64,000 nt of DNA from Clostridiales bacterium (GTDB lineage: Bacteria; Bacillota; Clostridia; Saccharofermentanales; DTU023), in assembly GCA_004556925.1 (NCBI GenBank), contig SFFI01000004.1:9298-73297 (forward strand), given 5' to 3'. Each line of letters begins with the position of its first letter. Position 1 is the first letter of the stretch. The position numbers and the translations under genes are program-made. The notes under the pieces are model-generated. The model saw only the letters and a program-made list of their open reading frames with translations. It searched no databases and was not told where the DNA came from. Positions 1-64,000 of the stretch are shown here, piece after piece.

Positions 1-737
1 AGGCCTAAAAGCATGATAGAGAATACATAGGCTAAGTCTAAAAGCAGTAAAAAAGCCAGCTGGCGGGGCAAAGTTTGGCCAAAACGGCGCCAGGTATAGC
101 CTAGAGCTGTCTCCTTTTGTGGATCCGCGAGCTGGCAGCCAGGGAAAGCTTCAGCTTGAGATGCCTCCGCGAAGGCCTCACGCGTCCAAGCATCTTCCGA
201 GGGCAATTCCTCAGAAATCCCCGCATCTTGGTCACTCGTGCCTGGAGGGCTCTCTTGCCAATAATAGCCCCCAACAAGGGTAGACTTATCCGGGCTATTA
301 CCCTCCTTAAGGTCCTTATTGAGGGACTGGCTTAGGCTCCGCAATATTTTGACCTGGAGGCGGAAGGCTCGAATACTGTCTAGTAAGGCTTGGTCTTCTT
401 TGCTTCTGGGGCCTGACTGGCTATAGCAAGTCTGCTCAAGCACAAAAATCTGCATATACATTAAGGATAAAGCAGAGGCGATCAGGGCACTTGCCGCATG
501 AAGCCCGATAATCAACCAATTGCCGGGGCTAAGTTGGCCCAGGATATCAACCGGGCTGAGACGCCCTAGACTTTCTAAGGCATAGGTGAAAGGGAAAAAG
601 TTGCGATCCCCTATGGGTGCTAGGCGTGCTGAAATCTGCAAGGCTAAGATCAGGAGGAGGCTTAACTTGACAAATTTTTCTTCTTTCAGACGGTAGAAGC
701 GAAAGGCTTCTAGATTAAGCTGCCAAGTAGAACGCAT
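1..737 (-). CDS. hypothetical membrane protein, N-terminal part only (ORF runs off the left edge of the window)
   Basis: The minus-strand frame is open from ATG at 737-735 (AAAGGAGGAG directly upstream) to position 1. Hydrophobic segments: LSLLLILALQI, WLIIGLHAASALIASALSLMYMQIFVL, LAFLLLLDLAYVFSIMLLG. It is absent from the ORF track because no stop lies inside the window. Confidence 0.5.
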   Translation of the reverse strand, partial: MRSTWQLNLEAFRFYRLKEEKFVKLSLLLILALQISARLAPIGDRNFFPFTYALESLGRLSPVDILGQLSPGNWLIIGLHAASALIASALSLMYMQIFVLEQTCYSQSGPRSKEDQALLDSIRAFRLQVKILRSLSQSLNKDLKEGNSPDKSTLVGGYYWQESPPGTSDQDAGISEELPSEDAWTREAFAEASQAEAFPGCQLADPQKETALGYTWRRFGQTLPRQLAFLLLLDLAYVFSIMLLG

Positions 738-789
738 AACTCCTCCTTTCCCTGTGCTCCATGGAGTAGATTTACCACCCCATTAGAGC

Positions 790-1260
790 TTAACGCAGTT
801 CGTCTTGATCCAACTTACATTCCTGCAGGCCGCGGACTTGCCGCATAGCCTCTTGAAGCTGCTTGGCTATTTTAACACTTCCCAGCCAGATACTTAAGTT
901 TAGCTGGGAAAGATTAGGGCCCATCCGTTGTTGGTTGGCCTGCTGTATTTTTTCTGCATACGGCTCCAAGACCTGGCTCATCTGGGTCAAGAAGCTGCCA
1001 GACAAGATTGCTAGGATGCGAAAATGAAAGAGCTGCTGGCCTTCCTGGCTTTCATAGGCAAAGACATGCTCCCTATACTTATAATAAGCGGAACGTGAAA
1101 TCCCTTCTTCCTTGCAAGCCTGGTTAATCGACAGCAGGGGGTTGGCTGCTAACTTACGTTTAACGCGCACAACCCGGCGTAGCGTTTCACCAGCGGCATT
1201 TTCAGCAACTAAAATATACTGGTCACGTTTAGCTTTTTTAGCCTTGGTCTTCCCTGCCAT
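790..1260 (-). CDS. hypothetical small protein with basic N-terminus and helix-turn-helix-like segment
   Basis: 156-aa ORF with N-terminus MAGKTKAKKAKRDQ and an HTH-like stretch SINQACKEEGISRSAYYKYREH. It lies 9 nt downstream of the rdgB-like gene on the same strand. Confidence 0.5.
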   Translation of the reverse strand: MAGKTKAKKAKRDQYILVAENAAGETLRRVVRVKRKLAANPLLSINQACKEEGISRSAYYKYREHVFAYESQEGQQLFHFRILAILSGSFLTQMSQVLEPYAEKIQQANQQRMGPNLSQLNLSIWLGSVKIAKQLQEAMRQVRGLQECKLDQDELR

Positions 1261-1269
1261 CTCCTGCTC

Positions 1270-1866
1270 CTATACTAATTGACCCGCTTTGAGGTCCTGG
1301 TACCAGTCTCTAAGTGCCAAGCCCCGGTGGCTGATGCTGTGCTTTTGCTGGGGAGCTAGTTCAGCAGTCGTTTTGCCCAGGCTAGGAACATAGAAGATAG
1401 GGTCGTAGCCGAAGCCCTTGTCTCCTCGACGTTCCGGTAGTAAAAGTCCTGCTACCGACCGCTGGTAATGGTAAATCTGCCCCGAAGCGGAAATATAAGA
1501 GAGTGAGCAGAAAAAGGAGGCTGTCCACGTGTCCTGTGGGAAGGGCGCTAAGAGTTGCCAGAGCCTGTCAATTTTATCCTTATAGGAGCTATGCTCACCC
1601 GCAAAGCGGGCTGAATAGATGCCCGGGTAACCCTCTAACACATCAACCGAAAGGCCCGAGTCATCCGCCAAAACTGGGCGCTTTAATTGGGCATAGGCAG
1701 CCTTGGCTTTAATATCTGAATTCTCCTGATAGGACTTGCCCGTTTCTTCCACGTCCTCGTCAAGCCCTAGAGCATGTAGACTAACAAAGCACAAGTTAGG
1801 ATCCTGAAGAATCTCCTGAAATTCTTTGACCTTATCAGGGTTATGGGTGGCTAGGACAATTTCCAT
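1270..1866 (-). CDS. rdgB: non-canonical purine NTP pyrophosphatase (RdgB/HAM1 family)
   Basis: 198 aa with family motifs: VLATHNPDKVKEF at the N-terminus, GFGYDPIFY, and SHRG near the C-terminus. Confidence 0.9.
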   Translation of the reverse strand: MEIVLATHNPDKVKEFQEILQDPNLCFVSLHALGLDEDVEETGKSYQENSDIKAKAAYAQLKRPVLADDSGLSVDVLEGYPGIYSARFAGEHSSYKDKIDRLWQLLAPFPQDTWTASFFCSLSYISASGQIYHYQRSVAGLLLPERRGDKGFGYDPIFYVPSLGKTTAELAPQQKHSISHRGLALRDWYQDLKAGQLV

Positions 1867-1890
1867 CTGATTTCCACTTTCTACCAGGCG

Positions 1891-3399
1891 CTAAATCCAG
1901 GACCTGGGATAGGTATTCTTGAAGAAGTGATCTTGTCGTTTGAGCCATAAAAGGATCCGGCCTTGAAAGGCCAAAGCGACATAGGCACCAGCTGGTATAG
2001 CATTCAGCTCCTCCACTTTAGCACAAGTCCCTTCACGAAATAAGCGACCGGCTTGGCTTTCAAGCATCGCTAAAACCTGATCTATGAGTAGGGTCTCACC
2101 CCTTAGTGCGGCTCTCAGCAGGGCACACTCTTCTAGCTCTAAGGTCCAGCTGGGGTCGGCAAGGGAGACAAATTGGGCCAAAGCCTGGCTGGGTTGAAAG
2201 TCTAACGACCCTACCTCTCCCCTAGTCTGACCCAGGTAGAGCCCTGTCTTCAAATAATAGCTCTTGGGTGAGATGGGGGCTAGGGCCGGCAGAAGGTGTA
2301 ACTTTTCCTCTTGTGCTCTTAAGTAAAAGTGCCCGCTCTTTAAACTTGCAGCAAGTCGGCCACTTCCGCTTAAGTTTTTCTGCTTAAAGGCTTCCCAGGC
2401 CTCCAAGACCGTCCGAGCAGACCGTGGCGGCCTCTCCTGTATGGTACACCCGCTACTGTTCCTTTTCCCTTGTCCCGCCTCCTGCTTCAGCAGGAGGGCC
2501 GCAAACTGCCCTTCGCCCCTGGATAAATGCGGCCAGATTCTCAGCGTATGCTGTGTGGGATACCGGCTCTCCGGGTCTGCCAGGCCAGGGCTGACTCCTG
2601 GACGACTAGCAGGCACTAAATCAAAATCTGGATGCCGGTCCAGGAATTGAATCACCTGTCCCTCATTTTCCGCCCAGGAGTAAGAGCAGGTGGAATACAC
2701 CAGGCGGCCACCTGGACGCAGATTTTGCGCAGCCTCGTCAAGAATGGCTGCCTGAAGGTCGAGGATCTCAGGTCCGCGGTAGCGCGACCAAGACTGCAAG
2801 GCTCTAGAGTCTTTTCTAAACATGGCAGAACCTGTACAGGGGACATCCACTAAGACCAAGTCAAAGAAAGCTTGAGAGGCCAAAATCTGCTGGGAAAAAC
2901 CGAGGGCATCTCGGCAAGACACCACACACAAGGCTGAGCCCGCCAGCTCGACGTTCCGGCTAAGGGCTCTAGCCCGCTTTTCGTTGATTTCATTGGCCCA
3001 TAGAAGGCCCTGGTCCCCGAGGCTGCCTAGTACCGCAAAGGCCTTGCCGCCCGGGGCAGCACAAAGGTCCAAGACTTTTTCGCCAGCTTGCGGCTCCGCA
3101 AGGTCACCTGGCAACATGGCGGAGGGATCTTGTAAGTAGAAAAGTCCCTGCCGGTAGTAAACACTTGCGGAAAGCTTATGGTCAGGAGGCAAGAAATAGC
3201 CGGCTCTGGCCCAAGGCACGGGCTCCAGGTCTTGGTAAGGCAGGTCATCCAAGCTTTGTAGCTTCAGTCGGTTCAGAAGCAAACCTGCGCTGGCCTGGTC
3301 TTGAAAGCTATCCATAAAGTCTTGCCACTTGCCAGGTACATCAAAGCGGGACCACAGGTCTTGCATTTCCGTGATGAATTTTGCAGGAAGTTTCAACAT
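1891..3399 (-). CDS. RsmB/RsmF-family rRNA (cytosine-C5) methyltransferase
   Basis: 502 aa. SAM-binding motif LDLCAAPGGK; catalytic motifs DVPCTGSAMFRKD and YSTCSYSWAENEGQV. Confidence 0.85.
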   Translation of the reverse strand: MLKLPAKFITEMQDLWSRFDVPGKWQDFMDSFQDQASAGLLLNRLKLQSLDDLPYQDLEPVPWARAGYFLPPDHKLSASVYYRQGLFYLQDPSAMLPGDLAEPQAGEKVLDLCAAPGGKAFAVLGSLGDQGLLWANEINEKRARALSRNVELAGSALCVVSCRDALGFSQQILASQAFFDLVLVDVPCTGSAMFRKDSRALQSWSRYRGPEILDLQAAILDEAAQNLRPGGRLVYSTCSYSWAENEGQVIQFLDRHPDFDLVPASRPGVSPGLADPESRYPTQHTLRIWPHLSRGEGQFAALLLKQEAGQGKRNSSGCTIQERPPRSARTVLEAWEAFKQKNLSGSGRLAASLKSGHFYLRAQEEKLHLLPALAPISPKSYYLKTGLYLGQTRGEVGSLDFQPSQALAQFVSLADPSWTLELEECALLRAALRGETLLIDQVLAMLESQAGRLFREGTCAKVEELNAIPAGAYVALAFQGRILLWLKRQDHFFKNTYPRSWI

Positions 3400-3424
3400 C
3401 TATCAGGGTACTTACCTTTGTAGT

Positions 3425-5128
3425 CTAAAGTGCTAAGAGGTCACAAACAGAGAAGCTGGCTTTTTTCAAACTATCCTGACTAAAGGGCACGGGCAGAGCC
3501 GCTTCACTCAGACGGTCCAAAATAGCTCCGCCAGGATTGGTCAGCAGGAAGTTATTAAGCGTGTTAGATAAAAGGCTTCGTGAGAGGTGGTGGGGGTGGA
3601 GGGCTAAAATGGTCACCAGGGCCAGGACAGGAGAGAGCGCCTGGTAGGCCTCTAGGTTCAGGGAGAAAACATAGGGCCACAAGAGGTCTAAAATATCCTC
3701 AGAGAAAGTCGGAAGGCCGATGAATCCTAACTGCTTATCTAAAACCTTCTGGAAGGCCTGACGCAAGCGGAGGGCATCTAGCCTGCCCTGCATGTGATAT
3801 AGACGGTTTTCCCAAACATAGCAGAAGCAATGCAAAAAGCTCTTTTGCAATTGTTGGGCCCATTCCATATCCCAGGCCAGATCAGCGTTCTCGCCATAGA
3901 AGGCCCCTAATTCTTTCTTGGCTAAAACCAAGAACAAGTAGGCAGAAAGTTGCTTGCTGTAGGCATCCTGCCGGGAGGATCCCAGGCTGTGGAAGTTGAG
4001 CATGGCAGAAATATCTGCTAAGGCATAGCCCGCATCCAAAAAGCTACTTGTGAGGGGACGGCGTCCATCCAGAGGCAGGGCCAAAAAGGAGGCTGGGACC
4101 GACATCAGGAGGCTGGAAGGTGTGCCTAACTGCTCACGCACTAGGCTGTCATAGCTGATATAACCCTTGTCCAGAAGGCTTAAGAGGAAGTGCTGGGGAT
4201 GTCCCGTCAGATCAGCTAAGGAGCTGGCAAATTGTTGCTGCAGGTCATATCCCTCTGTAAGAACCGGAATTTGCCCGTATTGGGACAGGACGGGGTAATC
4301 CAGCCAGGCTTCTGCTGCGGGGCCTAAGCGGTAGTCTTTAAGCGCCTTTAGCGCTTGCCAGATGGGGATAAAATGCGTGCGGAAGTCCGCAATAAAATTG
4401 AGCTCTGCCTTACGACCAAAGGACCGCTTGCCCCGCCTGGCCTCATGGTAGTCGGAGTAATTAGCAAATCCTGTATACTTAGCAATTTGTGCTCTGACAG
4501 CCAAGAGTTCGAGACAAAGGCGGGTTCTATCTTTATTATCTTCCCGCAAACGCTGGATGAGGGCTTGGAAAAAGGCCAAGCGATCGTCATGGGCAATCAA
4601 AGCATCCCAAGGGAAAGCAGAATGATTAAACTCCTCCCATAAGCTTAGGGTTGAAGGCTTGATTGTCTGTAAGGCTTGAACCAAGTCATTTTCTCGGTCC
4701 CAGACTTCTACAGGGATCAACTCTTCAAAGCGCGACCAGCGCCAAGCCCGGGACCAGAGGTCCATATCTGCGGCGGACTCCTCCATTGCCTCATACGGAT
4801 AGTTGGCAATAGCTCGATAGACTGTCCCCTTAGCCTGGGCCAAACTGAGGCTGGAACAGGCCCCTTCCAAGGCTTGACCCGTCTCCTGGGCTTGGTCGGG
4901 CCTTAAGGCCTGGTGGATACGGGCGTAATCCACCTGGCTTTGCTTGCTTAAGAGGATTTGTTGAAAAGATAAGAGACTGCGGGCAGCCTCTTCTGCTCCC
5001 TTCTCCTGAGCAATAAGGGCTTGGATGTCTGTCGTGAGCTGGACCAACTCTGCCTCTTGGCAGGGGGCGAAACTCAAGTCACTAAAGCGGGGAATATCCG
5101 CCAGCATAGCCAAGCTCTTATCCTCCAT
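3425..5128 (-). CDS. hypothetical protein, possibly an M3-type oligoendopeptidase-like fold lacking the HEXXH zinc site
   Basis: 567-aa ORF lying 3 nt downstream of argS on the same strand. No HEXXH occurs anywhere. The segment LDAGYAL sits where M3 peptidases carry HEFGHAL. The family call is tentative. Confidence 0.6.
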   Translation of the reverse strand: MEDKSLAMLADIPRFSDLSFAPCQEAELVQLTTDIQALIAQEKGAEEAARSLLSFQQILLSKQSQVDYARIHQALRPDQAQETGQALEGACSSLSLAQAKGTVYRAIANYPYEAMEESAADMDLWSRAWRWSRFEELIPVEVWDRENDLVQALQTIKPSTLSLWEEFNHSAFPWDALIAHDDRLAFFQALIQRLREDNKDRTRLCLELLAVRAQIAKYTGFANYSDYHEARRGKRSFGRKAELNFIADFRTHFIPIWQALKALKDYRLGPAAEAWLDYPVLSQYGQIPVLTEGYDLQQQFASSLADLTGHPQHFLLSLLDKGYISYDSLVREQLGTPSSLLMSVPASFLALPLDGRRPLTSSFLDAGYALADISAMLNFHSLGSSRQDAYSKQLSAYLFLVLAKKELGAFYGENADLAWDMEWAQQLQKSFLHCFCYVWENRLYHMQGRLDALRLRQAFQKVLDKQLGFIGLPTFSEDILDLLWPYVFSLNLEAYQALSPVLALVTILALHPHHLSRSLLSNTLNNFLLTNPGGAILDRLSEAALPVPFSQDSLKKASFSVCDLLAL

Positions 5129-5131
5129 GCA

Positions 5132-6856
5132 CTACATTCTCTCCACAACTTCTATCCCCAAGAGGCTTAGGGCCAGCTTGAGCTGAGAGGCAAATAGGCT
5201 GCACAGGGCAAGTCTTGCCAGGCGCAGGTCTGGATCTTCTGCCCTTAAGATAGAAACAGATTGGTAGAAACGGCTGTAGTCTCGAACTAGGCTAATAATC
5301 TGCCGCGTGAGGATTGAGGGCTCGTAGGCCTCAACTGCATCTATGCTGGCCTGTTCCAATTGCGCCAAACTCTTTAAGACCTGGAATTCTGTATCTTCAG
5401 TTAAGAGCTCTGTTTTTGCCTGGGCTAGCTCTTCCTGGGTAACGCCTGCTTTACGGAGGACACTTTGGGCGCGCGCATAGGCATAAAGCAGGTAGGGCGC
5501 CGTATCACCGGCAAAGTCTAGCATCTCATCCCAGGAGAAAGCTATGTCATGCTCTCTGCCTGCCCTGAGATAGATAAATTTAACGGCAGCTACCCCGATA
5601 GCCTCAGCGATCGCGTCCTTTTGGTCAGCCAGATCAAAGCCACCCTCATCCATGATTTCTGAGACCCGCTTCACGGTTTCATCCAGGAAATCTTCCAACA
5701 AGATAACCTTGCCAGACCGGGTAGAAAAGTCTTGGTCTCCAAAAGAAAGCCTACCAAAGGCAACATGGTAATTTTTCCCCGCCTTTGGGTGTCCCAGTTT
5801 GTCCAAGACAGCAAAGACCTGCTGGAAGTGGTGTGTTTGTTCTTTGCCTACGATATAAACATTGCGGTAGTAGTCCCAGGTCTTCGCACGGTAAAAAATA
5901 GCTGTGATATCCCGGGTCGCATAAATCGAAGAACCATCCGACTTCAGAATAATGCAGGGGGTGAGATGATATTCATCCAACATGACCACCTGGGCACCCT
6001 GGCTTTCTACCAACAGGCCTTGGGCACGGAGCAGGTCTACAACGGCTGGCATCTTGTCTGAGTAAAAGCTTTCCCCGTTATAGGAGTCGAAGGCAATATT
6101 TAAGCGGTCATAAATACGGGCAAACTCCTGGAGGCTGAGCTTTCTAAAGCGTTCCCACAGCTTATATTCTAGTTCTTCTCCCAACTCTAGGCGGCGGAAA
6201 TGGTCCCTCGCCGCGTCGTACATCTCCGGCTTGTCCTCAGCCAACTGGTGAAATTTAACGTAAACACGCGTTAGCTCTTTAATAGGCTCTTCTTCCAGGG
6301 CTTTTTCATCTCCCCAGGCCAGCCAGGCGTAGATGAGGCGGCCAAACTGGGTACCATAGTCGCCCAAGTGGTTGAGCCGCTTCACTATATAGCCTTGATA
6401 AGCGTAGAGTTTGGCAATCGCATCTCCCAGGATAGTTGAAAAGCCATGGCCCACATGGAAGGGTTTAGCAATATTGGGCGAGGAATACTCTACCAAGACC
6501 ACTTGGTCGGCCCGCGCAGGATCACAGAGGTGGCCAATGAATCGATCCGGCTGGGCTTGGGCCGCTTGAAAGATAGAGCTAGCGTAGGCGGCTCTATCAT
6601 AGAAAAAGTTCACGTAGGGGCCTTTGGCCTCCACCTTGGCCAAGTGGTTCGCCTGGGCGGAAATTTGCCTTGCCAGATCTTGTGCGATTAAGGGAGGGGC
6701 CTTGTGCTCTTGCTTGGCAAAACGAAAGCACGGTAGGGCCAGGTCTCCCAGTTCAGGCTGAGGGGGCGTTTCGACAATTTCGGAAACAGCAACCGGGTCC
6801 ATCTTGAGAACCCGGCTGATAAGGTCAATCGTTTGGTCTTTTAAATTCATCAGCAC
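5132..6856 (-). CDS. argS: arginine--tRNA ligase
   Basis: 574 aa. Class I HIGH region SSPNIAKPFHVGH; length and C-terminal helical domain are typical of ArgRS. Confidence 0.95.
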   Translation of the reverse strand: MLMNLKDQTIDLISRVLKMDPVAVSEIVETPPQPELGDLALPCFRFAKQEHKAPPLIAQDLARQISAQANHLAKVEAKGPYVNFFYDRAAYASSIFQAAQAQPDRFIGHLCDPARADQVVLVEYSSPNIAKPFHVGHGFSTILGDAIAKLYAYQGYIVKRLNHLGDYGTQFGRLIYAWLAWGDEKALEEEPIKELTRVYVKFHQLAEDKPEMYDAARDHFRRLELGEELEYKLWERFRKLSLQEFARIYDRLNIAFDSYNGESFYSDKMPAVVDLLRAQGLLVESQGAQVVMLDEYHLTPCIILKSDGSSIYATRDITAIFYRAKTWDYYRNVYIVGKEQTHHFQQVFAVLDKLGHPKAGKNYHVAFGRLSFGDQDFSTRSGKVILLEDFLDETVKRVSEIMDEGGFDLADQKDAIAEAIGVAAVKFIYLRAGREHDIAFSWDEMLDFAGDTAPYLLYAYARAQSVLRKAGVTQEELAQAKTELLTEDTEFQVLKSLAQLEQASIDAVEAYEPSILTRQIISLVRDYSRFYQSVSILRAEDPDLRLARLALCSLFASQLKLALSLLGIEVVERM

Positions 6857-7771
6857 TTAACCCCAAAGTTTTGCGGGGTACCTCCCTTGGTCAATCAGCG
6901 TTTTTATAGAGGCCACAACGTGCGGCTTGTCTTCTTTATAGGTTACCCCAATCCATTGGTCAGCACTTTCCTTACAGTGTACATGCAGTTCGCCTGCCTG
7001 GATCAGACTGCCAATACGCTCAGGCAGCAGGTACTCTGCTTTTAAGGGGTTGTGAGCCAGAGCGGTTTCTAAGAAGGGGGGAAATCCCGCCTGTAATTGG
7101 TCTACAAAACTGGGGTCAAAGCCCCAAAAGTTCATAGAGCAAGGGGCATCCTTAGCCACATGTCCATAGGTCTGGCCCTCATCCTGCGAATACCGCACGC
7201 AATCCCCATCTGCCTCTAGGCGGAAACGCTCTACCAGCGAACGCAGGCTATGACCCTGGTCAATATCACAAATAGCCCGGGTCACATAGCCATGGGGAGA
7301 TAAGGTATTTTCGAGGATATAGTTGACCAAGAGGGCATGACCAGGTTGAGATTCCTGCTTCAAATAGTCATAGACCAAATGGTAGGCCTGGGGGCCGTAG
7401 TAGTCATCCGAGTTAATCACAGCAAAGGGAGCGTCTAAAACCTCTCGAGCGGCCAGTACGGCATGGGCAGTGCCCCAGGGTTTGATCCGGCCTTCTGGCA
7501 GTCTATAGCCCTCGGGCAGGTCTTCCAATCTTTGGGGGCAATAAGTCAGCTCCAGGTCTGCCGGCATACGGCTGCCAATTGCCTCCTTGAAGAGGCTTTC
7601 ATCATCACCAATAATAAAAACAACCCGCTTAAAGCCCGCCTGTACCGCATCATAAAGGGAATACTCCATAAGAATCTCCCCGTGGGGTCCTAGGGGATCA
7701 ATTTGCTTGAGTCCCCCATAGCGGGAGCCTAGACCGGCAGCTAAGATAAGTAAAATAGGTTCTGGAGACAT
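6857..7771 (-). CDS. sugar-phosphate nucleotidyltransferase family protein
   Basis: 304 aa with N-terminal LILAAGLGSRYGGLKQ (GXGTR-type NTP-transferase loop). It abuts the argS start, so an operon is likely. Confidence 0.8.
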   Translation of the reverse strand: MSPEPILLILAAGLGSRYGGLKQIDPLGPHGEILMEYSLYDAVQAGFKRVVFIIGDDESLFKEAIGSRMPADLELTYCPQRLEDLPEGYRLPEGRIKPWGTAHAVLAAREVLDAPFAVINSDDYYGPQAYHLVYDYLKQESQPGHALLVNYILENTLSPHGYVTRAICDIDQGHSLRSLVERFRLEADGDCVRYSQDEGQTYGHVAKDAPCSMNFWGFDPSFVDQLQAGFPPFLETALAHNPLKAEYLLPERIGSLIQAGELHVHCKESADQWIGVTYKEDKPHVVASIKTLIDQGRYPAKLWG

Positions 7772-7874
7772 GACTAACCTCTTTCCATTAAGCCTTCAAG
7801 GCAATATCTTCTGTATAAAAGATATTATACTGAGCTGGCCAGGGAAAGAAAGTAGAAAGCTAGAGAAAAAGTGA

Positions 7875-7904
7875 GAAGCCGCTCATCATATGACCAGCGG
7901 CTTC
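7875..7904 (-). terminator. intrinsic terminator-like hairpin downstream of the flavoprotein remnant
   Basis: GAAGCCGCT-12 nt-AGCGGCTTC. A T-run follows on the minus strand (plus-strand AAAAA at 7866-7870), and T-rich sequence also follows on the plus strand. Confidence 0.6.
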
Positions 7905-7911
7905 CGTTTCT

Positions 7912-8550
7912 TTATTTATTCTTGAGGGCATTGACCCCAGCTATCTGGCCTGTAATGACAGCTTCTGAGAGGTTAGCCCCCTTGGGGAAGATGTTGGGGA
8001 AGAAGGAGCCCAAGGAGTCCGCTGTGTAGAGGTGGGGAATAATATACCCCCTGGTATCCAGGACCTGGCAAGCCACATTCCGGCGGGGCCCACCTAGTGT
8101 GGCTTCCAAAACCGGAGTTAAAGGAAGGGCGTAGTAGGGTCCATTTTCATCTAGGGCAAAGAGATTTTGTGCTCGACGGCCCAATTGGGGATCACGGCCA
8201 TCCCAGCAGAAACCTTGGTAGTCCGCGAACTGAGCTTCTAAATCAGCAGGGTCAAGCTGGATCGCCAGGGCAAGGTTGGCTATGCTATCAGCTTTGATGA
8301 TCTTACCGGCTGTGACTTCCTCCAGATTGTCTTGTGACCAGCCCTGGGCCAGAGGCGCCTGGGTTAGGCCCTTATGGTCCAAAATGGCCCAAGCTTGGGA
8401 AGGAATCTCTTGGGCGCGCCATTCACCTGTGCGGTAAATGTGGCCTTGACGGACCAGGGCACCCTCATCGCTAAAGCGTCGGCCATTTGGCCCGACGACA
8501 AAGCAGGACCGGCCACCCAGCTGGTACCTCTTTGCAATAAGATAGGTATC
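7912..8550 (-). pseudogene. C-terminal remnant of an FAD-dependent flavoprotein (fumarate reductase / flavocytochrome c-like)
   Basis: The frame is open from just after an in-frame TAG (8551-8553) down to 7912. The translation ...GGRSCFVVGPNGRRFSDEG...LYTADSLGSFFP...GQIAGVNA matches only the last ~210 aa of ~500-aa enzymes. There is no N-terminal GXGXXG region, no ATG and no RBS. Confidence 0.6.
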
Positions 8551-8707
8551 CTAGTTTGTCAATTTAGCTTATAACGCGTGATTGGTCCTAACCTCCCCAC
8601 AAAGGATGATTTTTTTTGGTCGACAAGGTTCTAACATAGGGTAAACGAGCAAGGTAACGGGGCTCGAAAAAACCCCAGCCTGCCTTGCAACTATGGAGGT
8701 AAGCAAA

Positions 8708-9289
8708 ATGAAGAAAAAATTAGGAATTCTGTGTTTGATCGCAGTCATTCTCTTTACAGGCGTCAGCTGTTCAGGTGGCAACACTAAGGGCGGAGAGCTG
8801 GACAAGGCGAAAAAATCTGCAGAAGCTTTCGTCGATGCCCTGATTAAGTTTGATGCCACCGAACTCAAAAAGCATATGGCCGAAGCCGAACTGGAGGACT
8901 TTTCGGACGATGATTTATCGGAAGACACGTTCGCCGACGACGAGGGCTTTGATTTTATGGGGGATGTGATTAAAAACACCAGCATCAAATTTAAGTCGGG
9001 CGAGATCAAGCCTGAGGATAAGGAAACCCAATTGACCTATGAGATGACCCGGTCTGACCTTAGCGCCATCATGAAGGAACTAGAAGATCAGGTCAAAAAG
9101 GGCGGTGAGGATATCGTACCCTCCATTGATGTCAAGAAAATCGCCAACAAGACTATGGATCTCACCATTGATCTGGTGAAGGAAAAAGATGAATGGAAGG
9201 TCACCCACGCTGACGATTTGGTCATGACGATTTGGGGGGTGGATGAGATTATGGAATATGTCTTCGGGAACATGGGCGGAGAAGAATAA
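8708..9289 (+). CDS. acidic secreted lipoprotein, function unknown
   Basis: GGAGG at 8695-8699 precedes ATG 8708. Signal peptide MKKKLGILCLIAVILFTGVSC has a lipobox-like cysteine, and the mature part is very D/E-rich. Confidence 0.75.
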   Translation: MKKKLGILCLIAVILFTGVSCSGGNTKGGELDKAKKSAEAFVDALIKFDATELKKHMAEAELEDFSDDDLSEDTFADDEGFDFMGDVIKNTSIKFKSGEIKPEDKETQLTYEMTRSDLSAIMKELEDQVKKGGEDIVPSIDVKKIANKTMDLTIDLVKEKDEWKVTHADDLVMTIWGVDEIMEYVFGNMGGEE

Positions 9290-9347
9290 ACTCAGGCTCT
9301 TATGTAGGGGAATAGACCCCTAAGAGCACATCCCCTCTTAGATCAGA

Positions 9348-9396
9348 GGCTTGCCCCTTGGCAGCATATACTTGGCAGGGGGCAAGCCCTTTTATT
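9348..9396 (+). terminator. intrinsic terminator between convergent genes
   Basis: GGCTTGCCCC-20 nt-GGGGCAAGCC followed by CTTTTATT. Confidence 0.7.
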
Positions 9397-9406
9397 GCGC
9401 ACTGCC

Positions 9407-11596
9407 TTATTTGTCCCGAGGACCAAAGCGGGGTTCATAGCGCGTTTGGTGGAGAGGATCGGGCCTGGCTTCCTGGGCAGCGCTGATAGCGCGCCGGCAA
9501 AGCTCAATTTGAGAATCCAGCAGGTCCTTGCCCCGGCGATCAATCCGCTTATAAGTCCCCGATGACAGTTCAATTCTCGCCCGCTCTGTATCTTGGAGTC
9601 CCAGGCTTAAGATCTCGAAAATCCTGCGCCGGCAAGCTTCGTCATAGACCGGGGTCACCAGTTCAATCCTCCGGTCTAGATTTCTCGGCATCCAGTCGGC
9701 AGACCCAATCAAGAGGTCTTCTTCTCCCCCGTTGTAATAATAGAAAATCCGCGAATGCTCCAAGAAACGACCGACCAGGCTCCGGACTTCAATATTTTCT
9801 GACAAGCCCTGGATGCCAGGCCGGAGGCAGGAAATCCCACGCACAATCAGGCGGATGATAACCCCAGCTTGGGATGCGGCATAAAGTTCTGCTATGATGA
9901 CCGGATCAACCAGGGAGTTCATCTTAGCCACGATCATGGCCCTATGGCCCTTTCGTGCTTGGTCAGCCTCCTGGCGGATGCGGAAAATTGTATCATCCCT
10001 CAACCAGCGGGGAGCCGGGATAATCTGCTTCCAGCTGTAGGGCAGAGAATAACCAGAAATCATATTGAAAAAATTAGAGGCGTCATCGCCTAGGCTCTCG
10101 TTGCAAGACCAGAGGCCAATATCTGTGTAAATCTTCGCAGTCGTATCATTATAATTGCCTGTCCCCACATGCACATAGCGCCTGAGGCCATCCTCCTCTT
10201 CACGAACAATCAGAGTGATCTTCGAGTGGGTCTTGAGACCCTTGAGGCCATAAAGAACATGGCAGCCTGCCCGCTCCAATTGTCTGGCCCAATGGATATT
10301 ATTCGCCTCGTCAAAACGGGCTTTGAGTTCTACCAGCACCATGACCTGCTTACCTGCTAAGGCGGCATTGGCCAGTGCCTTAACAATGGGAGATTGGCCA
10401 GATACCCGGTAGAGGGTCTGCTTAATGGCGAGAACTTGGGGGTCTTGGGCTGCTCGCTCAATCACATCAATAGTGGGCTGGAAGCTTTCGTAGGGATGGT
10501 GGAGGAGGATATCCCCCTGGCGAATACAGGCAAAGGGATCAGGATCGGCTAGAAAGCCCGGTGACGCTTGGGGACTAAAGGCCGGGTATTGGAGGTCGGG
10601 CCGGGGTAAGGCCTTCATAATAGCCCGGACCAGGAGAAGGTCGACAGGACCGCGGACCCGGAAAATTTGTTCATCCGGCAGGTCCAAAACCTGCTTGAAG
10701 ATCTTGCGCACGGCCTTGGGGGCCTGGTGTTCAATCTCCAGGCGAATGACTTGTCCCCGCTTGCGGAGTTCTAGGCGTTCTTCAATCTCGGCCAGGAGGT
10801 CTGCGCTTTCATCTTCATCAATATCAAAGTCTGCATCCCGCATGACGCGGAAAGCATAGACAGCAGTAATCTCCTGGTTGTCAAAAAGGCGGTCTAAAAA
10901 TAAACGGATGACATCTTCTAAAAGGACAAAGTCCTGACGGCCGACTTGGGTCGCCTTGAGTTTAACTAGCCGAGGGAGGTTGGCCGGGACCTGGATGAGG
11001 GCAAAGGGGGGCAGGTTGTCCTCTCCCCTAGCAGTATCCTCCGCTTCTTCTAGCATCACGATCAGGTTGAGCGACCGAGTCGCCAACAAGGGAAAGGGGC
11101 GGGAAGCGTCCACCGCCATGGGGGTCAGGACCGGGAAAACACGCTTGGTAAAATAGGCCTCTAACTCCGCTTTTTGACCCTCGTTTAAAAGGTTCAGGGG
11201 CAAGAGGAAAACCCCTTCCGCCTCCAAGGCCGGTACGATTTGCCGGGTATAAGTAGAATATTGCTTTTTGAAAAATGCCTTATTGCTCTCTAAGAGCTTG
11301 GCTAGCTGTGCCTGGGGACTAAGACCAGCGGGGTCTAGACGACTGCCACCGGCTTCTATGATATTAATCAAGGAGGCTATACGGATGGTCGTATATTCAT
11401 CTAAATTGCTGCAAGTAATGGCCAGGAAGTTGAGGCGCTCGTAAAGTGGGTTATTTTTATCACGGGCCTCTTCCAAACAGCGGTCATTAAATTCCATCCA
11501 AGACAATTCTCGGTTGAGATAGGCCGGTTCGTCAGGGGCCAGGGGGGCACGGGCTTCTGGCCGATCAAAGGTATCGATTAGCTCTTGGTAAAACAT
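9407..11596 (-). CDS. ppk: polyphosphate kinase 1
   Basis: 729 aa with a PPK1-typical N-terminus (YLNRELSWMEFNDRCLEEA) and PLD-like HKD motifs (THSKITLIVREE..., LEHSRIFYY). Confidence 0.95.
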   Translation of the reverse strand: MFYQELIDTFDRPEARAPLAPDEPAYLNRELSWMEFNDRCLEEARDKNNPLYERLNFLAITCSNLDEYTTIRIASLINIIEAGGSRLDPAGLSPQAQLAKLLESNKAFFKKQYSTYTRQIVPALEAEGVFLLPLNLLNEGQKAELEAYFTKRVFPVLTPMAVDASRPFPLLATRSLNLIVMLEEAEDTARGEDNLPPFALIQVPANLPRLVKLKATQVGRQDFVLLEDVIRLFLDRLFDNQEITAVYAFRVMRDADFDIDEDESADLLAEIEERLELRKRGQVIRLEIEHQAPKAVRKIFKQVLDLPDEQIFRVRGPVDLLLVRAIMKALPRPDLQYPAFSPQASPGFLADPDPFACIRQGDILLHHPYESFQPTIDVIERAAQDPQVLAIKQTLYRVSGQSPIVKALANAALAGKQVMVLVELKARFDEANNIHWARQLERAGCHVLYGLKGLKTHSKITLIVREEEDGLRRYVHVGTGNYNDTTAKIYTDIGLWSCNESLGDDASNFFNMISGYSLPYSWKQIIPAPRWLRDDTIFRIRQEADQARKGHRAMIVAKMNSLVDPVIIAELYAASQAGVIIRLIVRGISCLRPGIQGLSENIEVRSLVGRFLEHSRIFYYYNGGEEDLLIGSADWMPRNLDRRIELVTPVYDEACRRRIFEILSLGLQDTERARIELSSGTYKRIDRRGKDLLDSQIELCRRAISAAQEARPDPLHQTRYEPRFGPRDK

Positions 11597-11610
11597 GAAG
11601 CGTTTTCTCC

Positions 11611-13149
11611 TTAGTTTTGGGGCAGCATACGGGCCACAAATTCACTCTTGGTTAAAAAGACTTGGTCAAAGAAGGCCTTAGCTTGTTCCAGATTCCAAAG
11701 TTCCAGCGTGATATCCTCAGAAGAATAGAGGCTAAAACGGGGCCTCCCCTTTTTGTTTTGGACCCGGACTCGGGCAATTTTTTGCCGATGGCTAATATCC
11801 ATGGCATTCGCCAGCATCAAAATCGCTGCCAGTTTGAAAAGGCGGAGTGATCTCGCCTGATCATGAGAATGGTCCATGTCCATATCCTGGAGATGATGCA
11901 AGTCATGGACATAAATGAGTTCGGCCAAAAACTCCATATCTGAATTCGACATCCCCGGGATTTCCAGGGATCGGACAATATCGTAGGACCTCCGGTCATC
12001 CTTACTGATACTGATATATTTACCGACATTGTGCAGAATGGCTGCCAATTGGAGCATTTCCCGATCAGAGGCCTCCAGGCCGTGGAGCTTTTTGGTCTCA
12101 TCAAAGATCTCTAGGGCTAGTTTTTCGACTTGACCACAATGGGCTTGGTCTGTCTTGTAGTGCTGTGAAATAGCCCTAGCTAGGCTGAGGCGATCTGCGG
12201 AAAAGTCGTGCTTGATCTGGTAACGGACTTCCCGCATGGCATAGGCTAAAATAATCCCTTCTTCCATATTGGTATCAGGCAAATAGGCCTGATGGAGGTC
12301 CGTGAAGCGAAAAACCTCGCCAACAATCAGGGCTGTGGGCAGGAGAAGCTTGACGTGCTCAGAAGGAATATGGTCTTCCCGTATCAGGGCTTGGCCTGTT
12401 TTGCGGGTAAGAATTTTAAGGGCTTTTTGCAAATCTTCCTGGCTTAAAAGGGTCTGACTAGCTGAGCTTAAGCCCGCAAGCTGGCGGATATAAAAGAGGT
12501 TACTGCCATTCAGGATGAGGTGCTTGACCTGGTCCACCCGGTTTTCATGAGACTTATAGTAGGCCAGATCACCTGAAATAAACTCTAAAACATAGTCCTC
12601 AAAGTTACGCGTGTGTTCCCGGAGCTCCTCTAGGACCGAAGCAATCCGCAGAGAGCCAAGCTTCATGTTTTGCGTGTTCAGGAGCCGTCCCTGGTCGTAA
12701 AGGGTAAATTGGATAGAGCCTGCACCCAGTTCCACAGCCAGGGTAGGCTCCATGATTATCTGGTCGAAATCCTGGAGTTTATGAGACAGGGCTAGGAGTT
12801 GATAATAGACTTGGTCATTATTGGAGAGGACATCCACATCAAGGCCGGTCTGCCGTTGGATAAGATCAAGAATAAAAAGTCGATTGCCAGCCTCCCGGAT
12901 GGCCGATTCGGCTACAGCCACAAGCTCGATATGGGGATATTCCTTGAGTTTTAGTTGGAAGTCTGCCAGGACATCCATGAGCTCCACAATTTTTTCTTCC
13001 GAGATTGCACCTTCAGAATAGGTATCCCTGCCAAAAGCCAAGGCCCTACTCACCTTTTCCAGAAGTTGGGGGCACTCCCGATTGCGCAGCTGGCATATGC
13101 TGAGCGAAATCTCATGAGAGCCTAAATTGATCACTGCCAGATAACGCAT
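11611..13149 (-). CDS. ppx: Ppx/GppA-family exopolyphosphatase with C-terminal HD domain
   Basis: 512 aa. Actin-like ATPase N-terminus (AVINLGSHEISL, ELGAGSIQ) and HD-domain motif LAAILHNVGKYIS. It lies directly upstream of ppk on the same strand. Confidence 0.9.
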   Translation of the reverse strand: MRYLAVINLGSHEISLSICQLRNRECPQLLEKVSRALAFGRDTYSEGAISEEKIVELMDVLADFQLKLKEYPHIELVAVAESAIREAGNRLFILDLIQRQTGLDVDVLSNNDQVYYQLLALSHKLQDFDQIIMEPTLAVELGAGSIQFTLYDQGRLLNTQNMKLGSLRIASVLEELREHTRNFEDYVLEFISGDLAYYKSHENRVDQVKHLILNGSNLFYIRQLAGLSSASQTLLSQEDLQKALKILTRKTGQALIREDHIPSEHVKLLLPTALIVGEVFRFTDLHQAYLPDTNMEEGIILAYAMREVRYQIKHDFSADRLSLARAISQHYKTDQAHCGQVEKLALEIFDETKKLHGLEASDREMLQLAAILHNVGKYISISKDDRRSYDIVRSLEIPGMSNSDMEFLAELIYVHDLHHLQDMDMDHSHDQARSLRLFKLAAILMLANAMDISHRQKIARVRVQNKKGRPRFSLYSSEDITLELWNLEQAKAFFDQVFLTKSEFVARMLPQN

Positions 13150-13230
13150 ACCGACCTCCCTGGGGAATAAACATAGGCGGATAAAAGGAGCTTTTCTGGC
13201 TGGACAGCCAGGAAAGACCTAGCCCCTCTT

Positions 13231-13258
13231 ATTCTACTTGGCAAAGTGATTTTCGCAA
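13231..13258 (-). promoter_or_regulatory. candidate sigma-70-type promoter for ppx-ppk
   Basis: On the minus strand: TTGCGA (13258-13253), 16-nt spacer, TAGAAT (13236-13231), about 85 nt upstream of the ppx start. Confidence 0.3.
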
Positions 13259-13299
13259 GTTAGGTAAGCCAGGATGTGGGCTTTTTACCACTTGTTAAC

Positions 13300-13640
13300 A
13301 TGATTTTAACTATACTCAGCTCACCCATACTTTTCATTTTTCTCACAACTTGCTACTTTTGGTTGGCAAGTCCGCTAAATCAGGGATTTGCCAACCTTTT
13401 AGACGCAGTAGTATTTCAGATTTCCTAGATTTCAGACAAATCTGCAAGTAATGGATGGTTCTCGGCGCCTAAACCACCCATTACTTGCAGGTTTGCCCTC
13501 ATTAGCATCCACTTCTTGCAAATTTGCCCGGCGCCCTCTCCCATTAGCTGCAAAAATGCCCGAGAATCCGTAAAACCAAAGTACCATGCTCTCAGATCGC
13601 CACAGCTTACAAGTTGCACTTTGGTTGACAGCACCTATTA
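13300..13640. repeat. condensed copy of the modular repeat element also found at 29630-30140
   Basis: Shared modules:
- ACTCAGCTCACCCATACTTTTCATTTTTCTCAC (13314-13346)
- hairpin GGTTGGCAAGTCCGCTAAATCAGGGATTTGCCAACC (13361-13396)
- long hairpin 13442-13490
- TTGCAAA(A/T)(A/T)TGCCCG boxes at 13516-13530 and 13548-13562. Confidence 0.75.
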
Positions 13641-13832
13641 GGTTCAAAGAGCAGTCGGCTGGCCTTATTTCTGACAGAAGAAGAATTTCATACTATAATT
13701 AATGAGTTTGCATGGTAGCTAAGGGCTTTTCACAGCCACTTCCCGCCTCAGCCAGTCCCTTCTCTAAAAGACTAAAGGGCGGATAGGCACAAGGGCGGCC
13801 AGGCAAATAGAAAATCATAGAAAGGAGTCCCT

Positions 13833-14717
13833 ATGGAAGAAAATACCAACACAGAAATCCGGATTGCAGTCCTCATTGATGCCGATAATATTTCCCACCA
13901 TTACGTCCAGCCCATGATGCAAGAGATTGCCCGTTACGGCAACCCCACCATTAAGCGCATTTATGGTGACTGGACCAAGCCTAATCTGGCAGGTTGGAAA
14001 AACCATCTGCTTGATTATGCCCTCAGTCCTGTGCAGCAATTTGCCTACACAACAGGTAAAAACTCTACCGACTCAGCCCTGATTATTGATGCGATGGATA
14101 TTTTATTTTCTGGACGGGCGGAAGCCTTTTGTCTCGTCTCCAGCGATAGTGACTTTACCCGCCTGGCTACCCGCTTGCGTGAAGCGGGTAAAACAGTCTA
14201 CGGCATTGGCGAACAGAAAACCCCCAACGCCTTTATAGCCGCCTGTGACCGCTTTATTTATCTGGAAATCTTGCAAGATGAATTTGATGATGATGAGTCA
14301 AGCGACAAGGCTGAACCTGATAAAAATACCAAGGCTAGCAAGTCCACTTCTGCTGGTCGCAGCAAAACGAGTGCCAGTAAAGATAGCAATAAATCCACTA
14401 GTAACAAGCGGAAATCTCAGAAAAAGGCTCTGGAGCATGTGGATGACAAGCTCATCCACCTCATTGACCAGAGCATCCAGGACTTAGAAGATGAAGACGG
14501 CTGGGCCTATCTAGGCGAATTAGGTCAGCTTTTGACCAAAAAGCAGCCTTCTTTTGATGCCCGTAACTACGGTTTTGCTAAGCTCTCTAGCTTGCTCCTG
14601 TCCATCGGCCGTTATGAGATGGACAACAAGGAAGTGACCAAGGGCCACGGCAAGCAACTTTTTGTCCGCCGCAAAAACGACCCCAACCGGATCAAAAAGA
14701 ACGAAAGAGCCTTTTAG
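13833..14717 (+). CDS. NYN (PIN-like RNase) domain protein with C-terminal OST-HTH/LOTUS domain
   Basis: AAAGGAG lies 5 nt upstream of the ATG. NYN motifs IAVLIDADNISHHY and SSDSDFTRLATRLREAGKTVYGIG; a K/S-rich linker; C-terminal DGWAYLGELGQLL...FDARNYGFAKLSSLL typical of OST-HTH. Confidence 0.8.
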   Translation: MEENTNTEIRIAVLIDADNISHHYVQPMMQEIARYGNPTIKRIYGDWTKPNLAGWKNHLLDYALSPVQQFAYTTGKNSTDSALIIDAMDILFSGRAEAFCLVSSDSDFTRLATRLREAGKTVYGIGEQKTPNAFIAACDRFIYLEILQDEFDDDESSDKAEPDKNTKASKSTSAGRSKTSASKDSNKSTSNKRKSQKKALEHVDDKLIHLIDQSIQDLEDEDGWAYLGELGQLLTKKQPSFDARNYGFAKLSSLLLSIGRYEMDNKEVTKGHGKQLFVRRKNDPNRIKKNERAF

Positions 14718-14757
14718 CAAAAGCTAAAGGCCCTTTCGGACAAGAAGATAATTCTTG

Positions 14758-14795
14758 TGCACTGCCTCCCCAAATGGGGAGGCAGTGCTTGTTTC
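14758..14795. terminator. bidirectional intrinsic terminator between convergent genes
   Basis: GCACTGCCTCCCC-AAAT-GGGGAGGCAGTGC followed by TTGTTTC. Confidence 0.8.
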
Positions 14796-14800
14796 AGAAC

Positions 14801-16162
14801 TTATTTCATAAAGATATAGCGGGCCACAAAGACCAGGAAGAGGATGAGCATCAAGGGAGAAACATCCTTGCGTTTGCCGGAGAAGATTTTCATAAGGACA
14901 AAGAAGATTACACCCAGAGAAATACCCTCAGCGATGGAATAAAAAAGAGGCATAGCAATAAGAGCCACATAGGCGGGAATCGCTTCTGTCAGGTCATCAA
15001 AATTCACCCGTAGGATGGAGGTGAACATAGCAAAGCCTACATAAATCAGGGCAGCTGCGGTGGCAAAGCCAGGAATCGCAATAAAGATAGGCGACAGGAT
15101 AATGGCCAGGAGGAAGAGGATACCGGTCGTAAAGGCGGTTAAACCGGTACGGCCCCCCTCTGCTACACCAGCAGAGCTTTCTACATAAGTGGTAACTGTA
15201 GACGTACCCATCACAGCACCTACAGTCGTACCAATAGCATCGGCCAGAAGGGCTTGTTTGACCTTGGGCAGTTTGCCGTGTTCGTCTAGCATATCACCCT
15301 TGGTAGCACAGCCAATTAAGGTGCCAATGGTATCGAAGATATCGACAAAGAGGAAAGCGAAAACAATGGAGAACATATCCAGGAACTTAACCTGGCTAAA
15401 GTCTAACTGGAAGCAATGGCCAAAGATATCACCAAAGCCAGAGAAGTCCGGAGCAGCCCAAGTAGGATAAAGGGAGAAGAAATTCGCTTCAGGGTTGGGC
15501 ACATAGATCCCTGCCGCCTGGCACAGCATGCCCAGAGCCCAAGTCGCAAAAATACCAATGAGGATGGCGCCCTTCACCTTGTGGTAGCTGAGCACGCCAA
15601 TGATAACAACACCAATCAAGCAGAGCAGGGCTCCAATCCCTTCGGTAGAAAAATTAGCATTGAATTTTTGCAGACCGACCAGGGTGGCATCATTCTTAAC
15701 CACCAGCTTCGCACTCTGCAGGCCAATAAAGGCAATAAAGAGGCCGATACCCGCAGAGATAGCGTGTTTCAAAGACATGGGGATGGCATTGAAAATAGCT
15801 TCTCGGGCATCTACAAAGCTCAAGAGAATAAAGATAATACCCTCGATAAAGACGGCAAACAGAGCAATCTGCCAGCTGTAACCCATGCCCAATACGACAC
15901 CAAAGGCAAAGTAGGCATTGAGGCCCATGCCCGGGGCCAAGGCAAAGGGTAAATTAGCCATGAATGCCATGCACATGCAGGCAATAAAGGACGAGAGAGC
16001 CGTAGCGATTAGGACTCCACCCGCTGGCATGCCCGTAGCGCTTAAAATTTGCGGGTTGACCGCCAAAATATAGGCCATGGTTACAAAAGTGGTAATACCA
16101 GCGGCAATTTCACTTTTTGCTGTTACCTTATGGTCCTGAAGCTTGAAGTATTTTTCCAGCAT
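14801..16162 (-). CDS. NCS2-family purine (guanine/hypoxanthine/adenine) permease
   Basis: 453 aa and multi-pass. The N-terminus MLEKYFKLQDHKVTAKSEIAAGITTFVTMAYILAVNPQIL is typical of AzgA/PbuG-type permeases. GAGGAGG lies 7 nt upstream of the ATG. Confidence 0.9.
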   Translation of the reverse strand: MLEKYFKLQDHKVTAKSEIAAGITTFVTMAYILAVNPQILSATGMPAGGVLIATALSSFIACMCMAFMANLPFALAPGMGLNAYFAFGVVLGMGYSWQIALFAVFIEGIIFILLSFVDAREAIFNAIPMSLKHAISAGIGLFIAFIGLQSAKLVVKNDATLVGLQKFNANFSTEGIGALLCLIGVVIIGVLSYHKVKGAILIGIFATWALGMLCQAAGIYVPNPEANFFSLYPTWAAPDFSGFGDIFGHCFQLDFSQVKFLDMFSIVFAFLFVDIFDTIGTLIGCATKGDMLDEHGKLPKVKQALLADAIGTTVGAVMGTSTVTTYVESSAGVAEGGRTGLTAFTTGILFLLAIILSPIFIAIPGFATAAALIYVGFAMFTSILRVNFDDLTEAIPAYVALIAMPLFYSIAEGISLGVIFFVLMKIFSGKRKDVSPLMLILFLVFVARYIFMK

Positions 16163-16301
16163 AAAAACCTCCTCATACGCTGTTCAATAAAGATACCTCC
16201 GTATATTAGCACATTTGTCAAAATTAAAAGCCCCTGGAGGCAAAAAGCCCCAGAGGCTAGATGACCAAGCTATGATCGTATTTCCATGCAAAGTGCAAGT
16301 T

Positions 16302-17135
16302 TTATTGGTCAGCTTGTAAGAGCCAGAAGTGGTTTTGGCCATCCTCCGATGTGGTCACATTGCAATTCAGACTGGCGCCTGCCTTGGCGCTTTGCGGCCG
16401 GGTTTCCCAATTTTTCCGCATCACTAGAGCCAGAACCGTATTAGCGAAAGCGGTCTGATTATCTTTGTCTGGCCCAATCGCGAAGACCAGCATATAAGTC
16501 CTGCCATCATCGGGCAGGTGCAAGGGGTCTAAAACCTCCTTGGCATAGGTCCAGCCATGCTGGGCCTTGACCAGTTTGTAATCTGGATTATCTAAGGCCG
16601 CCAGGAAGTGATCTTCCTCCGGGGCGGTACTCCCCTCCTCGGGTGGTAGCACATAGGAGAAGTCGTCCTTGGTCAGGCTACGCTCCTCAATACTCTTACT
16701 TATCCCCTCAATCATCTCACGGTATTCTTGGGGGCTAATCCCGAATTCTTCAGTCGGATCGTATCCCTCCATGAGGTGTAAGACCTCTTCCCGGAAAGCT
16801 TTTACCTTATCTTTCATCATTTGGATGTCGTTAAGATATGACTGCTGGATCATTCGGGTCTGCTCCAGTTTTTGCTCTTGCTCTTTTATCTTGTCGGCCA
16901 AAGCCAGACAAATGGTAGGGTCATCGGCTTCTAATAAAGCTTTGATTTCCTGGATAGAAAAACCCGCCAGCTGTAAGTTTTTAATTTTGACGAATTGCAG
17001 GGCCTGATTCTCAGCATAGTAACGGTATTTAGTCCAAGTATCTACCTTAACCGGTTTCAGCAGACCCACCTGGTCATAATAGCGTAGGGTTTGAGGATTA
17101 CAGTCACACAAGTCAGCAAATTCTTTAATCGTCAT
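16302..17135 (-). CDS. MerR-family transcriptional regulator with C-terminal effector-type domain
   Basis: Likely start is ATG 17135 (AAAGGAG 8 nt upstream) rather than the track start 17159. MerR HTH: MTIKEFADLCDCNPQTLRYYDQVGLLKP, followed by a coiled coil. Confidence 0.85.
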   Translation of the reverse strand: MTIKEFADLCDCNPQTLRYYDQVGLLKPVKVDTWTKYRYYAENQALQFVKIKNLQLAGFSIQEIKALLEADDPTICLALADKIKEQEQKLEQTRMIQQSYLNDIQMMKDKVKAFREEVLHLMEGYDPTEEFGISPQEYREMIEGISKSIEERSLTKDDFSYVLPPEEGSTAPEEDHFLAALDNPDYKLVKAQHGWTYAKEVLDPLHLPDDGRTYMLVFAIGPDKDNQTAFANTVLALVMRKNWETRPQSAKAGASLNCNVTTSEDGQNHFWLLQADQ

Positions 17136-17159
17136 ATCTCGTCTCTCCTTTCTGAGCAT

Positions 17160-17190
17160 TTTATAACATTGCAGTTGACTGCAAGGTCAA
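17160..17190 (-). promoter_or_regulatory. MerR-type promoter: -35 TTGACC, 19-nt spacer containing a 7-2-7 palindrome, -10 TATAAA
   Basis: The minus strand reads TTGACC-TTGCAGTCAACTGCAATGT-TATAAA. The palindrome TTGCAGT-CA-ACTGCAA lies inside the over-long spacer, which is the hallmark of MerR-activated promoters. Confidence 0.5.
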
Positions 17191-17311
17191 GCGCTTATTT
17201 CCCCTTATATCAAAAGTACATAAGACTAACCCTGAAGACTAAATAGGATAGTAGAAACAAACGTTTCTTGCTATATTAATAAGCATTACCGCACGACGGA
17301 GGGTGGGGATT

Positions 17312-18955
17312 ATGTATCGCAAAGAAATTATCAGCTATACAATCTCCACGCTGTGCGTGTTTGCAGCTGCTGGCCTGCACCTCTTATCGGCCAGGCAAGT
17401 CATTATCTTCCCTGTCCATATTGTTATTTTCTGCCTCTATACCCTAGTCGTTTGCCTCTGGAGACGGAACATGGAGAATAGGATGCTCCGAGCGGCCACT
17501 ATCGCGCATTTCCGCCTCATCAGCTATCTCTTAGTCGGATATCTTGCCCTCCGCACCTTAAAATATGAAATCCTCCTGGATAATCCTATCGCAAGTCAAC
17601 ACATTCGCTATGGCTATTATGTCTTTAGTCTCAATATTGTCCAGCTGGTGTTTTTTACCGCTTTGTTGATCGCGAAGTCAGAACGGGAGTCCATGAATAG
17701 GCTGTGGAATCTCTTGTGGATTCCGACAGAAATTTTGGTCGCTCTCATTGTCAGCAACGATTTTCACGGCCTGGCTTTTGACTTATCCGAACAAAGGATC
17801 CACCAGTACGGGCCGGTTTTTTACGCCGTCCTGATTTATATCAGTATTCTGGCCATTGGTACCCTCATCCTGACCCTGATTCCCTCCTTTGCCAGCAAGC
17901 AGTTCAAGCCCATTTTTTTCCCGGTCTTGATCCTTTTGACCTGGGTGGCCTATACCTTTCTTTATATCTTTGACTGGCAACCCTTTCAGCAGATTAAGCT
18001 CATGTTCACCAGTGCTGAATTCAATATTTTAGTCGTTATTTTATTTATTGAATCTTTGGTCTTTACCCGACTGATACCCTCCAACCGAGGATATGAGCAG
18101 TTTCTGAAGATGTCCACCATGAATATTGGCATTATGGATTTGGCGGGCCGGATTATTGTTGAACCCAAAGAAGGCGCATCGGTAAGCAATACACTCATTA
18201 GAGAAGCTTTGACCCAACCGGTCCCCCTAGATGAAAATACCCTCTTGGAGAGTGCAGAAATCCAGGGCGGATATTCTTTCTGGTTTGTGGATCTTAGGGA
18301 GTTCAACCTTCTGAAGGCCCAACTCGTAAGCCTCAACGAAGATATGCTCAGCGAACATGACCTCCTCATGGCCCATAATAAATTAGCGGAAAAGATGGCT
18401 GCACTTGAGGAACAGGAAGAAATTCGCTCTTACATTGATGAAAAATTAAATAAGCAGTTCCATTGTTTGGAAAATCTTATCTCAACCCTACCCACCGAGC
18501 AAAAAGCCTTTGAGGATTCCCTCAAACATGCCTGCATCTATAATGTATACATTAAAAGATACGCAAATCTCTTTCTCCTCTCTAAAAACCACGCCAACAT
18601 GCCCCTAGCAGAGCTCGGCCTGGCCTTTGCAGAATCCTTGGATTATTTAGGGCTGAGTGGAGTTCAGACCCAGCTTGATTGGCAGAGTAGTACTTCCTTT
18701 CCTGCAAGCACCTGCCTTCATATCTATGAAATTTTTCAAACGATTTTGGAAAGGCATTTTGTGGGTCTCAAAGCCGTCTCCGTGCATTTGAGCCAGGAAG
18801 GTCAGACCTCTGTGCTAACTATACAGCTAGAGGCTACACAGGCCTTGTCTGTCAAGGACTTAAAAGAAGAGGCGGATAATACGCTTAGCCTGGCAGAAGA
18901 CCTCGCCACCAGCAAGCCGACCTGGCAAATCTCTGTAGAAAGAGGCCGCGCATGA
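17312..18955 (+). CDS. 7-8 TM sensor-like membrane protein with cytoplasmic C-terminal domain lacking a recognisable histidine-kinase H-box
   Basis: GGAGGG lies 8 nt upstream of ATG 17312 (the track starts at GTG 17303). Eight hydrophobic segments occupy the first ~260 aa, including VSNDFHGLAF, reminiscent of 7TM sensor domains. The stop overlaps the next start (ATGA at 18952-18955). Confidence 0.7.
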   Translation: MYRKEIISYTISTLCVFAAAGLHLLSARQVIIFPVHIVIFCLYTLVVCLWRRNMENRMLRAATIAHFRLISYLLVGYLALRTLKYEILLDNPIASQHIRYGYYVFSLNIVQLVFFTALLIAKSERESMNRLWNLLWIPTEILVALIVSNDFHGLAFDLSEQRIHQYGPVFYAVLIYISILAIGTLILTLIPSFASKQFKPIFFPVLILLTWVAYTFLYIFDWQPFQQIKLMFTSAEFNILVVILFIESLVFTRLIPSNRGYEQFLKMSTMNIGIMDLAGRIIVEPKEGASVSNTLIREALTQPVPLDENTLLESAEIQGGYSFWFVDLREFNLLKAQLVSLNEDMLSEHDLLMAHNKLAEKMAALEEQEEIRSYIDEKLNKQFHCLENLISTLPTEQKAFEDSLKHACIYNVYIKRYANLFLLSKNHANMPLAELGLAFAESLDYLGLSGVQTQLDWQSSTSFPASTCLHIYEIFQTILERHFVGLKAVSVHLSQEGQTSVLTIQLEATQALSVKDLKEEADNTLSLAEDLATSKPTWQISVERGRA

Positions 18956-20220
18956 CCTTAGCTTACTTGCCGGATTCGCTGCTCGTCCTCTTTTTTGTCA
19001 TAAGCCTCATTCTTCTTATGGGCAGCATCCAGATTACTATCGCCCTGGTAGACCTAAAACCCACTGCCAAGGCTCTTGCCGCGAGGCTTGTAGTATTGGT
19101 ATCTTGTTTCGTGTCAGCCCAGGTCTTAGCGGAAATTGGCAGTGGGCAAATCCTAGTGGCAGCCTGGTTTACTGGTGTGACCTGGTATGTCTTGGCCAGT
19201 TTCTTTTTGCTTATTTTTATCGTGGAAATTATTTTCTGGCGAAAGATTCTCAGGGACCGCCGCAATACCATGGGGCATAACGCGATCAAGGAAAGTTTAG
19301 ATAATCTACCAGATGGTCTCTGTTTTTCCAAGTTAGACGGGACGCCCCTCCTGGTCAACAGGACCATGCAGGCAATCAGCTATGAGGTTTTTGGCAAATG
19401 GCTGGTGAACGATCTAGCCTGTAAGGTTGCCGTACAAGAGAATAGAATTACCCCTAACGCAGGTGTCCTGCAAAGGACGCCTTTGGTCATAGAGACCCGG
19501 CACAAGGTGTGGCTCATACAAGCACTTGAGCATGAAAAAGTCAGAGAAACTTTAGCCTATGACATCAGTCCAGAATGGGCCATACTGAGAGAAATTCAAA
19601 AGAAAAATGCAGAAATACAGGCTCTTAATGCCTGGCTCAAGGATTATCATCAAAAAGTGACTGCCTACACCAGGCAAAAAGAAATCTTGCAAGCTAAAAT
19701 CAATATCCACGACAAAATTGGTCAATCCTTGATCTACTTCAAACACTACTTGGCCAAAGAAGATAAAAGCGAGGCAGACCGCAAGAGTTTAATACAACTG
19801 TGGACAGAAAGTTTGCTGGTTTTAGAGAGCAAAGAGGAAAAACCGCAAATGCATTCATCCTGGGACCGACTCCTTGCCACAGCCCGGGCCATTGGCGTGG
19901 AGATTCAGGTGGAGGGCAAGCTGCCCCAAAGGGATACTGACCTCGCGATTCTGGTCAGTATCGTCCATGAAGCTTTGAATAACGCCGTACGGCATGGCCA
20001 GACCAAACATGTAGGGATAAATTTGCAGGAAGATACCATAAAATACTATTGCCAGATTAGCAATGATGGCCAGCTCTCCCCAGAAGTGATTACAGAAAAA
20101 GGGGGCTTAAAAAACATGCGGGAACGCTTAAAACACTTGGGTGGTGACCTGAGCATCATCACCCGGCCCCATTTTGAGCTGGTTGTCAATTGGCCAAAAG
20201 GAGCTAGTCATGCCTTATAA
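18952..20220 (+). CDS. sensor histidine kinase, HisKA_3 (NarL-partner) class
   Basis: 422 aa with 3-4 N-terminal TM segments. H-box NIHDKIGQSLIYF, N-box HEALNNAVRHG, G-region GGLKNMRERLKHLGGDL. Confidence 0.85.
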   Translation: MTLAYLPDSLLVLFFVISLILLMGSIQITIALVDLKPTAKALAARLVVLVSCFVSAQVLAEIGSGQILVAAWFTGVTWYVLASFFLLIFIVEIIFWRKILRDRRNTMGHNAIKESLDNLPDGLCFSKLDGTPLLVNRTMQAISYEVFGKWLVNDLACKVAVQENRITPNAGVLQRTPLVIETRHKVWLIQALEHEKVRETLAYDISPEWAILREIQKKNAEIQALNAWLKDYHQKVTAYTRQKEILQAKINIHDKIGQSLIYFKHYLAKEDKSEADRKSLIQLWTESLLVLESKEEKPQMHSSWDRLLATARAIGVEIQVEGKLPQRDTDLAILVSIVHEALNNAVRHGQTKHVGINLQEDTIKYYCQISNDGQLSPEVITEKGGLKNMRERLKHLGGDLSIITRPHFELVVNWPKGASHAL

Positions 20221-20833
20221 GATAATGATTGTAGATGATCAGTTTGTTTCACGCGAACTCTTCAAACTCTATGTCGAGCAGTCAGGCCAGTATGAAGTCG
20301 TCCATGCCATAGATTCTGCTATGTTTGCCGACACCTATGTTTTAAGAAGCGATATCGATTTGGTCATTATGGATATTCTTATGCAAGATGGCTCCAACGG
20401 TCTAGAAGCCGCTGAAAAAATTAAAGCCCTCAAGCCTGACATCAAGATTATCGCTGTCACCAGCATGCCAGAAGTATCTTGGATGGCGCGGGCCAAGCAA
20501 ATCGGCATTGACAGCTTTTGGTATAAAGAACTTTCCGAAAAAACAATTTTAGAGATCATGGACCGAACCTTAGCCGGGGAATCCATCTACCCGGCAGAGA
20601 CACCAGTAGTCCAACTTGGCTTGACTAGCTCCTCCGAACTCACTCCACGTGAAATCCAGGTCTTACGCCTGCTTACGACCGGCGCAGGCAACGAAGAAAT
20701 TGCCAGTAAATTACATATCTCCTCTAATACCGTCAAAACCCACATCAAACATCTTCTGGAAAAAACGGGCTTCACCAGTCGTACCCAGCTGGCAATTCAG
20801 TCCCGTATCACAGGGCTAGTGGTGGAAGATTAG
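20210..20833 (+). CDS. NarL/LuxR-family response regulator
   Basis: AAAAGGAG at 20197-20204 precedes ATG 20210, which overlaps the kinase stop. Receiver domain MPYKIMIVDDQ...DLVIMDILM; LuxR-type HTH LTPREIQVLRLLTTGAGNEEIASKLHISSNTVKTHIKHL. Confidence 0.9.
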   Translation: MPYKIMIVDDQFVSRELFKLYVEQSGQYEVVHAIDSAMFADTYVLRSDIDLVIMDILMQDGSNGLEAAEKIKALKPDIKIIAVTSMPEVSWMARAKQIGIDSFWYKELSEKTILEIMDRTLAGESIYPAETPVVQLGLTSSSELTPREIQVLRLLTTGAGNEEIASKLHISSNTVKTHIKHLLEKTGFTSRTQLAIQSRITGLVVED

Positions 20834-20871
20834 GGATTTATGGGCTTCAACAGGCAACAATGAAATTTAGC

Positions 20872-22623
20872 CTAACGATACATGCTCCTTTGCTCTTCGT
20901 AGGCCCTACGATATTGTGTATCGGCCGCAAGCATTTCTTCATGGCTGCCCGCAAAAATAACTTTCCCCTCTTGCAGGTGGAGGATCTCATCAGCATATGT
21001 CGCTATGCCTAGGCGATGGGTAACAATAATAAGGATTTTATTGTGAGCTTCCTGACAGACTAGGTCTAGAATTTCCTGCTCATTTAATGCATCCATTGCA
21101 CTAGTAGGCTCATCCAAAATCCAAATGTCGCTTTCTTGATGAAGAAGGAGGCGGGCGATAGTAAAACGTTGCCATTGTCCTTTAGAGAAAAAGATATCAT
21201 GCCCCACTTTTCCCTCTAAACCCAAGGGGCAAGCCTTGACTAGCTCCCAAAGTTTCACCTTTTTAAGTACAGAAATGATATCCTCGTCCGAGCACTCTGT
21301 ACAAAAGAAGCTTTCTCGGATGGTCAGGGACAGCATTGGGTAAGACTGGCTAACGTAGGACGTTTGCTGGCGAAGAACTTGGCAATCCGCTAGCTCTGGC
21401 TCTTGGGAATTAAGGTGTATTGCTTGTGGAGAATGACGTACGTGATCTTCACCAATATAGTAAATGGCACCTTGCGAAGGTTGATACAAACCGGCAATTA
21501 AGTTTAGGAGTGAGGTCTTACCCGCTCCATTAGGGCCAATGATGAGCAGCACCTCTCCCCTTTTCATATTAAACGAACATTTATTAACCGCCAGCAGGTC
21601 ATCATAGCATAGAGAAACATTTTTAAGGATCAGACTAGAAATAGGCTGCCCGCCAGTAGCAAGCTTATCTATAGCAAAAGCTTGGAGTTCAAAATAATTA
21701 CGGACATTATAGAGCGCTTCTTTGTCTCGAGCTAAGGTTGTGAGAGCTCTGCTTAGCTCTGTGTAAAACAAAAATAAGCTCATTAGAATAACAATGAAAT
21801 TTTCTGGATTAAGATGACGACTTTGAACATTAAATAACAATATAACACCAGATATAAAAACGCCCAAACCCATGAGCCACCAGGTCCTCACTTCAACTTG
21901 TTCTACACGTTTCTTTATCATATTGTTGGTCTGATAGAAAGAAGTATAGGTTGCGTGTGTTTTGTCTTTGAAATAATCAACCGCATTATTCATCACTATC
22001 TCAGCATGATTTTTTTCAAAATCCAGCAAATCTGTATAGTAGCGTTTACGACTATGGTCTCTAAGGACTATTGCTCGAGCTTCTTCTTGCTTACCTTCTA
22101 AGCGAGTATTAAACCACTGCGCTATGCCGATAAAAAATAAAGTTGCAAAAATAAATACAAGTCCACCCTGCCAAGCCAAGTAGATGAAAATACAAAAATG
22201 TGCAAGGACACTGATATAGTCGCTCATGTTAACCGCAAGCATGGCAAGGGCACTCGTACTGTTTTCTAACACCTCCTGTAGCAAGCTTTGAAAATGATTA
22301 GAATAGAGTGTGCTGTATGGTACATGTGCACTTTTTCTTAATACATCTTCATAGATCGAAAGTTCCAGCTTTTCTTCTATCTTATTCATGGTGACATTAA
22401 TAAAAACTACAAGCAATTCGCAAAGAGCGGCTAGGACAAGGCTCACCATAAGAGATTTGTTGGCTTTTGCATCTGGAGAGTTGATAAGCACAACACCAAA
22501 GTAGGCACTCAGTAAGAAGGCGATATTGCGTACAATTTCAAATGAACAAAGTACCAGGTAGACCAGATACTTATGCCCTGCAAGTGTAAATATTAAGTGT
22601 AGTGCTCTAAAATAATCTCGCAT
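20872..22623 (-). CDS. ABC exporter, fused permease/ATPase half-transporter
   Basis: 583 aa. N-terminal ~300-aa TM domain; Walker A GPNGAGKTS; signature FSKGQWQR; Walker B IWILDEPTSAMD. Visibly A/T-richer than the flanking genes. Confidence 0.85.
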   Translation of the reverse strand: MRDYFRALHLIFTLAGHKYLVYLVLCSFEIVRNIAFLLSAYFGVVLINSPDAKANKSLMVSLVLAALCELLVVFINVTMNKIEEKLELSIYEDVLRKSAHVPYSTLYSNHFQSLLQEVLENSTSALAMLAVNMSDYISVLAHFCIFIYLAWQGGLVFIFATLFFIGIAQWFNTRLEGKQEEARAIVLRDHSRKRYYTDLLDFEKNHAEIVMNNAVDYFKDKTHATYTSFYQTNNMIKKRVEQVEVRTWWLMGLGVFISGVILLFNVQSRHLNPENFIVILMSLFLFYTELSRALTTLARDKEALYNVRNYFELQAFAIDKLATGGQPISSLILKNVSLCYDDLLAVNKCSFNMKRGEVLLIIGPNGAGKTSLLNLIAGLYQPSQGAIYYIGEDHVRHSPQAIHLNSQEPELADCQVLRQQTSYVSQSYPMLSLTIRESFFCTECSDEDIISVLKKVKLWELVKACPLGLEGKVGHDIFFSKGQWQRFTIARLLLHQESDIWILDEPTSAMDALNEQEILDLVCQEAHNKILIIVTHRLGIATYADEILHLQEGKVIFAGSHEEMLAADTQYRRAYEEQRSMYR

Positions 22624-22677
22624 CTGCCCCTACCCTAGTTTGTGCTAATTGTGGTCCACGAATATCGTGCAGACCGA

Positions 22678-24459
22678 TTACTGGTACATTTGAGCTTGCG
22701 CCATGTACATTTCATAGTAAGTTCCTTTAGCCGAGATTAATTCTTCGTGACGACCATCTTCAATAATTTCTCCATTCTTCATAACAATAATCCGATCAGA
22801 TAAGCCGGCAAATCCTATGCGGTGGGTCACAAGGAGGGAGGATTTCTTGGCCGCTAAGCTTTTGTACATCTGGAAGAAATCATGCTCCATATGGGGATCC
22901 AGTGATGCGGTGGGCTCGTCTAACAAAAATAATGAGCTATCTTTTGCCAGCGCTCGACACAAAGCGACACGCTGTTCTTGCCCCTTACTTAGTTCAATGC
23001 CGTCAGGGAATACATGCTGTCCCAGCGGGGTATTTAAGGCACTTGGTAAGCATTGGGCAAAAGAAAGTAAGTGCTGCATCAGAGGATCCGACCACGCCAT
23101 GGGCTCAAGGTCAGCAGAATTGTGCTGGTGCCCACTAGGTTTTTTAGAAAAATAAATGTTATGACTCAAGCTGTCTTCAAAAATAACAAAATCCTGTAGA
23201 CATATGCCCAAGTGCGCAAAGTAGGATTCCGCATTCAACCCCTCTAGGGGTTGACCATTGACATATATAGCGCCAGAACTTGGCTTATTCAGGCCCATGA
23301 TCAGCTTAAGCAAAGTCGTTTTACCAGAGCCATTCGCACCAATGATGCTAACCCCTTGCTCTGTATTCCAGGTAAAATTAATATTCTTTAAAATAGGCTT
23401 ACTGGGTTCATAAGAAAAAGAAACATTCTCTAAACGGATCTCCTTGATTGTATCAAGATCCTGTCCGGTTTCAGAGTATTGCGCTTCATCTAGATTATCT
23501 GAGGCGCTTATTTTGAGAATAGACCGTGCTTGTTCAAATTGAAACAGAGCATCAGTAAAGGGGTCTAGCTGCGATAATAGACCATAAACCGTTGTCACTG
23601 TAGCGATAAAACTACCTAAATTCATAGTGGCGTGTGTGGCGATTTGATAGATAATAAGGCCCAGAGACAGAACAAGGAAACCCTTAATTAAGGGATAAGC
23701 AATGGCATTAATATGCCGTAATTGATAGCGTTTATTGAGGCCCTCACGGAAAGCAGTAATGGACTTTTGAGCAATTTGCTCTTCATAACCATATATTTTG
23801 ATGTCATGCATGCACTCAGTATCAAATAAAATATTGCGGTAGTATTCCGCCACCTTATCCTCAGGAACATTGGCAATAAATAAATTGACCTGCTGCTTTC
23901 TCATATAAAACTTTAAGCAGAAAGTTATAGAAGCTAGTATCAGTACATAGATTAGATATTGGGGGAAAAGATAAGAAATGATCGCAATACTTGTGAGAGC
24001 ATAAATGAGGAATTTAAAGATATTGCATTTCGAACTATTATACGTAGGGATATAAGCAAGGGCCCGTTTTCGCATGTGTCTTTTGGCATTGTAGTCACTT
24101 GAGTAATAAGCATTATTGACTATGTGGGAAAACTCTTCAAAATACTTTGCAAAACCTTCAGGGACCTCCCTTTCGCTGTATAAGCGCTGTACTTGCTTAT
24201 AGCGAGCATTCAGAAAAGGCAAAATAAAAAAAGTGAGAAATACAAGACCCGCTAATAGAAAGACTCGGTGTAATAAGCTTAGATGAGTATTGAAAATAAA
24301 ATACTGCAGGCCCGCTAATAGAATATTAGCCAAGCCCAAAGCAAGACTGATCACAATAACTCTACTAGCTCGCTTCAAATGGCTCCACCTCACACAATAA
24401 ACAGTCAGTATTATTAACGGCACTTTTATTAAGGACGTATGGTCTACCCATATTAACAA
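22678..24459 (-). CDS. ABC exporter, fused permease/ATPase half-transporter (probable heterodimer partner)
   Basis: 593 aa. Walker A GANGSGKTT; signature LSKGQEQR; Walker B LFLLDEPTASLD. The track start is a TTG with no convincing RBS, so the true start may be internal. Confidence 0.8.
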   Translation of the reverse strand: MLIWVDHTSLIKVPLIILTVYCVRWSHLKRASRVIVISLALGLANILLAGLQYFIFNTHLSLLHRVFLLAGLVFLTFFILPFLNARYKQVQRLYSEREVPEGFAKYFEEFSHIVNNAYYSSDYNAKRHMRKRALAYIPTYNSSKCNIFKFLIYALTSIAIISYLFPQYLIYVLILASITFCLKFYMRKQQVNLFIANVPEDKVAEYYRNILFDTECMHDIKIYGYEEQIAQKSITAFREGLNKRYQLRHINAIAYPLIKGFLVLSLGLIIYQIATHATMNLGSFIATVTTVYGLLSQLDPFTDALFQFEQARSILKISASDNLDEAQYSETGQDLDTIKEIRLENVSFSYEPSKPILKNINFTWNTEQGVSIIGANGSGKTTLLKLIMGLNKPSSGAIYVNGQPLEGLNAESYFAHLGICLQDFVIFEDSLSHNIYFSKKPSGHQHNSADLEPMAWSDPLMQHLLSFAQCLPSALNTPLGQHVFPDGIELSKGQEQRVALCRALAKDSSLFLLDEPTASLDPHMEHDFFQMYKSLAAKKSSLLVTHRIGFAGLSDRIIVMKNGEIIEDGRHEELISAKGTYYEMYMAQAQMYQ

Positions 24460-24488
24460 ATTTTAGCCAGCATTATAGTTTTATGCAG

Positions 24489-24532
24489 AAAGCAAACAGC
24501 GCCCCATCGGAGGGAGGAGCGCTGTTTGCTTT
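24489..24532. terminator. strong 14-bp-stem hairpin, terminator-like
   Basis: AAAGCAAACAGCGC-16 nt-GCGCTGTTTGCTTT with T-rich sequence after it on both strands. It lies between the small-ORF remnant and the ABC operon. Confidence 0.5.
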
Positions 24533-24621
24533 TAGCATTTACCGCTAAAGGAGAGAGCGAGCTAGGTTCGTAGCTAGCTTGCGTTAAGCGTGCGAATTCT
24601 TTATTTCTTGGTCCCGGTCCG

Positions 24622-24927
24622 CTAATTTCTGAAGGTAAGATAAAAGACAAAACCTGATACCAGCAGGAGCCAGAATAGGCCACGGGCATTCTGGAACTTC
24701 GTGCCATCAAACTTCTCCATGCTGGCATAGAAATTGGCAGCAAAGGCTAGAAGGCCGCTGAAAAGCTCAATTAAAAGTGAGCAGTAGAAAAGCTTGGTAA
24801 AATTGATGGGAACGCTGCCCATGGTTGGGTTGATTTTGGGCCATACCAAAATTCGGTTGGTAGGAGCTAGCTATTGGTCGGCTAAGCTACCACTCAAAGC
24901 ACCCGTAAAAGCTCTAATAAATCCCAT
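24622..24927 (-). pseudogene. gene remnant: 18-codon ORF with good RBS, interrupted by an in-frame TAG and continuing into a 75-aa two-TM ORF
   Basis: GAGGAA sits just upstream of ATG 24927. The translation MGFIRAFTGALSGSLADQ is followed by TAG (24873-24871), and the same frame continues to 24622. From memory, the N-terminal peptide resembles SPFH/COG4260-type proteins, where W (TGG) follows ADQ. Confidence 0.35.
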
Positions 24928-25197
24928 AATTTCCTCACTCTTCAGTTACCTCAGTTGCAATAACCAATCATGGAGCAGCTGAGCACATTTATGCTTCCAT
25001 ACTCTGATAATAAATGGCCCCAGATACTTTGAAGTCCTCACAAAGGATGATTTATTGATTATCTGAAAGAAAATCTTTCACCAGCAATTAGAAATCTATA
25101 ACCAGCAAGTACATTGGTGGGCAAATGCTTAAGGCCCCAGCTTTGATGCGGAATTTATTTTTCAATTTTTCACTGACATTTCGGGTACAATTGTCCC

Positions 25198-25226
25198 TTG
25201 CCCCGATGGTCTGACCTTGCTATATT
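25198..25226 (+). promoter_or_regulatory. candidate ssrA promoter
   Basis: TTGCCC (25198-25203), 17-nt spacer, TATATT (25221-25226), about 22 nt upstream of the mature tmRNA 5' end. Confidence 0.45.
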
Positions 25227-25248
25227 AAATTAGCTTCATTAGCCCCAT

Positions 25249-25625
25249 GGGGGTGAACTGGTTTCGACGGGATCGTAGAAATTAGGGAAGCGGGCAGAGG
25301 GCTCCGTGGGCCTCTTTAAAAAACGGAACAAACATTAAATGCCAACAAACCGGCACTTGCAGCTGCATAGTAATGCCTGCCATGGAACCGGACCTATCTG
25401 CGGGCCGGACCTCCATGTAAAAGAGCAGACCTTTACTCTTAGAGGTTAAAGAGTGACCCTGATGGCCTAAGCTTTGCCGCCATTTAGTATTCATGAAGCT
25501 ACCGGACACCTGCCGCCCCGCTGTTAGGCACAGGTAAAGGGGAATACTCCATATAACAGCTGCGCCCGGAGATGCCTTAATGGACATGGTTTCGGACAGG
25601 AGTTCGACTCTCCTCACCTCCACCA
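25249..25625 (+). ncRNA. ssrA: transfer-messenger RNA (tmRNA)
   Basis: 5' end GGGGGTGAACTGGTTTCGACGGG and 3' end GGAGTTCGACTCTCCTCACCTCCACCA (tRNA-Ala-like acceptor/T-arm). The internal tag reading frame ends ...AAC AAA CCG GCA CTT GCA GCT GCA TAG TAA (...NKPALAAA plus two stops). The resume codon is not resolved. Confidence 0.93.
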
Positions 25626-25630
25626 TAAAT

Positions 25631-25690
25631 AAAGAGAGCGGTCTCGCTACACGTTCGTGTTTTGAGACTGCTCTCTTTATTTGTTTTTCT
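25631..25690 (+). terminator. ssrA intrinsic terminator
   Basis: AAAGAGAGCGGTCTC-loop-GAGACTGCTCTCTTT followed by ATTTGTTTTT. Confidence 0.75.
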
Positions 25691-25739
25691 CTTAATCTGT
25701 TTAAGCGAAATCTTTTTAAGCGAAGCTAAAACACTTAAT

Positions 25740-27089
25740 CTATTTCAGCGAAGCTAAAACACGGTCGAGATCGGCTGCATTGCTCGTCACATCAACTACC
25801 GGAGCCGGGAAGCCATCAGTATCGACGGCGTCGATTTGATAAGCGACGAGAGTTCCGGGGGTGAGGTCTTTCGCATCAAGATTGGTGAAGAAACGGGCAA
25901 TCAGGTCTTCTTTCATGAACTTGAGCATACCATCATCCGTCAGGAAGTCGGTGCTCTCACGGTCTTTGTAATTCCATTTCGCGACGATCCCAGCGTCAGT
26001 ACGGTTATCCACGAGGTAGATCTTGACGTTTGCATCCAGGGCTTTCTGGTTCAGTTCGCCGACCATCTTGTTGATGGCGTCGTCGGAGGGATTGGCAAAG
26101 AGAACGTAGGTCTTACCGGGCTGGTCCAGGAGCCAGACGAGCTGAGCATAGTTAATCGGATAAAGGGCGAGTTCGTCAGCATCGGCCAGTGAGGGAAATT
26201 TACTCTTCAGAGCGGCCACCTTGTCATAGCTGGCGACTTCAATCTTGTTGTCCTTGATGAATTGGAAGAGTTTCTCCAGGCGTCCTTCAAAGGCTTCCGT
26301 GATGTACTCGCGTTCGGGATTGCCTTCAGCGTCTTTGATCACTTCACCATTGGCATCTTTTTTGCTGACATATACCCCGTTGGCATCGCGGTCGACCATT
26401 TCTTCAAAAGCATAGATGATCGGGTACTTGTCACGTTCCACATCAGCAGAAGAGTTGTTTTCTTTATTGTCCTTATTGTAGAGGAAGAGGAAAGGCTCCT
26501 GTAATCTGGCTACAGTTGTCTCTTTTCCTTCGGCGTTGGTATAGGTGATAGCAGCTTCGGTGCTAGAGGGATACTCGACCCAGTCATCCAGATTATCCAG
26601 ATATTGGCTGATGATTTCGCCATACATGTAGTTGTAGTTCACACCGACATTCTCTTTGCCGTTGGTCATTCGGATGAAGGTGTTACCATCGGCCTTGTTG
26701 TCAAAGTGAAAATCATACATGTAAATTTTTTCGATGCCATAGCTTTTGGCCAGCTTCTGGACGGCGGGAGCGAGCGCACGGGTGTTGTGGCACCAGGAGC
26801 CGCTGAATTGGATCAGATAATTTCCTTCAGAATTCAGGATTTCAAGCAGGTGATCGTAATTGATGATTTCGTAAACGATCTCCTTGTCTTCGAAGGTTTC
26901 GATTTTTCCCTGGTGGTCTTCATCAGCCAGAGAATGGGCATTGTAGTCGCCATACATGTAGTCGTTCTCAAAATCGAAATCGGGGGCACTCGGCATTTTG
27001 GCTTCTTCTGCAGCCACGCTGAGGTTACCAGTAAAGAACATTCCTGCAAGGAGCAGGAGGCTGAGCAAAAAAGAAATTGTTTTTTTCAT
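25740..27089 (-). CDS. secreted thioredoxin-fold-like protein, function unknown
   Basis: 449 aa with signal peptide MKKTISFLLSLLLLAGMFFTGNLSVAAEE. The segment LIQFSGSWCHNTRALAP resembles a thioredoxin WCXXC site with the second Cys lost. The protein is acidic. Confidence 0.75.
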   Translation of the reverse strand: MKKTISFLLSLLLLAGMFFTGNLSVAAEEAKMPSAPDFDFENDYMYGDYNAHSLADEDHQGKIETFEDKEIVYEIINYDHLLEILNSEGNYLIQFSGSWCHNTRALAPAVQKLAKSYGIEKIYMYDFHFDNKADGNTFIRMTNGKENVGVNYNYMYGEIISQYLDNLDDWVEYPSSTEAAITYTNAEGKETTVARLQEPFLFLYNKDNKENNSSADVERDKYPIIYAFEEMVDRDANGVYVSKKDANGEVIKDAEGNPEREYITEAFEGRLEKLFQFIKDNKIEVASYDKVAALKSKFPSLADADELALYPINYAQLVWLLDQPGKTYVLFANPSDDAINKMVGELNQKALDANVKIYLVDNRTDAGIVAKWNYKDRESTDFLTDDGMLKFMKEDLIARFFTNLDAKDLTPGTLVAYQIDAVDTDGFPAPVVDVTSNAADLDRVLASLK

Positions 27090-27327
27090 AAGAACCTTCT
27101 TTCTTTCTTTCTTTATTCAAATTTGTTTTTGGCAAATTTGTTTCGAATCAATGCTAGACCAACTTGGCTAGACTAACTTGCACGCAAGGACTGAAGCTTA
27201 CTGTAGTTACTGCCAGCTAGTCAACTTCTCGATTGTTATCGCTTGCGCTCAAGAGCTAACACATGGATCATGGATTATGGCCCTGAGAGTTCTGAGGGCT
27301 ACCATTAGACGCTACTTAAGCCAAGAT

Positions 27328-27822
27328 CTAACACATGGGCGGAGCCTCTTCTTCAGCCGGCGCGGAACCACCATCACCACCATTGGCTGCAAAAGTAGCT
27401 TCGAGGCTGGTAAATTCTTGGTAATTCTCAAGGCTGCTCTGCTCTTCAGGGCTCAGATAGGCATCAAGAATTTCACGCGCTTCCGTGATCTTTGCGAGGA
27501 TATCGTCATCGCTCAATTCGTCGGCAATCTTGCGCTTGTCGCTGATAATTGCTGCTTTCATGGCCAGGTTGGCATAAGCTTTTTTCTTTTCCACAAACGT
27601 TTCTTTTTCGCTGACACGCTCGTCACATTTGAGATTTTTATCGAGCGCCTGCCAGTATTTTTCGGCTCTGTCGAGTTCGGCCTTGCTGGCCTCGTCATAA
27701 TGGATATCGCCCAGCTCACGTACCGCCGCATCAAAGCGGGTTACGGAGAGTTTGGCGCTCACGAAGGTCATCAGGCCGCTGACAAGAAGCAAAAGGATAA
27801 GAAACAGACTGGACTTCTTCAT
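27328..27822 (-). CDS. small signal-anchored protein, function unknown
   Basis: 164 aa. N-terminal MKKSSLFLILLLLVSGLMTFVSA, a helical charged body, and a G/P/E-rich tail ending in Cys. It lies between the transporter and the thioredoxin-like gene on the same strand. Confidence 0.65.
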   Translation of the reverse strand: MKKSSLFLILLLLVSGLMTFVSAKLSVTRFDAAVRELGDIHYDEASKAELDRAEKYWQALDKNLKCDERVSEKETFVEKKKAYANLAMKAAIISDKRKIADELSDDDILAKITEAREILDAYLSPEEQSSLENYQEFTSLEATFAANGGDGGSAPAEEEAPPMC

Positions 27823-27977
27823 AGGGACTTCCTTTCTTTGTACATTTCAATCGGACTCCGTCCTCCTGAGGGCGGAGTCCCAGGCCGATCAGTCCTTGAT
27901 AATCGGCGCTTTGAGAGAGCTTGCTCAAGTGTGTTCCATTCACCGGGTCTCTCGGGAAAAGAGCACTCATGCTCTGT

Positions 27978-29342
27978 TTACTTGTGATCCGCCTCAAATA
28001 TTGCTCGATTGAGCAGGCCGGTCTGGCTGGCCACAAGGGTAGCCGAAACATTGCAGCAGGTAACATTGTTCATAGTCCGGGCCATGTCCGAAATGCTGTT
28101 AATCGGCATCATGAGGACAACGGCGGCAATCGGCAGATTCATCGCGCTGAAAACAGCCACTGCGGAGACGACGCCAATTCCCGGGATGCCTGCGCTACCT
28201 AGAGCGAGAATCAGGGTAAGAACAAAGAGCAGGAGATAGTCCTGAATGCCCCAGGCGAGGCCGACCGCATTTTTATAGAAGATAGCCAGTAATACGGGCC
28301 AGATACAGGTGCAACCGGGCATACCGATGGTCGTGCCCAGAGGTGCTGTAAAATTCGCCACTTCTTCGTCTACGCCTACACGCTTCACGAGGGAATCAAT
28401 AGTCACGGGCAGAGTGCCAACGCTGCTCTGCGTAGTAAAAGCCGTGGCCTGTGCCTGGAAAATTTTCTTGAAAAAGCGCTTAGGACTGAGCTTCGCCACG
28501 AAACGGATGAGAATCGCATTGAAGGCATAAGCATGCAGAAAGCAGAGAAGGTAAATCAACACGACAAGGAGCAGGAGCTGCAAGAGGGCTGATCGGTCTG
28601 TGAAAAGTTTTCCGGCGGCTGTGGCTGTCAGGCAGAGCACAGCGTAGGGAGTCAAGTCGATAATAAAGGCCAGAATGCGGTAGATGATCTCCTTGCAGGC
28701 CTCTACCACGTGCTTGAACGGCAAAACTTTAGCTTCGCCCTGTTCCGACGCAACTGCGATATAGCCCAGAGCAATAGCAATGGCGCTAAAGATCACCGGG
28801 ACGATACTATTGTTGACCATATCGCCCAGCAAATTACTCGGGAAGAGATTCAGGAGCACCTGATCGAAGCTCGTCTGAACGCCCTCATAAGCGGCAAGAG
28901 TACTCTCTGACACGTTGTCAATTTCTTGAAAGATCATGGCGCCATTGTTTCCCAGATGGAAAATGGAGCCAAAAAGGATACTAAGCACAATCGCAGCAGC
29001 TGCCGAAAACATCAGCCAGAAAACAGACTTGAGGCCGATGGTGCGAATTTTTTCCTTATCGTTCAGGCTAATAAACCCTGCGATGATGGAAATAAATACG
29101 ACAGGAACCACCACGGCCTTAATAATACGGATATAAATATCTCCGATCAGACTGACCCAGGTCAGGTAGCTACCATCCGGAGTCGAAAAAACGAGACCGA
29201 TCGCCGCACCCAGCGCCATAGCCAGGAGCACTACCAGAGTCCAGTTAATTTTCTGAGAAAGCCAGGTGAGGCCTTTGAAGCACAATAATGCGATGGACAG
29301 GACAAAGATGGCCATCCAGTTAAGACTTAACAATAGATCCAA
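27978..29342 (-). CDS. dicarboxylate/amino acid:cation symporter family transporter (TcyP-like cystine symporter subgroup suspected)
   Basis: TTG start at 29342 with AAGGAGG 8 nt upstream. 454 aa, multi-pass. The motif VANFTAPLGTTIGMPGCTCIWP matches the DAACS reentrant-loop region; from memory, the GC pair recalls TcyP. Confidence 0.85.
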   Translation of the reverse strand: MDLLLSLNWMAIFVLSIALLCFKGLTWLSQKINWTLVVLLAMALGAAIGLVFSTPDGSYLTWVSLIGDIYIRIIKAVVVPVVFISIIAGFISLNDKEKIRTIGLKSVFWLMFSAAAAIVLSILFGSIFHLGNNGAMIFQEIDNVSESTLAAYEGVQTSFDQVLLNLFPSNLLGDMVNNSIVPVIFSAIAIALGYIAVASEQGEAKVLPFKHVVEACKEIIYRILAFIIDLTPYAVLCLTATAAGKLFTDRSALLQLLLLVVLIYLLCFLHAYAFNAILIRFVAKLSPKRFFKKIFQAQATAFTTQSSVGTLPVTIDSLVKRVGVDEEVANFTAPLGTTIGMPGCTCIWPVLLAIFYKNAVGLAWGIQDYLLLFVLTLILALGSAGIPGIGVVSAVAVFSAMNLPIAAVVLMMPINSISDMARTMNNVTCCNVSATLVASQTGLLNRAIFEADHK

Positions 29343-29657
29343 ATCAACAACCTCCTTATGGATTCACAAAAGATTTGCAAATGCCCGCAAATAGCCGCAG
29401 TAATTCAGCCCTACACCCCGCAATACAGAGTCTGGAAAAGAGTAGCTTTAACTGTGTGTGCGGGACTTTTTTAAAGACCAGACATATCTTACGACTGCTT
29501 CCCTAGCAACTCAACCGAATATGCAACTTTTACTACGAATTTATCCTATCGATATAATCGCAATTATCTCTTTTGAATGTAAAAGTAGGAAAAATTACCA
29601 TAAGACTTGCCAAATGCTCTGAGCAAGTCTTTTTACTCAGCTCATCCAAGTTTCTCA

Positions 29658-29867
29658 TTCTCACTCACTACACCCAACTTCAGTCAAGCCATCAAACTAG
29701 TAAGAAAATCCGGAAAGTTGAAGTATCTCGACCTTTCTCATAGCTAATCCAAGCTATTCATTTTTTCACTAGCTCATTCCGCTCCTTTCTCACTCAGTAC
29801 ATCTAACTTCAGTCAAGCCATCAAACTAGTAAGAAAATCCGGAAAGTTGAAGTATCTCGACCTTTCT
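29658..29867. repeat. two ~81-bp direct repeats, 129-bp period
   Basis: A 63-bp perfect core, AACTTCAGTCAAGCCATCAAACTAGTAAGAAAATCCGGAAAGTTGAAGTATCTCGACCTTTCT, occurs at 29676-29738 and 29805-29867. Each is preceded by an imperfect TTCTCACTCA(C/G)TACA(C/T)C(C/T). Confidence 0.85.
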
Positions 29868-29948
29868 AGCGCCTGGTGGCCTGACCATTTCTCTTCAGAA
29901 CCAGTAGGTTTGGCCTCTCTTTTTCAAAATTCCTGGATTTCGGACAAA

Positions 29949-30131
29949 TTTGCAGGTAATGGATGGGTTTGCTCTCAGAAACAGAGGCCAAATCACCCAT
30001 TACCTGCAGATTTGCCCGCGTTACCATCCACTAGTTGCAAAAATGTCCGGCGGCCCACCCATTAGTTGCAAAAATGCCCGCGATTTCAGAATTCCGAAAG
30101 TCAAGTCCGCTAAATCAGGGGTTTGCCAACC
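29949..30131. repeat. long-hairpin plus TTGCAAAAATGCCCG-box module, homologous to 13442-13562
   Basis: Stem TGCAGGTAATGGATG (29951-) pairs with CACCCATTACCTGCA (-30008). Boxes lie at 30035-30049 and 30066-30080, followed by a half hairpin ending TTTGCCAACC at 30131. Confidence 0.75.
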
Positions 30132-30722
30132 TTTTCGGCCCGGCCGGGCCAGTTTAGCAGGAGATTTTAGTTGGCAAGTTCGCCAAATTAGGGGTTTGCC
30201 AACCATTTTCTGGCTCGCATTTGCTTGGGGAGGCCAAATAATGGTTGGCAAATCGTCTAAAGTAGCACTTTGCCAACTCTTTTCGGGGCAACCCCGTGCA
30301 GGAATAGCAAAAAAAGAGTTGGCAAATCCGCCAAATCAGCACTTTGCCAACTATTTTTCAGCTCACATTTGCTTGGGGAGGCCAAATAATGGTTGGCAGA
30401 TCGTCTAAAGCAAGACTTTGCCAACCTTTTTCGGGGTAATACCATGCAGAGACAGCAAAAAAAGAGTTGGCAAATCCGCCAAATCAGCACTTTGCCAACC
30501 TTTTTCCGGCTCACATTTGCTTGGGGAGACCAAATAATGGTTGGCAAATCGTCTAAAGCAGCACTTTGCTAACTATTTTTCAGCTCACATTTGCTTGAGG
30601 AGGCCAAATAATGGTTGGCAGATCGTCTAAAGTAGCACTTTGCCAACTCTTTTCGGGGCAACCCCATGCAGGAACAGCAAAAAAAGAGTTGGCAAGTCCG
30701 CTAAATCAGGAGTTTGCCAACC
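30100..30722. repeat. tandem array of eight 35-nt palindromic hairpin units, 74-bp period, 148-bp higher-order unit
   Basis: GGTTGGCAR-N16/17-TTTGCCAAC units start at 30170, 30243, 30318, 30391, 30466, 30539, 30613 and 30688. Two loop/linker subtypes alternate. Confidence 0.9.
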
Positions 30723-30781
30723 ATTTTCAGGCTGGCAGGGCCGGATAAGCTCAATTTATGGTGGAATGTCATAATACTTTA

Positions 30782-31045
30782 TTTCACATGAATTTTGGCC
30801 AAATAATTAAGGGCGAAAGGCATGTGAAAAATGACTTCTTCAATTTCCACAGCTAATTAACAGCTAATTGGCTGAAATCTAAGGGCAGGTTTACCTGTGA
30901 AAAGTGACTTCTTCGATTTTCACAGCTAATTAACAGCTAATTAGTTGAAATCTAAGGGTAGGTTAAGCTGTGAAAAATGAATTCCGCAAGTTCCACCGGC
31001 AATTGGCTGAAATCGAATGATAGAATAGCATGTGAAAGATGAAGT
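30782..31045. repeat. ~73-bp tandem repeat, about 3.3 copies, each with a GTGAAAA...TTTTCAC hairpin
   Basis: Units begin at 30823, 30896, 30969 and 31031. The best hairpin is CTGTGAAAA-13 nt-TTTTCACAG (30895-30925). Each is followed by AGCTAATTAACAGCTAATT.GCTGAAATCTAAGGG. Confidence 0.8.
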
Positions 31046-31179
31046 TTGGGGCACACGTGTTACGCTAGCCTAGCTCCTGTCCGCTGTTCCCACATTTGAC
31101 GTGGTCGCATTTGCTGGTCCGTCCCAATCGGCTATAAGGATATAAGCAATTACGATCTGCTATAAGAACGCTAAGAACG

Positions 31180-32391
31180 CTATAAGAAGAAGAGAATTAA
31201 GAGTAAAACAAGCAGGATCAAAGCCATTATGGACAAGCCTAGGTTTTGCTTCAGGAGGTCTAGGAAACTATGCCCGGGACCAGCAGCCCCTGGCCTGGTT
31301 TCCTCCGGCTGACTAGCCTGCCAATTCATTTCTTCCCAGGCGCCCAGCCCACTTGTAGGGAGATCGTAAATGCCTGTAGCCTGGCGGTTGGTTCCCGTTA
31401 AAGTATTGATTGGAATATAGCTACCGGTGGTTTGTTGTGGGCGGCCCCAGCCCTGGGCTGTTGGAGAGGTCACTGCACCTGGGATTTGAGGGTTAAAGCC
31501 CTGAGCAATGGCATAGATCCCGGTGACCTCGCTCGCCAGCTGTGAAGGATCTGTCGCAGTCTTCCGATAAGCGCTTGTCTGACTAGTGCCGGGGTAACGG
31601 CGGTCCGGATAGAGAAGATCACTCGTTCCCGGTCCTGTAAACACTCTCCTACTTTTGATCTTTAAGCCTAGGATGGTCTGGTTATCCCGTGCGTCATAGC
31701 GGCGGGCATTTTGGAAGAGGGATTCTACGTAGGTTTGTATGGGGGATGTTTTATCTAAAACCCATTTTATATCTTCGTCGTCCAGAGCATTTGTCATGCC
31801 GTCTGTGCAGAGGAAAAAGTGGTCGCCCGCCTGCACTTGCATGTGCTTTAAGTTCTGGGCCCGCAGCTGGTGGATTCCCGGATGATTCCCCAGAAAAAGT
31901 AAAGGGCGGTCGGATGCGTCATCATTTAGGACATGGTCCTCTGTCATACGGTAGAGATAACCGTCTCGGTAGAGGTAGATGCGGCAGCTACCCACAGCCA
32001 TGGTATAGCAGGTCTCTCCTGCCAGCATAAGCAGAGCAAGCGAGCAACCCACGGGCTGGTCTGCCTGTTTGCGCAGGCGCATCTGCAAACCTTGGTCCGC
32101 CTTCGTTAAAAAATCCTGTATGTATGCGGCAAAGGAAAAACTATAAGGATCAAGGAGGCTAAAATCAGACCGCAACTCCATGAGATAAGACTGGACCACG
32201 CGGCTGGCAATATCCCCTACACCAGCTCCACCCATGCCGTCTGTCACCGCAAAAATCTGCCAATAGTCGTCGGACTCGTCAATTTTTTGCTCACGAGAAT
32301 TCAGGGTATCAGGATAGATCCGGCCCTGGAGTTGAAAACTATCTTCATTCAAGCGCCTGGCTGTACCCGCTTGTGTCATGCCACATGCCAC
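31180..32391 (-). CDS. PP2C-family Ser/Thr protein phosphatase with C-terminal transmembrane anchor
   Basis: 403 aa. PP2C motifs TARRLNEDSF, FAVTDGMGG and LCTDGMTN, then a P/T/G/Q-rich linker and a terminal LGLSIMALILLVLLLILFFL. Confidence 0.85.
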   Translation of the reverse strand: MACGMTQAGTARRLNEDSFQLQGRIYPDTLNSREQKIDESDDYWQIFAVTDGMGGAGVGDIASRVVQSYLMELRSDFSLLDPYSFSFAAYIQDFLTKADQGLQMRLRKQADQPVGCSLALLMLAGETCYTMAVGSCRIYLYRDGYLYRMTEDHVLNDDASDRPLLFLGNHPGIHQLRAQNLKHMQVQAGDHFFLCTDGMTNALDDEDIKWVLDKTSPIQTYVESLFQNARRYDARDNQTILGLKIKSRRVFTGPGTSDLLYPDRRYPGTSQTSAYRKTATDPSQLASEVTGIYAIAQGFNPQIPGAVTSPTAQGWGRPQQTTGSYIPINTLTGTNRQATGIYDLPTSGLGAWEEMNWQASQPEETRPGAAGPGHSFLDLLKQNLGLSIMALILLVLLLILFFL

Positions 32392-32439
32392 TACCGATGC
32401 GATAAGACCTCACCCCCTTCCTTCTCAAATCTCAAGAAA

Positions 32440-32892
32440 TTAGCGGTAATTTCTGGACAACTCACGCTCCGTCTCACGTTTCTTGATAGATTCTCGTTTG
32501 TCGTACAATTTCTTACCCTTTGCTATAGCCAATTCTAGCTTAATCAAACCTCTTTTTAAATATAATCGCAGGGGGATCAAGGTCAGGCCCTCTTGCTGCA
32601 CACTCACTGCCAATTTCCTAATTTCTCTTTTGTGCAGTAGGAGCTTCCTTTTTCTCAAGGGGTCTGGGTTAAAGCGGTTACCCTGGTCATAGGGGGAAAT
32701 ATGCATCCCTTTGATAAAGACTTCACCTTTTTCCACGGTCGCATAAGCATCTTGAAGGTTGACCCGGCCTTGACGGGCAGATTTCACCTCTGTTCCCGTT
32801 AGGACTATGCCTGCTTCAAAGCTTTCCAAAATCTCATAAGAGAATCGAGCCTTGCGATTTTGCGCTAAAACTTTTACTGATTCCTTTTTCAT
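32440..32892 (-). CDS. smpB: SsrA-binding protein
   Basis: 150 aa with [13 protein letters not shown] near the N-terminus and a basic C-terminal tail, as is typical of SmpB. Confidence 0.95.
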
Positions 32893-32970
32893 CTAGGTCC
32901 ATTCTTTCAAATTTTACAAACTTATTTCAAAAACAATACACTCATCATACAGAAGTCAGACTTATAAACA

Positions 32971-33043
32971 TTATCCACAAACTTATCAACTAAGAAGGTC
33001 AGGCCTGCAAGCTCCAAAAACTTACTTTTCCACATTATCCACT
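32971..33043 (+). promoter_or_regulatory. two DnaA-box-like 9-mers in an A/T-rich intergenic region
   Basis: TTATCCACA (32971-32979, perfect consensus) and TTATCCACT (33035-33043) lie in the same orientation, 64 bp apart, between tsaD and smpB. Confidence 0.35.
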
Positions 33044-33066
33044 GTTTTCACCTGCGTATAAGTATA

Positions 33067-34113
33067 CTAGTGGGGTATAGGGCTACCTAGTTCCCACATG
33101 GCAGTAGCATTCAGTTTCAGGTCTGCCCTCTCCCCTGCCTCATAGGCATAGTAGCTTTGTGCCGCTGTCATTGCAGCATTGTCTGTACAAAGAGTAAGGG
33201 GAGGCACATAGAGCTTGAGGCCCCGTTCCCGGCTCAAGGCTTCACTTTGGTCTCTCAGCCAAGAATTAGCCGATACCCCTCCAGCCAAAACCAACTTATC
33301 GTAGCCTGTTTGATCCAAGGCCTGAGACACATGCTCAAGTAGGCTTGCCACTACGGCTTCTTGGAAAGCAGCAGCTAAATCTTTATCTGCCAGGATATCC
33401 TCCCGTCTTACCAGACGCGTTTTGGCCTGTTGTTTAGCCTTGTTGAGGGCGTTGAGGCTGGCGGTCTTGATACCAGAAAAAGAAAAGTCCAGGGAGTCTT
33501 CAAAATGTGGATGAGGCAAATCTAAGGCCTGGGCATTGCCCATTCTAGCCAACTTATCTAATTTAGGGCCTCCCGGATAAGCTAAGCCCAGTTCGCGAGA
33601 AATTTTATCATAGGCCTCTCCCGGTGCATCGTCCCGCGTACGCGCCAAAATGACAAAGCTATTATAATCTTGTACTTCTACAATATGAGCGTGTGCCCCT
33701 GAAACGACCAGAGCTAAAAATGGCGGTTCCAGATCTTGAAAAGCCAGGTAGTTAGCCGCAATATGACTTGCCAGATGGTGGACGGGTACCAAGGGCTTCC
33801 CTGAGGCAAATGCCAGGGCTTTAGCTGCCGATACCCCTACAATCAAAGAACCAAGAAGGCCCGGCCCTGCGCACACCCCTAGCCCCGTCAAGTCCGCGAC
33901 CGAAAGGTCTGCTTCTGCGAGGGCCTGGTCAACCACCGGGACCACAGCCTCTAGGTGGGCCCTAGAGGCTAGCTCAGGCACCACACCGCCAAAGCGTTCA
34001 TGCAGGCTGGCAGACGACTGAACGACATTGGAGAGGATTTCCCTGCCTTCTGCCACGACGGCAGCTGCAGTTTCATCGCAGGAGGATTCTATCGCTAAAA
34101 ACATTTTTTTCAT
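33067..34113 (-). CDS. tsaD: tRNA N6-adenosine threonylcarbamoyltransferase
   Basis: 348 aa with LAIESSCDETAAAVV, HLEAV and the GVCAGPGLLGSLIVG motifs of Kae1/TsaD. Confidence 0.95.
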   Translation of the reverse strand: MKKMFLAIESSCDETAAAVVAEGREILSNVVQSSASLHERFGGVVPELASRAHLEAVVPVVDQALAEADLSVADLTGLGVCAGPGLLGSLIVGVSAAKALAFASGKPLVPVHHLASHIAANYLAFQDLEPPFLALVVSGAHAHIVEVQDYNSFVILARTRDDAPGEAYDKISRELGLAYPGGPKLDKLARMGNAQALDLPHPHFEDSLDFSFSGIKTASLNALNKAKQQAKTRLVRREDILADKDLAAAFQEAVVASLLEHVSQALDQTGYDKLVLAGGVSANSWLRDQSEALSRERGLKLYVPPLTLCTDNAAMTAAQSYYAYEAGERADLKLNATAMWELGSPIPH

Positions 34114-34219
34114 CGTTGTAACTTCCTTAAACCTGGAACTTCAGCTTAGGCCAGGCCTAAGAGTTTATTTTAGCATAGCCCGACTGCATGTTATACTTGT
34201 GCTCAGTTTGGCCTGAGCG

Positions 34220-35293
34220 GTGGGCAGAAGGTGGCATGCAGCACTTATGAATGAGTTCATCTCCTCTAGTAAGAATAAATCCCCTCGTAGCCGGAGAGTC
34301 TGGCCTAAAGTTTTAGCGGTCGTCTTAATCCTGGTGGCAGTTGCCTTGGGACTTTTCATCTACAGTCTTTTTGATGCCGCCAAGACTCTTATGTCCTTAC
34401 CTGCTGAAGCTTTCAACCCCATTGCCTCCCACTTGATGCCCAGCTATGAACAGGTTATTTTCCAGCCATCCGGGTCTGACCTCCAGCTTAATGGTTGGTT
34501 TTTTCAGGCTAACAAAGATGTCCCCTTCCGCGGCAATATCATCTTTATCCACCAAGTACGGTCCAACAAACTAGAGTTTGGTCTGGAGAGCGCGAAACTT
34601 TTTAATTATTTTCTGGAGAAAGGCTTCAATGTCTTAGCCTTTGACCAACGCCATTGTGGCCAGTCCCAAGGAGATGCGTCAGGCTACGGCTACGCTGAGT
34701 ATCGCGATGTGCAAGCTGCCATGGCGACTTGCTACCGTCTGTCTGGTCGCAAGAACTTTATCCTCTATGGGGTAGGCAGCGGAGTTACCACTAGTCTTTT
34801 GGCTTGGGAGGACCTGCCAGAAGCTCCCTCAGCAGAGGACTTAGCCGAGGCCAAGGATCCCGAGTCTATCCTCTCACGTGAAGATGTTAAGGGCTTCATT
34901 CTGGATACGCCAGCTGCTTCAGCCTATGATTACATCCGTCTGGACATTTCCGACCACAGCTTTTTGCAAAGAAATTTTTACAGGCGTTATATCCCGGATA
35001 TCGTACGTATTTCCTCTTCTGGGCCAGACAGGGTCAATCTTATCCCCCTGCTCGGCCATATTGAAGTGCCGATCATGATCACACGGAACTTGCCAGATAC
35101 CGTCTTGAACCAGGCTACGACAGATACTTTTATTACGGAGTGTGTAAGGCTTAAATCTGAATCTAGCTACGTGGTCGAAATCCCGGAGGCCGGTCACCTC
35201 CAAGGTTTTGTCTTAGACCAGGAGAAATACTTAAATGACCTGGGTGATTTTTTAGACCTCTATTTTTCTGCAGCTAGCGGGCCCGAAGCCTAG
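34220..35293 (+). CDS. membrane-anchored alpha/beta-hydrolase-fold protein (putative)
   Basis: 357 aa with N-terminal TM segment VLAVVLILVAVALGLFIY. Hydrolase-like core has an atypical nucleophile elbow, YGVGSGV. The start may instead be ATG 34247. Confidence 0.6.
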   Translation: MGRRWHAALMNEFISSSKNKSPRSRRVWPKVLAVVLILVAVALGLFIYSLFDAAKTLMSLPAEAFNPIASHLMPSYEQVIFQPSGSDLQLNGWFFQANKDVPFRGNIIFIHQVRSNKLEFGLESAKLFNYFLEKGFNVLAFDQRHCGQSQGDASGYGYAEYRDVQAAMATCYRLSGRKNFILYGVGSGVTTSLLAWEDLPEAPSAEDLAEAKDPESILSREDVKGFILDTPAASAYDYIRLDISDHSFLQRNFYRRYIPDIVRISSSGPDRVNLIPLLGHIEVPIMITRNLPDTVLNQATTDTFITECVRLKSESSYVVEIPEAGHLQGFVLDQEKYLNDLGDFLDLYFSAASGPEA

Positions 35294-35928
35294 AGCCGTC
35301 CGGAGTGGCCAAAGCCGCCCCCTCGGTCTGAGCCAAAAACTTTTACATCGGCTACCGGGTCAAATTGCACTGGGTCTAAGCCCTGGCAAACCAGCTGGGC
35401 AATGCGTTCATACTGCAAAATATGCTCTGTTCCCCACAGCCTGCCTTCCTTATTGAGGTAAACCGGGCTTAGTAAAAGTGTGCGGGGATATTGTCGCGTC
35501 AGCTGGCCAGGCTCTCGTCCTTCCTCAGTCAAGTAGTCTAGTAAGCTTAATTCCTGGCAGATGGGCCCGAAGCGCTCTAAGAGAGGGCTGGAGCCTGCTA
35601 CAAGGCTAGGCAGTTCACTCTGGACAAAGGCATTATGCACAATGACTTTGATTTCATCCCGATAATCTGCATCTATGGTCCCCGGGCTATTGGTCAATCT
35701 AAGGCGCGATTTTGCCGACAGACCAGATCTTGGCCTGACCTGAGCTTCAGAACCCTCAGGAAGCGCCAGTTTCACGCCCGTGGCCACAAAGACAGTCTGT
35801 CCAGGAACGATGTAGTAGTCTTGTCTAGCCTTAAGGTCAAAGCCTGCCGAATCCGGGCTGGCTTTACTGGGCATGAGCTGGGGATCAGTAAGTTCAAGCT
35901 TTATCGTGAGCTGTGCAGGTATAGACAT
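35290..35928 (-). CDS. dut: dUTP diphosphatase with a ~60-aa insertion between motifs III and IV
   Basis: Motif I SAGFDL, motif II RPRSGLS, motif III GTIDADYRDEIKV, motif IV ERIAQLV, motif V RGGGFGHSG. 212 aa against ~150 for typical trimeric Duts. Confidence 0.8.
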   Translation of the reverse strand: MSIPAQLTIKLELTDPQLMPSKASPDSAGFDLKARQDYYIVPGQTVFVATGVKLALPEGSEAQVRPRSGLSAKSRLRLTNSPGTIDADYRDEIKVIVHNAFVQSELPSLVAGSSPLLERFGPICQELSLLDYLTEEGREPGQLTRQYPRTLLLSPVYLNKEGRLWGTEHILQYERIAQLVCQGLDPVQFDPVADVKVFGSDRGGGFGHSGRL

Positions 35929-35933
35929 AAAAA

Positions 35934-36419
35934 TTATTCCTCAGTTTCTTGCACACCATGGGCCATATCTTCAAAGCTCGTTTGCATGACATCTAGAGGC
36001 CGAGGTTTAGCCTCCGCCGCTTTGGCGGAAGACGAACTTGGCTTCTTAGGCATCGCTTGAAGGCGTTCTTCATACATATCGCAGAGATTGCGGTAATAGA
36101 GTAAGTCCTTCTTGATATCCCATACCTGTTCGCGTAAATGCAGGATTTCTGCCTGGCTCTGCTCTAAATCCACCTGAAGCTGATTTAAAGCATCCAAGCT
36201 CTCATGGTCACCTGCCTGTACTTTCCAGCCCCGGTCGATACTGTTTAAAAGAGCCAATACAGCAGCCGCCAAGTCGCCAAGGCCAGGATGTCGACTTTTC
36301 ACTTCTGCTAATAGGTCATTCGCCTCTTTGGCCACCTGGCGGACATAGTCCGGGTCATCTTCTGCTGTAATCCGGTAGTACATGCTAGCGACTTTTACGG
36401 TAATAAAATCTTCCGCCAT
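35934..36419 (-). CDS. ZapA-like cell-division protein (putative)
   Basis: 161 aa. The N-terminal pattern ITVKVASMYYRITAEDDPDYVRQVAKEANDLL resembles ZapA and is followed by a coiled coil. The call is tentative. Confidence 0.55.
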   Translation of the reverse strand: MAEDFITVKVASMYYRITAEDDPDYVRQVAKEANDLLAEVKSRHPGLGDLAAAVLALLNSIDRGWKVQAGDHESLDALNQLQVDLEQSQAEILHLREQVWDIKKDLLYYRNLCDMYEERLQAMPKKPSSSSAKAAEAKPRPLDVMQTSFEDMAHGVQETEE

Positions 36420-36449
36420 TTCAACTCACCTCTCAGGCTTAGTCTGTGA

Positions 36450-37337
36450 CTAGAGACCTGCTTGGAGGATCTCAAAAATTTGCACAAACTGATCCGCACT
36501 AATCTCCTCGGCCCGTGCGGCAGGCTCAATCTTAACATCATTTAAGATAGAACTTAAGTAGCTGCTCTCTTTATCCTGTGCCCAGGGAGACATCTGGAGA
36601 TTATTGACTAGAGTTTTACGGCGGGTTTGGAAGGCAGTCTGCAAGAAGGCCCAGTAAGCTGACCGCAATTCTGGGGCAAGCAAGGGGGTTGGCCTCTTCT
36701 CAAGGATCAGGACCCGGCTTTCAATGCTGGGAGGTGGATAAAAAGCCGATGCCTTCAGTCTCTCTCCCAAACGCACTTGCCCGTAAGTCTGACCCAGAAC
36801 TGACAGGGGCCCATAGAGCTTAGATTTTGGAGCCTGGGCAAATCGTTCCGCCACTTCCCTTTGCAAGAGAAAAGACATACCCTGGGCCTCCCAAAGTTCA
36901 AGGAGAGCTTTACAGTAAAGCTCAGAAGAAAGATAGTAAGGAAGGTTGCCAAAGACATAGAGCTGGCCCGGCGAGTAAGGCAAAAGTGCCCGCCAATCTA
37001 AATCTTGAGCCGGGCTATAAAGCACCTGAAAGTGGGGATAAATCTGGGCTAGCCCCGATAAAACAGGCGCTAGGTCCTCATCAATTTCGATGGCGAGAAG
37101 CCTGGCCCCCCGAGCGAGGATAGCTTGGCTTAAGTGACCCAAGCCAGGTCCTATCTCCAAGACCTGGCTATCTGAAGATAAATGAAAGGGGCTCAGCATC
37201 TTCTGGATGCTGGGTCCCTTATCTAAAAAGTTTTGGCCCCAAGCTTTTTTGGGCTGGAGCTTATATTGTTGGCAAAGCGCTTTGGCGGAAGGATAAGCAG
37301 GGTCCTGGGTACCCGCACCGCTTTTACTGGAGCACAT
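36450..37337 (-). CDS. rsmA: 16S rRNA (adenine1518/1519-N6)-dimethyltransferase
   Basis: Motifs WGQNFL and VLEIGPGLGHLS. Likely start is ATG 37337 (MCSSKSG...), not the track start 37394, which lies deep inside the upstream gene. Confidence 0.9.
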   Translation of the reverse strand: MCSSKSGAGTQDPAYPSAKALCQQYKLQPKKAWGQNFLDKGPSIQKMLSPFHLSSDSQVLEIGPGLGHLSQAILARGARLLAIEIDEDLAPVLSGLAQIYPHFQVLYSPAQDLDWRALLPYSPGQLYVFGNLPYYLSSELYCKALLELWEAQGMSFLLQREVAERFAQAPKSKLYGPLSVLGQTYGQVRLGERLKASAFYPPPSIESRVLILEKRPTPLLAPELRSAYWAFLQTAFQTRRKTLVNNLQMSPWAQDKESSYLSSILNDVKIEPAARAEEISADQFVQIFEILQAGL

Positions 37338-38595
37338 AGACACTACGGTTACCCGTAGCCAGGTAAACGCCCTGAGAAATTTCCCGCGCATCAAAAGCTA
37401 AGTCCAGGAAACCAGGCCCCATACCATGCCGGTCCCCCACCACAGCAAGTCCGTAGCCTTCAATGAAAAGGACGGTCCCCATGGGGTAGTCACCTTGGCA
37501 AGCCGCTACAATACCCCTCTGGGCCAGGAGGCCTGAGGCGGTACGATTACACTCATTGACTGCACCAGGATCAGGATAGAGTTTATAGCACTCATAGCCA
37601 TCATAAGAAGTCGTAGAGAAATCTATGGGGCCAGAAGCTACGGCGAAGGTGACACCATCCACAGTGATTGTGCCATTTCGATTATCGTCGAAGGACAGAT
37701 AGTTTTGGGCACCATTGCGGTTTAAGAGACTCGCAACCGCATAAAAGTTAGTCTCTGCGGCAGCGTTAGAACCCGGGCTGACAAAGGATATATCTGCCTC
37801 GCCAGGAGGGGCCGTATTGGCTTTTTCTTCACTAGTATCGTCCCCAGGCAGATCCGCTTCCACGCTATACTCCGGTTCTGGAGCCTCTTGCATAAGTGCC
37901 AAAGGAGGTTCTTCTTCCTCCACGACTAAACCCGTACCAATCATAACGATATAGGGCTGACCAGAGGCCAGGTAGCGGCGGCCAATTTCGCGGCTCTCCT
38001 GGAGGACACCTTCAACAAAGGTTTGCTCGTAATCTACTTCTATGATCGCGTCATAGCCTTGCTGGATGACCGCTTCTTCACCCTGGGGCAATAGGTCAGA
38101 TTCTTGATACTCCGTATCAAAGGGAACATTAATGGTCTCAGAGATCCGCCTACTGCTAATTTCCGGGCTAGGATCCGGCGTGCTAACAGCAGCAGGCATA
38201 GCGGCTGGGGCTACCGGCTCCTCTGTCTGGGACTGATTAGCAAGTTTTTTATCCATCTCTAGGCCAAAAGCTACGGAAGGATCAAAGACTTCACGCAGAT
38301 CAAGAGCCTCGGTACTATGAGTTTCCTCAAGTTTAGGCTGGGCAGTTTCTTGCTGTTCAGGCGTTTGGCTCAGGGCCTCTGCAGCCACAGGCAAATTGGA
38401 GGGCACTACATCTTCCTCTGCAGAAGCGCTGGTTGCCCTTTGGATAACAAACTCCGCAGCCCGTCTGGACCTGTCTTGGCTCTTCACAAAAGCGACAAAG
38501 CCAACAAGTGCGACCAAGCTGAAGGTCACAAATATAAGTGCATAATCTAATACTTTTTTTCGCATAAAAACCTCGAACTCTGGGCTCAACTGCAA
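37324..38595 (-). CDS. YabE-like cell-wall protein: TM anchor, low-complexity linker, G5 domain, C-terminal 3D domain
   Basis: 423 aa. TM segment ALIFVTFSLVALVGFVAFV; G5-like INVPFDTEYQESDLLPQGEEAVIQQGYDAIIEV; 3D-like C-terminus GTVLFIEGYGLAVVGDRHG...LDLAFD. The position next to ksgA matches the Bacillus yabE-ksgA neighbourhood. Confidence 0.75.
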   Translation of the reverse strand: MQLSPEFEVFMRKKVLDYALIFVTFSLVALVGFVAFVKSQDRSRRAAEFVIQRATSASAEEDVVPSNLPVAAEALSQTPEQQETAQPKLEETHSTEALDLREVFDPSVAFGLEMDKKLANQSQTEEPVAPAAMPAAVSTPDPSPEISSRRISETINVPFDTEYQESDLLPQGEEAVIQQGYDAIIEVDYEQTFVEGVLQESREIGRRYLASGQPYIVMIGTGLVVEEEEPPLALMQEAPEPEYSVEADLPGDDTSEEKANTAPPGEADISFVSPGSNAAAETNFYAVASLLNRNGAQNYLSFDDNRNGTITVDGVTFAVASGPIDFSTTSYDGYECYKLYPDPGAVNECNRTASGLLAQRGIVAACQGDYPMGTVLFIEGYGLAVVGDRHGMGPGFLDLAFDAREISQGVYLATGNRSVYVLQ

Positions 38596-38807
38596 GTTCT
38601 TGCAGTAGGGGCATAATTCGATAGGATGATTATAATTATCCTTTTTCGGCTTGTCAACCGAGATTGCTCGAAATCTTTATGCACTTCGCCTAGTTTAATC
38701 AGGTTTTTCCCGAGTATATTTGTTCTAAAGTTAGAACCGCGCGCAATTGTCATCCTCTTGCAAGCGCAGGAAAGCTGAAACTTGTTTGCTGCGCTTCGCT
38801 AGGTTCC

Positions 38808-40619
38808 CTACTTAGTCCACAGTTTTTCCGAGGCTTTAAGGAAGGCTTTGAGCTCCTCCCCTCTCAATTCATCCTTAGCCAATAGCGCTAAGTAATAAGC
38901 ATATCGAAGCAGATCTTCTTGGTCTTCCTCACTGCGGCTGTCCAAGCTACTGTACAGAGGGTTATCCGTATTGACCAAGACCGTATGGTGTGGCTTAAGT
39001 TGGCCAGCCATTTCTTCCATGGTGGCCCTTTCCTCCTCAGGCACCAGCTTGGCATATATCTCCTGCATGTCCGCAAAACGTCTGGCTGCCTCGTCCTCAA
39101 CCAGGCTGAGGAGGGGCGCTTCTGCCCCCTGGGCCTTTACTTGGCCTTCCAGATCGCTGAGCTTACTGACCTTCCTTAAACAATTGAGAAGGTCTTCTGC
39201 CAAGGCTTCACCAGGTCCTTCCTCATCCGGATGCGCCAAGGAGTCGGCCCGGATAAAGCGGTATTTGCCTTGACTTTGCGCCTCTATTTGGCTCATCCAT
39301 TGCAGATCTAAACCCTTCTGCATGCGGAAAACGGCCTTGCCCTCTGCGTGCAGACGGTCGGTGTAAAGGTCTAGGCGGTGGTCGTTGTAAACATAGTAGA
39401 TGGGGCCTTCTGCTTGGTCAGCCAGGGCCTGGAAACTGCCATCCACTTCTTCTAGGAGCAAGCAGGGCTTTACCTTATCTGCAAAGGCCACATTTTGCAG
39501 GCATCCCAATTTAACGAAGTCTGCAATTTGAGGCCACATGGACTGGTAGCGATCGGGGTCATCCTGGTAGATTTCGGCCAACTTGTCCCCTACTTTAGAT
39601 ACAATATGTTTTGAAAGTGCCCGGATAGTCTGGTCATTTTGCAGATAAGACCGTGAGACATTAAGGGGCAGGTCCGGACAATCCAAAGTGCCTTGCAGAA
39701 GGAAGAGAAAGTCTGGAATCATTTCGCGCAGGTCATCTGACACAAAGACTTGACGGCTGTAGATGAGGATTCGGTTGCTGAGCTCCAGATAGGGCCCTGT
39801 ATAGGCCGGGAAATACAAGATGCCCTTGAGGCGGAAGGGGTAATCCAGGTTCAAGTGAATCCAAAAAAGAGGCTTAAGCTCTGTAGCAAAAGTCTTTTGG
39901 TAAAACTTAATGTAGTCTTCCTCACTAATCGCTTTAGCATTGCGAAGCCAAAGCGGCTCTGTATCATTCAGTTGCTCTGCCTCTTCCTCGTCCACCTGGA
40001 AATAGATAGGATAGGGCATAAAACCGCAGTAGCGTTTTAGCAAGCCGCGTAGCTTGCTAGCACTGTAGGCTTTGCGGGCTTCAGCATCTAAATGCAGGAT
40101 GACATCTGTGCCCACTTCGTCCCGCTTGCCCTCTGCCATCTGGTATTCCAAGCCATCCTTGCTCAGCCAAGAGACAGGCGCTGCCCCTGCCAAACAGGAA
40201 AGGCTTTGAATTTCTACCTGGTCAGCAACCATGAAGGCGGAATAAAAACCTAGGCCAAAGTGACCAATCACCGCTTGGCCGCCCCCTGCTCCTCCCTGGT
40301 ACTTTTCCACATAGTCCACCAGGCCAGAGTAGGCAATTTGGTTGATATAGCGGTCAACCTCCTCAGCGGTCATGCCGATACCCTGGTCGCTGATGGTGAG
40401 CATGTTCGCTTCCGTGTCCAACTTGACGTCAATCCGCAAAGCTTGGTCCGTAGCTGGCGCATCCCCCAGCAAGATAAGGTGCTTGCGCTTACTAATTGCA
40501 TCAACAGCGTTAGACACCAGTTCTCTTAGAAAAATCTCTTCTTCTGCATAGAGCCATTGTTTAATAATCGGAAAAATATTTTCCGATTCTACAGATAATT
40601 TACCTGACTTAATATCCAT
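38808..40619 (-). CDS. htpG: molecular chaperone HtpG (Hsp90)
   Basis: EEEIFLRELVSNAVDA, ISDQGIGMT and GHFGLGFYSAFMVA. Likely start is ATG 40619 (GAGGG upstream) rather than 40658. Confidence 0.93.
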   Translation of the reverse strand: MDIKSGKLSVESENIFPIIKQWLYAEEEIFLRELVSNAVDAISKRKHLILLGDAPATDQALRIDVKLDTEANMLTISDQGIGMTAEEVDRYINQIAYSGLVDYVEKYQGGAGGGQAVIGHFGLGFYSAFMVADQVEIQSLSCLAGAAPVSWLSKDGLEYQMAEGKRDEVGTDVILHLDAEARKAYSASKLRGLLKRYCGFMPYPIYFQVDEEEAEQLNDTEPLWLRNAKAISEEDYIKFYQKTFATELKPLFWIHLNLDYPFRLKGILYFPAYTGPYLELSNRILIYSRQVFVSDDLREMIPDFLFLLQGTLDCPDLPLNVSRSYLQNDQTIRALSKHIVSKVGDKLAEIYQDDPDRYQSMWPQIADFVKLGCLQNVAFADKVKPCLLLEEVDGSFQALADQAEGPIYYVYNDHRLDLYTDRLHAEGKAVFRMQKGLDLQWMSQIEAQSQGKYRFIRADSLAHPDEEGPGEALAEDLLNCLRKVSKLSDLEGQVKAQGAEAPLLSLVEDEAARRFADMQEIYAKLVPEEERATMEEMAGQLKPHHTVLVNTDNPLYSSLDSRSEEDQEDLLRYAYYLALLAKDELRGEELKAFLKASEKLWTK

Positions 40620-40757
40620 CACTTTACCCTCGCTTGAGTTCATGCCATAATATGGCAATATAAGTGGCAGGCCAGTTGAGTCTGGCCTGCTTTCCTAAGA
40701 TAGCATAGTTTAGTTAGATCATGCACGAAACTAGCTTTGAATAAGAGGTAACCGTTA

Positions 40758-41933
40758 ATGAACCAATTTCGCCAAAATGATCCGTTTGCACCCCAAAGGC
40801 CCCAAGCAAGCAGGTCACAGGCAGGCGCAGCTCGTCCTCAAGGCCCTGGCCAGAGGCCTACCCGGCCACAAAATTCTGGTCCTCATGGACCTCAAGCAGG
40901 AGGGCCTCGTAACCCTCAAGCCCCCAGCAATGGTCAGCGCAGGCCGTCCATGCCTCCCAGATCTGGAGCAGGATCCAGGCCCCAACCTAGACCCCAGCCA
41001 GGGCCTAGACCTCAAGGTCCAGCCGGGTCTCAGCGCCCTCGAAACGTTAACGGCCATCCTCATGCTCCTTCGAGGATGCAGGGTCAACCCATGCCTCCCA
41101 GGCCCTATGCCGGACCTGGACAGCCTGGGCCTCAATCTAGGCAGCCTGGTCCCCCTCCCAAGAGGGGTAAGTCTGCTAAAAAACAAGCAGGACAAAACAA
41201 ACAAGGCGGTGTTCCCCGCTGGGTCTTAATTTCGCTTGATATTGTCATTGTAGCCCTGGTTGCGGTAGGCCTTTTCTTCTTTTTAAAGCCTAAGTTTGAC
41301 GAAAAAAATGCGGAAAAACTCTCTAAAGAAATTCTCAATAACTTAGATGCCCAGAAAACCCCCATTGAGGTGGAGGTTGCGAGAAACTTTGCCCCCGTGC
41401 AGGGCGAGCGCAATGAAGATTCCGTAGGCGTGGACTTTGTAGATAATAACCTGGACAATACCGATTCCGATTCGGTATCGCTGACCTATGTGGGCAAACT
41501 GGTTATCCCCAAAATCAAAGTGATTACCCCACTCTCTGAAGAGCAAGGTAGTGACCTGCTGGTTTCCCTGCGTTTTGGTTCTGGTATCCACTCCGGTGTT
41601 GGGACACCTCTTGGCCAACCCGGCTTAACCACCATTTGGGGCCACCGTTTCCTTACTTCTGGCCGCGACTTTAACCGGCTCAATGAGATCGTGCCAGGCG
41701 ACCAATTCTACATTGACTACCTGCCCACCAATACCCGCTACTACTATAATGTTTATCAACAAGACATTATTCCCCATACGGAGTTAACTGAACGGGTTTA
41801 TGAGCATTTTGATGAAGACACTGTTGTCCTCATTACCTGCCACCCCCTGATCTACAACGAGCAAACCGAAAGACTTTTGGTTTATGCCAAGCCGGATCCA
41901 GAGCGGACAGGTCCTATTCCCGATAGCAATTAA
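40758..41933 (+). CDS. sortase-family transpeptidase with ~150-aa Pro/Gln/Gly-rich N-terminal region
   Basis: 391 aa. TM segment WVLISLDIVIVALVAVGLFFF, catalytic His region TTIWGHRF, catalytic Cys motif VLITCHP. Confidence 0.8.
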   Translation: MNQFRQNDPFAPQRPQASRSQAGAARPQGPGQRPTRPQNSGPHGPQAGGPRNPQAPSNGQRRPSMPPRSGAGSRPQPRPQPGPRPQGPAGSQRPRNVNGHPHAPSRMQGQPMPPRPYAGPGQPGPQSRQPGPPPKRGKSAKKQAGQNKQGGVPRWVLISLDIVIVALVAVGLFFFLKPKFDEKNAEKLSKEILNNLDAQKTPIEVEVARNFAPVQGERNEDSVGVDFVDNNLDNTDSDSVSLTYVGKLVIPKIKVITPLSEEQGSDLLVSLRFGSGIHSGVGTPLGQPGLTTIWGHRFLTSGRDFNRLNEIVPGDQFYIDYLPTNTRYYYNVYQQDIIPHTELTERVYEHFDEDTVVLITCHPLIYNEQTERLLVYAKPDPERTGPIPDSN

Positions 41934-41959
41934 GTCTGCTAGGTCAATACCGCTAAACT

Positions 41960-41989
41960 AAAGGGGAGCTCACGAGAGCTCCCCTTTTA
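41960..41989. terminator. bidirectional intrinsic terminator
   Basis: AAAGGGGAGCTC-ACGA-GAGCTCCCCTTTT between convergent genes. Confidence 0.85.
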
Positions 41990-42026
41990 CTTGTCCGTTT
42001 GATACTAGGCTAGTCAGTAACTGTGC

Positions 42027-42263
42027 TTAGGCAAAAAGTTCATCCAGGTTCAGTTCGTTTAAGATCTCACGCAGGATAGCTGCTTCTTCATGGGAAAGAG
42101 AAACGCCCTTACTCATCTTGGCATGTTCAGGAGCCCAGTCACGAATGTCCAATTTAGCCTTATTATCGTTCCAGGAAACCATGTTGAGTTCCCTTTGCCA
42201 ACCAGACTTGCTAGAGCTTAAAACGCCTAATTCTTTGCTTAACTCATATTTAAATTCTGCCAT
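42027..42263 (-). CDS. YdbC/PC4-like small ssDNA-binding-type protein (putative)
   Basis: Likely start is ATG 42263 (AAGGAGG upstream). The 78-aa product MAEFKYELSKELGVLS...WQRELNMVSWNDNKAKLDIRDW resembles the YdbC/PC4-like family, from memory. Confidence 0.6.
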   Translation of the reverse strand: MAEFKYELSKELGVLSSSKSGWQRELNMVSWNDNKAKLDIRDWAPEHAKMSKGVSLSHEEAAILREILNELNLDELFA

Positions 42264-42427
42264 GTCTTTTCCCTCCTTGGGTTTATTTCTGCCAGGCCCT
42301 AGGGAGGGCTGGCGAAAAAGCTTCACGCTTACACTTTGCTCAGTAGAGAGCCGCATTGCCGATATTGTCAGAGCGGCTCGGTCTTGTCAAGGCCGCTAAA
42401 GTTAAAGCTCTGGCCGGTACCAGAGCT

Positions 42428-42450
42428 TCAAAAAGCCTGCTTTCAGGCTT
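42428..42450 (-). terminator. glgP intrinsic terminator
   Basis: On the minus strand: AAGCCTG-AAAG-CAGGCTT followed by TTTTTG. Confidence 0.7.
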
Positions 42451-42472
42451 AGAGACCTATTTTCTTGATAGC

Positions 42473-44884
42473 TTATTGCAGTTCCTGTTTATCCAAGTGC
42501 CAAATTTCGTCTACATAATCCTGGATGGTGCGGTCAGAACTAAAGCGGCCTGAGTTGCAGATGTTGATCCAAGATTTTTGCAACCAAGTCTTTTCATCTT
42601 GGAAGGCTTCATGCGCGTCATAGCGCCGGTTGCGATAGTCCTTGAAGTCTCCTAAAACATAGTAGACATCAGCCCGTTCTGAAGGGCTACCCTTGAGCAG
42701 GGACCGATAGAGTTCGGCAAACATACCTGAGTTGCCATCATCAAAAGTCCCATCCACTAGGCTATCCACAACCGCTTTCAAGCCTTCAATATTGGCGTAC
42801 TGCCATTGAGAATTATAGTAATCTAGCGTAGCAGGGAAATCTTTCAGACGGGTTCCAAACATGAAGGCATTCTCTTCACCAACGGCCTCGGCAATTTCTA
42901 GGTTGGCCCCGTCCCAGGTTCCTAGGGTCAAGGCCCCGTTCATCATAAACTTCATATTACCTGTGCCAGAGGCTTCCTTGCCCACCGTAGAGATTTGCTC
43001 AGAAATATCGGAGGCAGGGAAAATCAGCTCCGCCTTGGAGACATTGTAGTTGGGAACAAAGTGTACCCGCATCAGCTGGTTGACCTCTGGATCTTGGTTC
43101 ACTTTTTGGGCCAGCTCATTGATGAACTTAATAATCGCCTTGGCGCGGAAATAAGAAGGGGCAGATTTTGCGCCAAAAATGTAGGCTACAGGAGTATCTA
43201 AAATCTTGTCTCCTGCCTTAATCCGGTTATAGCGGTCCAAAATTTCAAAAGCATTAAGCAGCTGGCGTTTGTATTCGTGTAAGCGTTTAACCTGGACATC
43301 AAAGAGGAACTCAGGATCAACTTGCATAGCAAAATGCTGATTGAGATAAGTCGCTAAGCGCTGCTTGTTTTGCTTTTTGATCTTCTGTAGCTGGTCTAAG
43401 ACACTGGCATCGGTTTTGTATTTCTCAAGGGTTTTCAGCTGGTCCAGATCAGTCACCCAGGCATCTGAGCCCAACAATTCCGTAAAGAGGTCAGACAAGT
43501 CTTGATTCGAGTTATAGAGCCAGCGGCGCGGCGTAACACCGTTGGTCTTATTGGTAAAACGCTTGGGCCAAAGCGCATAATAAGCGTGCAGGGTTTCATC
43601 TTTCAAAATTTGGCTGTGAAGCTTGGCCACACCATTGACCTTAAAAGCCGTGTAGACTGCCAGAGGGGCCATGTGAATGCGGTTATCATGGATTGGAGCC
43701 ATCGCCTCAATTTCGAAGGCCTGCAGGCCCATATGCCTGGCTTCCTCACGGAATTGCTGGTCGATCTGTCTGATAATTTCCAGAATACGGGGGAAGAGGA
43801 ATTGCGCGATGGAAATTTCCCATTTTTCTAAGGCCTCCGCCAAGATCGTGTGGTTGGTGTAGGCAAAGCATTGATGACAAATCTGCCAGGCCTCCTCCCA
43901 GCCTAGTCCATGCTCATCCATTAAGAGCCGCATAAGCTCAGGGATCGCAAAGACAGGGTGGGTATCGTTGAGCTGGAAGACGTGGTAGTCTGCAAACTGA
44001 GAGAAGTCATCACCATGATAGCGTTGGTATTCTTGGATAACACTTTGTAAAGAAGCCGACACAAAGAAATATTGCTGACGGACTCTCAAGACCTTGCCAT
44101 CGTAGGAAGAATCATTGGGATAGAGAACACGGTTAATATCCTGTACCCGGTTACGCTCAATGACCGCGTCATCAAAGCGTTGCGAGTTAAAAAGGTTGTA
44201 GTCAAACTCTTGTAGAGGTTCTGGTTTCCAGAGACGGAGCACATTGATATTCTTTGTGCCATAGCCCGTTATGGGTAGGTCATAAGGTACCGCATAAACC
44301 TCTAAGTCTTGGTAGGAAACAGTACAGGCCAACTCTTCTCGCCTGCTGATAAAGGGATAGTCGCGTTCCATCCAAGAGTCAGGGTATTCTTTTTGGAAAC
44401 CCTGCTCAAAATCTTGCTTGAAAAGACCATAGCGGTAAAGGATGCCATAGCCATTAACGGGATAGTCCAGGGTGGTGGAAGAGTCCAGGAAACAGGCAGC
44501 TAACCGGCCCAGCCCTCCATTACCCAGGCCAGGATCCGTTTCTTCCTCTTCAAGATCTGCTAAGTCGTAGCCCAGTTGCCTACAAACCTCTTTGGCAGCA
44601 TCATAAATGCCTAGATTCAAGAGGTTGTTGGTGAGGCTGCGTCCTACCAGAAATTCCGCAGATAGATAATGGGCCTGGCGGGTTGTGGCATAGGATTTAC
44701 GGCTCTTCTCCCAGCGCGGGGCTATAATTTCCATTACAGCCTTGGCCAAGCCAATCCAAATTTCTTGCTGGTTGGCTTCATTGAGTTCTTTACCGTATTC
44801 GGCACGGATATGGGCAATAATTGCTTCTCGTAAAAAAGCTACCTGCTCATCCTTCGTTTTGAGGTTATGGGGATCTCTAGACAT
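42473..44884 (-). CDS. glgP: glycogen/maltodextrin phosphorylase
   Basis: 803 aa with the PLP-lysine motif EASGTGNMKFMMNGALTLGTWDGANLEI. Confidence 0.95.
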   Translation of the reverse strand: MSRDPHNLKTKDEQVAFLREAIIAHIRAEYGKELNEANQQEIWIGLAKAVMEIIAPRWEKSRKSYATTRQAHYLSAEFLVGRSLTNNLLNLGIYDAAKEVCRQLGYDLADLEEEETDPGLGNGGLGRLAACFLDSSTTLDYPVNGYGILYRYGLFKQDFEQGFQKEYPDSWMERDYPFISRREELACTVSYQDLEVYAVPYDLPITGYGTKNINVLRLWKPEPLQEFDYNLFNSQRFDDAVIERNRVQDINRVLYPNDSSYDGKVLRVRQQYFFVSASLQSVIQEYQRYHGDDFSQFADYHVFQLNDTHPVFAIPELMRLLMDEHGLGWEEAWQICHQCFAYTNHTILAEALEKWEISIAQFLFPRILEIIRQIDQQFREEARHMGLQAFEIEAMAPIHDNRIHMAPLAVYTAFKVNGVAKLHSQILKDETLHAYYALWPKRFTNKTNGVTPRRWLYNSNQDLSDLFTELLGSDAWVTDLDQLKTLEKYKTDASVLDQLQKIKKQNKQRLATYLNQHFAMQVDPEFLFDVQVKRLHEYKRQLLNAFEILDRYNRIKAGDKILDTPVAYIFGAKSAPSYFRAKAIIKFINELAQKVNQDPEVNQLMRVHFVPNYNVSKAELIFPASDISEQISTVGKEASGTGNMKFMMNGALTLGTWDGANLEIAEAVGEENAFMFGTRLKDFPATLDYYNSQWQYANIEGLKAVVDSLVDGTFDDGNSGMFAELYRSLLKGSPSERADVYYVLGDFKDYRNRRYDAHEAFQDEKTWLQKSWINICNSGRFSSDRTIQDYVDEIWHLDKQELQ

Positions 44885-45050
44885 ACTCTGTGCTCCTTTG
44901 TGTAAATAGCAGAAATATTATAGCTAAGCGTATGAGTAAGGGTCAAACGAGACGATCGGACGACAATTGTAGGCGCTTGCAGGTGTTTGTCGCAGGAAAA
45001 TACCCACTCCCAGGCCACTTTAGGGCATGCTAGGGCAAAGGAGCAAGTCC

Positions 45051-45536
45051 ATGTCTTTTAAGATTCTCAACTTATGTAGTCTGATCCTCCTACTTAATCT
45101 GGCCCGCGAAGATCTTCGCAGCCGACAAGTGGGCCTCTATAAAATTCTGCTTTTAAGTATTATTTCTTGGTTACAGTGGCTGAGCCAAGCAGGTAGAAGC
45201 CAATCCTTTGGCCTAGCGATGGCTTCCAGCCTGGTCTTTTGTCTTTTGCTTGTCCTGGTAGAGGTCTTGGAAAAAGCCCAAGGGCGCTTTTATTTAGGCC
45301 CAGCTGACCTCCTGGTGCTTGCAGCCCTTGCGCCTCAGGCGGGCTTGTGGTCCTGTTTGGTCCTCGCGGCCCTGGCTTCTGTTTTTTGTCTTATCAGCAT
45401 GGGCCTCTTAGCTCTGGCCACTCACTATTACCCCTGCCAAAAAACTAAGCCCGCAAAAAAGGGGCAAGACGGTCTGGCCTTGCCCCTACTACCCTTCTAT
45501 TGTCTCGCTTGGCTACTCTTACCCTTGATCACTTAG
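45051..45536 (+). CDS. A24-family (prepilin-peptidase-like) membrane protein, putative
   Basis: AAAGGAG lies 7 nt upstream of ATG 45051. Five hydrophobic segments. REDLRSRQV and LGPADLLVL resemble the two Asp-containing motifs of A24 aspartic peptidases. Confidence 0.5.
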   Translation: MSFKILNLCSLILLLNLAREDLRSRQVGLYKILLLSIISWLQWLSQAGRSQSFGLAMASSLVFCLLLVLVEVLEKAQGRFYLGPADLLVLAALAPQAGLWSCLVLAALASVFCLISMGLLALATHYYPCQKTKPAKKGQDGLALPLLPFYCLAWLLLPLIT

Positions 45537-46735
45537 CCTTCTTGGTCGTCTGTTGGTTCTTGGTCACCAAACTCTGGTGCTTCCTGACCTGCGTCGGCAT
45601 ACCATTGGGCTGAGTAATACGCTATATTTGCCTCATGCTCCTCCAGGCTGGTCGCAAAGACGTTGTCGCCCTCGCCCGTTGCGCAGAAATACAGGTAGCT
45701 GTCTGCTCCTGGCCAGGAGTCATTGTTAGCCGGCCAGAGTACCCCCTCTATGGCCAAGGTTCCGGGATTATTAATTGGGCCTGGGGGCAAGCCAGCAAAA
45801 CTATATGTATTATATGCGTTATTCCTATATTTCACGAGGTCGGAACTTAAAGCCCAGGGAATGGGATCTAAGCCTTCCTCGCCCCGGAGGTAGTTAATGG
45901 TCGCACAGGATTCCATGGGCATTTGCTGGGCATAACGGTTGAGGAAGACCTTACCAATCTTGGACATTTCTTCAATATTACCTTCCTTTTGGACGATCGA
46001 GGCCAAATTCATGACTTCATCTAGGGTCATCCCCATGCTGGCAGCCTTTTCCTCATATTTGCCTGCCTTCAGTTTTTGCTCCGTATTATCCAAGAACAAA
46101 CGCAATATTGAAAGCTCATCCAAGTTGGGGTCAAGCCAATAGGTATCAGGCCAGAGATAACCTTGCAAGATCCATTCCCGGTTAGAAGAGGCGGAGAGCT
46201 TGCGTACAAAGTCGTAATCCAAAAACTCATTGGGATTGCGAACCAGGCTATCCATGCGCTGGACATCTATGTTAAGGCCCGAGTCCACCATCTTTTTGCG
46301 CATTTCCAGATAGGTCTCCCCTTCTACGAAGGTAATCTTCAAGGGCTTGGGTTGTCGGGTTAGGGCAAACATAATGGCATCATAGGACATATCAGGCAGG
46401 AGATAGTGGGTCCCCGCCTGATAGCTACCGTTATAGCCATTAAACTTTGACATGAGTTTAAAAACCATGGGATTAGAGATAAAGCCTGCCTCTTCCAAGA
46501 TGCCGGTAATATCATCTATATCAGAAGACCGAGGGATAAAAATGGGTATAGCCCCCGGCGTATCTTCCGTCACCAAGTTGCCGTCATTAGCTTCTGCCTC
46601 AGCAGACATCCTCCGGTAATCCTCGTCTTGCGAGCGGACATAGTTGTAGCCAAATAAAAAGCTAGCAAAAAGCACGGCAACAAGGCCTGCAATAATCAGG
46701 AGTAGAATTAAGGTTTTACTTATCTTACTTGCCAC
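45533..46735 (-). CDS. mltG: endolytic murein transglycosylase MltG (YceG-like)
   Basis: 400 aa with an N-terminal TM anchor and a YceG-like core (LASIVQKEG, VFLNRY, TYNTYSFAGLPPGPINNPG). Confidence 0.9.
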   Translation of the reverse strand: MASKISKTLILLLIIAGLVAVLFASFLFGYNYVRSQDEDYRRMSAEAEANDGNLVTEDTPGAIPIFIPRSSDIDDITGILEEAGFISNPMVFKLMSKFNGYNGSYQAGTHYLLPDMSYDAIMFALTRQPKPLKITFVEGETYLEMRKKMVDSGLNIDVQRMDSLVRNPNEFLDYDFVRKLSASSNREWILQGYLWPDTYWLDPNLDELSILRLFLDNTEQKLKAGKYEEKAASMGMTLDEVMNLASIVQKEGNIEEMSKIGKVFLNRYAQQMPMESCATINYLRGEEGLDPIPWALSSDLVKYRNNAYNTYSFAGLPPGPINNPGTLAIEGVLWPANNDSWPGADSYLYFCATGEGDNVFATSLEEHEANIAYYSAQWYADAGQEAPEFGDQEPTDDQEG

Positions 46736-46829
46736 AATAAACTCCTTCTCTGAGTGCTTGTGCTTTTAGCTGCATTATACAAGGCAGGGCCCAGTCTGTC
46801 CTCACTTTGCTCAAGGAAAAGCAGCTTCC

Positions 46830-48668
46830 CTATTTTTTAGAGCTGTCTTTTAGCCTCTGCTTGGTATCGAGGATTTTCTTACGGAGGCGGAGATTGCTGG
46901 GTGTAAGCTCAATCATTTCCTCGTCCGAAATAAACTCCATGCTCTGTTCCAAGCTCATTTCTAGCGGGGGTGAAAGGCGTAAGGCTTCGTCCGATCCCGC
47001 AGCCCGCATGTTGGTTAACTGCTTCTTCTTGCAGACATTAACCTGGACATCCTCAGTCTGCATGGTCGTACCGATAATCATCCCTTCGTAGACTTGGGTA
47101 CCCGGGCCAATGAAGAGCTCGCCACGGTCTTGGGCATTATGGAGACCATACTGGGTCGCCTCACCATCTTCAAAAGCCACAATCACACCATGGTTGCGGC
47201 CCACACTCTCTCCTTTGACGGGAATATAGCCATCCAGAATAGAGGACATAAGCCCATTGCCCCGTGTGTCGTTCATGAATTGAGACCGGTAGCCAATCAA
47301 TTGGCGGGAGGGGATGCGGAACTCCAAGCGAACCGAAGACTTAAAGGGCGGGTGCATGGCCAGCATTTCTGCCTTGCGGCGGCCCAGCCCCTCAATAACA
47401 GCACCGGCGTATTCTTCGGCCACAGATACACTCAGTATTTCCTGGGGTTCCATCAAGACCCCGTCTATCTCCTTCTGCAAGATGTAGGGGCGGGAGACCT
47501 GAAATTCATAGCCCTCACGCCGCATATTTTCGATCAAGATGGAAATGTGCAGCTCTCCCCTGCCCTTCACAATGAAGCTGTCTTCGCGGTCGGTATATTC
47601 CAGCCGCATGGCCACATTACGTAGCATTTCCTTTTCCAGGCGGTCCCGGATATGACGGGAGGTGACATAGGTGCCTTCGCGTCCGGCAAAAGGACTGTCG
47701 TTAACTTGAAAGACCATGGCAATAGTAGGTTCTTCAATCTCTACAAAATCCAGGGCTTCCAAATGGTCTGGCTGGCAGATGGTGTCCCCAATCTGGACTT
47801 CTTCAATACCGCCTAAACAAACAATCTCTCCACTGCCGGCCGCATCTACCGGTTGCCGGCCTAGGCCTTGGAAGATAAAAACTTTAGTGATCTTTTCCGT
47901 GTGGACCTTACCGTCAGCTGAAGAGATCAAACTCACTTGATCCCCTGTCTTAAGGGTTCCTCTTTGAATGCGGCCAGTAGCCAATCTGCCTAGATAATTG
48001 TCATAGTCAATGTTGGATACCAGCATCTGCAGGGGAGCGGTGTCGTCGCCTTTGGCATCTGGTATCGTCTCAACAATAGTATCCAAGATGGGGCGCATGT
48101 CAGCTTCTTTCAGAGTCTTTTCATCTAGCTGGTCTGGCAGTTCTCTAAAGGAGGCAGCTTTTTTGGCCGAGGCATAAAGAATAGGGAATTCAATTTGTTC
48201 GTCCGTAGCCCCCAAGTCCATAAAAAGTTCCAGGACCATATCCGCTACTTCACTGGGTCTGGCATCAGGCCTGTCAATCTTGTTGATAATAACAATCGTT
48301 TTGAGGTTCATGGCCAAAGCCTTGGCCAAGACAAAGCGCGTCTGAGGCATTGGCCCATCGAATGCATCCACCAAAAGAAGCACGCCATCCACCATTTTGA
48401 GGACTCTTTCAACCTCACCAGAAAAGTCCGCGTGCCCAGGGGTGTCCACAATATTAATGCGGGTATCTCCGTAATGTATAGCTGTATTCTTAGCTAAAAT
48501 CGTGATGCCCCTCTCCCGCTCGATCGCGTCAGAGTCCATCACTTGGTCGGGTAAGACTTCATCAGCCCGAAAGAGGCCGGAAGATTTAAGCAAGCCGTCT
48601 ACCAGGGTCGTCTTCCCGTGGTCGACGTGTGCAACAATCGCAATATTACGTAATTTCTGAGTGTTCAT
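46830..48668 (-). CDS. typA: translational GTPase TypA/BipA
   Basis: 612 aa with [25 protein letters not shown] and NKIDR. Confidence 0.95.
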
Positions 48669-48673
48669 CTTGA

Positions 48674-50044
48674 TTAATCCTGTTCTCTATCTCTACTCTT
48701 TTTGCCATCTACTTTGAGGTAATCCTCACGCTTGCGTTCCCGCCAACTGATAAAGATGGGGGAGCCCCGGAAGCCAAAAGCCTCGCGCAGACGATTTTCC
48801 AAATAGCGTTCGTAGGAAAAATGCATTAGTTTTTTATCATTAATAAAGAAAATAAAATGAGGAGGCCGGGCCGAGACCTGGCTACCGTAAAAAATCTTCA
48901 AGGCTCTCCCCTTGTCACTTGGCGGCCGGTGCATGGCTAGGGCTTCTGCCAGTACCTCGTTGACCACCGCTGTAGACAGACGCTTGGAGGCTTCCTCATA
49001 AATTTCCACGATCTCCTGGTAAAGGCTGTCTACCCTTTGGCCGGTCACAGCGGAAATAGCCGTCATTTCCGCATAAGGCATAAAAGCAAAGCGCTGCTTA
49101 ATCTTATCCTGCCAAGTCTGGAAAGCTTGATCTTTCTGATCTAAAAGGTCCCACTTGTTGACTACAAAAAGCGAGGCCTTACCTGCGTTATGGGCTAAAC
49201 CAGCAACTTTTGTATCCTGTTCAGAAATTTCCTCAGTTGCGTCCAGAAGGATGAGACAGACATCTGCCCGTTCAACCGCAGCTTGGGTCCGCATGGTACT
49301 GTATTTTTCCACGGCTTCTTTGACCTTGGCCTTACGTCTAAGACCGGCCGTATCAATAAAGCGGAAGGATCCATAGGCATTGTCAATATTGACATCGAGC
49401 GAATCACGTGTGGTGCCGGGTATGTTAGACACAATGGCCCTGTCTTCCGCCAGGAGCTTATTCAAGAGGGAGGATTTCCCCACGTTGGGCTTGCCAATGA
49501 TGGCTACAGAGATGCGATGCTGGTCTTGCTCCGAGGAAGGGGTTTCTGGCACTTGGTCCAAGAGGGCGGAAACCATATCTCCAAGGCCCAGTTTATGTAA
49601 GGCTGAAACACAGAGGGGCTCACCCAAGCCTAACTCGAAGAATTCATAGGCCTCAGGAGGCATCAAGCCTACTTGGTCTGCCTTGTTAAGTGCCAAAACG
49701 ATAGGCTTGTCGGACTTACGCAGGAGAGAGGCTATCTCCCGGTCTTGATTGGTCAAGCCATCTCGTAAATCACAAAGAAAGAGGATGGCATCAGCAGACT
49801 CTAGCGCAAAGCCAACCTGGCGAGCCATTTGCTGCAAGATGGGGTCTTCGGAGCCTGGTTCAAGTCCGCCTGTATCAATCAAGACGAACCCCCGTCCGAA
49901 CCACTCCGGTTCCGCATAGATACGGTCACGGGTAACACCGGGACTGTCATGCACAATGGAAATACGCTCCCCTGCCAGGGCATTAAAAATACTAGATTTT
50001 CCTACATTGGGTCGACCCACGATGGCGATTACGGGTTTGGACAT
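48674..50044 (-). CDS. der: ribosome-biogenesis GTPase Der (EngA)
   Basis: 456 aa with two G domains (GRPNVGKSSIFN and GKPNVGKSSLLN) and a KH-like C-terminus. Confidence 0.95.
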   Translation of the reverse strand: MSKPVIAIVGRPNVGKSSIFNALAGERISIVHDSPGVTRDRIYAEPEWFGRGFVLIDTGGLEPGSEDPILQQMARQVGFALESADAILFLCDLRDGLTNQDREIASLLRKSDKPIVLALNKADQVGLMPPEAYEFFELGLGEPLCVSALHKLGLGDMVSALLDQVPETPSSEQDQHRISVAIIGKPNVGKSSLLNKLLAEDRAIVSNIPGTTRDSLDVNIDNAYGSFRFIDTAGLRRKAKVKEAVEKYSTMRTQAAVERADVCLILLDATEEISEQDTKVAGLAHNAGKASLFVVNKWDLLDQKDQAFQTWQDKIKQRFAFMPYAEMTAISAVTGQRVDSLYQEIVEIYEEASKRLSTAVVNEVLAEALAMHRPPSDKGRALKIFYGSQVSARPPHFIFFINDKKLMHFSYERYLENRLREAFGFRGSPIFISWRERKREDYLKVDGKKSRDREQD

Positions 50045-50120
50045 TGCTTACCTCATCACGTAAAAAAGCAGCCGGACAAGCCGCCCCGCTGCTCATGCTT
50101 CACTAAAAAGACCTGGAGGC

Positions 50121-50306
50121 CTAGGCCTCTTTGTCAATGGCTACGACTTCTCTTCCCTTGTAGTAACCACAGTTTTTGCAGACTACGTGGGGGAGCTTAA
50201 GTTCGTGGCATTGAGGGCATTCGGAAAGATTCACTTGAGTAAGTTTTTCCTGGGCGCGCGACATCCGAGATCTGCGTTTGGACCATTTTCTCTTAGGTAC
50301 TGCCAT
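50121..50306 (-). CDS. rpmF: 50S ribosomal protein L32
   Basis: 61 aa with MAVPKRKWSKRRSRMSRA and the CPQC...CKNC zinc ribbon. Confidence 0.95.
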   Translation of the reverse strand: MAVPKRKWSKRRSRMSRAQEKLTQVNLSECPQCHELKLPHVVCKNCGYYKGREVVAIDKEA

Positions 50307-50486
50307 GTTTCTGCCTCCCTTTATCTAAATATGCATATTAGCACTTTGCTAAACAGCTTCTCTCTAAAAATAGAGTTTTTCTAAAACAGCGTTAGTGATT
50401 ATCTCACGGCCATTCTAGCCTGTCAAGCCTTTTCCTAGATGAAGGTCACTTGATTATAGTAGGCAGGAGTCACTTGGCAAGAGGAC

Positions 50487-52445
50487 TTGTCATATGAGGT
50501 ATACTTTACAAACTACTGGAGAAAGGCTCAGGACCAGCTTGTGTTAAATTTAACGTATCTACACTCCCCGGAATTTAATCATAAATACTCTTACGAGGGT
50601 CCACTTGGGGCCTTTTACACCCCAGACTTGAGCCAGTTTCGCCTGTGGGCCCCGACGGCAACCCGGGTTCAGCTAAGTTTAGGGCAAGGGCAAAAATGGC
50701 TCTTAGACTTGCAGGCCAACAGTCAACAGCCTGGACTGTGGACCTTAGATCTCCAGGGTGATTTTTATTTGCAGGATTATACCTACCTCCTAACCTTCCC
50801 TGATGGAAGCGTGCAAGAATCCGCCGACCCCTATGCTGTTGCGGCCAGGGCCAATGGCAAGCCCTCCGTTCTCCTGGATCCTGAGGCCTATCATCCTGAA
50901 AACTGGGCGGACGACCCTGTGCCTCCCCCGCTTGACCAAGCGGAGATTGCCATTTATGAAATTCATATTCGTGATCTGACTATGGGGCCAAACAACGGTA
51001 TCTATCACAAGGGCAAATTTTTAGGACTCTGCGAGGCTGGCACGCGTACAGCCCAGGGCCAGCCCTCGGGGCTGGATTACCTGCGGTCTTTAGGGGTCAG
51101 CCATATCCAGCTCATGCCCTGCTTTGACTTTGCGACAGTTGATGAGGCAGGCGACCTCTCCTTTAACGCCCAATATAATTGGGGCTACGACCCCCTAAAT
51201 TACAATGTGGTGGAAGGTTCCTACTCAACCGAACCCCAGGACCCTGTCAGCCGGATTATAGAGTTTAAAACCCTGGTCAACACCCTGCACCAAGCAGGCT
51301 TCAAAGTGATCATGGATGTCGTATACAACCATGTTTATGACCTTGCGTGCTCGCCCCTAAACCAGACAGTGCCCGGCTACTACTTCCGCTTGCGGGAAGA
51401 TGGCCAGCTGTGGGACGGTACCGGCTGCGGCAACGAAACCGCCTCCGAGCAGGCCATGTTCCGCAGATATATGATTGACTCCTTGTGTTACTGGGCCCGT
51501 AGCTTTCACATTGATGGCTTCCGTTTTGACCTGATGGGGATTCATGATGTGGAAACCATGCAGGCTGTGCGCCAGGCCCTAGATAGGATTGATCCAGAGA
51601 TTATCCTCATCGGTGAAGGTTGGCAGATGGGCAACCACCCGGCTGGCATTAGGCCTTCTGACCAAAGACAAGCCCAGCAGCTACCCGGCATCCGTTTTTT
51701 CAATGACCAATTTCGTGACGCCTTGCGCGGATCTAACTTTGGTCATGATGCTCAAGGTTTTTTAAGCAGGGACACTAGCTTGGCGAAAACCCGGCAAGTC
51801 TACCATAATATCTTAGGCCAGCCTGACCATGGCTATTACAGGGACGCCAGCCAATCCGTAATCTATACAGAATGCCACGATAATGCCACCCTCTACGATA
51901 AGCTCCGCCTGTCCTTGGGTGATATGAGCGTAGATGAATCCATGAAGCGGCAGGCCATGGCCTTTTCGATCCAATGTTTGTCTTTTGGCACCTTGTTCTT
52001 CCACGCTGGTCAAGAGTTCATGCGGAGCAAGCAAGGCTTGGACAACACCTACAAGTCTCCCGATGAGATCAACGCCCTGGATTACGACCGCGTAGCCCAG
52101 TACCCTCAATTAGGCCTGCTTTTCCGCCGTCTTTTGGTCCAGCGGAAGGAAATGGGGGTCTTTTCGCTTAGCTCTTATACAGACATTAACCAAGCGGTGC
52201 AGACCTATCGTCTGGAAGAGGGCCATATTGCCTACCAAATCAACTTTGAAGGACAATTCTACCTCATTGTGCATAATGCGCTCAGCAGTGCTTGGTACCT
52301 GGACCTGCCCGCTGGCGAATGGCAGCCCCTCCTTGCCCAATGGTCCTTGCCGGAAAAACCCGAGCGAGCTTTTCCCTCGCTGAGGAAGCAGTTACAAGTA
52401 GAAGCTTTAGAAAGTATTCTACTCAAGCAAATCTCCCAATCCTAG
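50487..52445 (+). CDS. pulA: type I pullulanase (GH13)
   Basis: 652 aa with GH13 regions DVVYNH, GFRFDLMG, GEGW and YTECHDN, plus an N-terminal CBM48-like FRLWAPTATRV. The TTG start is uncertain. Confidence 0.88.
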   Translation: MSYEVYFTNYWRKAQDQLVLNLTYLHSPEFNHKYSYEGPLGAFYTPDLSQFRLWAPTATRVQLSLGQGQKWLLDLQANSQQPGLWTLDLQGDFYLQDYTYLLTFPDGSVQESADPYAVAARANGKPSVLLDPEAYHPENWADDPVPPPLDQAEIAIYEIHIRDLTMGPNNGIYHKGKFLGLCEAGTRTAQGQPSGLDYLRSLGVSHIQLMPCFDFATVDEAGDLSFNAQYNWGYDPLNYNVVEGSYSTEPQDPVSRIIEFKTLVNTLHQAGFKVIMDVVYNHVYDLACSPLNQTVPGYYFRLREDGQLWDGTGCGNETASEQAMFRRYMIDSLCYWARSFHIDGFRFDLMGIHDVETMQAVRQALDRIDPEIILIGEGWQMGNHPAGIRPSDQRQAQQLPGIRFFNDQFRDALRGSNFGHDAQGFLSRDTSLAKTRQVYHNILGQPDHGYYRDASQSVIYTECHDNATLYDKLRLSLGDMSVDESMKRQAMAFSIQCLSFGTLFFHAGQEFMRSKQGLDNTYKSPDEINALDYDRVAQYPQLGLLFRRLLVQRKEMGVFSLSSYTDINQAVQTYRLEEGHIAYQINFEGQFYLIVHNALSSAWYLDLPAGEWQPLLAQWSLPEKPERAFPSLRKQLQVEALESILLKQISQS

Positions 52446-52505
52446 CGATATGGTAGAATGAGCGGCAGGGAGATATGAAACTGCGACAAGGGAGTAAGGC
52501 CAAGC

Positions 52506-53615
52506 ATGAAAACCGTCAGTAGCCAGGCTAAGCAACGGCGTGCTCTTTGGAAGTACGTCTTCTCCTTTATAGCCCTGCTCCTCATTCTTTATGGGACTTT
52601 CAGGATCCTCCTCAAGGATACCTCCATTGAGGACATACGGGCTTCCCTCCAGGCTGCCAATCCCCGTTGGGTGGCACGCGGCTTTGCCCTGATGATCAGC
52701 TACCAATTGATCTGGGCAGAAATTATTCGGTCCCTACTTTCTCACCTCAATAGCAAACGCGCACCCTACCACATTGCTGTCAACACTGCTTTTATCGGCT
52801 TTTATTTCAACAATATCACTCCCTCGTCCTCAGGGGGACAGCCTATGCAAATGCTCTACCTGCATCGCTGCGGGATGGATCTTGCGGGTTCCAGCATCAT
52901 ATTTTGCGTCAACACGGTCTTTAACAACCTTGTCATGATTACCTATGCGACCGTACTGCTAATAAGCCAGCACGACTTTATCAGTCAAAACCTTTACGCC
53001 ATGCGCTATGCCCTAGTCGTAGGCTATTTGTTTAACGGATTCCTGCTCTTCCTTAATATCTTTTTGCTCTTCTTCCCTAAGCAACTTAAGAGCATTTCCT
53101 ATGCGGTCCTAGGCTGGATAACGAAGGGGAAACTAAAGCCCAAGGCCAAAAAATATAAACGCAATCTCGATAAGTTCCTGGGTTCTTACAGTGCGGGCGC
53201 CTTTTCCCTCCTGAAAGCACCCGGCCTCCTCATCAAGCTCTTAGTCTTACACGCCATACAATTTGCGATCTACAATCTTATTCCTTTTACAGCTGCAAGG
53301 GCCTTAGGGGCTTCCTCGGACATCTTTCTCCAGTCTTTCTCTTTACAGGCCGTGCTCACCTTAGCCGTTTCTGGTTTCCCTACCCCAGGCTCGGTTGGTA
53401 TCACAGAGGGTGGCTTTGTGGCCATGTTCTCCGGGCTTTTCCCACCTGGCCAAGTTGAATCCACCATGATTTTGACCAGGGTCATTAATTTCTATGCCTT
53501 CCTCATACTGTCCGCCCTGATCACGATTTTGGCTTTTGCGACGGCCAAGAAGGACAAGTTCCGCAGCCAAAAGCATCACCATACGGATGACAGTCAGGAT
53601 ATGGAAAACGAGTGA
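52506..53615 (+). CDS. lysylphosphatidylglycerol-synthase-TM-region (UPF0104/flippase-like) family membrane protein
   Basis: 369 aa and multi-pass. The N-terminal pattern KYVFSFIALLLILYGTFRILLKDTSIEDIRASLQAANPRW is typical of this family. Confidence 0.7.
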   Translation: MKTVSSQAKQRRALWKYVFSFIALLLILYGTFRILLKDTSIEDIRASLQAANPRWVARGFALMISYQLIWAEIIRSLLSHLNSKRAPYHIAVNTAFIGFYFNNITPSSSGGQPMQMLYLHRCGMDLAGSSIIFCVNTVFNNLVMITYATVLLISQHDFISQNLYAMRYALVVGYLFNGFLLFLNIFLLFFPKQLKSISYAVLGWITKGKLKPKAKKYKRNLDKFLGSYSAGAFSLLKAPGLLIKLLVLHAIQFAIYNLIPFTAARALGASSDIFLQSFSLQAVLTLAVSGFPTPGSVGITEGGFVAMFSGLFPPGQVESTMILTRVINFYAFLILSALITILAFATAKKDKFRSQKHHHTDDSQDMENE

Positions 53616-53656
53616 GGGCACTAGCAGGGAGAATTATCCCTTTTGGTCTTTTTATT

Positions 53657-53692
53657 AAAAAGTCCGGCTCGCCTTGTGGCAGCCGGACTTTT
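53657..53692. terminator. bidirectional intrinsic terminator
   Basis: AAAAGTCCGGCT-11 nt-AGCCGGACTTTT between convergent genes. Confidence 0.85.
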
Positions 53693-53716
53693 ACATGTGC
53701 TATAAATTCAGCAGAG

Positions 53717-55153
53717 CTAATAGGCTTTGCCCCAGTAAACCAGGTGTTGAGCTGGCTTGCCACAGATGGCACAAACCGCACCTTCTTCCAGTTCTTCATC
53801 AATGATGCAGCGAGAAGTAGCCTGCAAATCAGCTTTAACCTTTTCCTCACAAGCGGGATCACCGCACCAGTGTGCTTTCACAAAGCCAGGCTTGTTCTTA
53901 AGGATCGTCTCAAGCTCTGACCAGTTACTGGCCTCATAGATACGGTCCTCCATGGACTTTTCAGCCCGAGCCAGCATATCCTCATGCATTTGGTCCAGGA
54001 TCTCTTGTAGCTTATCTTCCAGGCCTTCCAGGGGTAGGAAGTATTTTTCCCGGTTATCTCTGCGTACTGCGACGACCTGGCCTTTTTCAATATCCTTGGG
54101 GCCATACTCCAGGCGTAAGGGTACACCCTTCATCTCGTATTCAGAGAACTTCCAGCCCGGCATCCGGTCAGAGAAGTCAGACGTCATGCGGAAACGACCT
54201 GCCAGACGGGCTAAAAGCTCCTCGTTGGCCTCTTTTACGCCTGCCTTTTGTAAGGCAATAGGAATGAGCACGATTTGGTGAGGAGCTACACGCGGCGGGA
54301 GGACTAAACCATCATCGTCACCGTGGACCATGATCAGGCCGCCAATCGATCGCGTTGAGACACCCCAGGAGGTCTGGTAGACATACTGGAGTGCGTTGTT
54401 TTCATCCGCGTACTGGATGCCAAAGGCCTGGGCGAAACCATCACCAAAATAGTGGGAGGTACCAGCCTGTAAGGCTTTACCATCGTGCATCATAGCCTCT
54501 ACCGTATAGGTCTGTTCGGCTCCTGCAAATTTTTCCTTATCTGTTTTCAGACCAGAAATGACAGGGATAGCCAGGCACTCCCGATAGAAGTCAATATAAA
54601 CCTGCAGCATACGGCGGGTTTCTTCTAAGGCTTCCTCGGCAGTGGCGTGAGCGGTATGCCCCTCCTGCCAATAAAATTCCGAAGTCCGCAGGAAGGGCCG
54701 GGTTGTCTTTTCCCAACGCACAACAGATACCCATTGGTTATAGAGTTTCGGCAAGTCACGCCAGGATTGAATAACATCAGCATAGTGGTCGCAGAAAAGC
54801 GCTTCTGAGGTAGGCCGGATGCAAAGCCGCTCTTGAAGTTTGTTATTCCCGCCCTCGGTTACCCAGGCAACCTCCGGAGCAAAACCATCCACATGGTCTT
54901 TTTCTTTCTCCAGAAGAGATTCCGGGATTAAAAGCGGCATGGCAACATTCTGATGGCCCGTTTCCTTAAAACGCCGGTCCAAGTCCTTTTGGATATTCTC
55001 CCAGATGGCATAGCCATAGGGTCGGAGAATCATGCAACCCCGCACCCGAGAATAGGAGGTAAGCTCCGCTTTTTTAACGACATCCGTATACCATTGGGCA
55101 AAGTCTTGGTCCCTCGGCGTAATCTCTTTAACTAATTTATCGTCTTTAGCCAT
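53717..55153 (-). CDS. proS: proline--tRNA ligase, short archaeal/eukaryote-like type
   Basis: 478 aa with class II motifs, no bacterial INS editing insertion, a Cys-rich C-terminal domain (CGDPACEE...CAICG) and a terminal Tyr (...YWGKAY). Confidence 0.93.
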
Positions 55154-55170
55154 AATGCACTATCTAGCTT

Positions 55171-56373
55171 CTACAGAGACTTAACAATTGCTTCCGTATC
55201 CCGGGCAATCATAAGTTCTTCGTTTGTGGGAATAACCACCACAGTAACCTTAGAATCATCAGCAGAAATGACCGCTTCCTTGCCTCTCAAACCATCATTT
55301 TTCGCAGGGTCAAGCTTGATACCTAAGTCTTCCAGGCCAGCGCAGATTGCAGCCCGCGTATTGCAGTCATTTTCTCCGATTCCTGCGGTAAAGACTAAGA
55401 CATCTACTCCGCCCATGGCGAAAACATAAGAGCCTAAGATTTTCTTGCACTGATAACTGAACATATCTAAAGCCAGCTGGGCGCGGGTATTGTCTGCTTG
55501 AGCAGCCTCTTCCAGGTCACGGAAGTCAGAAGAGACACCCGAGATGCCCAGGACACCCGATTCCTTATTCATCAAATGGTCCATTTCCTGAGGGTTCAGT
55601 TTTTCTTGTTCCATAATGTTAACCACAATGGCCGGGTCAATGGAACCGCAGCGCGTACCCATAAGAGGCCCTTCCAGAGGTGTTAGACCCATGGAGGTAT
55701 CCTGGCACTTGCCATCCTTCACCGCAGAAATCGAAGAACCATTCCCTAGGTGGAGGGTTATCATGCGCAGACCTTCTTGGTCTTTGCCCAAGAACTCAGC
55801 CGCCCTCTGGCTGACATAGTGGTGGGAGGTACCGTGGGCCCCATAGCGGCGGATGTGTTTTTCCTCGTAATAGCGGTAAGGCAAGCCATACATGTAGGCC
55901 TGGGGAGGCATGGTTTGGTGGAAACTGGTATCAAAAGCCGCAACCATAGGAATATCAGGCATGATTTCCTGGCAGGCCTCAATCCCCATCAAGTTTGCGG
56001 GGTTATGCAAGGGGGCAAAGCTAAAGCATTTGCGGATGGTTTCCTTGACATCGTCATCAATCAAGACCGACTGGGTGTAATAGTCAGCACAGTTCAGGAT
56101 ACGGTGGCCCACAGCGTCAATTTCTTTCATGGACTTGATGACGCCATGTTCTGGAGATACGAGGGCATCTAAAACCAGCTGCACTGCAGTTTGGTGGGTA
56201 GGCATGGGGGTTTCTACGACATACTTTTCTTTGCCTTCTGGTTCATGTTTGAGGCGAGAGCCCGCAATGCCAATTCTTTCACAAAGGCCTTTAGCCATAA
56301 CCCGGCCATCTTGGGTGTCTAGGAGTTGGTACTTGAGGGAGGAAGAACCTGCGTTAATTACTAATACGATCAT
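55171..56373 (-). CDS. ackA: acetate kinase
   Basis: 400 aa with VLVINAGSSSLKYQL and the GAHGTSH motif. Confidence 0.95.
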   Translation of the reverse strand: MIVLVINAGSSSLKYQLLDTQDGRVMAKGLCERIGIAGSRLKHEPEGKEKYVVETPMPTHQTAVQLVLDALVSPEHGVIKSMKEIDAVGHRILNCADYYTQSVLIDDDVKETIRKCFSFAPLHNPANLMGIEACQEIMPDIPMVAAFDTSFHQTMPPQAYMYGLPYRYYEEKHIRRYGAHGTSHHYVSQRAAEFLGKDQEGLRMITLHLGNGSSISAVKDGKCQDTSMGLTPLEGPLMGTRCGSIDPAIVVNIMEQEKLNPQEMDHLMNKESGVLGISGVSSDFRDLEEAAQADNTRAQLALDMFSYQCKKILGSYVFAMGGVDVLVFTAGIGENDCNTRAAICAGLEDLGIKLDPAKNDGLRGKEAVISADDSKVTVVVIPTNEELMIARDTEAIVKSL

Positions 56374-56398
56374 CTTGTATCCTTTCAGCTTCAGCTAA

Positions 56399-57400
56399 TT
56401 ATTTATTTTTTCCGCCTGCGGCCTGCACGGCAGTTAGGGCTATCACGCCAATAATATCTTCAGTAGAGCAACCACGGGAGAGGTCGTTAACAGGTTTGGC
56501 AATACCCTGCAGGAGAGGCCCGTAGGCCTTGGCACCACCCAGGTATTGAACAAGCTTATAGCCAATATTACCGGCATTGAGGTCGGGGAAGACAAGGACA
56601 TTAGCCTGGCCCCCAATTTTATTGCCAGGGGCCTTGCGTTCGGAGGTAGCAGGTACGAGGGCTGTATCCACTTGGGCCTCACCGTCTAGTCTGAGTTCAG
56701 GTGCCTTTTCTTTGGCTAGTTTGGTGGCTTCTACCACTTTCTCTGTGAGTTCAGAATGGGCAGAACCAAAAGAGGAGTAAGACAGCATGGCCACGACAGG
56801 CTCTTGTCCCGTAAAGAAACGGAAGGAATCAGCCGAGGCGAGAGCGATTTCCGAGAGCTGGTCTGCATCAGGATTTTCATTTAAGCCACAGTCAGCAAAG
56901 ACGAAAATGCCATCTGAGCCCAGGTCTTTGAATTGGGTGTCCATGACAAAGAAGGCAGAAACAAGTTTGGTGCCCGCCTTAGTCTTGAGAATTTGCAGGG
57001 CAGGTCTCAGCGTATCCGCAGTAGAATGTGCTGCTCCAGAAACTAAACCATCCGCCTGATCATTTTTCATCAGCATCATGCCGAAAGCGGTCTTATCTCT
57101 GACGGTAGCCTGGGCCTTTTCTAAATCCACGCCCTTATGCTTGCGCATTTCATAATATTGTTGGGCAAATTGGTCCAAATCTGGATAATCGGCGGGGTTT
57201 ATAAACTCAATTCCTGTGTAATCCAGGTCGGGGCAAACCGCTTGCGATTCTTCCTTGGTACCTATGAGGATAATCTTAGCGAGCTTTTCTTGCGTAGCCG
57301 TCACGGCTGCTTGGAGCACGCGTTCATCTTCATTTTCTACTAAAATCACAGTTTGATTTAGTGCTTGAGCCTGTGCCTTAACCTTGTCAATGAAAGTCAT
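56399..57400 (-). CDS. pta: phosphate acetyltransferase
   Basis: 333 aa in the PTA_PTB family (GLVSGAAHSTADTLRPALQI, LSRGCSTEDI), directly upstream of ackA. Confidence 0.95.
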   Translation of the reverse strand: MTFIDKVKAQAQALNQTVILVENEDERVLQAAVTATQEKLAKIILIGTKEESQAVCPDLDYTGIEFINPADYPDLDQFAQQYYEMRKHKGVDLEKAQATVRDKTAFGMMLMKNDQADGLVSGAAHSTADTLRPALQILKTKAGTKLVSAFFVMDTQFKDLGSDGIFVFADCGLNENPDADQLSEIALASADSFRFFTGQEPVVAMLSYSSFGSAHSELTEKVVEATKLAKEKAPELRLDGEAQVDTALVPATSERKAPGNKIGGQANVLVFPDLNAGNIGYKLVQYLGGAKAYGPLLQGIAKPVNDLSRGCSTEDIIGVIALTAVQAAGGKNK

Positions 57401-57521
57401 AGTCTACCTCCCATAAAATAAAAATAACCTCAGCAAGTATAGATGATTTTAGACAGGGCTTCAACGGCTACAAGGCGCGAAAAACCGGCCTGGAGTCGCT
57501 TTTCTTATAAGAAGGGGCGTC

Positions 57522-58985
57522 CTAGTGCGAGGCTTCCAAGCTGGGGTCCAAGCTGAGCTCCCAAGCTGTGAGGAGGAGATTGCGATAGTTATCTTGGAAA
57601 TAGTAGGTATCCGCCTGCCCTGGCCGGTAAAGGAAGCCCTGCCCTGCAGGGATAGAGTCCCCTCGGGTGAGAAGCTTCAGGCTTTGATTGGCCAGATCCA
57701 GGCCCAGGCTTTGACCAGATAGGAGGCTGAGCCTCTTATAGGCCAGAAGTGCTGGCAGAGATACCTGATCCACCGTAGGAGTGAGGTTGATTTGATTATA
57801 GCTTTCATAGAACTGGCCAGACGACATCAGGAGCTGATTAAAGAGCAGGAGGTCATCAGGCCTCCCCTCTCCTACTTCCAAGAGAAAGCGGATTTGGGTC
57901 AGACTGGCCAGGGTATTAGCCTGGAAGGTAGAACCCGCCGAAGGTATATAGGACTGGGTCCCAGGGTCCCAGGCATAAGCATAAAAGCCGGAGTCCAAGC
58001 GGGACTTGCGTGCGATGTCCTGCCACTTGTCTGCGATTTTCTCCCAGGCAGGATCGCGCATGGCCAGGGCCTGTAAGACCCAAAGGTCCACCTGGTCTAA
58101 ACGGACTACCTGCAAGTCTCGCTCTGCCTGGTAAGTTTCTTTTTCGTTGGATGACAAGACCGTGGGCATCACTTCTTCAAAGTCTTCCCGATGGGCTAAG
58201 TCTAAATCGTCTGCAAAAAGTGGAAGCAGTTCCTTGCTCAAGCGGTCGATCTCCGCAAAGAGGGCATCCTCCGTCCAATACTGGCTGGCCAGAAAAAGCT
58301 GGCGCAGGTAGGACAATTTGGCGGGCCAGTAGCTACTAGCAGCATCAGGTCCTAGCTGGCTAGCGAAGAATTGGCTGATTTGCTTTTGCGCCATCCCATA
58401 GGCTTTACGATCACGTTGCGCCAAGATTAGCTCTAATTGTAGGAGGGCATCCTCCAAACTTAATTCGGCTTGTGGCTTGGCCTGAAAAAGCAAAGCACTG
58501 GCAGGATCATCCGGGTCAGCGTGTAGCAAGAGACTTTGGTCAGCATACTGGGCAAATAGGCTGGCATCGGAGTCAGCATCGAGACGGAAGGCTTGGTTGA
58601 GCCGGTCTAGCAAGCCCGCTTCACCGCTCAGAACCTGGTAGGAACTCTTTTGTAAGGGGGGAACCGCAAGCAGATCCCAGGTCACGGGAGACGGACCCTC
58701 CGGGGGCCGGGGCCAGAAATAGTAGGCCAGACCCAGCAGAAGGCAGAGGATAACAAGGATCAGAAGCAAGGCCCTTTTACCGGGCAAATGCCAGTGATGG
58801 CTACGCAGCCGATCCAAAAACACTTCTCCAAAATGCTGGTCTACCTTTTCTAGGAGCGGTTTACGCATCTCCTGACCCGGCATAGGTGGGATGGGATACT
58901 TATCTAAAGTATCCTGGTCCTCTGCTTGATACCGGTCAGCTGGTAATTGGTCTGATTTGCCTTGTTCTTTATCTTGCTGTGTCAT
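57522..58985 (-). CDS. hypothetical single-pass membrane protein with large extracytoplasmic domain
   Basis: 487 aa with an acidic N-terminus, TM segment ALLLILVILCLLLGLAYYFW and a ~390-aa helical outer domain. No motif recognised. Confidence 0.6.
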   Translation of the reverse strand: MTQQDKEQGKSDQLPADRYQAEDQDTLDKYPIPPMPGQEMRKPLLEKVDQHFGEVFLDRLRSHHWHLPGKRALLLILVILCLLLGLAYYFWPRPPEGPSPVTWDLLAVPPLQKSSYQVLSGEAGLLDRLNQAFRLDADSDASLFAQYADQSLLLHADPDDPASALLFQAKPQAELSLEDALLQLELILAQRDRKAYGMAQKQISQFFASQLGPDAASSYWPAKLSYLRQLFLASQYWTEDALFAEIDRLSKELLPLFADDLDLAHREDFEEVMPTVLSSNEKETYQAERDLQVVRLDQVDLWVLQALAMRDPAWEKIADKWQDIARKSRLDSGFYAYAWDPGTQSYIPSAGSTFQANTLASLTQIRFLLEVGEGRPDDLLLFNQLLMSSGQFYESYNQINLTPTVDQVSLPALLAYKRLSLLSGQSLGLDLANQSLKLLTRGDSIPAGQGFLYRPGQADTYYFQDNYRNLLLTAWELSLDPSLEASH

Positions 58986-59073
58986 GACTTAATGTATTCC
59001 TTTGCTGACTCAAAAGGCCTATGAACACATGGGCTTCTGCTATAATAGCCGGGCTAAGGAGATTTAAGCAAGC

Positions 59074-60357
59074 ATGCGTATAGTGGGAATAATTGCCGAA
59101 TATAATCCCTTTCATCAGGGGCACTTGAGTCAATTCGCTTGGGTAAAGGATAAACTGGGACCTGATACGAAAATTGTGATAGCCCTGTCCTCCTATTTTT
59201 GCCAGAGGGCCTGCCCTAGTTTGCAAAGCCCTCGCCAGAGGGCCAAGGCAGCAGTTGCAGCTGGCGCGGACTTGGTCCTCCTCCTCCCCCAGTATTTTTC
59301 TAGCAGCTCTGGTGAAACCTACGCCCAGGCCGGAGTGGGTCTTTTGGCCGCTTCCGGCATGGTGAGAACCCAGGCAGCTTCAGCAGAGCTTACGGACAAG
59401 GCCCTCATTCAGGAGGCCGCTCGTCTGATCTCGCCAGAAAGCCCGGAGCTCAAGGCCGCCATCCGGGACTTGATTGGGGAAGGCCTGAGCCCCCATCAGG
59501 CAAGGACCACCTCTCTCCTCCAGCTGGGTGTGGATCCCCAAGTGGTTGAGGTCTTTAATCAGGCGAACGCCAGGCTATGTGCAGAATACTTGGCAGCCAG
59601 AACAAGGCTGCCGGCCGGCTGGCCTCATCCGGGCTTCTTCCTCTGCCCTCGCCAAGAGGATAGTTTGGGCGCAAGCCGTATACGGGCCATGGTAGAGCAA
59701 GCAGCCCTCCAAAGCAGGCAAAAATCTACTTGGCAGGCCCCCTGGGAGCATATAGACAGTGCTCAAGCGACCACCTGGCCCACCCCCCTAAGTCTGGAAC
59801 TTGTGCAGGCCCTGACGGCCCATATGCCCGTAGAAAGTCTCAGTCTCCTCTTGAGTGATCTCAATCGTGGTCATTTTGTGATCAATTCAAGCCTCCTAGA
59901 TTTAGCTCAGCTCTCCCTCAAACGTGTCAATCAACCTGCAGACTTAGCGGCTTATCGTGATATGCAAGGAGGCTTAGCTGAAAGGCTTCTGTCTAGGCGG
60001 GACGACCAGGATCTACTCGGTTCTGTTACGGCCAGAAATTTTCCCCCAGGCAGGGTGCAGAGGGCCTTAACTGCTTATCTTCTCGGTATAGATCAATCCC
60101 TCATGCGGCAAGCAGGGGACCAACCCGCCTTTCTCTTTCCCTTGGCCTTCAATCGGGATGGCCGGTATATCCTTCGCAAGATGCAAGAAAAATCCAGGAT
60201 CCCTGTCTTTGCGCGTTTTTCAGAAACGGCAAAGTCGGATGACCCCGCGGTTTGCGCCCAGGCTTTAATTGAACGGAGAGCAGCCGCTCTCTGGGCCTAC
60301 TTGTCTGGTAAGCCGGACTTGGCCTACGAGCTCTTAGAGCCGCCTGTACAAGTATAA
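59074..60357 (+). CDS. tmcAL: tRNA(Met) cytidine acetate ligase (YlbM/TmcAL family nucleotidyltransferase)
   Basis: 427 aa with the N-terminal MRIVGIIAEYNPFHQGH signature of the family. Confidence 0.8.
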   Translation: MRIVGIIAEYNPFHQGHLSQFAWVKDKLGPDTKIVIALSSYFCQRACPSLQSPRQRAKAAVAAGADLVLLLPQYFSSSSGETYAQAGVGLLAASGMVRTQAASAELTDKALIQEAARLISPESPELKAAIRDLIGEGLSPHQARTTSLLQLGVDPQVVEVFNQANARLCAEYLAARTRLPAGWPHPGFFLCPRQEDSLGASRIRAMVEQAALQSRQKSTWQAPWEHIDSAQATTWPTPLSLELVQALTAHMPVESLSLLLSDLNRGHFVINSSLLDLAQLSLKRVNQPADLAAYRDMQGGLAERLLSRRDDQDLLGSVTARNFPPGRVQRALTAYLLGIDQSLMRQAGDQPAFLFPLAFNRDGRYILRKMQEKSRIPVFARFSETAKSDDPAVCAQALIERRAAALWAYLSGKPDLAYELLEPPVQV

Positions 60358-60370
60358 AGTCCCTAAAAAA

Positions 60371-60400
60371 GCTCTAAGTAACTCGCGAGTTACTTAGAGC
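60371..60400 (-). terminator. tyrS intrinsic terminator
   Basis: Perfect 30-nt palindrome GCTCTAAGTAACTCG/CGAGTTACTTAGAGC, followed on the minus strand by TTTTTT. Confidence 0.85.
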
Positions 60401-60437
60401 CAATGGGTTAAAGATGGGAGCCTTCGCCGTAAGCTAC

Positions 60438-61670
60438 TTAGGCTTCAAACTTTAAGGCGAAGTAATTCTTTTTGCCACGACGGACTACGGCCGCCCCTTC
60501 TTGAAGGTCTGATTTTTCCAATGTCCGGTTAAAATCGCTGACCACTTCTTCATTGAGGCTGAGGCCATTTTGCTTAATCAGGCGGCGGCCTTCTGACTTG
60601 GAGGGAATGAATTCACAGTCCACTAGGATGTCTAAGAGGGGTCTGCCGAAATCCTCTTCCCTCAAGTCTCTGCCAGGCATACCCTCTGCCCTGCCCGCAC
60701 CTTGAGCGCCAAAGATCTCTTCAGCTTGGGCCTCCGCTTGTTGGGCTTTTTCTGCACCATGGACCAGGCTAGTCACCTCTAGGGCTAATCGCTTTTTGGC
60801 TTGGTTAATCTCTGAACCTTCGAGCTTGGCATATTCTGCAATTTCTTCCAGAGGCATGTAGGTTAAAAGCTTCATGCATTTGATAACATCACGGTCGTCA
60901 ATATTCCGCCAGTATTGGTAGAAGTCATAGACTGGCAACTTGTCCTCATCCAGCCACAAGGCACCTGAAGAGGTTTTACCCATTTTCTCTCCATCTGCCT
61001 TGGTCAGCAGGGTGAAAGTCAGGGCATAGGCAGGGCCCAAACCCTTTCTACGAATGAGATCAGTACCTGCCAAAATATTCGACCATTGGTCATCTCCGCC
61101 CAGCTGCAACTTGCAATTTTCCTCCTGATAGAGGTGGAGGAAATCGTTGGCCTGCAGGAGCATGTAGTTAAATTCCAGGAAGGTAAGACCTTGGTCCAGG
61201 CGGTTCTTGTAACATTCTGCCGCTAACATGCGGTTAACCGAAAAGTGCGGGCCAAGCTCGCGGAGAAAATCAATATAATTGAGAGGCAGAATCCAGTCCG
61301 CATTATTCACAAAGATTGCTTTGCCCTCTGAAAAGTCAATAAAGCGGCCCATCTGCTTGCGGAAGCTGTCAACATTATGCTGGACCCGGTCTGGGGTCAA
61401 CAGCTGGCGCATATCTGTGCGTCCGGAAGGATCGCCGATCATGCCCGTGCCACCACCTAAAAGGACGACAGGCCGGTGGCCAGCTTTTTGCAGATGAGAC
61501 ATGGCCATAAGCTGTAAGAGATGGCCCACGTGTAGGCTGTCTGCGGTAGGATCGTAACCCGTATAGAAACTAATTTGCTCTCTGCCGAGTAGGTCTCGCA
61601 GTTCATCTGCGTGTGAAACCTGGGCAATATAGCCGCGTTCTGCTAAGACATCATATACGTTCTTGGTCAT
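60438..61670 (-). CDS. tyrS: tyrosine--tRNA ligase
   Basis: 410 aa with HIGH region DSLHVGHL, KMSKS variant KMGKTS and a C-terminal S4-like domain. Confidence 0.95.
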   Translation of the reverse strand: MTKNVYDVLAERGYIAQVSHADELRDLLGREQISFYTGYDPTADSLHVGHLLQLMAMSHLQKAGHRPVVLLGGGTGMIGDPSGRTDMRQLLTPDRVQHNVDSFRKQMGRFIDFSEGKAIFVNNADWILPLNYIDFLRELGPHFSVNRMLAAECYKNRLDQGLTFLEFNYMLLQANDFLHLYQEENCKLQLGGDDQWSNILAGTDLIRRKGLGPAYALTFTLLTKADGEKMGKTSSGALWLDEDKLPVYDFYQYWRNIDDRDVIKCMKLLTYMPLEEIAEYAKLEGSEINQAKKRLALEVTSLVHGAEKAQQAEAQAEEIFGAQGAGRAEGMPGRDLREEDFGRPLLDILVDCEFIPSKSEGRRLIKQNGLSLNEEVVSDFNRTLEKSDLQEGAAVVRRGKKNYFALKFEA

Positions 61671-61785
61671 GGGTCCTCCTTGTTACACAAGTCACAGCCT
61701 GAGAATTCTTCCAAACTTGACTGAGCTATTTCCCTATTCTAGTCCAGACCCCGTCCATGGTCAAAATCTTCCTGTCGCTCAAGGG

Positions 61786-62550
61786 CTAAGGCTTTAGTTT
61801 TGCTTGTGCTTTATCTTCACGGCTGAGTACCAGCCTCAAGGTCCCCTGGGCCAATTGAACTTGAATATCCTCGCCGGCTAGAGGCTGGTTGGAAATGCCC
61901 AGGTTTATTCCCTGGTAGAGTGTACGATTTTCCAAGGGCCATACGGTGCCCTGCAAGCTGAGACCACTGACCTCCGGGCTGACCGCCAGGAGTGAGAGAT
62001 AAGTGTCAGACCTATCATGGTCTGGAAGCTGGATGTAGGTCTGGCAAGGTCCTACCAGGGTCCAGACCTCTGTGAGTCCATCTGTCAGCAGGAAGGCGAG
62101 GTCAGGCTGGGCATAGCGGCTAGCCAGGTCCAGATTAGCCAGGACATGGTCCACGCGGGATCCTAGGCCGGCCAGAAAAATAACGCCTGAGCCTGTTAAG
62201 CCAAGGGATAGTGGAGTTCGTTTCGCTTCTAGGGCTCCATTTACCTGAGCCTTTCGTTCCCTTCGCCAGGCATATTCTTGGTCCAGCATGTAGTGGAGGG
62301 CTAAGGCTGAATCTGGTTCATCCTTCTTGACTGGGAATTTTAGCTGACCTATGCCTTGGCCTTGCAGGTAGCTTAAACCCGCCTGACTTAAGGAGTCGTT
62401 GTCTCCCACATGCATATAGGGTTTCATACCCAGCATGCGGGCCCGATCCAGGCCTCCATCCGCCGTCCAAATGAGGTCACAGGCCTCAGCCAGGGTTCGG
62501 ATCCTTTGAAGATCGTTGAGGTCACCACTTAAAAAGAGGGCTTGCCACAT
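61786..62550 (-). CDS. thiN: thiamine diphosphokinase
   Basis: 254 aa with VGDNDS and SRVDHVLANL motifs. Its position after rpe matches the Bacillus rsgA-rpe-thiN order. It is about 30 aa longer than usual. Confidence 0.7.
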   Translation of the reverse strand: MWQALFLSGDLNDLQRIRTLAEACDLIWTADGGLDRARMLGMKPYMHVGDNDSLSQAGLSYLQGQGIGQLKFPVKKDEPDSALALHYMLDQEYAWRRERKAQVNGALEAKRTPLSLGLTGSGVIFLAGLGSRVDHVLANLDLASRYAQPDLAFLLTDGLTEVWTLVGPCQTYIQLPDHDRSDTYLSLLAVSPEVSGLSLQGTVWPLENRTLYQGINLGISNQPLAGEDIQVQLAQGTLRLVLSREDKAQAKLKP

Positions 62551-62563
62551 CTAGGGGCCCCCT

Positions 62564-63298
62564 CTAAAACATCACGGCAGCCTGATGCCGGCCTACACAG
62601 CCTTCTTCGGCTGCTCTTTGCCGCAAGATCCTTATTTCCTCCGCAGGATCTTCTGCCTTAAAGACTGCCGTACCTGCCACAAAGAAGTTGGCGCCCGCTG
62701 CAGCGGCTCTTTCTATCGTGTCCCTTTTGATGCCCCCATCTACTTGCAAGAGTATGTGGCGGCCACTCTCCTCAATGAGCTGCCTCGCCCGGCGTATTTT
62801 GCCTTCCATTTCTTTAATGTATGATTGGCCGCCAAAGCCAGGATTTACAGTCATCAAGAGGATTTGGTCTAAAAAAGGTATGAGGTCTTCTAAAAGGCTA
62901 ACAGGTGTACCAGGATTTAAGGCTATACCCGCCAGGCAACCCTGACGGTGTATCTCTTGGATAAGTCTGTGCGCATGAACAGCTGCTTCCTCGTGGAACG
63001 TGATGATATCTGCCCCTGCCTGGACAAAGGCTTCCAGCCAATCTTCTGGCCGATCTACCATGAGATGCACGTCCATGGGCTTATTCCAGTGAGGCCTTAA
63101 TTGTTTAACAAGGCCTGGGCCATAAGTGATATTGGGGACAAAATGGCCGTCCATAATATCCAGGTGCAAGGCATCGGCAACTTGGATGGCCTCCAGCTCC
63201 TGTTTGAGCTGGGTGAAATCCGCAGCCAAGAGCGAAGGTGCCACGAGGGCTTGACCACCGGTCAGGAGCTTCTGGGCCATGAGTGTTGATTCTCGCAT
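62564..63298 (-). CDS. rpe: ribulose-phosphate 3-epimerase
   Basis: Likely start is ATG 63298 (AAGGAAG upstream), not 63409, which would overlap rsgA by 90 nt. Motifs PSLLAADF, HLDIMDGHFVPN and MTVNPGFGGQ. Confidence 0.93.
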   Translation of the reverse strand: MRESTLMAQKLLTGGQALVAPSLLAADFTQLKQELEAIQVADALHLDIMDGHFVPNITYGPGLVKQLRPHWNKPMDVHLMVDRPEDWLEAFVQAGADIITFHEEAAVHAHRLIQEIHRQGCLAGIALNPGTPVSLLEDLIPFLDQILLMTVNPGFGGQSYIKEMEGKIRRARQLIEESGRHILLQVDGGIKRDTIERAAAAGANFFVAGTAVFKAEDPAEEIRILRQRAAEEGCVGRHQAAVMF

Positions 63299-63318
63299 AG
63301 TTACTTCCTTATCAACAT

Positions 63319-64000
63319 TTAATAGAGTTTTTGATCCTCCAGGGCCTGCCGCAAGCTCTGATACGTTGCAAACCGCTCCGGATGAATCTGGGCCTGGTCC
63401 TTGGCACAACCCAAGTCATTCAAGTGCTTGCAGTCGGCAAAGCGGCAATAGGGCGCAATCGCCTGCAATTCAGGATAAGCTGCCACAAGGTCTCTGGGCT
63501 CTAGGCCCATATTTTGAATATCAATAGCTTGAAATCCCGGCGTATCTGCAAGGAAAGCCGAGCCCAAAGCATAAATTTCTACCGACCGCGTAGTCTGCTT
63601 GCCCCTCCCCGCTTTATCAGATAAGGCACCAGTTTCCAAAATCTGGTCCCCTAAGAGCCGGTTCATCAAGGTGGACTTGCCTACGCCTGATTGACCAGCC
63701 AGAGCAGTAAACTTGTCTGCAAGCAGGGGCTCAAACTGATCCAGGCTAGCTTGGTCATCCCAGCCGGTGAAATAGAACGGAAAACCAGACGCAGCAAAAT
63801 AAGCTGCAAACTCCTCCCGTGCTGAGTCTGCTTCTGGCAGGTCACATTTTGTGAGGACAAGGAGGGGGCGGATCTGGTTATGCACCGCATAACAAATCAT
63901 GCGGTCTAAGTAATGGTAGTCTACCCGTGGTAGGACCGCTGAAGAAACCAGCATTAATTGGTCCAGGTTGGCCAAGGGAGGGCGGCGCAATTCATTTTGC
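63319..64000 (-). CDS. rsgA: ribosome small-subunit biogenesis GTPase RsgA, C-terminal part (N-terminus beyond the right edge)
   Basis: The frame is open to position 64000. Motifs LVLTKCDL and GQSGVGKSTLMNRL, plus the zinc motif CRFADCKHLNDLGC. Confidence 0.9.
   Translation of the reverse strand, partial: QNELRRPPLANLDQLMLVSSAVLPRVDYHYLDRMICYAVHNQIRPLLVLTKCDLPEADSAREEFAAYFAASGFPFYFTGWDDQASLDQFEPLLADKFTALAGQSGVGKSTLMNRLLGDQILETGALSDKAGRGKQTTRSVEIYALGSAFLADTPGFQAIDIQNMGLEPRDLVAAYPELQAIAPYCRFADCKHLNDLGCAKDQAQIHPERFATYQSLRQALEDQKLY

Follow-up and report, generated by a model that had tools for sequence, protein, structure and literature searches.

A strain-variable tandem array of a predicted stem-loop repeat in an uncultured clostridial species group

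Introduction

Several described systems resemble the intergenic repeat reported here. The BIME/REP clusters of Escherichia coli are reportedly known from the work of Gilson, Bachellier and colleagues, and a link between them and RAYT is said to have been made by Nunvar in 2010 and Ton-Hoang in 2012. Pneumococcal BOX elements, with the modular form boxA-(boxB)n-boxC, were reportedly described by Martin in 1992 and again by Croucher in 2011, while the mycobacterial MIRU-VNTR loci are said to have been characterised by Supply in 1997 and 2000. Arrays of short inverted repeats also occur in partition systems, for example the F-plasmid sopC centromere, which consists of 12 direct repeats of 43 bp that each carry a short inverted repeat. 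More generally, a survey of stem-loop repeats found 92 intergenic families in 40 genomes, 67 of which were previously undescribed (Cozzuto et al. 2008, PMC2267715). The array described below, built from a palindrome termed H, is best read as a new example of these familiar intergenic stem-loop repeat families and not as a new kind of system. An initial annotation had already drawn an analogy with BIME and BOX, which placed the array in the right neighbourhood, as H is dispersed, has other genomic copies and forms a cluster whose size varies between strains.

Architecture of the array

The array occupies positions 30097-30721 of the window (the whole 64-kb stretch of DNA that was analysed) and comprises eight full units of the form GTTGGCAR-N17-TTTGCCAAC together with one unit that is degenerate at its 5' side. 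Scanning the window for this pattern, with up to two mismatches tolerated, returned 18 matches against 0.08 expected in shuffled sequence (0 of 100 shuffles reached 18), including a match at 13362 outside the array. The full units start at 30170, 30244, 30318, 30392, 30466, 30540, 30614 and 30688 and match on both strands. A repeat search that included the half unit (30102-30135) recovered nine in-register copies spaced 73, 74, 74, 74, 74, 74, 74 and 74 bp apart, and TRF reported periods of 74, 148 and 222 over the array. Two loop subtypes and two 40-nt linker types follow one another in the order Y' X Y X Y X X Y'. Pattern scan, TRF and direct reading bear out the initial annotation with respect to the eight units, the loop subtypes, the two linkers, the 148-bp higher-order repeat and the gene-free gap. 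Its 74-bp period is likewise exact in register, but its unit starts needed correction, as did its spacing of 73-75 bp, which arose because an extra G had been counted in the X units. The component parts, with the related copies elsewhere in the window, are as follows.

30097-30130, + strand: unit 0, with a degenerate 5' arm (GAAAGTCAAG replaces GGTTGGCAAG) and intact loop and 3' arm; 54 bits with covariance model R1
30131-30169, + strand: Z linker, 39 nt, which holds GGCCCGGCCGGGCC, ends in ...GCAGGAGATTTTA and resembles the 39-nt linker of the H dimer at MAG locus L005
30170-30203, + strand: unit Y'1, GTTGGCAAGTTCGCCAAATTAGGGGTTTGCCAAC, canonical or solo-like, with a 12-bp stem including G-U pairs
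30204-30243, + strand: X linker, 40 nt, ...CATTTGCTTGGGGAGGCCAAATAATG, found again at 30352-30391, 30500-30539 and 30574-30613
30244-30277, + strand: unit X1
30278-30317, + strand: Y linker, 40 nt, with the CGGGGCAACCCCG hairpin and an A7 tract, found again at 30426-30465 (hairpin degraded) and 30648-30687
30318-30351, + strand: unit Y1, a hairpin followed by T7 on the - strand
30392-30425, + strand: unit X2
30466-30499, + strand: unit Y2, a hairpin followed by T7 on the - strand
30540-30573, + strand: unit X3, whose 3' arm TTTGCTAAC gives a G-U pair on the + strand
30614-30647, + strand: unit X4, the same sequence as unit Xb of strain L016
30688-30721, + strand: unit Y'2, the terminal unit of canonical type and the first - strand hairpin with T7 downstream of the PP2C gene
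13362-13395, + strand: solo H unit, a 13-bp stem (-22.1 kcal/mol) followed by TTTT, between the divergent ppx and NYN promoters
29922-30083, + strand: module A, a dispersed repeat distinct from H that lies immediately upstream of the array, with an inverted repeat at 29941-30018 and three direct 31-bp repeats, CAYCCAYTAGYTGCAAAAATGYCCG
13414-13565, + strand: module A copy 2, with 76% identity, immediately 3' of the solo H unit

All units lie in direct orientation, scoring 54-72 bits with the covariance model on the + strand versus 15-34 bits on the - strand, and the X and Y loops align with each other directly, at 12 of 17 positions, and not as reverse complements. The shared stem measures 9 bp, and only the solo and terminal units extend to 12-13 bp. 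The linkers fall into three sequence types (X, Y and Z), with X recurring four times and Y three times, and the repeat centres differ by subtype. Across subtypes whose linkers can barely be aligned, the arms TTGGCAA/TTGCCAA and loop positions C22, A24-26 and A29 are invariant or nearly so; the half-site centres, as read from the sequence, lie about 25 bp or 2.4 turns apart. A T-run follows every hairpin, and an A7 tract (T7 on the - strand) stands ahead of the Y units. The Y linker also carries the small hairpin CGGGGCAACCCCG (30284-30296), and the palindrome GGCCCGGCCGGGCC lies at 30137-30150. These had been taken together as a second hairpin whose structure is kept while its sequence changes, a reading that is weak given that one of the three Y linkers holds a degraded form (GGGGTAATACCAT, at 30432).

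The surrounding gap (29343-31179) contains no credible ORF, and its small ORFs differ between strains. A coding repeat was considered for the X linker, which has the motif GGAGG-N7-ATG, and was rejected, as 74 is not a multiple of 3 and the ORFs are 11-55 aa long and vary between strains.

Hairpin shape and sequence conservation

Two of the T's after the stem are invariant and a third is present in at least 90% of the 14 aligned copies, with the full tail amounting to 4-6 T on the + strand and to T7 on the - strand after Y units. By prediction, H units have the shape of intrinsic terminators, i.e. a stable G+C-containing stem-loop with a U-run directly after it, with loops above the canonical size. 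The combination of stable hairpins and T-runs suggests that H units would act as intrinsic terminators or insulators. The initial annotation had described each unit as a bidirectional terminator-like element. The shape is upheld by predicted hairpins of -10 to -22 kcal/mol and by the retained T's, but bidirectionality applies only to the Y units, as solo units have the T-run on the + strand only. Folding energies differ in the same way, with solo units 2-3 kcal/mol better on the + strand and Y units better on the - strand (-16.3 versus -12 kcal/mol). A simple terminator scan called the Y units as - strand terminators; units on the + strand were not called because their loops are 8-16 nt long.

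The gene contexts of individual copies differ in what there would be to terminate. At locus L003 the H unit is the sole hairpin between two convergent genes, and at L005 the H dimer is the sole terminator-like structure downstream of the feoB operon. Divergent promoters flank the solo copy at 13362, which leaves nothing to terminate there, and at L002 the upstream gene has a canonical terminator of its own. Beside the array, the smpB-PP2C genes and an acquired symporter cassette are read on the - strand, the strand of the Y units' U7.

Covariation among 14 and 21 H copies did not rise above that of shuffled alignments, and the stems appear to be kept by sequence identity, not by covariation. 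The initial annotation had counted substitutions that break the stems at random as evidence against its reading, and these were found in part: uncompensated stem-breaking changes are present in the orthologue of the solo copy in strain L027 and in unit 0 of L016, alongside the lack of covariation in the 21 copies. The L027 orthologue differs at 2 of 36 nt, compared with 30 of 495 nt in the surrounding spacer; it thus diverges at the spacer rate and gives no sign of purifying selection. Within the array, variable sites make up 3 of 36 positions in the arms versus 23 of 112 in the remainder, a difference that is not significant.

Copies elsewhere and host range

The H core measures 34-36 nt and consists of GGTTGGCAAGTCC, an 8-10-nt loop and GGRTTTGCCAACC, followed by the T-run. 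It occurs as a solo unit, as a dimer with a 39-nt linker and, in the window, as an array of nine units with linkers of 39-40 nt. The search for further copies proposed in the initial annotation was productive, returning the full copy at 13362-13395, outside the range covered there, and five copies in the closely related MAG Clostridiales bacterium SUG1750 (JAQYCV01). These five are distributed over 4 loci by exact pattern and include a dimer with 73-bp spacing and a Z-like linker. The MAG (L004) and strains L027, L040 and L041 retain the solo copy at the position corresponding to 13362, while at L002 and L005 one and two H units, respectively, sit inside a common composite element of about 200 bp. 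All H copies are intergenic, and the gene contexts of the five H loci are unrelated.

Beyond these genomes the repeat was scarcely encountered. A scan of 185,579 species genomes returned the SUG1750 MAG only, apart from one chance-like match within a gene (L001, in a coding region of an alphaproteobacterial MAG), and six matches in JGI metagenomes were chance-like palindromes, one of them ambiguous. The metagenomic candidate L010 (TTGGCAAATC-N12-GATTTGCCAA) scored 29 bits with the covariance model but has an A-run at the position of the family's T-run, and is therefore not counted as a member. No H match was found in viral contigs by pattern scan or in plasmids and phages by distant BLAST, and H was absent from the sister-species loci L024-L026, L028, L031 and L036. 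Within the 64-kb window the covariance model identified 2 H loci and no degenerate extras. The possibility, also raised in the initial annotation, that the repeat belongs to a catalogued family was not borne out in Rfam, where only tmRNA was detected in the window at the gathering threshold and a search at E = 10 gave no family for H, the sub-threshold matches being nearly all to generic hairpin (miRNA-precursor) models. ARAGORN returned no tRNA-like match for the 74-nt, tRNA-sized units. On these comparisons, H appears to be private to one uncultured Eubacteriales/Clostridiales species group of gut-type Clostridia.

Strain variation and genomic neighbourhood

The array differs in length between strains. 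Strain L016 has five full units in the order 0-Y'-X-Y-X-Y', compared with eight in the window in the order 0-Y'-X-Y-X-Y-X-X-Y', a difference of about 222 bp that corresponds to exactly three units within the array. Array length thus changes in whole 74-bp steps, and the array is a copy-number-variable minisatellite (VNTR), i.e. a direct tandem array that differs between strains by whole units.

Its neighbours encode a PP2C phosphatase, SmpB, an SDF symporter and a thioredoxin-like protein. The array lies in a low-GC, rearranged zone (42-48% GC at 16-32 kb versus 49-52% in the flanks) that adjoins the tmRNA gene, and in relatives the tmRNA gene is directly 3' of PP2C. The SDF cassette is 90-93% identical to a cassette in an unrelated context. 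The PP2C product corresponds to a 403-aa ORF whose exact sequence has no database record. Three further repeat types lie beside the array, and other repeat types of the gap are also indel-polymorphic. An adjacent T array, unrelated to H, has a period of 73 bp and a palindrome of its own. Module A, whose motif is CACCCATTAGTTGCAAAAATGCCCG, is present at 1667-1840 of L027, is missing at the matching window site (7834-7875) and is also missing from the 13-kb locus of the sister species. Comparison of empty with filled sites (L028 and L036 for the 13-kb locus; L027 against the window at 7.8 kb for module A) yielded no exact boundaries, because the spacers are too diverged, and no target duplication.

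Several other assignments were considered and set aside. A replication origin or terminus was rejected because there is no skew switch at 30 kb, and comparison by eye with a sigma-54 promoter, XerCD dif, parS and Rex/CRP-type operators gave no fit. An integron attC array was rejected on the misfit of GTTGGCA/TGCCAAC to the cores GTTRRRY/RYYYAAC, on a 40-nt linker too short for a cassette and on the absence of an integrase, and a plasmid-type centromere or iteron array on the absence of an adjacent partition or replication-initiator gene.

Origin and possible role of the array

By a narrow measure, the array is probably a tandemly amplified cluster of the short, dispersed, terminator-shaped palindrome H, grown by recombination or slippage, terminator- or insulator-like if transcribed, and with neutral extra copies. 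The simplest cause of its growth and shrinkage would be that the near-identical 9-bp arms and their flanks recombine unequally or give rise to replication slippage, which would also produce the 148- and 222-bp higher-order repeats. The spacer in which it lies, adjoining the tmRNA gene, is permissive and rearrangement-prone. When transcribed, each unit would form a stable hairpin with a U-run and might terminate transcription intrinsically, protect 3' ends or insulate, with solo and X units acting on the + strand and Y units, with U7 after them, on the - strand. The extra copy number itself is probably neutral. However, a pure terminator or slippage model leaves unexplained both the invariance of the arms and the shared length (39-40 nt) of three linkers that are barely alike.

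One unlikely alternative is that H units are non-autonomous mobile elements, REP/RAYT-like or minimal and MITE-like, which an enzyme encoded elsewhere inserts preferentially beside existing copies. H does occur at scattered sites as a unit of about 46 nt whose flanks are unrelated (e.g. L003 versus 13362), its arms resemble terminal inverted repeats of 12-13 bp, short T-runs that are ambiguous as duplications lie on both sides of every solo copy, and module A comes and goes between the compared sites. However, H is found at few loci (about 5 in the representative MAG, 2 in the 64-kb window), its units all point the same way and lack a GTAG-type 5' signature, and neither the roughly 50 window proteins nor the gene tables of the relatives' loci include a transposase, integrase or Y1 enzyme. 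The compared spacers are too diverged for a clean empty site or target duplication to be defined, and the inter-strain change of exactly three in-array units is what recombination predicts. The placement of all palindromes on one face of the DNA, put forward in the initial annotation, is an arithmetical prediction from the 74-bp period. It is distinctly improbable that the array is instead a phased platform for protein loading, on which a protein binds the invariant arms at intervals of 74 bp (about 7 helical turns) as in a centromere of the sopC type, an insulator or an architectural or regulatory complex. The constancy of arms and loop positions across subtypes, the retention of pairing by identity and not by covariation, and the recurrence of 73-74-bp spacing in the L005 dimer and of 73 bp in the unrelated T array with its own palindrome favour such a platform, but a separation of about 2.4 turns between half-site centres would suit a dimer on B-DNA poorly, the H copies, whose five loci lie in unrelated contexts, have no specifically linked gene for a par, regulator or nucleoid protein, and free drift between strains is seen both in array length and in one orthologous copy; recent common descent could equally yield the arm invariance. 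Taken with the invariant arms, the 73-74-bp ruler shared by array, L005 dimer and T array might also point to a cas-less interspaced palindrome system that is enzyme-built or protein-measured, in which units are added per ruler-length or bound by a phased protein filament and do not arise by passive slippage, a proposal that we consider very doubtful.

A reading of the units as tandem small-RNA genes, or as modules of one long non-coding RNA in which the hairpin is a terminator or protein-binding stem-loop, is highly improbable. Tandem sRNA arrays are known, e.g. cyanobacterial NsiR1, and a -10-like AATAAT does occur in the X linker just upstream of each X hairpin, although a start set by it would land within the 5' arm. 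Similarly, L002 has a promoter-like TTGTAA-16-TATATT about 30 nt ahead of its H unit, but such hexamers are weak (9/12) and the L002 -10 is not kept in the homologous L005 element. The region folds far better than shuffles (z = -10.4 and -8.7), as would be expected of any palindrome array, and G-U pairs favour the + strand in solo copies, with an imbalance of G-U versus A-C of 21 to 12 in counts that are not independent; moreover, no Rfam family is matched even at E = 10 and no covariation is seen. Finally, it is barely credible that the array is a product of misassembly, or that it is a decayed remnant of an orphan CRISPR array. The window comes from a MEGAHIT metagenome contig and most short-read contigs of the species break within the gap, but the longest exact repeat within the array is 46 bp, far under the assembly k of 141, and a second independent assembly, from another strain and another sample, agrees with it in unit types and in their order at both ends. 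Likewise, the dimensions, a partly palindromic repeat of 34 nt and spacers of about 40 nt, do recall CRISPR, but here the 'spacers' are two recurring sequences only, the repeat centres vary more than the spacers, solo copies are scattered in the genome, and no cas gene occurs in the 64 kb and no cas domain in the window proteins; nor does the window contain a partition gene.

If the array is a recombination-grown cluster of H, a well-delimited, lineage-private stem-loop repeat family would join the REP, BOX and MIRU-like elements, and its 74-bp length steps would make it a ready strain-typing marker. The same reading would account for the short-read assembly breaks between smpB-PP2C and the tmRNA-side genes, and would provide a natural series of 1, 2, 5 and 8 units in which repeated terminator-like hairpins may insulate a horizontally acquired cassette from a housekeeping operon. 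A measured array that depends on a protein or enzyme would, if real, be of wider interest, as chromosomal arrays of such a kind would be new for uncultured Clostridia.

Comparison with known systems

Like REPs, which are imperfect intergenic palindromes of about 35 nt, H units are 34-36 nt long with stems of 9-13 bp, and as in BIMEs the clusters are built from two alternating subtypes with two specific linker types, vary in size between strains and have had roles in termination and mRNA stability proposed for them. In contrast to REPs, which alternate in orientation and number in the tens to hundreds per genome, H units are all direct and are confined to a handful of loci. Orientation and copy number, together with the missing 5' GTAG, speak against membership of H in REP/BIME. 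The H hairpin has no GTAG/CTAC at its foot, although CAGTAG lies 12 nt 3' of three solo copies, no RAYT/Y1_Tnp occurs among the roughly 50 window proteins, and the sequences are unrelated.

BOX elements are similarly modular mosaic repeats of a Gram-positive genome, whose central module, of about 45 nt, varies in number through tandem amplification, and they share with H the stable predicted hairpins, the location near genes and the lack of an encoded protein. They differ in a period of 45 bp, compared with 74 bp in the H array, and H has two alternating subtypes that form a higher-order repeat, a much lower copy number, no sequence similarity to BOX and no match to a catalogued RNA family. 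MIRUs have units of 40-100 bp in direct tandem arrays of strain-variable copy number at a limited set of intergenic loci, as does H; however, they are not strong palindromes and contain short ORFs coupled to flanking genes, whereas H is a hairpin with a T-run and its ORFs are not conserved.

Like intrinsic terminators, H units have a stable stem with a T-run immediately after it, and the A-tract before Y units gives a bidirectional shape, but H loops of 8-16 nt set them apart, as do copies located where nothing needs terminating. The sopC centromere is likewise a direct tandem array with the same inverted repeat in each unit and a spacing of whole helical turns, whereas the H array is chromosomal, has no partition genes nearby and has arms about 25 bp apart, with further copies dispersed at unrelated loci. 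H fits the class of repeats covered by the survey of Cozzuto et al. (PMC2267715), to which it adds an uncultured lineage from outside that survey and a strictly periodic tandem form that is notable within the class.

Organisation of the H repeat array

The intergenic gap between the symporter and PP2C phosphatase genes, in which no credible ORF was identified, contains an array of H, a 34-36-nt palindromic hairpin unit followed by a T-run (30097-30721). Features of the surrounding region are:

25249-25625, tmRNA gene (Rfam 145.5 bits; ARAGORN tag peptide ANKPALAAA)
25741-29576, cassette encoding a 449-aa thioredoxin-like secreted protein, a 164-aa protein and the SDF symporter, inside an inverted block
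27978-29342, minus strand, dicarboxylate/amino-acid:cation symporter gene
29343-31179, intergenic gap
29922-30083 and 13414-13565, module A, a dispersed repeat of ~160 bp separate from H
31180-32379, minus strand, PP2C phosphatase gene
32440-32892, smpB, 7 kb from the tmRNA gene

Matches to the pattern GTTGGCAR-N17-TTTGCCAAC start at 30170, 30244, 30318, 30392, 30466, 30540, 30614 and 30688, and the window as a whole gives 18 strand hits versus 0.08 expected. The 5' arm is degenerate in a ninth unit (30097-30130), in-register spacing is 73 bp followed by seven intervals of 74 bp, and TRF reports periods of 74, 148 and 222 bp. The eight hairpin units on a ~74-bp period in a gene-free gap described in the initial annotation are therefore borne out, and its two loop subtypes, two 40-nt linkers, unit order (Y' X Y X Y X X Y') and T-runs were recovered as first described. 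The small linker hairpins that it reported are also present, but are degraded in one of the three Y linkers, and while every copy that it placed in the array is there, a further full copy lies outside it (13362-13395). The stem common to the units is 9 bp, extending to 12-13 bp in the terminal units only. Each X linker (30234-30245 and others) also carries GGAGG-N7-ATG opening into the hairpin (MVGKSSK...). The ORFs this gives, of 11, 16, 45 and 55 aa, are probably fortuitous, as their lengths differ in a second strain (contig L016; 8 aa).

The window belongs to a 123-kb MEGAHIT contig (ENA ERZ27309548 k141_191354). An assembly artefact was rejected, since the longest exact repeat within the array (46 bp) is well under k = 141 and L016, from another sample (ERZ27230500), matches it in unit types and terminal units. 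Many short-read contigs of the species stop inside the gap, with breaks at repeats other than H, namely the 129-bp D3 duplication and the T array, an unrelated tandem repeat. D3 is a direct duplication (29658-29867, 129-bp period; 81 nt, 96% identical) with no other occurrence in the fetched DNA, and two Logan contigs (L007, L008) terminate within it at 29705.

Distribution of H

When 185,579 species, each represented by one genome, were scanned for the exact pattern, H turned up solely in the MAG JAQYCV01 ('Clostridiales bacterium SUG1750'), apart from one chance hit inside a gene. One JAQYCV01 locus (L004) is syntenic with window positions 13.1-13.7 kb, and three others (L002, L003, L005) also carry H, as solo copies or, at L005, as a dimer spaced 73 bp apart. 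The dimer's 39-nt linker shares the ending ...GCAGGAGATTTT with the linker that comes first in the window array. At L002 and L005, H lies within a common composite element of ~200 bp, as one H and as H-linker-H, respectively. In the L002 element (1249-1160, minus strand), a promoter-like TTGTAA-16-TATATT sits ~30 nt upstream of H and would yield a ~65-nt RNA ending at the hairpin; its -10 element is not conserved in the homologous L005 element. With a covariance model, neither the window nor any fetched locus yielded additional degenerate copies, searches of JGI metagenomes, viral contigs, plasmids and phages turned up no convincing match, and H was absent from the sister-species loci examined (95% NYN, 80% PP2C and ~76-82% nucleotide identity to the window). 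H is dispersed at low copy number and confined to a single lineage.

A plastic genomic region

The H array is a minisatellite whose copy number varies, and the zone around it is plastic. The L016 array (0-Y'-X-Y-X-Y', where 0 is the unit with a degenerate arm) has five full units, three (~222 bp) fewer than the window. The neighbouring T array (3 x 73 bp, 30823-31043), unrelated to H and with the palindrome TGTGAAAA-N12-TTTTCACA in each unit, falls within a 271-bp block (30830-31100) that is missing in contigs L016, L019, L020 and L021 and present in L017, L018 and L022.

In the sister species, the tmRNA gene lies 28-70 nt after PP2C, followed by module A past the tmRNA 3' end, giving the order MerR - module A(-) - tmRNA(-) - PP2C(-) within 870 bp (L028/L036). 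The corresponding window interval spans ~14 kb (16-32 kb region), with the block from tmRNA to module A inverted relative to the sister-species loci, several genes added, and the H array placed exactly between module A and PP2C. GC content is 42-48% over 16-32 kb versus 49-52% outside, and at this position strain L027 has neither the tmRNA gene nor the two ABC genes. An inverted repeat (25627-25682) follows the tmRNA gene. The cassette shares 90-93% DNA identity with one in a wholly different gene context (Logan contigs L032-L035), suggesting that it moved horizontally in the recent past; in those contigs it is not bordered by repeat modules.

Module A is distributed more widely than H, as the sister species carries it ~115 nt after the tmRNA 3' end. 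Further copies occur at L002, L003, L005, L024/L025, L027 (two copies) and L028; one L027 copy (1667-1840) has no counterpart at the matching window site (7834-7875). Module A contains CAYCCAYTAGYTGCAAAAATGYCCG three times in direct orientation (31-bp period) and once inverted, forming a hairpin of ~30 bp. The layout is reminiscent of a transposon end with its multiple subterminal binding sites, or of integrase arm sites.

Terminator-like shape and sequence conservation

H hairpins have predicted stabilities of -10 to -22 kcal/mol. Solo copies are 2-3 kcal/mol better on the plus strand, where TTTT(T) follows, while Y units are better on the minus strand (-16.3 versus ~-12), where T7 follows the hairpin and a simple scan calls them terminators. 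Across 14 copies, two T's directly after the stem are invariant and a third occurs in at least 90%. At L003, H is the sole hairpin within the 73 nt separating two convergent genes, and the feoB operon at L005 is followed by no terminator-like structure other than the dimer. Two observations argue against a general role in termination: serS at L002 has its own canonical terminator, and the solo copy at 13362 sits between the divergent ppx and NYN promoters. For the array, the first hairpin plus T7 after PP2C on the minus strand is unit Y'2, and the symporter has its own promoter region within the acquired cassette, making it plausible that the array insulates or terminates between the smpB-PP2C operon and the cassette. 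Elsewhere in the window, near-perfect inverted repeats at gene ends (14759-14788, 41960-41987 and 60371-60400; 93%, 93% and 100% complementary over 28-30 nt) look like this genome's ordinary terminators and are unrelated to H in sequence.

Pairing in the 13-pair stem across 21 copies (84%) is the same as expected from shuffling, and compensatory changes are no more frequent than in shuffles; pairing is kept through identity of sequence. G-U cells are more numerous than A-C cells (21 versus 12; counts not independent), and arms of same-type array units vary at 3/36 sites versus 23/112 elsewhere, which is suggestive, not significant. The 13-kb H core is intact in L004, L040 and L041, and the L027 orthologue has 2 substitutions in 36 nt (one breaking the stem, one in the loop AAA) versus 30/495 in the remaining spacer. 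These few data (21-copy pairing, array units and 13-kb orthologues) give no positive evidence of purifying selection on the structure.

Alternative explanations and comparison with known repeats

A CRISPR array is excluded because linkers recur, the repeats differ in their centres, solo copies are dispersed and the 64 kb contains no cas genes, and a coding repeat because each unit shifts the frame and the small ORFs lack conservation. H fits no Rfam family, tRNA-like unit, integron core or origin/terminus signal. The regular spacing could be read as a phased protein-binding platform, though this has a low probability; that a transposase built the cluster is similarly improbable, and no RAYT was found in the 64 kb or fetched loci. 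Tandem sRNA genes are likewise unlikely. Slippage alone accounts neither for the invariance of the arms nor for the fact that three linkers that barely align have an identical length of 39-40 nt.

H is a real, well-defined, lineage-private stem-loop repeat with solo, dimer and array forms, the last varying between strains. Surveys have shown stem-loop repeat families to be common, most of them undescribed (Cozzuto et al. 2008, PMC2267715). H does not qualify as a REP/BIME element on three counts (orientation, copy number and the GTAG signature), and although it belongs to none of the BIME, BOX or MIRU families by their defining features, H appears to work most like elements of these types, with terminator-shaped units.
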